From positions 1 to 33,642 of the forward strand of contig CAMDZX010000001.1 in the NCBI GenBank assembly GCA_945910925.1: 33,642 bases of DNA, written 5' to 3'. The stretch comes from an uncultured bacterium. Lineage in GTDB: Bacteria; Cyanobacteriota; Vampirovibrionia; Gastranaerophilales; Gastranaerophilaceae. The translations under genes and the position numbers were made by a program. Under the pieces are notes generated by a model, which did not search any database, had not been told where the DNA came from, and saw nothing but the letters and a program-made list of their open reading frames with translations. Of this stretch, positions 1 to 33,642 are shown in pieces (within the stretch, counting starts at the first letter, position 1; the number at the start of each line of letters is the position of its first letter).

Positions 1-34
1 ACAAAATTGAAGATTTATATTTTGAATAAATTCC

Positions 35-89
35 GGTGGGAATGAGTTTCAAATTATATTAAAATACAATGCTTATCACATTTCCCACC
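35..89 (-). terminator. Candidate long-loop hairpin downstream of the 1028-aa gene
   Basis: Arms GGTGGGAATG (35-44) and ACATTTCCCACC (78-89) pair over 10 bp with one bulged T. It is a GC-rich island in an AT-rich spacer about 65 nt past the stop at 153. The loop is 34 nt and there is no clean U-tract, so terminator function is uncertain. Confidence 0.3.
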
Positions 90-152
90 CTACATTACTT
101 AGTCACTTAGCTACTTAGTAATTCTGTCACGAATGTTGAAAAACTCTATTCA

Positions 153-3100
153 TCACGTGAAGATTTTGAAGGTCTTGTCAACGTTATCCTTAATAATCTG
201 TTTTATGGAATCAAGTTCTGTTGATATTGCATCCTGTTCGGCTTCAAGTTTATTCATCCTGATATCTATTACTTTTTCTTTTGCAGTGATATCAGCTTTT
301 TCTGATTCGTATTTTGAGAGCGCAACATTCTGTGCATCGGTATCATAAACTTGGAACACCTTGCTGACGTTCATTGCAAGTTTGGTTGCGTAGTTGAAAT
401 CTTGACCGTCAAGCGTATTGACTTCTGTGATAAAAAGCATATTATTTTGAAGTTTCGCATTGAGATAATTCTTGCTATCTTCCTTTTTGGTAGGATTGTT
501 TACGTTTTCATCATAAACCCAACCGTTTTCTGCAATCATCTTGAATATCGCATCAAAGTAATCCATACCACGAGATTCAAGACTTGCATAATATGTTTGT
601 AATTGTGTTTCTTTTTCTTGAATTTCTGCTTTTAAATTATTAATCAATGTTGTTAATTGACCTTTTATATCAGAAGGATCTGTTGGAAGAATATATGAAG
701 TCTTTGCATACGTAGACTTGCCTATAGTATTAGCTAGACCATAGACATTATTTCCTGCCTTAATATACGCTTCTAGTTGTTCATTACCATCACCTTCAGT
801 GAGTTTTTTTAAAGTTTCATTAGTTGAATCTTTTTCTGAGTTTAGCACCAATTCTGCGGATACAAAATTTCCACTCTCATCATACGTTGCTTTATATAAT
901 TTATAAAGTCCGTCTGTATCAACACCGTCATTATATTTAAATGTAACATTAATTTCTGAACACTTACCATTTTTATATGTAGTTTCTTTTGTGGCAGTAC
1001 CATTAGAAAGCGCATATGTTTCTATAGTAGTTGCAACTACGTTATATTGGGAAGTACACTTTACTCTTTTTGTTAGTGCAATTAGTATATCATACATATC
1101 TTCCTCTTGACCTTCTAAGGTTAAATCTTCATATAAATCTTTATATCTTTCATCCGTATCAAGCCCATTAGTTGTTAAATAGTCTATCAACTCTGTTCTG
1201 CCGTCCGGGTTTTGTGAATACTTAACGAGTAAGTTAAAAGAGTCTTCATTATATCCTGTTAAGTCATCTATATCGTCATGATTATCATCAACAAAATTTT
1301 GTTCATAAGCCAAACCTACAGTTGCTGGTGAAGGGTAGTTATCATAATTAACATCAAATTCTGTAATATAAGTTCCACCTTTACCATTTGTGAACACTTG
1401 TTCAGTATTAGTTTTATTGAGCAAACCTAATTCGGCATCTGTCATGAAATCAACAGTTTCACCACTTCCATTTTGACCTATGGTTTGTGCATATAATTTG
1501 TTGTTCGAATACCAGTCAATAACAGGAACTCCTGTGCCATCTATCATAGATTCAATATATGCAGAATAAAACGTCATAAATGTATCCATTACAGAAGATA
1601 TACTTACTGCAAATTCTTGATTGTCTGGCTTCGTATCTCTATAAGTAGATACACCATTTATAGAAGAAGCATTATCCTTAGATTTATATCCTTCATCATC
1701 ACCTCTACCCCTACCCCAGCTTGAAGTTAGAAGAGTATTATCATCTTTTCCGGATGCAATTGCAGAATCAACATTCTCTTTAATTGCTTCATAAGAGCCG
1801 GACGCATGTCCATTCGTTGCTTTCAGTAACTCTTTGTTATTCCCAAATTTTACCATTGTCATATAATATGCGAAATCAGCAGCTTCTACATTATATGGTA
1901 GTCCCTGATTTGCGGTCGAAACAGCTTGCTTAAAGCTGTTGACGAGAGGATCCAATGCTCCCATATCACCACTTATTCGATCATTAGATTTTGTTTTATA
2001 TGATTGTATAGTAACAAAATACTTTTTACCATCTTGTCCGTTATATAAATCAGACCAGGACAATTCTGTTGAATCTTTATAAGATTTTTTACCGTCAGTA
2101 CCAAGGTATACCCCCACAGCATTGCTATCATTCTCCTGATAAGTATCACTATATAGTTTATTAGCAGAAACGGTACCTAATTTAGATAATAATGTTTCTA
2201 AATACAAACCTGTATTATTAACATTATCCGTAGTATTATCAGTACCTCCCGGGTTGTTAAGCTTTAACAACGAAGCTATCCTTTGTGTAATACCACTTGT
2301 TATAGATTTCTCTTCATCATATTTATATGCTTCATTTGTTACTTTTGAAAATTCGGAATTATTATCTCCTGAAAGATTTACTTTAATAGGAGTATTTAAA
2401 TATAGTTCAAATTCTTTAAGATATTGTTGTGCAAGATTATAATTTCCATACAAAGATGCATCATCCAAGATTAAACTACCTTGAGAATACTTCATCACTC
2501 CGAAAGCGTCAGTATCAAATTCCTCGCCTTGAATTCCTATCACATCTTTATTTTTAGCTGTTTCTACATAATAATTTTGTGAGTCATATGTAGTGGGATT
2601 TTTACCGTATAAACTATCATATATGTTCTGTACAATTGTTTTATCTTCTTCTCTTATTAAGCCTAATTTAGACATTAAATCATATCTTATCTTATTTTTA
2701 TAATTGTAATCATTATAATTAGAGACAACCTTATACTCATAAGCATCAGACATTTTTGTGCCTGCAGTTCCGGGAATGATGTTATCACCTACCAGAACGC
2801 TGTCGTTATTAGGATCTAGACCGAAAACATTTCCTGTCTTATTGTATGTTGTATTACCATTATCATCGATACCTGAATATGCCGAAATCAATGTTGCAAG
2901 TTGTCTGTATGAAACTCCCGTATCTTTACCATCAAAAACAATATTGTTGTCATCAACAACAACTCTGCCTTGAGCATCTGTAACTATGTACGGAAGGGTT
3001 GCGTTTAACTCATTCGGTTTCATAAGAGAATCATAATCAATATCATTATAAGTAACACCCGAATCGCCTGACCATTTGAGAACTTTTTGATTCATCGCAT

Positions 3101-3239
3101 TATTGTATTCTGCTGCAACACGATTCATATCTCTTGATAATGCAGTCTTTCTGTTAGAAAGAGTCATCAAGTTCAAACCGATAGTATTTTTTCGGTTTTG
3201 TAAAGATAAAAATCTTACTTGTGATGCTGCCATTCCCAT
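153..3239 (-). CDS. Large uncharacterised protein (1028 aa) with helical heptad N- and C-termini flanking an ~850-aa N/D/Y/G/T-rich centre; no signal peptide
   Basis: Uninterrupted 3.1-kb ORF. The N-terminus (MGMAASQVRFLSLQNRKNTIGLNLMTLSNRKTALSRDMNRVAAEYNNAMNQ) and C-terminus (KLEAEQDAISTELDSIKQIIKDNVDKTFKIFT) look amphipathic-helical. An AGGGA SD-like element lies about 11 nt upstream. I recognise no catalytic or named family motif. Confidence 0.8.
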   Translation of the reverse strand: MGMAASQVRFLSLQNRKNTIGLNLMTLSNRKTALSRDMNRVAAEYNNAMNQKVLKWSGDSGVTYNDIDYDSLMKPNELNATLPYIVTDAQGRVVVDDNNIVFDGKDTGVSYRQLATLISAYSGIDDNGNTTYNKTGNVFGLDPNNDSVLVGDNIIPGTAGTKMSDAYEYKVVSNYNDYNYKNKIRYDLMSKLGLIREEDKTIVQNIYDSLYGKNPTTYDSQNYYVETAKNKDVIGIQGEEFDTDAFGVMKYSQGSLILDDASLYGNYNLAQQYLKEFELYLNTPIKVNLSGDNNSEFSKVTNEAYKYDEEKSITSGITQRIASLLKLNNPGGTDNTTDNVNNTGLYLETLLSKLGTVSANKLYSDTYQENDSNAVGVYLGTDGKKSYKDSTELSWSDLYNGQDGKKYFVTIQSYKTKSNDRISGDMGALDPLVNSFKQAVSTANQGLPYNVEAADFAYYMTMVKFGNNKELLKATNGHASGSYEAIKENVDSAIASGKDDNTLLTSSWGRGRGDDEGYKSKDNASSINGVSTYRDTKPDNQEFAVSISSVMDTFMTFYSAYIESMIDGTGVPVIDWYSNNKLYAQTIGQNGSGETVDFMTDAELGLLNKTNTEQVFTNGKGGTYITEFDVNYDNYPSPATVGLAYEQNFVDDNHDDIDDLTGYNEDSFNLLVKYSQNPDGRTELIDYLTTNGLDTDERYKDLYEDLTLEGQEEDMYDILIALTKRVKCTSQYNVVATTIETYALSNGTATKETTYKNGKCSEINVTFKYNDGVDTDGLYKLYKATYDESGNFVSAELVLNSEKDSTNETLKKLTEGDGNEQLEAYIKAGNNVYGLANTIGKSTYAKTSYILPTDPSDIKGQLTTLINNLKAEIQEKETQLQTYYASLESRGMDYFDAIFKMIAENGWVYDENVNNPTKKEDSKNYLNAKLQNNMLFITEVNTLDGQDFNYATKLAMNVSKVFQVYDTDAQNVALSKYESEKADITAKEKVIDIRMNKLEAEQDAISTELDSIKQIIKDNVDKTFKIFT

Positions 3240-3272
3240 TGTTACGACGTTCCCTTTTTTCTTGTTTCCTAT

Positions 3273-3296
3273 GTAACATAATTGTTATTATGTTAC
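3273..3296. promoter_or_regulatory. Perfect 10-bp inverted repeat GTAACATAAT-TGTT-ATTATGTTAC in the leader of the 1028-aa gene
   Basis: Read directly from the sequence. It lies 34-57 nt upstream of the ATG at 3239, between a TATAAT-like box (3331-3336, minus strand) and the SD. It could be an operator or a 5-prime-UTR hairpin; the function is unknown. Confidence 0.4.
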
Positions 3297-3342
3297 GTAT
3301 AACGGCATTTTTTTTTAAAACATTAGCAAAATTATAATAATA

Positions 3343-3358
3343 TTTACAAAACTTTACA
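3343..3358 (-). promoter_or_regulatory. Direct-repeat motif TGTAAAGTTTTGTAAA upstream of the 1028-aa gene
   Basis: On the minus strand the region reads AATGTAAAGTTTTGTAAATATTATTATAAT. Two TGTAAA hexamers lie 10 bp apart. The first is 16 nt upstream of a TATAAT box. A near-identical 16-mer occurs upstream of the neighbouring 213-aa gene (4316-4331). Confidence 0.35.
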
Positions 3359-3433
3359 TTATTTAGAGTTTTAGAATTATCACAAAAATAGAAGCCGTTA
3401 ATGTGTTGTATAACTGGAAAGAAACAGATGATT

Positions 3434-3513
3434 AGTTACTTTGATACATAGTAACTTTCTAATACACCCCCTTTGTCCTTCGGACATTTCCCCCTTGTCG
3501 GGGGCAAAGGGTG
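3434..3513. other. Cluster of intergenic hairpins: a 7-bp hairpin (3434-3456) plus a GC-rich nested element (3465-3513)
   Basis: AGTTACT and AGTAACT form a stem with a 9-nt loop. The outer stem is CACCC(CC)TTTG with CAAAGGGTG. It encloses two small hairpins, TCC-TTC-GGA and CCCCC-TTGTC-GGGGG. This is very GC-rich relative to its surroundings. I recognise no known RNA family. Confidence 0.4.
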
Positions 3514-3539
3514 AATGTTAGTATTGTTTTTATTTATAC

Positions 3540-3573
3540 AAAAAAGAGGATGACTATTGTCACCCTCTTTTTT
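3540..3573 (-). terminator. Rho-independent terminator of the 213-aa gene
   Basis: The minus-strand RNA reads AAAAAAGAGGGUGAC-AAUA-GUCAUCCUCUUUUUU. It has a 9-bp GC-containing stem (one G-U pair) extended by A/U pairs, followed by a U-run. It sits 17 nt after the stop at 3590. Confidence 0.7.
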
Positions 3574-3589
3574 GTATATTCAATTATAA

Positions 3590-4231
3590 TTATGCATTCA
3601 AGCCGTAATGTGCCATTGAGTCTTTTGCAACTTGAGCAAGTCTTTGTTTTGCTGCTTGTGCTCTTTCGTCTGCCATTGTTAATCGAGTATCGTTTACTGC
3701 AATTTCTGCCTGCATATCTGCATCCTTTTCTGCTATCGGAGCAGTTTGTGCATCTTCTTTTGCTTCCAAATCTTCAAGATCTGCTTCTTTCAATTGTTCA
3801 AGAATTGTATTTAATGCAGCTTGAACTTGTGCAATAATTGCTGCTTGTTGAGATAGTATGGATGATTTTTGTTCTGTTTGTGTAGTTGCAGCTGTTGATG
3901 GATTTATGTTACTAATATCCGCTCCTGCTGCTGCAGCAATCCCTTGAATAAGTTGATTTGAAATACCATTTGCTGCAAATAGACTTCCAATAGATACTTC
4001 ATTTAGCATATTAGTTGCACTCAATCTATTGAGAGATGCTGTTAACTGACTGCTCAACCTTGTATATTTAGATTCTAATTGTGTTTTCTTTTTGCTGAAT
4101 AATTTTTCGATGTTACCAATACGCTTCGTATATAAGTCGTGCATATTGTTAAGACGGACACCTTTGTGTTCAAGCACGGTCTTCTTTTGAATCGCCCGTT
4201 GATATTCAAATTGCATTAATAGTAAGCCCAT
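3590..4231 (-). CDS. Small coiled-coil protein (213 aa), a possible minimal relative of the adjacent 1028-aa protein
   Basis: Intact ORF with GAGG 10 nt upstream of the ATG and its own terminator. It has a helical N-terminus (MGLLLMQFEYQRAIQKKTVLEHKGVRLNNMHDLYTKRIGNIEKLF), an A/Q/S/T-rich middle and a charged helical C-terminus (EKDADMQAEIAVNDTRLTMADERAQAAKQRLAQVAKDSMAHYGLNA). Confidence 0.7.
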   Translation of the reverse strand: MGLLLMQFEYQRAIQKKTVLEHKGVRLNNMHDLYTKRIGNIEKLFSKKKTQLESKYTRLSSQLTASLNRLSATNMLNEVSIGSLFAANGISNQLIQGIAAAAGADISNINPSTAATTQTEQKSSILSQQAAIIAQVQAALNTILEQLKEADLEDLEAKEDAQTAPIAEKDADMQAEIAVNDTRLTMADERAQAAKQRLAQVAKDSMAHYGLNA

Positions 4232-4315
4232 TTGCTTTGAACCTCGTTTTAAGTATCCTCGTATTTATATAAAGTTTTTTTGTTGTTAAAAATTGCCTTT
4301 TTCGTTGCATTTTTG

Positions 4316-4331
4316 TTTACATTTCTTTACA
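4316..4331 (-). promoter_or_regulatory. Direct-repeat motif TGTAAAGAAATGTAAA upstream of the 213-aa gene
   Basis: The minus strand reads TGTAAAGAAATGTAAACAAAAATGCAACG, about 85 nt upstream of the ATG at 4231. It is 13/16 identical to the motif at 3343-3358, and all differences fall in the 3-nt spacer. A third degenerate copy (TGCAAC) follows one helical turn later. Confidence 0.35.
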
Positions 4332-4433
4332 CATTGAGAAAAATCAAGCTATAAGCGGATTTTAGACAGGTAAAAATATAACATTATTGTTAAGAAATGT
4401 TACAAAACGACCTAAAAAGTAATAATTTTATTA

Positions 4434-7262
4434 CTAAGCCAAACTGTTAAGATAATCTTTATTCGCAGCCAGAGTATCCTTTGATGCCACAATTGAATAC
4501 ACAGGTTTATTATTAAATACATAATTTGCAGCCTTTTGGATATCTTCTTTTGTTATCGAATCAATTGCATTATACATTTCGTTAATATGGTTGATGCCAT
4601 AAGGCGTATTTTGTCCTTCTGCGAGAGTATTTGCATTATTTCTTTGCCCGTAAGACATATTTCTTAATGTATCTTTTAGTTCTTTTTTGGCAACATCGAC
4701 TTCTTTATCTTCGAATTCACCGTTTTTCATCTTATTAATCTGCCTATTGAAGCCATTGATTGATTTTTGAACATTTTCGTACGTTCTTTCTCCCGTATCA
4801 GGATTATCTGTTGTTGTTTTTATATTACAACTGATAAAAGCATTATCACCTGAATCATCATAATCAGCCCAAACCGCATATGCTAACTTTTCTTTTTCTC
4901 TCAAGTTGTTAAACAGACCCGTTGTATCACCGTTTGACAATATAGATTTCATAAGAGCAAATGTTGTTTTATCCTTGGCGTTACCGCTTACCTTAAAATT
5001 GTACGCCTGAATTATTTGAGCCTGTGCCTTTGGTGCTTCTTTTGTAATAACCACAGACTTATCTATCGGTTTATATAAATTGTGTAATTTTGGAGCATCG
5101 GATTTTGCAGCAGGCATTTGTGCAAATAACGGTAGTACGGCATTTTGAACACTTCTGTCACCCATTGGTGCAGCAACGCTGACTGTTGCTCTGCTATTTG
5201 ACATGATTTGATTATAGTAATCCTTCACATCGTTTATTGTAATATTATCAATATTATCAAGCACTTCTTTTACAGTATACCCCTGAGTTGTATCAGGAAA
5301 GAAAGTTTTTAATACTCCTTCTTCAGGTGTTGGTTCAATATGTTCTAAAAACTCTTTAAGCAGTCCTTTTTGTTCTTCTAAAATATCTTCGTCAAAGCAA
5401 GGGTTCATCAATTGCTCCTGACTGATTTTAACAAAATTTTCAATATTTTTAGATGGCATATCTCCGGTAATTTGAATAGTGCCATTATCAACATTTATCG
5501 ACTGAGAAAGATTATATTTATCCAAATATTCTACGAATTGGTCATAATCCTTATTTGCTGTCTTTTCTTTCAGCATCCTGTTTAACAGAATTTCTACGCC
5601 CGGTTTTCCTTTTACAGGTTCAAGCGGAGTATATGTAATTATTGATTTCGCGTTTGTATTTTGCGGAGTATCAATAAATGCAATATCATAATTATTATTT
5701 AACTTATATTCTGTTATTTTTGACGTATCAAGCGGGAGTTGTTTATGCACATTGCCTTTAAACGCAACCTTAGAAGTATTTGCCTTCTCGTAGTTTTGTT
5801 TTAAAGTTTCAGCACTCGCAGAAGCAGGATGTACAACGACAATTGATGCTTTTTGTGGATTCATATAATTATGAACAACATCTTCAACATCTTGTATAGT
5901 CAAAGAATCAATAATTTTATCCTGATTTGTAATATCTGAAATATTAAAGGATAATGAAGAACTGCCTATAATTTTATTTAATCTGTCAGGATTTTCATAT
6001 TTGTCTTGATTTTGTGCCTTTATATAGTTTTTAACGACTTGCAGTTCTTCTTCATCTTTAATCTTAAAATTTTGTAATTCTGTGAATATTGTTTTTAGAG
6101 CTTTTTCAGAATTATTTTCTGTTGTATCAATATCAAACCCGATTGCAACACCGTCGGTAGGAACGGTACTTACCTTTTGTACTCCCGGATTCAGCTCTGT
6201 ACCTACTTCTTTTAATTTCATCCTAAGTCTTGAATTTGATTTGTAGTACAAGAAGTTCAATGCAGCTTCAAGTGTTATTTGACCTTTTATATCGTTATTG
6301 GCTGGTCCGTTAAACGCGATACTTGCACTCGTTGAATGTGCCTTTTCTGATATTAAATCCCGTCTTACGGCTTTATCAATCGGAGTAAGTTTTTCAAACC
6401 TTCTGTCAGGATTTTGTTTGTTTTCTCCTCTAAAATGTTTTGCAACAAGATTGATTGCATCATCAGGGTTTACATCTCCGGTAATAACAGTAACCATATT
6501 TGCAGGATAATAATTATTTTTGTAATAATCCATTACTTTTTTTCTGTCTATATTTTGAATATTATCAACCCGCCCTGCAACCAATTCTTCAGATGTACTT
6601 TGAATATTATATAAATTTTTTACAGCAAGATTACTAGCCTTTTCGGACATCACATCACTATACATATTTATTTCCTGACAAACAGGTCCGTGTTCTTTTT
6701 CTACCATGCTATCGGACATTTCAAGATTATTCATCATAGCTGCCTGCATTGCAATAGCGGTTTCTAAGTCCTCTTTTTCAAACTGAGGGACTCCTATTGT
6801 GTAATTTGTTTCGGCAAAACCTGTCGAAGCGTTGGTATATCCTCCCATTTCTGCAACTTTTCTGAATACATCTCCGACGCCGAGCTTCATATATCCGTCT
6901 GTACCAAAAGTTCCATTGAAAGCCATATGCTCGTTATAATGACTTATTCCGCGTTCATCATCTTTTTCGTTCATTGAACCTGTGTTTACATACGTATTAA
7001 CGAACGTCTTAGGCGATTTCATCGGTGCAATCATTACCCGTTGCCCGTTTGCGAGTTTATAACAATGAACTTCCTGACCGTTTACAAACTTTTCTACTCC
7101 GAGTTTTGTATAAGTTTGAGGGACTTTCACATTATAATCTGTTGCCACATTCGACGGTAAGGAATTTATTTCAGGCGAACTATTCCCTGATACAGATTGT
7201 GGAGAGTTTTTCTTGTATAAGTTTATTATATTAGTATTTGAAGAATTAATTCCTTGAACCAT
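4434..7262 (-). CDS. M16 (pitrilysin/insulinase) family zinc peptidase, fused two-half form (942 aa)
   Basis: Inverted zincin motif HYNEH (H108-x-x-E111-H112, nt 6927-6941). Downstream lies GGYTNASTGFAETNYT, typical of active M16 halves. The second half carries LFNNLREKEKLAYAV. The first ~70 aa are polar with no hydrophobic signal peptide. Confidence 0.85.
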   Translation of the reverse strand: MVQGINSSNTNIINLYKKNSPQSVSGNSSPEINSLPSNVATDYNVKVPQTYTKLGVEKFVNGQEVHCYKLANGQRVMIAPMKSPKTFVNTYVNTGSMNEKDDERGISHYNEHMAFNGTFGTDGYMKLGVGDVFRKVAEMGGYTNASTGFAETNYTIGVPQFEKEDLETAIAMQAAMMNNLEMSDSMVEKEHGPVCQEINMYSDVMSEKASNLAVKNLYNIQSTSEELVAGRVDNIQNIDRKKVMDYYKNNYYPANMVTVITGDVNPDDAINLVAKHFRGENKQNPDRRFEKLTPIDKAVRRDLISEKAHSTSASIAFNGPANNDIKGQITLEAALNFLYYKSNSRLRMKLKEVGTELNPGVQKVSTVPTDGVAIGFDIDTTENNSEKALKTIFTELQNFKIKDEEELQVVKNYIKAQNQDKYENPDRLNKIIGSSSLSFNISDITNQDKIIDSLTIQDVEDVVHNYMNPQKASIVVVHPASASAETLKQNYEKANTSKVAFKGNVHKQLPLDTSKITEYKLNNNYDIAFIDTPQNTNAKSIITYTPLEPVKGKPGVEILLNRMLKEKTANKDYDQFVEYLDKYNLSQSINVDNGTIQITGDMPSKNIENFVKISQEQLMNPCFDEDILEEQKGLLKEFLEHIEPTPEEGVLKTFFPDTTQGYTVKEVLDNIDNITINDVKDYYNQIMSNSRATVSVAAPMGDRSVQNAVLPLFAQMPAAKSDAPKLHNLYKPIDKSVVITKEAPKAQAQIIQAYNFKVSGNAKDKTTFALMKSILSNGDTTGLFNNLREKEKLAYAVWADYDDSGDNAFISCNIKTTTDNPDTGERTYENVQKSINGFNRQINKMKNGEFEDKEVDVAKKELKDTLRNMSYGQRNNANTLAEGQNTPYGINHINEMYNAIDSITKEDIQKAANYVFNNKPVYSIVASKDTLAANKDYLNSLA

Positions 7263-7395
7263 ATTTATATAAAACCTGATTTTTTTAAAAATTTGCTAAT
7301 AATATTAACGATTGTAACAATTATAATAAAAAATCTGATTTTTAGTAAATTTTAATTAAAAAAAATACTTTATATACAAGTAGGTTAATACTCGT

Positions 7396-8241
7396 ATGAA
7401 TAATTTTGAAGGTTTAGTCAATACTTACCCCATAAATGTCGTACGCCCTTACGATTCTATTAAGGGTGGTCGTGCCTTATTGCCAAATTCACAGGATAGG
7501 GCATCACTGAATTCCGGTCTTGATAAATATTTGGATAACACGACTGTACGTAATATCGTGTATTCAAATCCGGAGATAACGCGACTGCTTGCAGAAAAAG
7601 GTATTCCTTTGAAAATAAATACGGAAGGCTTCAAAAAGAATGTCTATAATCATTCAATTGACACCAGAAATACCGCTGTCGGGATTTATAACCATTTGCC
7701 GCCTAATATAAAACAACAGGCTAATCTTAAAGATATTGCAGATGGCGCACTATTGCATGATTATGGAAAAATTTTAATTCCTGAAAACATTTTAATGAAA
7801 AATAACAGGTTATCACCAAAAGAAGAAGATATTATGCATCTTCATTCGACGTTAAGCTATGAAATGTTAAAGAATCAGGGAATTAATGATAATGTTTTAA
7901 AAATAGTAAAATATCACCATCAAAACCCATTAGGAAGCGGTTATCCGGATATCGGAAATAATCAGGGAGTTGATTTGAATACACAAATCGTATCTCTTGC
8001 AGACAAATATTCGGCGCTCAGAGAAAAACGAAGTTATAAACGACAGATGTCAGAAAATGAGGCACTAAATATTTTACACAACGAAATTAATAAAGGAGTG
8101 AATTCTGATGTATATAATGCTCTTGATAGCTATGTTATGTCTAAACAGCCAAATACAAAGAACACAGTTACATTGTCAAACTATCTTGATAGAAAGAATG
8201 CCTCACCGCAAATAAATCGTGATTCGGCATTTTATGCCTAA
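7396..8241 (+). CDS. Stand-alone HD-GYP-type HD-domain protein with a ~100-aa N-terminal extension of unknown function
   Basis: Motifs NHSIDT, LLHDYGK (H121-D122), HLHS, YHHQNPLGSGYP (HHQ in place of HHE, and PLGSGYP) and LADKY. These match the order of HD-GYP metal ligands. Confidence 0.75.
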   Translation: MNNFEGLVNTYPINVVRPYDSIKGGRALLPNSQDRASLNSGLDKYLDNTTVRNIVYSNPEITRLLAEKGIPLKINTEGFKKNVYNHSIDTRNTAVGIYNHLPPNIKQQANLKDIADGALLHDYGKILIPENILMKNNRLSPKEEDIMHLHSTLSYEMLKNQGINDNVLKIVKYHHQNPLGSGYPDIGNNQGVDLNTQIVSLADKYSALREKRSYKRQMSENEALNILHNEINKGVNSDVYNALDSYVMSKQPNTKNTVTLSNYLDRKNASPQINRDSAFYA

Positions 8242-8531
8242 TTTTATAAATTATATCCTGCAAACCACTAAATAATAATCCGTTAAATTATTTTCTGCCT
8301 TCATTTATCAGAGATAGAAGCAGTTATTTGAACATAGACTATCACAAAAAGAAAGCCTTGCAAGTTGTGCAAGACTCAAAAATATACATTTACCCCACCA
8401 ATTTTATATCATACATAAAAAAATAAGTCAACAGCTTTTTTGTCTATATCCATGACTCAAAAATAATTAAATATAATTATTTTTTTTATCTCATTTCCAT
8501 TCTATAATCATATTTGATAGAGAGGTGGATT

Positions 8532-9767
8532 ATGAATGTTAATGATGCGTTGGTTATGATTTTAGCAGGCGGTGAAGGTAAAAGACTCTATCCGCTTACA
8601 AAAGATAGAGCAAAGCCTGCAGTACCGTTTGGCGGACGTTACAGAATTATTGATTTTGTACTTAACAACTTCGTAAACTCCGGATTTAACAGAATAAAAG
8701 TGCTTACCCAATACAAATCAGATTCTCTCAACAAACACCTTGTCAGAGGCTGGGCATTATCACCTTTCTGGAATCAATTTATAGAACTTGTTCCGGCTCA
8801 AATGAGAACAGGCGGAACTTGGTATCAGGGAACTGCTGATGCGGTTTATCAAAATATTCTTCATATTGTGGATGAAGACCCGAAGTATGTATGTGTATTC
8901 GGTGGCGATCACATATACAAGATGGATGTTTCACGCATGCTCAAGTTCCATAAAAAAAATAATGCGGCGTTAACAATTTCCGCAATTCCTATTCCGATTG
9001 AACAAGCATCAGAGTTCGGGATTATGGAGGTTGATGAGAATTGGAGGTTAATCAACTTTGTCGAAAAACCTCAAACCCCACCAAGACCAATGCCTGATAA
9101 CCCTAATATGTGTTTGGCATCAATGGGAAATTACATATTCGACAGGAACATTCTTGTTGAAGCACTGAATCAGGATGCAGAAATCGAACAATCTCATCAC
9201 GATTTTGGGAAAGATGTTATTCCAATGCTTTTAAATCAAGGTAAAAATATTTGTGTATACAATTTTAGCGAAAATAAATTTGCAGGCATGTCGCCACGTG
9301 AAAAGGGTTACTGGAGAGATGTAGGATGCATTGATGCATACTGGCAGGCAAACATGGATTTATTGGCATATGACCCTGAATTAAATCTATATTCAAAAGA
9401 GTGGCCATTAAGGACATTCAATTATAATTATCCGCCTGCTAAATTCATATGGAAAGAAGAAAACAGAGTCGGTATGGCAACAGACTCAATGATTTCCGAA
9501 GGATGTATTGTTTCAGGCGGTATTCTGTCACGTTGCATACTGTCGCCAAAAGTTAAGATTAACAGTTATTCAACAGTTACGGAATCCATCCTGATGGAGA
9601 ATGTTACAATAGGACGTCATTCCGAAATCAGGCGCGCGATAATCGATAAGAACGTTGATATCCCTGAATATACCAGAATAGGTTTTGACAGGGCAGAGGA
9701 TGAAAGACGCGGTTTCTACGTATCAGAAGGCGGAATAACGGTAGTTCCGAAAAACGCAAAATTATAA
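8532..9767 (+). CDS. glgC: Glucose-1-phosphate adenylyltransferase
   Basis: Contains LAGGEGKRLYPLTKDRAKPAVPFGGRYRIIDFVLNNFVNSG plus a C-terminal left-handed beta-helix region, and is the full length expected for GlgC. I prefer the ATG at 8532, preceded by GAGGTGG, over the TTG at 8514 in the ORF track. Confidence 0.9.
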   Translation: MNVNDALVMILAGGEGKRLYPLTKDRAKPAVPFGGRYRIIDFVLNNFVNSGFNRIKVLTQYKSDSLNKHLVRGWALSPFWNQFIELVPAQMRTGGTWYQGTADAVYQNILHIVDEDPKYVCVFGGDHIYKMDVSRMLKFHKKNNAALTISAIPIPIEQASEFGIMEVDENWRLINFVEKPQTPPRPMPDNPNMCLASMGNYIFDRNILVEALNQDAEIEQSHHDFGKDVIPMLLNQGKNICVYNFSENKFAGMSPREKGYWRDVGCIDAYWQANMDLLAYDPELNLYSKEWPLRTFNYNYPPAKFIWKEENRVGMATDSMISEGCIVSGGILSRCILSPKVKINSYSTVTESILMENVTIGRHSEIRRAIIDKNVDIPEYTRIGFDRAEDERRGFYVSEGGITVVPKNAKL

Positions 9768-9787
9768 TTAATATTTTATATGGGAGA

Positions 9788-11170
9788 ATGGTGATGGAAG
9801 AAAAAACAGAATTAAAACCGTTTAGTACAGGAAAATTCCTTAATTTCGCATTAGGGTTTTTAGGACTTCAGTTTGCGTGGCAGATGAGAATAATACTTTC
9901 TGCGCCTGTAACAGAAGGACTTGGAGCATCACCATTCATATATGGGATGATTTGGCTTGCAGGCCCGTTTACGGGAATGGTTGTTCAACCGCTTATAGGT
10001 GCAATCAGTGATAATACAAAATCAAGATTTGGCAGACGCCGTCCGTATTTATTTATGGGCGCACTAATTGCAGCGATTGCATTATGGGCATTTCCTAATT
10101 CAGCAAACATTGCAGGATTTTTAGGGCATGTATTCGGATTCCCTATTCCGATTTGGCTCGGATTGGCTATTGCAGCAGCCATGATTTGGATTATTGATGC
10201 TTGTATAAACATTGCTCAAGGTCCATATAGAGCGCTTATTCCTGACGTTGTACCACAAGAACAGCATGCGGTTGCAAATTCATACATAAGTCTTGCTATC
10301 GGATTAGGCTCTGTTATCGCTGCAGGTACTGCACCGTTTTTAAACTATGTTTGTCATTATCAAATGTCCGTTCCCGCACAATTTGTTATGGCGGCTCTTG
10401 CGTTTCTGCTTGCAATGACTTGGACTTGTATGACAATTAAAGAAAAAGACTCAAGAGATAATAAAACAGAAGCTAAGACCGAAAAAACAACAGGATTTTG
10501 GGAAGATTTAAAGAATTTCTTTTTACTCTCTCCTCAAGTCGGCAGAATTTGTCTTATGCAATTCTTCACTTGGATTGGTATGATGTGTTTGATGATATTC
10601 TTTACAAGTTATGCAATTCACACGGTTTATGCAATTCCTGATTTGACCAATATTACACCTGCATTATCCGCTAAGTATGCAGATTTACAGGTTAAAGCCA
10701 CTAACTATTCATCAATTTGTTTTGCGATATTTAACCTCGTATGCTTCTTAATTGCAATTCCTATCGGATACTTGGCGCAAAAATTCGGGAACAAAACAAT
10801 ACACGTAATTTCTTTATTGTCTATGGTAATTGCGTATATAGGTTTGGGTGTATTCAACACTAATCCTGTTCTTGTTGCTGCGTTTATGGCTTTATCGGGT
10901 ATCGGTTGGGCAAGTGTTTGCGCATTGCCTTTTGCTATGCTTTCTAAGTACATCATTCCCGGAACGGAAGGTTCTGTAATGGGTATCTTTAATATCTTCA
11001 TTGCAGGCCCTCAAGTAGTGGTTTGTACACTTGTTTCATGGCTCATCAAGGTTTGTATGTTCGACACTCCTGATGGCGTAAATTACCATTGGGAATATGC
11101 ATTCTACGTCGGTGCGGTATGTTTGGTTCTTGCAGCTTTGACAACTTTAACCGTTAAGGAAAACAAATAG
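9788..11170 (+). CDS. MFS/GPH-family sugar:cation symporter (sucrose-transporter/SLC45-like)
   Basis: About 12 hydrophobic segments. It has the RFGRRRPY loop motif after TM2, typical of sucrose-type transporters, and a central hydrophilic loop. The alternative ATG at 9794 has better spacing from GGGAGA. Confidence 0.7.
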   Translation: MVMEEKTELKPFSTGKFLNFALGFLGLQFAWQMRIILSAPVTEGLGASPFIYGMIWLAGPFTGMVVQPLIGAISDNTKSRFGRRRPYLFMGALIAAIALWAFPNSANIAGFLGHVFGFPIPIWLGLAIAAAMIWIIDACINIAQGPYRALIPDVVPQEQHAVANSYISLAIGLGSVIAAGTAPFLNYVCHYQMSVPAQFVMAALAFLLAMTWTCMTIKEKDSRDNKTEAKTEKTTGFWEDLKNFFLLSPQVGRICLMQFFTWIGMMCLMIFFTSYAIHTVYAIPDLTNITPALSAKYADLQVKATNYSSICFAIFNLVCFLIAIPIGYLAQKFGNKTIHVISLLSMVIAYIGLGVFNTNPVLVAAFMALSGIGWASVCALPFAMLSKYIIPGTEGSVMGIFNIFIAGPQVVVCTLVSWLIKVCMFDTPDGVNYHWEYAFYVGAVCLVLAALTTLTVKENK

Positions 11171-11171
11171 T

Positions 11172-11687
11172 ATGGCGGAAAGTATAATAATCTTTTCAGG
11201 AAAACAGTATTCAGGGAAAGATACCGCCGCAAAGATACTTCTTGATGAACTCCCTGAGTACAGACGTTGTGCGATGGGAGATATCATCAAGTTAGAATAC
11301 GGCAAAAAACATGACCTTACTTATGAAGAAATTGAGAAAAATAAGTCTAAATACCGAGCAGGACTTATTGAACTTGGCAATTGGGGACGTGCGCAATCTC
11401 CTGATTATTGGCTGGATAAAATAGTTCAATCCGAAGGGAAAATCATAGTAACCGATGTAAGAGTTCCTCATGAGTATGAAGTATTTAAAAACGCAGGTGC
11501 AATTGCAATAAGAATAGAAGCATCAAGAGATGTACGTGCTAAAAGAGGTGAGCTTGTCGGAGAAAATGATATAACTGAAACAGGACTGGATGATATAACT
11601 GATTGGAATTATGTCATTGAAAACAATTCTTCATATGACGAGTTGAAAACAAAAGTTCTTGCCCTGAAAAAACTAATACAGAATTAA
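11172..11687 (+). CDS. P-loop kinase of the animal-type phosphomevalonate kinase (P-mevalo_kinase) family
   Basis: From my recall of human PMVK, these query segments align with the PMVK segments given in brackets: IIIFSGKQYSGKD (LLFSGKRKSGKD), IIVTDVRVPHEYEVFK (WLVSDTRRVSDIQWFR), RGELVGENDITETGLDD ([20 protein letters not shown]) and DWNYVIENN (DWVIENH). Its length of 171 aa also matches. Confidence 0.55.
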   Translation: MAESIIIFSGKQYSGKDTAAKILLDELPEYRRCAMGDIIKLEYGKKHDLTYEEIEKNKSKYRAGLIELGNWGRAQSPDYWLDKIVQSEGKIIVTDVRVPHEYEVFKNAGAIAIRIEASRDVRAKRGELVGENDITETGLDDITDWNYVIENNSSYDELKTKVLALKKLIQN

Positions 11688-11733
11688 TATTTTTGCAGTA
11701 AGATAAAGATATTGCAAAATAAGAGGGGATGAA

Positions 11734-12630
11734 ATGAAAACTTTAGATATAATTGTGCCTGTTTATAATGAAGAAGATTGCTTAGAGGAGATGTTTAGCC
11801 GTTTATGCAGGGTCAAGAATTCACTTGTCGGAATAGTTGATATACGTTTTTTATTTGTCAACGATGGTTCAAAAGATAAAAGCGAAGAAATTTTACGCGG
11901 GTTCGCACAAAATAATCCATATGTCAAAGTTGTTAATTTTGTCAGAAATTTTGGGCATCAGGTTGCGGTTACGGCGGGTATTAATCTTACAGATGCTGAT
12001 TATGCCGTTATTATTGATGCGGATTTACAAGACCCGCCTGAACTCATTGTTGATATGTATAACAAGGCACAGGAAGGGTTTGATATTGTTTACGGGAAAC
12101 GGTTAAAACGTGAAAAAGAAACCGCATTCAAAAAAGTTACGGCATTCGGTTTTTACAGGGTTTTGAATTTCTTGTGCAATCTAAACATTCCAAAGGATAC
12201 AGGAGATTTCAGATTAATTACAAGAAACGTTATAGATGTTCTCAAAAACATGCCTGAACACAATCGTTTTATACGTGGCATGGTGCCTTGGACAGGGTTT
12301 AAATCTGCACCGATTGAATTTGACAGAGAAGAAAGATTTGCAGGAGAAACACATTATCCGCTTAAAGCAATGTTTAAACTTGCAACAAACGCTATTTTCT
12401 CATTCTCAACGAAACCGCTAAAAATGATTAATTATCTTGCGTGCGTTCTTGTTGTGTGTGCCTTATATTCACTTATCAGATTGAATATGATATCGGCAAC
12501 AATTCTGTTTTGTACCGCTTTACAACTGTTTGCAACAGGTATTGTAGGTGCGTATATCGGAAGAATTTATGAAGAAGCCCTTGCAAGACCTTTATACATA
12601 ATAAAAGACAAATATAATATCGGGGAATAG
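11734..12630 (+). CDS. GT2 polyprenyl-phosphate glycosyltransferase (ArnC/DPM1-like)
   Basis: Contains IIVPVYNEE, VNDGSKDKS, NFGHQVA and IIDADLQDPPE, followed by two C-terminal TM helices. An AAGAGGGGA SD precedes the ATG. Confidence 0.8.
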   Translation: MKTLDIIVPVYNEEDCLEEMFSRLCRVKNSLVGIVDIRFLFVNDGSKDKSEEILRGFAQNNPYVKVVNFVRNFGHQVAVTAGINLTDADYAVIIDADLQDPPELIVDMYNKAQEGFDIVYGKRLKREKETAFKKVTAFGFYRVLNFLCNLNIPKDTGDFRLITRNVIDVLKNMPEHNRFIRGMVPWTGFKSAPIEFDREERFAGETHYPLKAMFKLATNAIFSFSTKPLKMINYLACVLVVCALYSLIRLNMISATILFCTALQLFATGIVGAYIGRIYEEALARPLYIIKDKYNIGE

Positions 12631-14058
12631 ATGATTAATAAAATAAAACAATTTTATAATGAACATCCCGAAAGATTTTATCTTATTCTTTTGGGAATTT
12701 TTGCGTTTATCTTTTTGGCTGCAGGCATGTGGTATTATCCGCTTGTGGATGTCGATGAAACAAGATATGCCGTTATGTCAAGAGATTTAATCGGGCATAA
12801 TTGGAATTTCTTGATGCTTAACGGAGTGCCGTTTATAGAAAAACCTCCGCTTTATTTTTGGCTGACAGCGTTATCCATAAAACTATTCGGATTTCATGAA
12901 TGGGCAATAAGAGTTCCTACTTTGATTTTGTCAGTTATTACCGTTTATTTTACATATTACGTCGGAAAAGTTGTTAAAAGCCCTAAATTCGGATTCTATG
13001 CCGCATCAATTCTTATGATTAACGCATATTTTGTTATGCTTACACGTGTAGCAATTATAGATATGGTATTCACAGCTTTTTTAACATGGACTATATACTG
13101 TGGATTTTTAACTGATTTTGTAAGAGAAAAATATAAAAAATACTTGTGGTTTGCTTTTTATGTTTGTATGTCTTTTGCCTTTCTTGCTAAAGGTCTGCTG
13201 GCAATTGTATTTCCTTGTATGATAATCGGACTTCACAGAATATTAACAAAATCTGTAAAAGAGATTTTCAGACCCGTTAATATAATTCCCGGAGTATTGG
13301 TATTTCTGCTAATAAACTTACCTTGGCACTTTGCAATGTATAAACAGTATGGATATGAATTTATCTGGGTTTATTTTATTTTACATCACTTTGAAAGACT
13401 TGTTGATGCGGATTCTCTCGGGAAAACACGACCTTTCTTATACTTTATACCCGTGTTTTTCATAGGGTTCCTGCCTTGGTCAATAAACTTTATAGGCAGT
13501 ATTGTTGATTTCTTCAAAAATAAATTGTTCAAGAATCCTGTGATGCTGTTTTTTTGCTTGTATTTTGTTGTAATTTTTGGAATTTTTAGTTTTGCAAGCG
13601 GTAAATTACCAACTTATGTTTTGCCTGCTGTGCCACCGGCAGCGTTTTTAACTGCAAATTTTATATATGACAGAGATAAGAATTGGTTTAAAATACCTAT
13701 ATATTTTGGTTTCGTTGGTGTAATAGTTGCTGTGGTATTACTAAAAACAGTTGTATACACAGGCGGAATGAGTGAGTTGGTTGAATTTTCAAAACAAGCA
13801 CAGGCTTCCGAATATCACTTGATTACGTACGACATGCCTGTTAAGCCTTCAATTTTTCTTCATTATATAAAAGATAATGCGGATTTAATATTAGAAGATA
13901 ACTTATCAGAACTAAAAAAGGCAGTCACAAAAAATCCTAAATCTATGATTATTGTAAAAAGAAAAAATATGACTAATTCAACAGCAAAAATATTTATAAA
14001 AGATAACTTTTCTCTTATACACACAAGTAAGAAATACGAACTTTACAGAAATAATTAG
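12631..14058 (+). CDS. GT-C membrane glycosyltransferase (ArnT/PMT_2-like)
   Basis: Polytopic membrane protein. It has a DVDETRYAVMSRDL first-loop motif (DExRYA, as in the ArnT family) and a soluble C-terminal domain. Its start codon immediately follows the GT2 stop. Confidence 0.75.
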   Translation: MINKIKQFYNEHPERFYLILLGIFAFIFLAAGMWYYPLVDVDETRYAVMSRDLIGHNWNFLMLNGVPFIEKPPLYFWLTALSIKLFGFHEWAIRVPTLILSVITVYFTYYVGKVVKSPKFGFYAASILMINAYFVMLTRVAIIDMVFTAFLTWTIYCGFLTDFVREKYKKYLWFAFYVCMSFAFLAKGLLAIVFPCMIIGLHRILTKSVKEIFRPVNIIPGVLVFLLINLPWHFAMYKQYGYEFIWVYFILHHFERLVDADSLGKTRPFLYFIPVFFIGFLPWSINFIGSIVDFFKNKLFKNPVMLFFCLYFVVIFGIFSFASGKLPTYVLPAVPPAAFLTANFIYDRDKNWFKIPIYFGFVGVIVAVVLLKTVVYTGGMSELVEFSKQAQASEYHLITYDMPVKPSIFLHYIKDNADLILEDNLSELKKAVTKNPKSMIIVKRKNMTNSTAKIFIKDNFSLIHTSKKYELYRNN

Positions 14059-14936
14059 AAATTACTACGTAATTTTTTTAGTAATTTTTCACTATACGGA
14101 GAGCCTTCTTTTGCAAAATCATAATAATAATTGTGTACATTAGATGAAGGTATTGTTAAAATATTGTACATACGTTCCTTAATATTATTTGGTATAATTT
14201 GTTTGTCCGTCCCCACACACTTATCGCCTGAGTATAGAAATATTGTATTAACAGGTGTATCATTATTTGTTGTCATTATTAAGACAGGTTCACCATTTTT
14301 TTGAGTATGATAAGTTAAATTTTTACAATCTTTACCTTTTTCATATATAGTTACATTATACTTTTTAGAATCAACTTTTGTTCGTCTGTAACATTTAACA
14401 AGATATTTTTCTTCGTTATTAAGAATTTCAAGATTATTTAAAAGATTATCACCCTTATAGGCTTTCATATCTACAAGAATATATTTCCCATTAACCATTT
14501 GCTCTTTTTTAGAAATAATACGTTGTATTATCTTCGCACCATCAAGAACTACTGTTTCACGATATTTAAATTTACCTTCATATCTGTCAAAATTAATTCT
14601 AACTTTTCCATTTTTTAAACGTACTTGCGACTGAGAAGTTAATTTATTTCCAATAAGTGGCTGATATTTACGCAATTTGTCCAACGAACCTGCTATATTA
14701 CCCTTACGGCGAATTAAAAATTCAGGCAAAAAAAGAATAGCCGCAAATATTACTCCTGAAGCAATTGTAGTTATAAAGTTATTTTTAATAGCACTATCAT
14801 TACTTCTTTTTTTCTCAAATACATCTTCTTTACGTTCTGTATTTAATGGTTGATTTACTACAGCTTGAGGTTTTACCGTTTGATTTTTTTCTGCTGCCCT
14901 TAATATAAAACTGTTACTGTATCCATCAATTGTCAT
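14055..14936 (-). CDS. Hypothetical single-pass membrane protein (293 aa)
   Basis: ORF with one TM segment (FITTIASGVIFAAILFLPEFLI) and a K/N-rich C-terminal domain; I recognise no motif. I prefer the ATG at 14936, preceded by AAGGTGA, over the GTG at 14954. Its stop codon overlaps the stop of the convergent GT-C gene. Confidence 0.55.
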   Translation of the reverse strand: MTIDGYSNSFILRAAEKNQTVKPQAVVNQPLNTERKEDVFEKKRSNDSAIKNNFITTIASGVIFAAILFLPEFLIRRKGNIAGSLDKLRKYQPLIGNKLTSQSQVRLKNGKVRINFDRYEGKFKYRETVVLDGAKIIQRIISKKEQMVNGKYILVDMKAYKGDNLLNNLEILNNEEKYLVKCYRRTKVDSKKYNVTIYEKGKDCKNLTYHTQKNGEPVLIMTTNNDTPVNTIFLYSGDKCVGTDKQIIPNNIKERMYNILTIPSSNVHNYYYDFAKEGSPYSEKLLKKLRSNF

Positions 14937-15078
14937 AAATTCACCTTGTTCCACTTATTATAAAAAACTAAAAAATATTTTTTGCCGATAAATAAACAAT
15001 AATTTACAATTTAGTTTGAAAATTCACGTGTTTATGATATTATCAGTAAAAAAGTATGACATATTTAAAGGAGTTTTT

Positions 15079-15636
15079 ATGATTTCTGTAAACGATCTTA
15101 AGACAGGTTTGACACTACAATTAGATAACGGGCTTTGGTCTGTTGTAGAATTTCTACACGTAAAGCCGGGTAAAGGTGCGGCTTTTGTACGTTCAAAACT
15201 AAAAAACGTAGAAACAGGACAAGTTGTTGAAAAAACATTCCGTGCCGGTGAAAAAGTTGCAAAAGCTACGCTCGATAGACGCGAAATGCAATATTTGTAC
15301 AAAGAAGGTAACGATTTCGTTATGATGGATATGGAATCTTATGAACAAATGCCTGTTCCTGAAGCACATATCGGTGACGGGGTAAAATACCTGAAAGAAA
15401 ATATGAATGTTCAAGTTCTTTTCCACGATGGCAAAATTATCGGACTTGATATTCCTGCTCACGTTGAGTTGGAAGTCGTTGATACACCACCATCAGAAAA
15501 AGGTAACACATCTCAAGGCGGTACTAAACCTGCAAAACTTGAAACAGGTGCAGTTGTAAACGTTCCATTCTTTATCGCAAATGGAGATATTATCAGAGTC
15601 GATACAAGATCAAACGAATATCTTGATCGTTGTTAG
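15079..15636 (+). CDS. efp: Elongation factor P
   Basis: Opens MISVNDLKTGLTLQLDNGLWSVVEFLHVKPGKGAAFVRSKLKN, with the conserved KPGKG loop. It is 185 aa. The ATG at 15079 is preceded by AAAGGAG; the upstream extension in the ORF track is unlikely. Confidence 0.92.
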   Translation: MISVNDLKTGLTLQLDNGLWSVVEFLHVKPGKGAAFVRSKLKNVETGQVVEKTFRAGEKVAKATLDRREMQYLYKEGNDFVMMDMESYEQMPVPEAHIGDGVKYLKENMNVQVLFHDGKIIGLDIPAHVELEVVDTPPSEKGNTSQGGTKPAKLETGAVVNVPFFIANGDIIRVDTRSNEYLDRC

Positions 15637-15657
15637 TAATAAAAAGGACATTAAAAA

Positions 15658-16116
15658 ATGAAATTTGAAACAGATTATATAGAAAAACTTGCAAAAATAA
15701 TTTCGGATAATGGTTTAACCGAAATTTCGTTGGAAAATGGCGAACAAGCGATTACTATTCGCAAGGATTTACCTGAAGTAACGGTTTCTCAGGCGATGCC
15801 GGTTGCTGCGGCAACTCCTGTTTTATCGGCAGCACCTGCTCCTGTTGAAACAAAATCAACAGAAAGTACAGTTGCACACAAAGGTAATGCTATTACTTCA
15901 CCTATGGTTGGGACATTCTATGCTGCATCCTCACCTGAAGCGTCACCTTTTGTAACAGAAGGTAAAACAATTTCTAAAGGTGACGTTGTTTGTATAGTAG
16001 AAGCAATGAAATTGATGAACGAAATTGAATCCGAGTTCTCAGGTACTGTTACTGAAATTTGTGTAAAAGACGGACAACCTGTAGAATACGGGCAAGTTCT
16101 TATGTATGTTGAATAG
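15658..16116 (+). CDS. accB: Biotin carboxyl carrier protein of acetyl-CoA carboxylase
   Basis: Has an Ala/Pro-rich linker and the biotinyl-lysine motif [10 protein letters not shown] near the C-terminus. Confidence 0.92.
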
Positions 16117-16128
16117 TTAGTTTTGTAT

Positions 16129-16155
16129 GAGGCTGATATTTTGTCAGCCTCTTTT
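16129..16155 (+). terminator. Hairpin plus T-run between accB and accC (partial terminator or attenuator candidate)
   Basis: GAGGCTGA-TATTTTG-TCAGCCTC forms a perfect 8-bp stem followed by TTTT. It sits 13 nt after the accB stop and 29 nt before the accC start. Confidence 0.55.
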
Positions 16156-16183
16156 ATAATTTTAAATTGGGAAAAAGATAATT

Positions 16184-17530
16184 ATGTTTAAGAAAGTTTT
16201 GGTTGCAAATAGGGGTGAAATAGCTGTAAGAGTTATAAGGGCTTGCAGAGAGTTGGGTATTCCGACAGTTGCAATATATTCAGAGGCTGATGCAGATTCT
16301 TTGCACGTTAGATTAGCTACTGATGCATATTGTATAGGACCTGCGCCAAGTAATAAAAGTTATTTAAGTATTCCTGCGATTATGTCTACCGCAATAATGA
16401 CGGGTGCGGATGCAATACATCCCGGATATGGTTTTATGTCAGAAAGAGCAGATTTCGTAGATATTTGTGACCAACACGGAATCAAGTTTATTGGACCAAC
16501 CGCAGAAGCTATGCGAAAAATGGGTGACAAAGCAACTGCCAGAAAAACAATGATAGAAAATAATGTTCCTGTTACACCGGGAACAGGCATTGTCAAAACC
16601 GTTAAAGAGGTTCAAGAGTTCGGAAATAAGGTAGGCTACCCGATAATTTTAAAAGCAACGGCAGGCGGCGGCGGAAAAGGAATGAGAATATGTCGTGAGG
16701 ACGCTGATGTTGAAACCAATCTAAACCTTTGCCAATCAGAAGCTCAAAGTTTCTTTGGAAATCCGGATGTCTATGCGGAAAAATACCTTGAAAATCCTCG
16801 ACATATTGAGGTTCAAATTCTTGCAGATAAATACGGGAATGTAATCCATTTAGGTGAAAGAGATTGTTCGATTCAAAGACGACATCAAAAATTACTTGAA
16901 GAAGCTCCTTCTCCTGCAATTGATGAAGAAACAAGAAAAGAAATGGGTGCGGCTGCAGTAAGAGCCGCTAAAGCTATTAATTATGAGGGTGCAGGAACCT
17001 GCGAATTCCTTCTTGACCACGACGGGAAATGGTATTTTATGGAAATGAATACACGTGTTCAGGTTGAACACTGTGTAACAGAAATGATTTCTCAAATAGA
17101 TATTGTTCGTGAGCAAATTCTTGTTGCTTCAGGGGAAAAACTTGGTTATACACAAGAGGATGTCCGTCTAAGAGGACATGCAATAGAGTGCCGTATAAAT
17201 GCAGAAGACCCTGATAAAGATTTTATGCCTTGTCCGGGTAAAATAGACGGATATTTTGCTCCAGGAGGATTTGGTATTAGAGTCGATTCTCATGTCTATC
17301 CCGGATATTCAATACCACCATATTATGACTCAATGATTGGAAAACTTATTTGTTGGGGTGAAACTCGTAATGCGGCAAGACGTAGAATGTATCAGGCTTT
17401 AAAAGAGTATGTGGTTACGGGTATTAAAACAACAATACCGTTCCATCAAGAAATTGTTGAAGATGAAGTCTTTATAAGCGGTAATTTTAATACCGGCTTT
17501 ATTGAAGATTTTAATAAAAGACACCAATAG
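16184..17530 (+). CDS. accC: Biotin carboxylase subunit of acetyl-CoA carboxylase
   Basis: Contains KVLVANRGEIAVRVIRACRELGI, GGGGKGMR, EMNTRVQVEH and the full ATP-grasp architecture. It is 448 aa. Confidence 0.95.
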   Translation: MFKKVLVANRGEIAVRVIRACRELGIPTVAIYSEADADSLHVRLATDAYCIGPAPSNKSYLSIPAIMSTAIMTGADAIHPGYGFMSERADFVDICDQHGIKFIGPTAEAMRKMGDKATARKTMIENNVPVTPGTGIVKTVKEVQEFGNKVGYPIILKATAGGGGKGMRICREDADVETNLNLCQSEAQSFFGNPDVYAEKYLENPRHIEVQILADKYGNVIHLGERDCSIQRRHQKLLEEAPSPAIDEETRKEMGAAAVRAAKAINYEGAGTCEFLLDHDGKWYFMEMNTRVQVEHCVTEMISQIDIVREQILVASGEKLGYTQEDVRLRGHAIECRINAEDPDKDFMPCPGKIDGYFAPGGFGIRVDSHVYPGYSIPPYYDSMIGKLICWGETRNAARRRMYQALKEYVVTGIKTTIPFHQEIVEDEVFISGNFNTGFIEDFNKRHQ

Positions 17531-17557
17531 ATAGAAATTGTGTCCTCAATAACTTAG

Positions 17558-17589
17558 AAAAAAGCATCCGTTTAATAGGATGCTTTTTT
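17558..17589. terminator. Bidirectional rho-independent terminator between convergent accC and the GGDEF/HD-GYP gene
   Basis: AAAAAAGCATCC-GTTTAATA-GGATGCTTTTTT is a perfect stem flanked by an A-run and a T-run, so it works on both strands. Confidence 0.75.
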
Positions 17590-17593
17590 GTTA

Positions 17594-19486
17594 TTATGTT
17601 GATAAATCATTAATTATGTTTATAAACTCATCAGCAAGACGAGAACTCCATTTTTTATCAATATCAGACTTTATCACTTCAATTGCAGCGTCCTTAGACA
17701 TAGCCTTTCTGTACGGTCTTGGCTGAATTAAGGCGAAATATGCATCAATTATTAGCACCATTTGAGATTCTAATGGAATATTTTCTCCCGACAATTTATT
17801 TGGATATCCTGTTCCGTCCCAATTTTCATGATGTTTTTCAATTATAGGAATAATGTCTTGAACAACGGATATCGGTTGCAAAATCTCTTTTGCTGCAATT
17901 ATCGGATGTTGTTTTATAACATTTCTTTCTTCATCTGTTAAAGGCGTTCTCTTTTGTAACAGTTCTTTCGGAAGCATAAGATTCCCGATATCATATAATA
18001 ATACCGCTATCTTTAACCTGTCAGTATCCTCTTTGGATAAATCAAAACGTTTTGCAAGAACCGATGCAACCATCATTTTTGATTTCGTTAAACCATCTTT
18101 ATGGTTTGGATTGTATATCTCCGAAAGTGAATCAGAGATTGAATACAAAGCTTCTCTATCAGGTGACAGCATTTGCAATCTTTCGTTTAAACGAGTATAC
18201 ATACTCTCATCAAGAGGAATTCGGTGTTTGGATATAAGTTCAATAAACGTATCAACCGCAATATCTTGCCAAGACTCTTTGTTATGTAATTCGGCAAGGG
18301 TAACCCTATTTCGACCGTTTTTCTTAGAAATATACATCGCTTGATCTGTCAATTCCAATAATTCCTGAATATTATCAGAATGTTCGAGATATGTTGCAAC
18401 GCCAATACTTGCAGTCACATGCCCGATAGTATCTATCTTACGTGATTCAATAGCTTTTCTTATACGTTCCGCAGCAATCATACCCCCTTCCGAATCAACT
18501 CCCGGAAGCAGGATATTAAATTCTTCTCCACCCATTCGAGCAACGACATCAATAGAACGAGCATTCGATTTTAACGCAGATGCGACAGTTCTGATTGCAA
18601 CATCCCCAAAAGCATGACCATATTTATCGTTAATCTGTTTAAGATGGTCTAAATCAATCCCGACAATAGTGAATTTTTGGTTTTGACGTTGCGCACGGAG
18701 TAGTTCTTTTTGCAAAAATTCTTCAAAATAGCGCCTGTTATTTAAACCTGTTAAACTGTCCGTAACGGCTTGTTCCTTAACTGTTTGGAAAAGCTCGGCA
18801 ATGGTAATTGCAAGTTCAATTTGCTTAGAAAACAAGTCTAAAAATGTAAGTTCGGATTCCGTCACCTCTGCGCGTGAAGAAAAAACTACCAACGACCCGA
18901 AATGTGTTCCGTTTTGAGTAAGCGGTACTACAAGATACGAACGCCAACCCGTTGATTTTATTAGTTTTATTCGCTTAACTTTATCAATATCAGGGAACAT
19001 ATTTTCTAAGCATTCATCAAGATTACTGCTTTGGTATATCCTATTTTCATTGACACATTTATCACGTTCTTCATTGTGTACATAATTAATGCGGCTCTCA
19101 TATAAAGAGGTTGGTAAAATTGACGAGAATTTGTCAATAAAATCACAAGATGCATCTGCCATTATATTTATATATTCACCTTCATCATCTTGCTTTACTT
19201 GTATTATTGCACTATATAAATAGCCTAACTCACCCTGTAAGCTATTGACTATTGAATCCAAAACATTTGTCAAAGGCTCAGATGAATTCATCATTTGCCA
19301 TATATGTTGTACGGTAAGCAAACGTCTGTTAGCAAGTTGAAGCTCTTGCGTACGTTCTTCTATTTCGGCTTCAAGGCGAAGATTTTTTTCATATACTTCC
19401 AAAAAATCTTGTTTTGATGAATATATATTAGATTCTACATTATTAACTTGTTTTCTGAATTCTTCAAATTTCTTCCAAAAATTCAT
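17594..19486 (-). CDS. Coiled-coil/GAF - GGDEF - HD-GYP hybrid c-di-GMP turnover or sensor protein
   Basis: GGDEF domain with RMGGEEF (nt 18518-18532) and an RSID I-site 5 residues upstream. C-terminal HD-GYP region with KQHP, EKHHENWDGTGYP and IIDAY. LLYDIGN replaces the HDxGK motif (Y at nt 17993-17995), and KSKMMV sits where HSxRV is expected. I prefer the ATG at 19486, preceded by GAGGTGG. Confidence 0.85.
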   Translation of the reverse strand: MNFWKKFEEFRKQVNNVESNIYSSKQDFLEVYEKNLRLEAEIEERTQELQLANRRLLTVQHIWQMMNSSEPLTNVLDSIVNSLQGELGYLYSAIIQVKQDDEGEYINIMADASCDFIDKFSSILPTSLYESRINYVHNEERDKCVNENRIYQSSNLDECLENMFPDIDKVKRIKLIKSTGWRSYLVVPLTQNGTHFGSLVVFSSRAEVTESELTFLDLFSKQIELAITIAELFQTVKEQAVTDSLTGLNNRRYFEEFLQKELLRAQRQNQKFTIVGIDLDHLKQINDKYGHAFGDVAIRTVASALKSNARSIDVVARMGGEEFNILLPGVDSEGGMIAAERIRKAIESRKIDTIGHVTASIGVATYLEHSDNIQELLELTDQAMYISKKNGRNRVTLAELHNKESWQDIAVDTFIELISKHRIPLDESMYTRLNERLQMLSPDREALYSISDSLSEIYNPNHKDGLTKSKMMVASVLAKRFDLSKEDTDRLKIAVLLYDIGNLMLPKELLQKRTPLTDEERNVIKQHPIIAAKEILQPISVVQDIIPIIEKHHENWDGTGYPNKLSGENIPLESQMVLIIDAYFALIQPRPYRKAMSKDAAIEVIKSDIDKKWSSRLADEFINIINDLST

Positions 19487-19502
19487 AACCACCTCAGGGG
19501 TT

Positions 19503-19531
19503 ATTATACAATACATTCTCGGTTTAGTAAA
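19503..19531 (-). promoter_or_regulatory. Possible sigma-70-type promoter (TTTACT-N17-TATAAT) in the spacer between the giant gene and the GGDEF/HD-GYP gene
   Basis: Hexamers at 19526-19531 and 19503-19508 (minus strand) with a 17-nt spacer. The implied transcript would start almost at the SD, so it is uncertain whether this promoter is used. Confidence 0.3.
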
Positions 19532-19536
19532 CAAAT

Positions 19537-22500
19537 TTATTCATCAATACGACTGACTCCTAAATATCCGGAACTGTTTTTACCGGCATTCGAGAGTAAT
19601 TGGTTACTATATTCCTGAAATTCATCATATTTTTTATTAAATTTTTCTCTTTCTGCAAGAGCAGGTGAATATTCAGGAATATTAAGGCTATTTACTATAC
19701 TATAACTGTTATTAATATATTTAAGCGGTTCTTGTTTCGAAATTAAATCTTCATTAACCATTCTTCCTACTTTACTGTTAGCCTGCGTTATAAATTCCAA
19801 TAGAAGTACATTCTTAGGAGTTCCCGGAGTCTGAGAAATTATTTTCTTCACCTCATCGAGAGTTTTTAAGTAAATCTTAACGGATTTTTTATCATCCATT
19901 TTTTGTGTTTTTTCAATAATATTTTTCTTTGCAATATTGATTTTCTTTATATACTGCTTATCAGAAATTGTATCATCTTGTGCAATATTATCAATTTCTT
20001 CTTTTACGATTGTTGAAAGATTATTTGTTGTTCCAAGAATTTTTACAACATCATCAGTGATTTTTTTAGCATTATCAAAATCGACAAGTTCATTTTGCGC
20101 CTTTAAGTATTTATCAGCGAGTCCGAGTTTATCAATAAATATTATTGCCGTTGACTTGTCGTCATTCCCGGATAGGGAACCAACAATATAATCTACGACT
20201 TTATTATCATCCATTGTCAGAATTGCTCCTGTATCTTTATCTTGCAATTCAGTTTTGATATCTTTGAAATTACTTGCGACGAGCGGAGCATTTCCTGTAG
20301 CAACCGCACTCATTAAGAGTTCTTGCATTTCAACCAATTGTGCACAAACAATCAGAGAACCTATATTTTCGGTTTTTGTAGTTAATTCTGTCAGAGAGTC
20401 AGAAGATGTTTTAGGGTCAGAAGAATGTATAGGACTATCTTTTGAATATAATATCAAACAACTGTTAAGTAACTCGACCGGTGACATTAAATTGTGATAT
20501 CTTCTATAATCTTTGTAAAATTTCTCTTTAGCTTCATAAGCCCGCTGAGGATTATATTTTGATTGTTTAGCCGTAATGGCATTGTTTACGGTATTTTTAA
20601 CTTTATTTGTTACAGCTTGTCTGTATTCAGGTTTGATATTGCCATACACAAATTCCTGTGTATCATCTTGAATTTTGGCTATAACCATATTAAAATCATC
20701 TTTAAAATATTCTTTATCTTCACCTTCTAAATTTTGAATAGCATTTGCATCAGCAGAAAGTTGAAGAATATTATTTTCCAGTTTATTCATATAAGTTCTT
20801 TTAGTCATACTGAAAGATTTTTTAGGAATTGAATATTTTTTGAATATATTATTCAAATTATCCATTTCCACAGTTAAATCTAAGGTTGGATTATTATCTT
20901 TCATTTCCTCTCTTATCCAATTGTTGGCATCATTTTTAACCTTATTACGATACTTTTCTTGTATGGTTGAATTTATAATTGTATCCAGTGTTAAGTTTAA
21001 AAGTTTATTATTTTCAACAATTTGTTTTTTCATTTCATCTTCAGGATTTATTTTCTTTAATACATCCATTTCGGTAATCAATCCTGAAGCTGCATTTTTG
21101 TAATCTGCACCTGTTGCATTTTCATCAAGCTCAAGAATATTTTGAGCTGACATTAATGATTTTTTTATGGAAGAATCATCCATTTTTGATGACAGAAACA
21201 TACCTGCAAGTATATTTATTTTATTTGCAGATTTCGTTGACGGTATTTTATCATCAGGGATTAAGTTAATTTCTTTTATCAATTTCTCTGTAAGGTGTGT
21301 TGTTTTGATAGAATCCTTCATTGCATTAATATTTGCAATATAATCGATTACACTTTCATCTATACTTTGAAGTTTTTTATCAAAATCTTTTTCTCCAATA
21401 TAATCAACCTTAGGGTAGGCAGGAAAATACCCTCCTGCTTTTATATTTGCATCTTTATACTTATTAAACATTTTATCGTATGTTAACGTTATAAATGAGT
21501 TTGAAAGCTCACTATACAACTCATCAAATGTACGATTCTGAGTATAAATTATACCCTGGTTATGCTTATATAACTTATTGTATTTATATGCAGGTTTTGT
21601 AGGAGAAAAATCGTAATCATTAAAGACTTCTTCTTGATAAATACTGTTCTTAACTAAATTATTAATTTGTTTATCCGCACCTTTATACCTTTTAAGTATA
21701 TCAAAACCTGAACAATTTTTAATTCCGATATCTTCGTCTTTTAAATCTGATGTTTCTTTATTGAATTCCTCAGTTGTCATATCTTGAAGTCTTCTGTATA
21801 TTTTTACAAAATCTGCATTTGTTTCCGGATTGTATTTTTTATCAATATAATTAGCAATTGCGGTAAATTTTGTAGACTTATTATTGACATCATCTTCATT
21901 TATATAAAGAGCATCTTCAAGACTGTTAGTCAGATTTTCTCTAATTTCTTGTTTGGCTAATCGAGCATTGTCCGAATCAGGAATAACTGAATCAAATTTT
22001 TTTAATGTTTTATTAACCATAAATCCTATTGTATTTTTCAGACTGCCGTCAAAATCTTTTTTCTCATCTTTTGAATACATTGCCACATTTTTAACAATTG
22101 CAGCTTTTTGTTTTTCATCAATTTTTATACCATATTTATTCAGCGCATTATCAATAATTGGTATAATTTGATTAGTCTTAGAATCTAGAGTGTATGAATA
22201 TAGGATTTCCGGTTCTTTTGCAAAAGAATAATTAAAATAACTTTTGGCAATTTTATTTCTGGTTTTATATGATTTCCCTAACTCTTTAACATTTTTTACT
22301 TTTGATAGAGTTTTCCATTCACTATCATCAGGGTATGATGCCTGAAATGCTGCTTTTTCACATATAACTTTTACATAGTTATCATCAGGGAGCTTCTCAT
22401 AATCCTCCTGTGAATCTATACCCTTATGAAAAGGGGTAGTATATAAAGCTTCATTAAAAGATTTAAGTTTCTTATTGTAATTATTTACACTTGTTTGATT

Positions 22501-25500
22501 TTTTATTATTGCTGCTTTTATTTCTTCTGAAGTCATATCAGAGGCTATTCTAATTAAATGATTGTAATGACATGCATTTGAATGAAAGATGCTATCTTTA
22601 ATTTCTAATGCTATTGATTTTGTTTTTCCATCATTACCTGTTATAATCACATCCGACATTATAGGGAATTTATGTTCATATTCTTGTCCTACAAGTTTCT
22701 TTAATTGTTTATTTTCCGGAGATGATGCAGAGATATAACCCGATTTATAACGTAAATCATCAACATAATTTCCGTTTCTATATTTGTCATTGGTAATATA
22801 TCCTGTTTCACCTCCTCTGTTATCAGAATAATCTGTATGAGTAACACCTTCAGAATCAACCCAAACATTATCTTTCTCGGATGCCCCCCAAGTATTATCA
22901 TGGTATAAAACATCTTTACCGTTTATAGAAGATATTTCCGCAATATATTGAGCATGTCCGCCCATTCTATTATGAAAGACTGACGAACCTGAAATCCCGG
23001 AGTGTTCACCTGTTTTAATTTTTGAAACAGCTTTATCAAGATTATTTGTAACTCGATATCTGTTATCAGTAATCATTTCAAGAATTTTAATTTCTTGTGG
23101 AGTATGTAAACCGGAGCCGGTTTGGCAAGTCCAATACTCTCCTGATTCTATACCACTTTTTCTTGCATGTTCTTCCAACGGTTGTCTAATATCTGATAAA
23201 ACAAATGCCAGTTCTTTATTAGTTTCCGAATACATTTTGTTAATAGATTTATCAATATGTTTTAGTGTTTCTTTTTCCTGCTTTGTAAGTTTATATAGAG
23301 AGGAGTCGGAAATTTTTCCTTGACGACCTGAGAACTCATCTTCGGAACGAATTTTATCTATTCGATTAAATCTGTTTTGTAACAACTTAAGTTCGTTTGT
23401 TGGTATAATATCTCCCTGTTTTTCCATACGCTTTATTATTTCATAATGCGTTTCCGGGCAATTCAGAATATTATGTTGATTGTCAATGATTGTCATTGAA
23501 CTGCGAATATTTGTTATATTTTCAGATACTGAGTTAAAAAGGTTTCCCCATTCTTGTAAGAGTGCAAGGGTTTCTTCCGTTGAATAATTTTCAGGTAAAC
23601 CGTTTGCTGTTTTATAATTTTTTAGAATATTTTGTTTTACTTCATCATCCGGATTAATTACAGCATCTGCGACAATACCAAACATATCAGCACATGCCTG
23701 TAATTGATCTTTATGACCTAATTTATTAAAAATCTCCGTATATTGTTTTTCATTCGGATTATTACTAAGAATTTGTTCAAATTTTTCATATTCTTTTTTT
23801 ATTTTGGTTTTATTAGTAGAATCCATCCCTAAGGTATATGCAGAACCCGTCCAAATAGCTTTATTTCCATCTTTGAGTCCCGATTTAATATTCTGTACTT
23901 CTGACAATAATACATCTTTTCTGCTGCCTAAGCCTAATCCATGATACATACTATCCAAAAAAGTTGTTATTGATGAATTTACCTCGTTTCTTTTATTGGT
24001 TAATTCTGTAAGAACTTCTTGTTTATTCGGATTTATACCATATACATCCGAAAAATGTTTAATATATCTTTCATCACCTGTTTTTTTAATATGGTTAATG
24101 GTTTTATCTATATTACTAACAAGGAGAGTCTCAGTATCAGGAACATCATACTTTATCATTTTGTCATGTTGATAGTCTTTGTCATTTAACGCTGTCAGAT
24201 TCGCAAAACGATAAGCAGCTGCAGCATTATATAGCATTCTTGCCTTTGATATTGGTTTACCTTGGGATGAGTATGGATGAATTTTATCTTCCAGGGTTGC
24301 TGCTTCTTCTATCAAACTTGTTATTTCTGATATGTTTTTATCCAGAGTTTCGGTATCAACCTTATCTTTATTTGAATCAATAATAAACGCCTTTACTTTA
24401 TTCTCTTTCATTGTTTTTTCTTCATTAGGAATAAAGTGATATTTTGCCTTATCATTTTTAATATTAGCTATATCAGAAGAACTTTTTGAATATAAAGCTC
24501 TAACAGAATTAAACGTAGAATGTACTTCTTTTTCTGTGGCAGCAGGTATAACTTGTGAAATATTTGATATTAAAAGATTATTAATCTTATTTAGATGTTC
24601 TAAATCTTTTTCATGGTTTCGTCTTATATCATCTCTTTTCATCCCTGTTCGAATTTGACTTGCTTTAGCTTTTCCTATCTCCTCTTTTGCAAGTAAAAGA
24701 CCTTGATAATAGCGATGTTTGTCTGCAAAATTCTTATCATCAATTGGATTCATTATTGAATTATCTCTCAAAACATCAAAGTTTTCCGCATCAAAGGGAA
24801 TATATACAGCTTCGGCTTTATTATCAGCCCCATACATATTTGCAATATTCATCCATTGTGTAGTTGAGGCATCAACTATCCTATATCCCTTATTTTGTGC
24901 ATCTTTAAAGTCAACTTGGACTTTATCTACAGGAATTTTAACACCTTCCCCTAATCGGGTTTTATCATAAACCATTACATGCGGAGTTGCATCAAGTTCT
25001 GACATAATACTGTCAACATAATCAGGTTTATACTCATAGGATGTCAGTTTTCGCGTAATTGATATTGCAGCACACATACCATGATGCTTTTGATTTATTG
25101 CTTTTGTATTAGGAATTTTAGAATCTTTTGTATCAACAACAAGGTCATTAATCATCTCTGCAAAGATAAGCGTTTTCTTATCTTTTAACTCAGGATTGAT
25201 TTCATAATCAGGACTAAGGAAGTAATCGAGCCGGTTTAGAATATATTTCTTTTGCTTCGTTGGCGTAGCTGACGAAGCAATAAAGTAATCAAGATTACTT
25301 TCAACACGCTTGATATTAGGGTCTTTCTCATCTTCAAGCTGAGTTTTATCAAGTTGAGCAAGTATATTTTTTCTGGATTCTAAAATTGATTTTTCATCCT
25401 CAGAAAGAGGTTTATTTTCTTTAAAAACACGTTTAAATTCAGGAGAAAGCTTTTCTTGCACAATTGGATTTGAAGCTGCAATTGACTTTTCGGCGGCAGT

Positions 25501-25767
25501 TTTAAGTTTTTCTTTCCAATTATTTTGCGGTTCTTTTCCTAAATCAATTGAGGTTCCATATTTCAAATTGTCAGCGACATCAAGTAAAAATTTGACATTT
25601 GATTCCCCTGATTCTTTTGATAAATTATCAATAGCATTATTTATTCTTGTCTTATTATTTTCCGTAAGAGAATAATTATTATCTTGTTTTAGTTGTTGAA
25701 CTGCATTTCTATCTTCTCTGCGACTTTTAAATGCAGGATTTATTGAGTGTAAAAAATTCAAGTTCAT
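19537..25767 (-). CDS. Giant protein (2076 aa) with putative split papain-like (clan CA, C1-like) cysteine peptidase motifs; the rest is K/N/D/E-rich and helical
   Basis: Uninterrupted 6.2-kb ORF with AAAAGGA upstream. It carries NQKHHGMCAAIS (Q226, C232, TGT at nt 25072-25074). It also carries RMGGHAQYIAEISSINGKDVLYHDNTWG...GGETGYI (H938 at nt 22954-22956, N958, W960). There is no signal peptide and no TM segment. Confidence 0.8.
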   Translation of the reverse strand: MNLNFLHSINPAFKSRREDRNAVQQLKQDNNYSLTENNKTRINNAIDNLSKESGESNVKFLLDVADNLKYGTSIDLGKEPQNNWKEKLKTAAEKSIAASNPIVQEKLSPEFKRVFKENKPLSEDEKSILESRKNILAQLDKTQLEDEKDPNIKRVESNLDYFIASSATPTKQKKYILNRLDYFLSPDYEINPELKDKKTLIFAEMINDLVVDTKDSKIPNTKAINQKHHGMCAAISITRKLTSYEYKPDYVDSIMSELDATPHVMVYDKTRLGEGVKIPVDKVQVDFKDAQNKGYRIVDASTTQWMNIANMYGADNKAEAVYIPFDAENFDVLRDNSIMNPIDDKNFADKHRYYQGLLLAKEEIGKAKASQIRTGMKRDDIRRNHEKDLEHLNKINNLLISNISQVIPAATEKEVHSTFNSVRALYSKSSSDIANIKNDKAKYHFIPNEEKTMKENKVKAFIIDSNKDKVDTETLDKNISEITSLIEEAATLEDKIHPYSSQGKPISKARMLYNAAAAYRFANLTALNDKDYQHDKMIKYDVPDTETLLVSNIDKTINHIKKTGDERYIKHFSDVYGINPNKQEVLTELTNKRNEVNSSITTFLDSMYHGLGLGSRKDVLLSEVQNIKSGLKDGNKAIWTGSAYTLGMDSTNKTKIKKEYEKFEQILSNNPNEKQYTEIFNKLGHKDQLQACADMFGIVADAVINPDDEVKQNILKNYKTANGLPENYSTEETLALLQEWGNLFNSVSENITNIRSSMTIIDNQHNILNCPETHYEIIKRMEKQGDIIPTNELKLLQNRFNRIDKIRSEDEFSGRQGKISDSSLYKLTKQEKETLKHIDKSINKMYSETNKELAFVLSDIRQPLEEHARKSGIESGEYWTCQTGSGLHTPQEIKILEMITDNRYRVTNNLDKAVSKIKTGEHSGISGSSVFHNRMGGHAQYIAEISSINGKDVLYHDNTWGASEKDNVWVDSEGVTHTDYSDNRGGETGYITNDKYRNGNYVDDLRYKSGYISASSPENKQLKKLVGQEYEHKFPIMSDVIITGNDGKTKSIALEIKDSIFHSNACHYNHLIRIASDMTSEEIKAAIIKNQTSVNNYNKKLKSFNEALYTTPFHKGIDSQEDYEKLPDDNYVKVICEKAAFQASYPDDSEWKTLSKVKNVKELGKSYKTRNKIAKSYFNYSFAKEPEILYSYTLDSKTNQIIPIIDNALNKYGIKIDEKQKAAIVKNVAMYSKDEKKDFDGSLKNTIGFMVNKTLKKFDSVIPDSDNARLAKQEIRENLTNSLEDALYINEDDVNNKSTKFTAIANYIDKKYNPETNADFVKIYRRLQDMTTEEFNKETSDLKDEDIGIKNCSGFDILKRYKGADKQINNLVKNSIYQEEVFNDYDFSPTKPAYKYNKLYKHNQGIIYTQNRTFDELYSELSNSFITLTYDKMFNKYKDANIKAGGYFPAYPKVDYIGEKDFDKKLQSIDESVIDYIANINAMKDSIKTTHLTEKLIKEINLIPDDKIPSTKSANKINILAGMFLSSKMDDSSIKKSLMSAQNILELDENATGADYKNAASGLITEMDVLKKINPEDEMKKQIVENNKLLNLTLDTIINSTIQEKYRNKVKNDANNWIREEMKDNNPTLDLTVEMDNLNNIFKKYSIPKKSFSMTKRTYMNKLENNILQLSADANAIQNLEGEDKEYFKDDFNMVIAKIQDDTQEFVYGNIKPEYRQAVTNKVKNTVNNAITAKQSKYNPQRAYEAKEKFYKDYRRYHNLMSPVELLNSCLILYSKDSPIHSSDPKTSSDSLTELTTKTENIGSLIVCAQLVEMQELLMSAVATGNAPLVASNFKDIKTELQDKDTGAILTMDDNKVVDYIVGSLSGNDDKSTAIIFIDKLGLADKYLKAQNELVDFDNAKKITDDVVKILGTTNNLSTIVKEEIDNIAQDDTISDKQYIKKINIAKKNIIEKTQKMDDKKSVKIYLKTLDEVKKIISQTPGTPKNVLLLEFITQANSKVGRMVNEDLISKQEPLKYINNSYSIVNSLNIPEYSPALAEREKFNKKYDEFQEYSNQLLSNAGKNSSGYLGVSRIDE

Positions 25768-25782
25768 TATTTATCCTTTTAT

Positions 25783-25798
25783 AAGTATAGGTATACTT
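25783..25798. promoter_or_regulatory. 16-bp palindrome AAGTATAG/GTATACTT immediately upstream of the giant-gene SD
   Basis: Read directly from the sequence. The 7-bp arms AAGTATA and TATACTT are separated by GG. It lies 16-31 nt upstream of the ATG at 25767. The function is unknown. Confidence 0.3.
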
Positions 25799-25866
25799 AC
25801 GGATAAAAACTTATAAAAAGAATTTTTGTTAAATTATTACAAAAAATTAAGAATTCTAATTTTAAT

Positions 25867-33642: not shown

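Follow-up and report, generated by a model that had tools for sequence, protein, structure and literature searches.

A Melainabacteria protein family with a hypervariable insert on a conserved terminal hairpin, encoded here beside a probably unrelated coiled-coil gene

Two adjacent minus-strand genes in the window (the whole 33,642-nucleotide stretch of DNA that was analyzed) raise the question of whether their products, proteins of 1028 and 213 amino acids, are related. An earlier note had proposed that both are filament subunits, the larger being the smaller scaffold with a long insertion. Both open reading frames exist, with the MGM and MGL starts and the DKTFKIFT and DSMAHYGLNA ends described for them, and each protein, when compared with its own homologues, indeed has conserved helical ends and a variable middle. 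The locus comprises the following features.

153..3239, minus strand: gene for the 1028-aa protein, a long-form member of the Melainabacteria "MGMAASQVR...TFKIF" hairpin family
2865..3239, minus strand: conserved N-terminal module of the 1028-aa protein (aa 1-125), with a long helix (2-49) followed by short strands
615..2864, minus strand: hypervariable middle of the 1028-aa protein (aa 126-875), enriched in T, Y, D, N and G, with a pI of 4.4
156..614, minus strand: conserved C-terminal module of the 1028-aa protein (aa 876-1028)
3240..3534, minus strand: AT-rich intergenic region that holds the 1028-aa gene's own promoter region
3535..3578, minus strand: intrinsic terminator hairpin 3′ of the 213-aa gene, with a 20-bp stem and a U run after it
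3590..4231, minus strand: gene for the 213-aa coiled-coil protein, of a separate Gastranaerophilaceae family (MGLLLMQYEYQ...AHYGLS)

Comparison of the two proteins gave little indication of common ancestry. In an ungapped alignment of the first 45 residues, the shared identities are exactly the six that had been listed (M1, G2, Q7, K17, L27 and N29), a number that is ordinary against shuffled sequences (P = 0.15). The N-terminal BLOSUM score was somewhat high (P ~0.001 against shuffles and 0.009 against 702 unrelated N termini) and was not amplified by family profiles. BLASTP found nothing in register between the two proteins, hhalign of the large family against the small one returned probabilities of 0.09 to 1.9% (4 to 9% by way of a 148-aa branch of the large family), and the small family scored with large-family HMMs no better than reversed decoys. 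Several resemblances would nonetheless suit paralogues that cooperate as scaffold and scaffold plus insertion. Besides the BLOSUM score and the variable middle between conserved ends, both proteins start with MG, such that Met removal would leave an N-terminal Gly; hhalign places the C termini in register without gaps (K-[ED]..I-[DQ]......[LN]-[ED]-T, with an aromatic residue 3 to 4 positions from the end); and 143- to 148-aa members of the large family end in NYGLNG, while the small family ends in AHYGLS/NA.

Gene context also argued against paralogy. The 213-aa protein has 39 homologues of 204 to 233 aa, in which a variable linker rich in A, S, G and T separates conserved residues 1-55 from conserved residues 135-213 and an invariant proline, P165, breaks the C-terminal part. 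In other genera the small-family genes have a 125-aa gene on one side and, on the other, an ABC ATPase gene and then recR; large-family genes are absent within 8 to 10 kb. Conversely, none of 79 large-family loci had a small-family gene within 6 kb. Within the window, the two genes are separated by a terminator with a predicted fold of -28.2 kcal/mol (z = -8.5; 0 of 200 shuffles as stable), and promoter-like hexamers occur in the intergenic region at 3385-3358. Three related strain loci (L007, L008 and L009) encode a small protein that is 98% identical, but their alignment with the window stops at 3532, 58 bp past the 213-aa gene. The earlier note had itself named missing profile homology between the termini and missing synteny as grounds for abandoning its proposal, and both are what was found. 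We conclude that the 213-aa gene comes from another family and is transcribed on its own, and that it adjoins the 1028-aa gene in this lineage only. The two proteins are probably unrelated, and their reading as cooperating paralogues is highly improbable and close to refuted.

The relatives of the 1028-aa protein lie elsewhere. Although the protein had no match in Pfam, NCBIfam, PHROG or PDB, nor did its family, 78 close homologues were 60 to 75% identical to it over only ~20% of its length, and an exhaustive profile search returned 2482 representative clusters (at 50% identity), most of them 440 to 530 aa long and matched at both profile ends. Members begin with MGM(A/S)ASQVR, within a helix of the form MGM(A/S)ASQVR.L.L..R in which M1, G2, M3, A5-L11, L13, Q14 and R16 are invariant, and finish with TFKIF, at the end of a helix of the form ..YE.EK..I..KE..ID..M..LE.EQ.AI....(D/E)S.K....(D/E)N....TFKIF. 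The 1028-aa protein scored 859 bits against the full family profile and retains every invariant residue. Every organism-labeled family locus (79 of 79) came from metagenome-assembled genomes (MAGs) of Gastranaerophilales, Melainabacteria or "Vampirovibrio." We conclude that this gut Melainabacteria family is large, so far undescribed and, among organism-labeled matches, restricted to Melainabacteria (Gastranaerophilales).

Family members form a graded series of sizes. Complete members measure 111, 198, 268 to 303, 351 to 401, 474 to 533, 586, 748 and 892 to 1195 aa, and several paralogues of differing size occur per MAG. The shortest, of 111 aa, consists of a helix, a turn (DPDNP) and a helix alone, and the 143- to 148-aa branch is linked to the family at 88.6% hhalign probability. 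The genuine small scaffolds of the 1028-aa protein are thus these other paralogues (111, 143 to 148 and 198 aa) and not the 213-aa neighbor. The commonest class (~495 aa) is encoded by a core gene that keeps its syntenic position next to ffh and pth, and its members are 43 to 48% identical and alignable end to end, as might also be expected of a housekeeping protein of the cytoplasm.

The two conserved ends of the 1028-aa protein appear to form a single structural unit. Identity to homologues is 46 to 86% per 25-aa block in the N-terminal module and 40 to 78% in the C-terminal module, which runs from helices through three short strands to a 57-residue terminal helix (967-1023) and the TFKIFT tail. 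AlphaFold2 predicted long terminal helices at 2-49 and 967-1023, with low to moderate confidence for the middle. The long terminal helices described in the earlier note thus stand for this protein, but their heptad character was not confirmed: none of the four terminal segments of the two proteins showed significant heptad periodicity in a Fourier test (P = 0.1 to 0.6). Mean-field direct coupling analysis (DCA) of 361 family members (Neff, 168) placed 16 of the top 25 couplings between the N and C modules on an antiparallel diagonal, against 19% expected (P = 8e-7), although DCA does not distinguish intrachain from interchain contacts and its couplings can be inflated by sequence relatedness. 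Residues 960-1009 pair antiparallel with residues 58-10, such that the N helix (~10-44) packs against the C-terminal helix (~1009-976) and strand 51-58 pairs with 960-963. The helices and strands of the AlphaFold2 models agree with this pairing. Because helix and strand both pair antiparallel, the two ends constitute one helical-hairpin module, with everything between them inserted at its tip; this insertion can be as short as a 5-residue turn, in the 111-aa paralogue, or exceed 1000 residues.

The tip insertion of the 1028-aa protein is hypervariable. Residues 126-875 are 6 to 25% identical to homologues, with numerous gaps, and between strains the middle is 20 to 66% identical while flanking genes are 95 to 100% identical. 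In related allele pairs, dN/dS was 0.17 to 0.69 for the middle versus 0.01 to 0.07 for flanking genes, a difference of ~10 times, and in one pair dS was also raised 5 to 10 times. We conclude that the insert of the long class diverges far faster than its neighbors, by amino acid change and by import of foreign alleles. The middle is enriched in T, Y, D, N and G, much as had been described: relative to the window background, T and Y are 1.8 times as frequent and C, H and R are 0.15 to 0.3 times as frequent. Together with its acidity, this composition resembles that of surface proteins, and a Pfam scan of middle regions found no toxin or enzyme domain. We are confident in the combination of family membership, terminal hairpin and hypervariability for the 1028-aa protein. 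One exactly matching metatranscriptome contig lies inside the gene.

Conserved termini around a center that varies in sequence and length are what flagellins display. The flagellin-like design that had been proposed accordingly holds for the 1028-aa protein (in alignment, size series, coevolution and dN/dS) but not for its supposed link to the 213-aa protein. The family resembles bacterial flagellins (FliC; PF00669 and PF00700; "giant" forms included) in its conserved termini, with N and C helices that pair antiparallel according to DCA, in a tip-inserted middle of very variable length that is hypervariable from strain to strain, in having several paralogues per genome, and in an acidic composition with little Cys, His or Arg and much Thr, Asn and Gly. 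Like flagellins, it also lacks a Sec signal, an absence that the earlier note had pointed out for the two proteins here. Neither of these contains a hydrophobic, signal-like or transmembrane segment, the highest Kyte-Doolittle mean over 19 residues being 1.04. Flagellins are themselves diverse at two levels (PMC7018530). That note was also correct that flagellin, hook and pilin signatures are missing. The flagellin motifs ..LSSG.RIN..DDAAG and ..LSLL(R/G) have no counterpart in MGMAASQVR.. and ..TFKIF, and, unlike flagellins, family modules carry short strands beside the helices and members extend down to 111 aa. Flagellin_N and Flagellin_C did not match the 1028-aa protein or 17 other members even at E ≤ 1 to 10, nor did Flg_bb_rod, Flg_bbr_C or FliD match any scanned member. 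Against the lineage's own flagellins, hhalign gave 0.1 to 0.5% probability, and although DCA supports N-C antiparallel pairing, Foldseek matches to flagellin filaments were not significant (E = 0.7 to 1.2, TM ≤ 0.13). We conclude that the 1028-aa protein is no flagellin in sequence or profile, and it shows no significant resemblance to one in fold.

The family might still comprise very divergent flagellar axial proteins, exported by the flagellar type III apparatus and built into or onto the flagellum. Their architecture, mode of evolution and lack of a Sec signal would fit; family-bearing genomes encode fliF, fliG, fliH and fliI; and flagellar genes lie within 3 to 7 kb in some family loci, flagellins often being encoded only a few kb away from genes of the ~495-aa class. 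The 111- to 1195-aa series recalls rod, hook, junction and filament proteins. Like the axial set (FliE, FlgB/C/F/G, FlgE, FlgK, FlgL and FliD) and the needle, tip and translocator proteins of injectisomes (SctF and IpaD/SipD), the family consists of graded paralogues with terminal helices in common, from hairpins of ~100 aa to proteins of more than 500 aa. Unlike those sets, it matches none of their Pfam models and has no adjacent export apparatus. Flagellin, FlgL and FlgE appeared among the Foldseek matches, but at E = 0.15 to 1.2 and TM ≤ 0.26 (FlgE, FlgL, IpaD and SipD: E = 0.1 to 1, TM < 0.26). Moreover, canonical flagellins already coexist in these genomes, and no size class lies in a flagellar operon in the loci examined. 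Full flagellar gene sets occur in only some Gastranaerophilales (PMC4040986), yet the ~495-aa class accounts for most loci returned by the genome scan. We consider an axial role very unlikely.

Two further explanations place the hairpin in other contexts. Members could be monomers that are secreted or attached to the surface (adhesins or effectors, for example), in which the hairpin serves secretion, chaperone binding or anchoring, as in WXG100/LXG proteins or type III substrates, rather than polymerization. The nine N-terminal residues and the tail at the C terminus hardly vary, as would be expected of a recognized signal, the payload differs between strains, and the weak fold matches include the tip proteins IpaD and SipD. 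WXG100 and LXG proteins likewise combine hairpins of ~100 aa with large proteins that carry the same helical module and variable payloads, without a Sec signal. The 111-aa member has the size of WXG100 and needle proteins, and its DPDNP turn recalls the P-(S/D)-(D/N)-P turn seen in needle proteins, a lead only. In a Pfam scan at E ≤ 10, however, this member matched no needle profile (T3SS_needle_F) and gave only tropomyosin-type coiled-coil noise. The family has no WXG or LXG motif, and Pfam models for WXG, LXG, T7SS and needle proteins did not match it (the only T7SS_signal hit had E = 0.85). Unlike WXG100 and LXG proteins, it is conserved at both ends rather than at the N terminus only, and its conserved C terminus sets it apart from polymorphic toxins. 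No type VII system is known to us from this diderm lineage, and no type VII genes, other cognate secretion system or immunity-like genes were linked in the loci examined. The monomer explanation is distinctly unlikely. Alternatively, the family may be cytoplasmic, a coiled-coil scaffold or cytoskeletal element, intermediate-filament-like or SMC-like, whose middle binds varying partners. Members have no signal peptide, and none of the size classes has secretion or assembly genes as conserved neighbors. The ~495-aa class occupies a single conserved locus with a housekeeping character, near ffh, pth and ftsJ-like genes, and a long antiparallel two-helix hairpin also characterizes MukB/SMC arms, the chemoreceptor cytoplasmic domain and intermediate-filament-like proteins. 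Foldseek returned generic coiled-coil matches alone, of which the best were to the MukB elbow (E = 4e-3, TM 0.17 to 0.23) and other antiparallel coiled coils of MukB/SMC and the chemoreceptor cytoplasmic domain, but these were not significant (E = 4e-3 to 3e-2, TM 0.17 to 0.26). The family also lacks ATPase heads and signaling domains, and tip hypervariability between strains is not known from these coiled-coil proteins. A dN/dS of up to 0.69, allele import and the unusual composition of the middle would be atypical of a cytoplasmic scaffold, and we regard this explanation as unlikely.

The reading that we tentatively prefer, at somewhat less than even odds as a whole, combines a hairpin family with ends that would serve assembly or docking, a displayed variable insert and an unrelated 213-aa neighbor. 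The hairpin may be a common module through which paralogues join each other or a common partner. The insert would be a displayed domain, probably extracellular and under pressure to vary; by analogy with flagellins, display outside the cell is about as probable as not, and formation of a polymer or fiber is possible but on balance doubtful. Export, which we infer along with filament assembly, would have to proceed without a Sec signal. A variable insert displayed on a conserved hairpin would thus give this Melainabacteria family the logic of flagellins and other surface fibers.

The open reading frames of the large and the small protein are both present on the reverse strand of the window, and their ends are as the earlier note had read them: the large protein begins MGM and ends DKTFKIFT, and the small protein begins MGL and ends DSMAHYGLNA. 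Neither contains a hydrophobic stretch fit for a signal peptide or a membrane span, which agrees with the claim that a Sec signal is absent. The features of the window considered here are as follows.

Features of the window
153-3239, reverse strand: large protein, 1028 residues (N module 1-125, variable middle 126-875, C module 876-1028)
3450-3515, reverse strand: element of ~65 nt with nested G/C-rich stems
3590-4231, reverse strand: small protein, 213 residues
4201-4400: region of raised contig depth upstream of the small gene
4434-7262, reverse strand: M16 peptidase, one ORF of 942 residues
14055-14954, reverse strand: ORF of 299 residues
15016-15636: efp
19537-25767, reverse strand: ORF of 2076 residues rich in K, N, I and D
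32849-33562, reverse strand: ORF of 237 residues

To predict the architecture of the conserved ends, AlphaFold2 models were built for the large protein (pLDDT 66.8) and for a 496-residue homologue (pLDDT 80.2), and mean-field direct coupling analysis (DCA) was applied to 361 distinct full-length members (Neff 168), taking the 60 N-terminal and 80 C-terminal residues of each. Both models predicted an N-terminal helix of ~45 residues followed by short strands and, at the C end, short strands followed by a terminal helix of 57 to 61 residues. The predicted helices of the large protein (residues 2-49 and 967-1023) bear out the long terminal helices described earlier but not their heptad character, as a Fourier test detected no significant 3.5-residue periodicity at either end of either protein. 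Of the 25 top-ranked couplings between the N and C ends, DCA placed 16 on a single antiparallel diagonal (i + j = 66-80; 19% expected, P = 8e-7), which runs from N10-1009 to N44-976 and on into strand 51-58 with 960-963. The proposed helical hairpin is thus supported for the family of the large protein, and we conclude from covariation that the conserved N and C ends form one predicted module that consists of an antiparallel helical hairpin and a small sheet, the remainder of the protein being inserted at the tip. Some couplings (C4-C41, C9-C46, C16-C52, N55-C56 and N59-C49) were incompatible with one straight hairpin. These off-diagonal couplings pair residues 952-964 with 989-1000 and 47-59 with 997-1004, at a constant offset of ~35-36 residues, and may reflect either inter-subunit contacts or an artefact of sequence relatedness.

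The extent of the hairpin family was determined by an exhaustive search of 1.84 billion representative sequences with the large-family profile. The search returned 2482 clusters (50% identity) at E <= 1e-3, 360 of them with E <= 1e-30, and the majority of the clusters were proteins of 440 to 530 residues that matched both the N and C parts of the profile. A scan of one genome per species returned 79 loci, the labelled ones all from metagenome-assembled genomes (MAGs) of Gastranaerophilales, Melainabacteria or "Vampirovibrio", and complete members, in which both terminal profiles were matched, had 111, 198, 268-303, 351-401, 474-533, 586, 748 or 892-1195 residues. Nearly all members start MGM(A/S)ASQVR.L.L..R and end ..N(I/V)(E/D)(R/K)(T/S)F(K/G)(I/T)F, and the 111-residue member consists of the N helix, a DPDNP turn and the C helix, with nothing else. 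A branch of 143 to 148 residues (MAIANLHETL...NIQEDFNYGLNG) joins the family with an hhalign probability of 88.6%. Several size classes can occur in one MAG, for example 917, 911 and 296 residues in one and 929, 928, 748 and 351 residues in another.

The class of ~495 residues, which accounted for 58 of the loci returned by the scan, occupies one conserved setting: a TPR gene, the family gene, ffh, pth, a second TPR gene and a U32 peptidase gene. No conserved neighbors were found for the long class; the M16 peptidase was considered as one and rejected, as it occurred at three loci, about the level of chance. At two related loci (L040 4426-9941 and L045 4429-9894), three family members of 587, 111 and 488 residues are clustered directly upstream of ffh, interleaved with a 91-residue protein and a G/S/T-rich protein of 285 residues with helical ends; the 285-residue protein of L040 had no profile relation to the large or the small family. 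Single-sequence and profile searches of Pfam, NCBIfam, PHROGs and PDB sequences returned nothing above noise for either window protein or for the short members, and no match for any hairpin-family member tested. Moreover, a phage origin was rejected in that no relatives were found in viral contigs, and a literature search found no description of the family.

The large protein itself has 78 close homologues of 880 to 1200 residues, the named ones all from Gastranaerophilales or Melainabacteria MAGs, with 60 to 75% identity across only ~20% of the query. Their alignment is conserved at residues 1-125 and 876-1028 and variable at 126-875. The middle of the large protein is enriched in T and Y (1.8-fold each) and in D, N and G and poor in H, C, R, P and M, with a pI of 4.4; such a composition is known from flagellin variable domains and S-layer proteins. 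The evolution of the middle was followed in syntenic allele pairs from related genome loci.

Identity of flanking proteins and of the variable middle in syntenic allele pairs
L022/L033: flanking proteins 95% (two nearest genes; 73-82% for three farther out); middle 20-30%
L028/L029: flanking proteins 99-100%; middle 62-66%
L001/L019: flanking proteins 96-100%; middle in patches of 78-80%

The dN/dS ratio of the middle was 0.17, 0.69 and 0.44 in three pairs; flanking genes gave 0.01-0.07 and the termini 0-0.23. The dS of the middle in L028/L029 was 0.85, 5 to 10 times that of the flanks, which indicates that an allele was imported by recombination. Assemblies may also be interrupted at the hypervariable gene; one related contig stops ~420 bp beyond the end of its similarity to the window. 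Exact fragments of the window allele were found at low depth in pig-gut metagenomes, and one exact contig of 233 nt, at 1242-1474, came from a pig-gut metatranscriptome and is weak evidence that the large gene is transcribed. We conclude with high confidence that the large protein belongs to a new, very large and lineage-restricted family in which a coevolving N/C hairpin bears a tip insert of 5 to >1000 residues, genomes encode several paralogues each, and the middle of the long class is hypervariable.

The earlier note had suggested that the small protein is a paralogue of the large one and had named a lack of profile-level homology and a lack of synteny as grounds against that idea. The six identities cited within the ungapped first 45 residues are exact, and their number is not unusual against shuffled sequences (P = 0.15); the N-terminal BLOSUM62 score of 19 was moderately unusual, with P ~0.001 against shuffles and P = 0.009 in comparison with 702 N-termini of unrelated proteins encoded at related loci. 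The small protein has 39 homologues of 204 to 233 residues from the same order as those of the large family, and their alignment is conserved at residues 1-55 and 135-213 around a variable linker rich in A, S, G and T. The relation was tested in seven ways, all negative or sub-significant. BLASTP of the full proteins returned an off-register coiled coil as its sole match (E = 0.17), and hhalign gave a probability of 0.09% for the whole family alignments, 1.5% for the short-form profile of the hairpin family against the small family, and 0.0-1.9% for the termini only, which equals the large family's own N-versus-C coiled-coil baseline. The 111- and 148-residue members likewise failed as intermediates, the 143- to 148-residue branch still gave 4% after enlargement to 17 sequences by a metagenome scan, and hidden Markov models from three large-family alignments gave small-family members 3-8 bits, which did not exceed the scores of their own reversed sequences. 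The C termini of the two families did fall in register under hhalign, and the 143- to 148-residue true members end NYGLNG, like the AHYGLS/NA of the small family; the resemblance is an unproven hint of a relation. Genes of 213 and 152/163 residues beside long-class genes at L028 and L029 were rejected as analogues of the small protein, as by sequence they resemble a HAD-type phosphatase and a MarR-type regulator.

Gene order was compared across related loci. Directly 3′ of the small gene is a hairpin with a 20-bp stem followed by a U run (-28.2 kcal/mol, z = -8.5), a terminator that was missed by a consensus scan and clearly revealed by folding. In three related-strain contigs the small protein is 98% identical and the M16 peptidase region collinear, and these contigs align to the window only as far as 3532, 58 bp beyond the small-gene stop, before diverging. 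Other Gastranaerophilaceae have a 125-residue gene on one side of the small-family gene and, on the other, genes for an ABC ATPase, recR and ybaB in that order, with no large-family gene within 8 to 10 kb; conversely, none of the 79 large-family loci had a small-family gene within 6 kb. The small-family gene was present in one copy at each small-family locus examined. We conclude that the two genes are neither syntenic nor co-transcribed and, as profile homology is also lacking, that paralogy is not upheld. The small protein, which is conserved and combines a coiled coil with a low-complexity linker, is very probably the product of an independent gene.

Two repeats may flank the small gene. 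The ~65-nt element is situated between the terminator and the large gene and folds at -26 kcal/mol (z = -2.65); a copy is found at 10630-10700 of the related locus L007, in a different flanking context. Metagenome contig depth over 3401-3600 was 5 to 10 times background, which suggests a multi-copy repeat; the element had no Rfam match, and its exact 15-nt core occurred, among the fetched loci, only in L007. Upstream, pig-gut and wastewater metagenomes likewise showed a contig depth 5 to 10 times higher over 4201-4400, with many contigs diverging at 4260-4302; the region is probably a second dispersed repeat.

Elsewhere in the window, the 2076-residue ORF had no Pfam or PHROG match, no internal repeats and no match to the hairpin-family terminal profiles. 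The M16 peptidase is split into two ORFs (435 and 476 residues) in the 94%-identical L007 (6853-9681), and its halves resemble, below curated cut-offs, the YfmH and YfmF families associated with EF-P modification; efp lies ~8 kb from the M16 gene. M16-like genes near hairpin-family genes in L015 and L091 are probably there by chance. The 299- and 237-residue ORFs had no Pfam match, and the latter weakly matched a PHROG of unknown function (E = 0.007).

We infer that the hairpin serves paralogues as a common module for assembly or docking and that the insert at its tip is displayed outside the cell, the latter at about even odds. That the family forms a polymer is possible and rather doubtful. 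Less likely still is a previously unseen extracellular fiber or surface array, in which paralogues of 111 to ~1200 residues would co-assemble through the shared hairpin, be exported without a Sec signal, and use the long forms to display strain-specific domains that engage gut factors of host, phage or immune origin, as an independent analogue of the flagellar axial-protein system. The off-diagonal DCA couplings would then be contacts between staggered subunits. The 111-residue hairpin presumably resembles needle proteins and WXG100 proteins, a lead only, for which Pfam gave no support.

The main alternatives are a cytoplasmic scaffold, secreted monomers in which the hairpin serves secretion, and a flagellar component that has diverged very strongly. 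Foldseek searches of the two models against PDB and BFVD returned generic antiparallel coiled coils as the best matches (MukB elbow, E 4e-3; chemoreceptor, E 2.6e-2), and matches to flagellin, FlgL, FlgE, IpaD and SipD had E values of 0.1-1.2 and TM <= 0.26. A flagellar component would agree with the flagellin-like design claimed earlier, which holds for the large protein, and flagellins show diversity at two levels (PMC7018530). The likeness is one of design but not of membership, as the Flagellin_N/C, Flg_bb_rod and FliD profiles had no match in the hairpin family and the lineage's own flagellins of 281 to 296 residues gave hhalign probabilities of 0.1-0.5% against it. Ordinary flagellins and fliFGHI are also encoded in genomes with the hairpin family, in some cases within a few kb of it, and no hairpin-family gene was found inside a flagellar operon. 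Complete flagellar sets occur in only some Gastranaerophilales (PMC4040986). In some Gastranaerophilales MAGs, ORFs of 579 to 600 residues that match the profile of the 281- to 296-residue flagellins (L072 1115-2854 and L092 1159-2961) lie a few kb upstream of the ~495-residue class gene, a position taken in others by the 281- to 296-residue flagellins.

The Gastranaerophilales, uncultured and non-photosynthetic relatives of cyanobacteria, are widespread in the gut, and their cell surface is almost wholly uncharacterized. The hairpin family is unannotated, and its pattern of evolution is that of an antigen or receptor-like structure exposed to its surroundings. Even read modestly, it is a new domain family for which a clear structural hypothesis can be stated. 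Were the fiber or surface array true, it would be a new structural system in which a flagellin-like design arose independently, and the variable domains, as candidate partners in interactions with host, phage and immune factors, could also serve as strain markers in metagenomes.

Follow-up and report, generated by a model that had tools for sequence, protein, structure and literature searches.

A 2076-aa protein encoded in the window (the whole 33,642-nt stretch of DNA that was analysed) was assigned to a new clan-CA-like orphan family, set apart by the unusual size of its intradomain insertion. Members of this family are probably giant cysteine hydrolases with a papain-type (clan CA) domain, and peptidase or isopeptidase activity is their most likely chemistry.

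Gene layout and proposed active-site motifs

The ORF (19537-25767, minus strand) starts with ATG and is preceded 8 nt upstream by an AAGGA ribosome-binding-like motif. The following features were delimited on it (AF2, AlphaFold2).

19537..25767, minus strand: whole gene; 2076 aa, 236.9 kDa, pI 6.25, without signal peptide or TM segment
25321..25767, minus strand: residues 1-149, conserved N-terminal helical region, predicted to pack on the catalytic module (AF2 helices 16-144)
24733..25320, minus strand: residues 150-345, N-lobe, papain L-domain-like (conservation peak, invariant residues, C232 as helix N-cap in the model)
25090..25092, minus strand: codon of Gln226, proposed oxyanion-hole residue (200/200 conserved; codon verified)
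25072..25074, minus strand: codon of Cys232, which heads helix 229-244 as the proposed catalytic nucleophile (201/201 conserved; model; codon verified)
23143..24732, minus strand: residues 346-875, ~530-aa all-helical insertion between the lobes (AF2, pLDDT mostly >85)
22630..23142, minus strand: residues 876-1046, C-lobe, papain R-domain-like beta-sheet domain (conservation peak, separate AF2 model, Foldseek)
22954..22956, minus strand: codon of His938, which opens strand 937-948 as the proposed general base (202/202 conserved; codon verified)
22885..22899, minus strand: Asp957-Asn958-Thr959-Trp960-Gly961, just past strand 951-956 (conservation, model, coevolution; codons verified)
19537..22629, minus strand: residues 1047-2076 and stop, C-terminal extension (conserved across the family)

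The highest 19-residue Kyte-Doolittle mean of the protein was 1.54 and no hydrophobic N-terminus was found, in agreement with the preliminary description, which had listed neither a TM segment nor a signal peptide; the protein looks cytoplasmic. The composition was K/N/D/E-rich, as had been described beforehand for the tail. The helical insert, previously put at ~600 aa, was indeed helical in the AF2 model but was shorter (about 530 aa, 346-875), and the supposed ~1100-aa tail was corrected to a C-terminal extension of about 1030 aa. Invariant residues of the N-terminal helical region were R17, L26, Y70, W84 and L88, and conserved patches of the C-terminal extension comprised K1138, F1178, Y1180, F1182, K1184, D1309, P1314, L1881 and G1882. 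Residues 1047-2076 had no match in the Pfam and PDB-sequence searches and contain no recognisable domain, and no internal repeats were found in this tail. Within the insertion, residues 540-602 and 611-673 may reflect an internal duplication (hhalign probability 88.8%).

The motif segments were located as NQKHHGMCAAIS, which begins at residue 225 and contains Q226 and C232, and GGHAQYIAEISSINGKDVLYHDNTWG, which begins at residue 936 and contains H938, D957, N958, W960 and G961, followed by GGETGYI from residue 985 (GGxxGYI, 985-991). The split motif first read from the DNA (Q-x5-C, then H, N-T-W-G and GGETGYI, with 706 residues from Cys232 to His938) was thus found as described, and its codons were verified. 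The Gln226-x5-Cys232 motif shares the N-lobe (150-345) with the Cys helix (229-244) and a conserved KGYRIVDAS..QWMN block; the C-lobe (876-1046) carries His938, Asp957-Asn958-x-Trp960-Gly961 and GGxxGYIT (985-992). The residues follow the clan-CA order, Cys...His...Asn/Asp with Gln ahead of Cys (Q226, C232, H938, D957/N958). Asn958, or possibly Asp957, is proposed as the third catalytic residue, and Trp960 as a shield.

Conservation was counted over non-gap residues among 202 family members. Q226 (200/200), C232 (201/201), H938, N958 and W960 (202/202 each) were never substituted in homologues with identity down to 19%, and the same Q/C/H/N/W residues were still invariant in a homologue set at 19-26% identity to the query; D957 and G961 were each kept in 200 of the 202. 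The Q/C/H/N residues, whose conservation the preliminary description had singled out for checking, are therefore without variation in the family as a whole. Conservation along the 2076-aa protein peaked twice, at the Q/C segment in the N-lobe and at the H/N/W segment in the C-lobe.

When the window was translated in six frames, Q-x5-C was counted 71 times and H-x(14-22)-N-[ST]-W-G once; the former motif by itself is unremarkable, and the test that counts is conservation. The frequency of Q-x5-C, together with the K/N-rich, low-complexity-looking character of the protein, would fit a chance likeness or annotation artefact, that is, a long AT-rich ORF that happens to carry papain-like short motifs. 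This explanation was refuted by the size and uniformity of the family (about 165 clusters at 50% identity, full-length and with the same architecture; 139 related loci in species-representative genomes), by the invariance of the motif residues, and by the confident AF2 models.

Predicted structure and coevolution of the lobes

An AF2 model was obtained for residues 1-1100 (pLDDT 88.6, pTM 0.83). In this model Cys232 lies at the N-terminus of helix 229-244, His938 starts strand 937-948, and Asn958 falls just past strand 951-956; both strands recurred when the C-lobe was modelled separately (pLDDT 83.9). The modelled secondary-structure placement of Cys232, His938 and Asn958 is the papain arrangement, and the AF2 prediction contains the features expected of clan CA, namely a Cys at a helix N-terminus and His/Asn on adjacent strands of a sheet domain. 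Residues 346-875 were all helical, and the loop bearing Q226 (221-230) was modelled at low confidence (pLDDT 57).

The C-lobe-only model was searched against PDB with Foldseek. Among the top 50 matches, 41 were clan-CA cysteine peptidases or phytochelatin synthase and 5 further entries were NlpC/P60-like or type VI amidase-type effectors. Matched structures included staphopain, cathepsins B/S/K/X, calpain, plant papain-like enzymes, Der p 1 and phytochelatin synthase. The best match was staphopain (E 0.033, probability 0.87); no single match was significant, and TM of the PDB matches was ~0.25-0.35. The predicted fold of the C-lobe is probably papain-like. It had been considered beforehand that the two segments might belong to unrelated non-peptidase folds; this was not the outcome, as the C-lobe model retrieved almost only papain-fold cysteine peptidases. 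The 1100-residue model, searched against PDB and BFVD, returned long-helix matches only (IP3 receptor, tape-measure, SMC-like), because the helical insertion swamps the search and the discontinuous domain is not locally alignable.

Coevolution was analysed by mean-field DCA (200 sequences, Meff 158). Inter-lobe couplings were obtained for 241-896 (2.70, rank 3 overall), 209-959 (1.77), 242-902 (1.67), 211-945 (1.63) and 246-902 (1.49), relative to control maxima of 1.43 and 1.21 for the N-lobe against two distal regions; the control of N-lobe against insertion reached 1.71. A further cluster was located near I254 and the His strand (254-942/945/937, 249-959, 255-955), and the N-terminal helix was coupled to the His strand (40-944, 2.50; 37-944, 1.70). 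N-lobe helices thus coevolve with the C-lobe and the His/Asn hairpin above the distal controls, with a modest signal. None of the three refuting outcomes named beforehand was observed; for an approach of Cys232 and His938 across the interdomain cleft, the inter-lobe couplings and the cluster near I254 give indirect support.

These data were weighed against a non-catalytic scaffold, in which the C-lobe would be papain-like with Cys232 outside the active site, and the invariance of Q/C and H/N/W would reflect unconnected functions in structure, metal binding or interaction. The poorly modelled Q226 loop, the failure of the 1100-residue model to retrieve a complete papain domain by Foldseek, and the helical or uncharacterised nature of about 85% of the protein are compatible with such a scaffold. 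Pseudoenzymes normally lose active-site residues; here four or five clan-CA active-site residues stay invariant among 202 sequences, even at 19% identity. No Cys is conserved within the C-lobe itself; without Cys232, a papain-like R-domain would have no nucleophile, and the modelled position of C232 at a helix N-cap and the extension of lobe-lobe coevolution to the His/Asn hairpin also argue against the scaffold, which we regard as very unlikely.

For the preferred reading, a cysteine hydrolase, we infer the Cys-His geometry, the catalytic activity and the peptidase chemistry as follows. The catalytic domain would be assembled from residues ~1-345 (N-terminal helices and L-domain-like lobe) and ~876-1046 (R-domain-like). 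Cys232, at the N-terminus of helix 229-244, would act as nucleophile, and Gln226, six residues upstream, would form the oxyanion hole. His938 on strand 937-948 would serve as general base, oriented by Asn958 (to which Asp957 may contribute) and shielded by Trp960, and GGxxGYIT (985-992) would form the next strand, the counterpart of papain WGENGYI. The 530-residue helical insertion would leave the domain between the lobes at the equivalent of the papain L-to-R crossover, and together with the ~1000-residue C-terminal extension may provide a scaffold that binds substrate or gates the cleft.

Family searches and comparison with described enzymes

Sequence and profile searches with the full 2076-aa protein gave no clan-CA match in Pfam at E<=10 (including Peptidase_C1 PF00112 and Peptidase_C1_2 PF03051), no relevant match in NCBIfam, and 0 families among the PADLOC models of anti-phage defence proteins at E<=1. 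Clan-CA profile searches on the lobes, separate and concatenated, had been suggested beforehand and were all negative: 28 concatenated N-lobe + C-lobe sequences matched no peptidase family in Pfam (E<=10), and the C47 (staphopain), C2 (calpain) and C19 (USP) Pfam profiles were absent from both full-protein and lobe matches. No peptidase was returned from PDB sequences, whether the query was the protein itself or a profile of the lobes or of the full length. The lobe profile was also aligned by hhalign to papain, cathepsin L and cathepsin B, with a probability of 0.4%; at that probability the Cys motifs were aligned, with NQKHHGMCAAIS opposite NQGSCGSCWAFS. The initial statement that no described family fits was upheld by the Pfam, NCBIfam, PADLOC and PDB sequence and profile searches.

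Family C1 (papain) catalytic domains are contiguous, ~220-450 aa, with ~130-300 residues from Cys to His, and C1A enzymes carry a signal peptide and I29. The protein resembles C1A (papain/cathepsin) and C1B (bleomycin hydrolase/PepC) in the succession of Q...C and helix, G-H-A strand, N-[ST]-W-G and G-Y-I strand, and most C-lobe Foldseek matches were C1A enzymes. In contrast to C1, it is a giant protein with a 530-aa insertion between the lobes, and relative to C1A it lacks the I29 propeptide, the signal peptide and the disulfide cysteines; about 8 residues separate the central strand (925-929) from the His strand, versus about 25 in papain. Its Cys-His spacing is 706 residues, its N-terminus is not hydrophobic and it gave no I29 match. 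With all clan-CA profile searches negative, 'papain-type' is valid for fold and motif (clan CA), not for membership of family C1.

Staphopains (MEROPS C47, clan CA) are synthesised with a propeptide and secreted, as enzymes of about 174 aa whose minimal papain fold carries a Gln/Cys/His/Asn active site with about 100 residues from Cys to His. They supplied the best C-lobe match (1y4h_A, 120 aligned columns) and others (8oig, 1pxv, 1x9y), whereas the 2076-aa protein differs by its lack of a signal peptide, its residue spacing and the absence of a profile match. Calpain (C2) is a cytoplasmic multidomain clan-CA enzyme whose two core subdomains must come together; its motifs are Q-x5-C, G-H-A-Y and N-P-W-G, with about 160 residues from Cys to His. 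The calpain core was matched by the C-lobe (1qxp_A, E 0.14), but the protein has no EF-hand or C2-like domains and no Pfam Peptidase_C2 match.

USP deubiquitinases (C19) are eukaryotic, with a fingers-palm-thumb elaboration and Asn instead of Gln before Cys. They resemble the layout proposed for the protein in having a clan-CA domain interrupted by large modules between the Cys and His elements, and differ in that no USP Cys-box/His-box sequence match was found in the 2076-aa protein and in that the Melainabacteria insertion is longer and universal in its family. Large insertions inside the USP catalytic domain are reported by Ye et al. (2009; pmid 19734957), cited in PMC11239673, which also lists an 'insertion deleted' structure of USP28 (6HEI); the USP25/USP28 insert, between the Cys and His elements, is helical. 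With USPs as precedent, a split as such is not unprecedented in clan CA.

The same papain-like core might instead support a non-peptidase chemistry, with a triad of Cys232, His938 and Asp957 or Asn958; candidates are a transglutaminase/cross-linker, an NlpC/P60-type amidase, a deamidase, an acyltransferase or a phytochelatin-synthase-like transpeptidase. All of these reactions are known from the papain-like superfold, whose Cys-helix and His/Asp(Asn)-hairpin core is common to them. Asp957 (200/202) is as conserved as Asn958 and might complete the triad as Asp does in Cys-His-Asp enzymes; the C-lobe Foldseek list includes phytochelatin synthase alongside NlpC/P60 and type VI amidase effectors, and no peptidase family profile matched in Pfam. 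A Gln six residues before Cys, N-x-W-G past the His strand and a G-Y-I strand form the signature of C1, C2 and C47 peptidases, and it is this motif set that the protein carries; the top-ranked Foldseek structures were likewise peptidases (staphopain, cathepsins, calpain). For a cell-wall amidase, a signal peptide or TM segment would be expected, and neither is present. Taken jointly, the non-peptidase candidates are considered unlikely.

Distribution and significance of the family

All occurrences of the family were in Melainabacteria, which among non-photosynthetic bacteria are the closest to cyanobacteria; they are common in the gut, almost entirely uncultured and little known in their specific biology. 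The family was present in small gut genomes and in one groundwater Melainabacteria MAG. Members were always 1800-2500 aa, and all of them contained the 530-aa insertion. Compact relatives without the insertion were sought by profile search and by exhaustive phmmer (residues 140-1050 against 1.84 billion representatives), and both led back to full or fragmentary members of this giant family and to nothing else. Retention of the full architecture everywhere, including small gut genomes, suggests that an active protein is under strong selection.

Kept across Melainabacteria, gut organisms included, the 6.2-kb gene is a strong candidate for a core function specific to this lineage: its putative catalytic centre is invariant, and no relatives were detected outside the lineage. 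The preferred assignment, if true, would add another family to clan CA, of interest to enzymology, and would indicate that a 530-residue insertion is no obstacle to the assembly of a papain fold. Such a case would be useful for understanding how accessory scaffolds regulate cysteine proteases, and for the annotation of dark-matter proteins, because this family is missed completely by profile methods. A more ambitious proposal is offered tentatively, as less likely than not: the protein may represent a new MEROPS family, a ~240-kDa regulated cysteine protease/isopeptidase that is lineage-defining for Melainabacteria/Vampirovibrionia, with the largest universal papain-fold intradomain insertion known and a scaffold, built from the helical insertion and the tail, engaged in a core cell-biological task peculiar to this non-photosynthetic sister lineage of cyanobacteria.

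Further hypotheses were not borne out. The loop at residues 799-832 was considered as a pseudo-substrate, but showed no coevolution with the lobes, and no more than about half of the members conserve it. Paralogy with an orphan 1028-aa ORF of the same window was discarded for lack of similarity. An operon or partner gene was not supported, as neighbours varied by genome and the commonest neighbour families occurred in at most 20 of 78 loci; in the window, the neighbourhood of the gene is housekeeping.

The giant open reading frame and its putative active-site motifs

The giant protein is encoded by one uninterrupted frame, with an AAGGA ribosome-binding-like motif 8 nt upstream of the ATG. It has a mass of 236.9 kDa, a pI of 6.25, a composition high in K, N, D, E and I, and 9 cysteines in all. 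Neither a TM-like segment (maximum 19-residue hydropathy 1.54) nor a signal-peptide-like N-terminus was found, as the preliminary description had stated. The split papain-type motif set proposed there (Q-x5-C, then H and N-T-W-G) was located and its codons checked:

19537-25767, minus strand: giant ORF, 2076 codons
residues 225-236: NQKHHGMCAAIS, with Q226 and C232
residues 936-961: GGHAQYIAEISSINGKDVLYHDNTWG, with H938, D957, N958, W960 and G961
residues 985-991: GGETGYI

Cys and His are separated by 706 residues. Q-x5-C is common on its own (71 occurrences in the six-frame translation of the window); H-x(14-22)-N-[ST]-W-G occurs only once within the window.

No family was matched by the full protein in Pfam and NCBIfam, by 28 concatenated sequences of the two motif-bearing lobes (N-lobe, residues 150-345; C-lobe, residues 876-1046) in Pfam at E<=10, or in PDB sequences searched by phmmer, a lobe profile and a full-length profile; PADLOC models were also negative. 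Alignment by hhalign to papain, cathepsin L and cathepsin B paired NQKxHGMCAAIS with NQGSCGSCWAFS at a probability of 0.4%. Since all sequence-based tests were negative, the giant protein is no detectable member of MEROPS families C1, C1B, C2, C47 or C19, in agreement with the earlier view that no described family fits, and its likeness to them is one of fold and active-site motifs only.

Homologues, conservation and distribution

A word-indexed search of 5.8 billion proteins returned 191 homologues; among the best 120 of these, nearly all were 1920-2190 aa and every one was nameless or 'hypothetical'. An exhaustive phmmer search with residues 140-1050 against 1.84 billion representatives yielded 165 clusters only, each of the giant architecture (1800-2480 aa) or a fragment of it. 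Conservation, which the preliminary description had named as a check on the Gln, Cys, His and Asn, was counted over three alignments merged on query columns (202 sequences, gaps left out). All four were unsubstituted (Q226 200/200, C232 201/201, H938 202/202, N958 202/202), as was W960 (202/202), and D957 and G961 were each present in 200/202. In the 21 members farthest from the query, at 19-26% identity, no more than 22 columns were invariant in the whole protein, including Q226, G230, C232, H938, N958 and W960. Windowed conservation peaked at residues 160-320 and 920-1000, the two motif-bearing segments.

When one genome was scanned for each GTDB species, 139 related loci emerged, of which 78 were kept. 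Taxon-bearing titles among the 78 named Melainabacteria, Gastranaerophilales, 'Vampirovibrio' or 'Cyanobacteria bacterium UBA...' MAGs, with a single exception ('uncultured Brachyspira sp.'); the remaining loci, where sample names show origin, came from gut, rumen or faeces. OGH95288.1 belongs to a divergent cluster (23% identity); it comes from Candidatus Melainabacteria bacterium GWA2_34_9, which we take from its name to be a groundwater MAG, and the family therefore extends beyond gut lineages. The giant protein represents a new orphan family seen only in Melainabacteria, and is a conspicuous, lineage-defining protein of that group.

Predicted structure, lobe association and chemistry

Residues 1-1100 were modelled with AlphaFold2 from a 37-sequence alignment, and the model was confident (mean pLDDT 88.6, pTM 0.83). 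Helix 229-244 carries C232 at its N-terminal end, strand 937-948 has H938 at its start, strand 951-956 is followed two residues on by N958, and G989-Y990-I991 form a further strand. Cys, His and Asn are placed in the same way in papain. By inference from the model, helices 229-244, 247-258 and 297-309 would be counterparts of the three papain L-domain helices, the invariant G294-Y295 of papain Gly66-Tyr67, and helix 910-919, strand 925-929 and the His and Asn strands of the R domain. The loop bearing Q226 (221-230) is the weakest part (pLDDT 57). Residues 345-875 are wholly helical in the model, which supports the helical split between the lobes proposed in the preliminary description and puts its length at about 530 rather than ~600 residues.

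Foldseek with the whole 1-1100 model retrieved long-helix proteins only, and the C-lobe was therefore modelled alone (residues 876-1046, pLDDT 83.9). Of its top 50 PDB matches, 41 belonged to clan-CA peptidases or to phytochelatin synthase. Staphopains supplied 4 of them (best E 0.033, probability 0.87), cathepsin B 10 and cathepsin S 13; the others were cathepsins K, X and L-like, 5 structures of procerain/calotropain, ginger protease, Der p 1, a single calpain and a single phytochelatin synthase. Five more came from NlpC/P60 proteins or type VI secretion effectors and only 4/50 were unrelated folds; no single match was significant, and the weight rests on the enrichment. The papain-type reading is supported as far as the fold and the kind of active site are concerned.

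As an independent test of whether the lobes come together, coupling between them was analysed by mean-field DCA on N-lobe and C-lobe columns (200 sequences, Meff 158). The top intra-lobe pairs (926-942, 929-936, 926-956, 940-955) match the predicted sheet. The best inter-lobe pair, 241-896, scored 2.70 (third overall), followed by 209-959 (1.77), 242-902 (1.67), 211-945 (1.63) and 246-902 (1.49). When the same N-lobe was run against control regions of equal length, the best scores were 1.43 (1290-1460), 1.21 (1780-1950) and 1.71 (insertion, 450-620), so that four to five lobe-lobe pairs exceed the distal controls; among the positions concerned are the Cys helix and residue 959, which sits between N958 and W960. 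In a second cluster, positions of helix 247-258 pair with the His and Asn strands (254-942, 254-945, 254-937, 249-959, 255-955; ranks 16-55 of 33,516 inter-lobe pairs). N-terminal helix 36-60 is coupled to the His strand (40-944, 2.50), and residues 1-149 would therefore be part of the same module. These couplings give supportive but modest backing to lobe association.

The best-supported reading is that the giant protein is an active clan-CA-type cysteine hydrolase, with a predicted catalytic centre that we find convincing. The catalytic domain would be assembled from L-like and R-like lobes distant in sequence, parted by a 530-residue helical excursion and flanked by large conserved N- and C-terminal extensions. 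The C1/C2/C47-like motifs, and the kinds of protein found as best structural matches, speak for a peptidase or isopeptidase; because D957 is equally conserved, the same papain-like core may instead carry out chemistry of the transglutaminase, amidase or transferase type. We know of no such insertion in bacteria, in a papain/staphopain-like core, or at this size family-wide. The arrangement resembles that of USP deubiquitinases, for which large insertions within the clan-CA catalytic domain are described (Ye et al., 2009, pmid 19734957, and, for USP28, PDB 6HEI, both as cited in PMC11239673). The helical parts might serve as substrate scaffold, gate or oligomerisation element.

Comparison of family sub-alignments by hhalign matched residues 540-602 to 611-673 (probability 88.8%, E 2.4e-6; 23749-24150, minus strand), which suggests a tandem duplication of a ~62-residue helical unit within the insertion; further internal repeats were not found in the giant protein. 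A strongly conserved linear motif, R-F-x-K-I-D-K-x-R-S-x-D-E-F-S-S-R-Q-G-K-I-S-D-P-S-L-Y-K, was also observed in the insertion (residues 799-832; 23272-23373, minus strand), on a non-helical, low-confidence stretch (pLDDT 58, residues 811-820). Its conservation is confined to the Gastranaerophilales-like half of the family, no coevolution with the lobes was detected for it, and it may serve in docking, regulation or processing.

Gene context

The window otherwise carries housekeeping genes (efp, accB/accC, fmt, glgC, an M16 peptidase and an AsmA/YhdP-like gene). Features considered here were:

153-3239, minus strand: ORF, 1028 aa, no Pfam match
3590-4231, minus strand: ORF, 213 aa, no Pfam match
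14055-14954, minus strand: ORF, 299 aa, no Pfam match
17558-17589: bidirectional terminator-like hairpin
17594-19534, minus strand: GAF-GGDEF-HD-GYP (HD_5) cyclic-di-GMP protein gene
28940-32221, plus strand: AsmA/YhdP-like protein, 1093 aa

The GGDEF-HD-GYP gene starts 2 nt past the giant-ORF stop, with no terminator-like site between the two and the hairpin after it, and the two may be co-transcribed in this genome. In the two other contexts whose downstream genes were read, the pairing did not recur, and neighbours vary among other genomes: clustering of flanking ORFs (mainly upstream) across the 78 loci gave no partner in >20 loci. In these contexts the giant gene has no constant partner, and this speaks against models of a toxin-immunity pair or of a machine encoded by an operon.

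In loci L002-L079, ftsZ lies downstream in 18/78 (opposite strand in 17/18; ~11.5 kb, locus coordinates), and a small Cys-rich protein of ~91 aa is encoded immediately upstream, in opposite orientation, in 20/78; both probably reflect clade-level synteny, not functional linkage. The 1028-aa ORF has no similarity to the giant protein. The AsmA/YhdP-like protein points to a diderm envelope in which lipid transport is of the bridge type, and this fits a contig from Melainabacteria.
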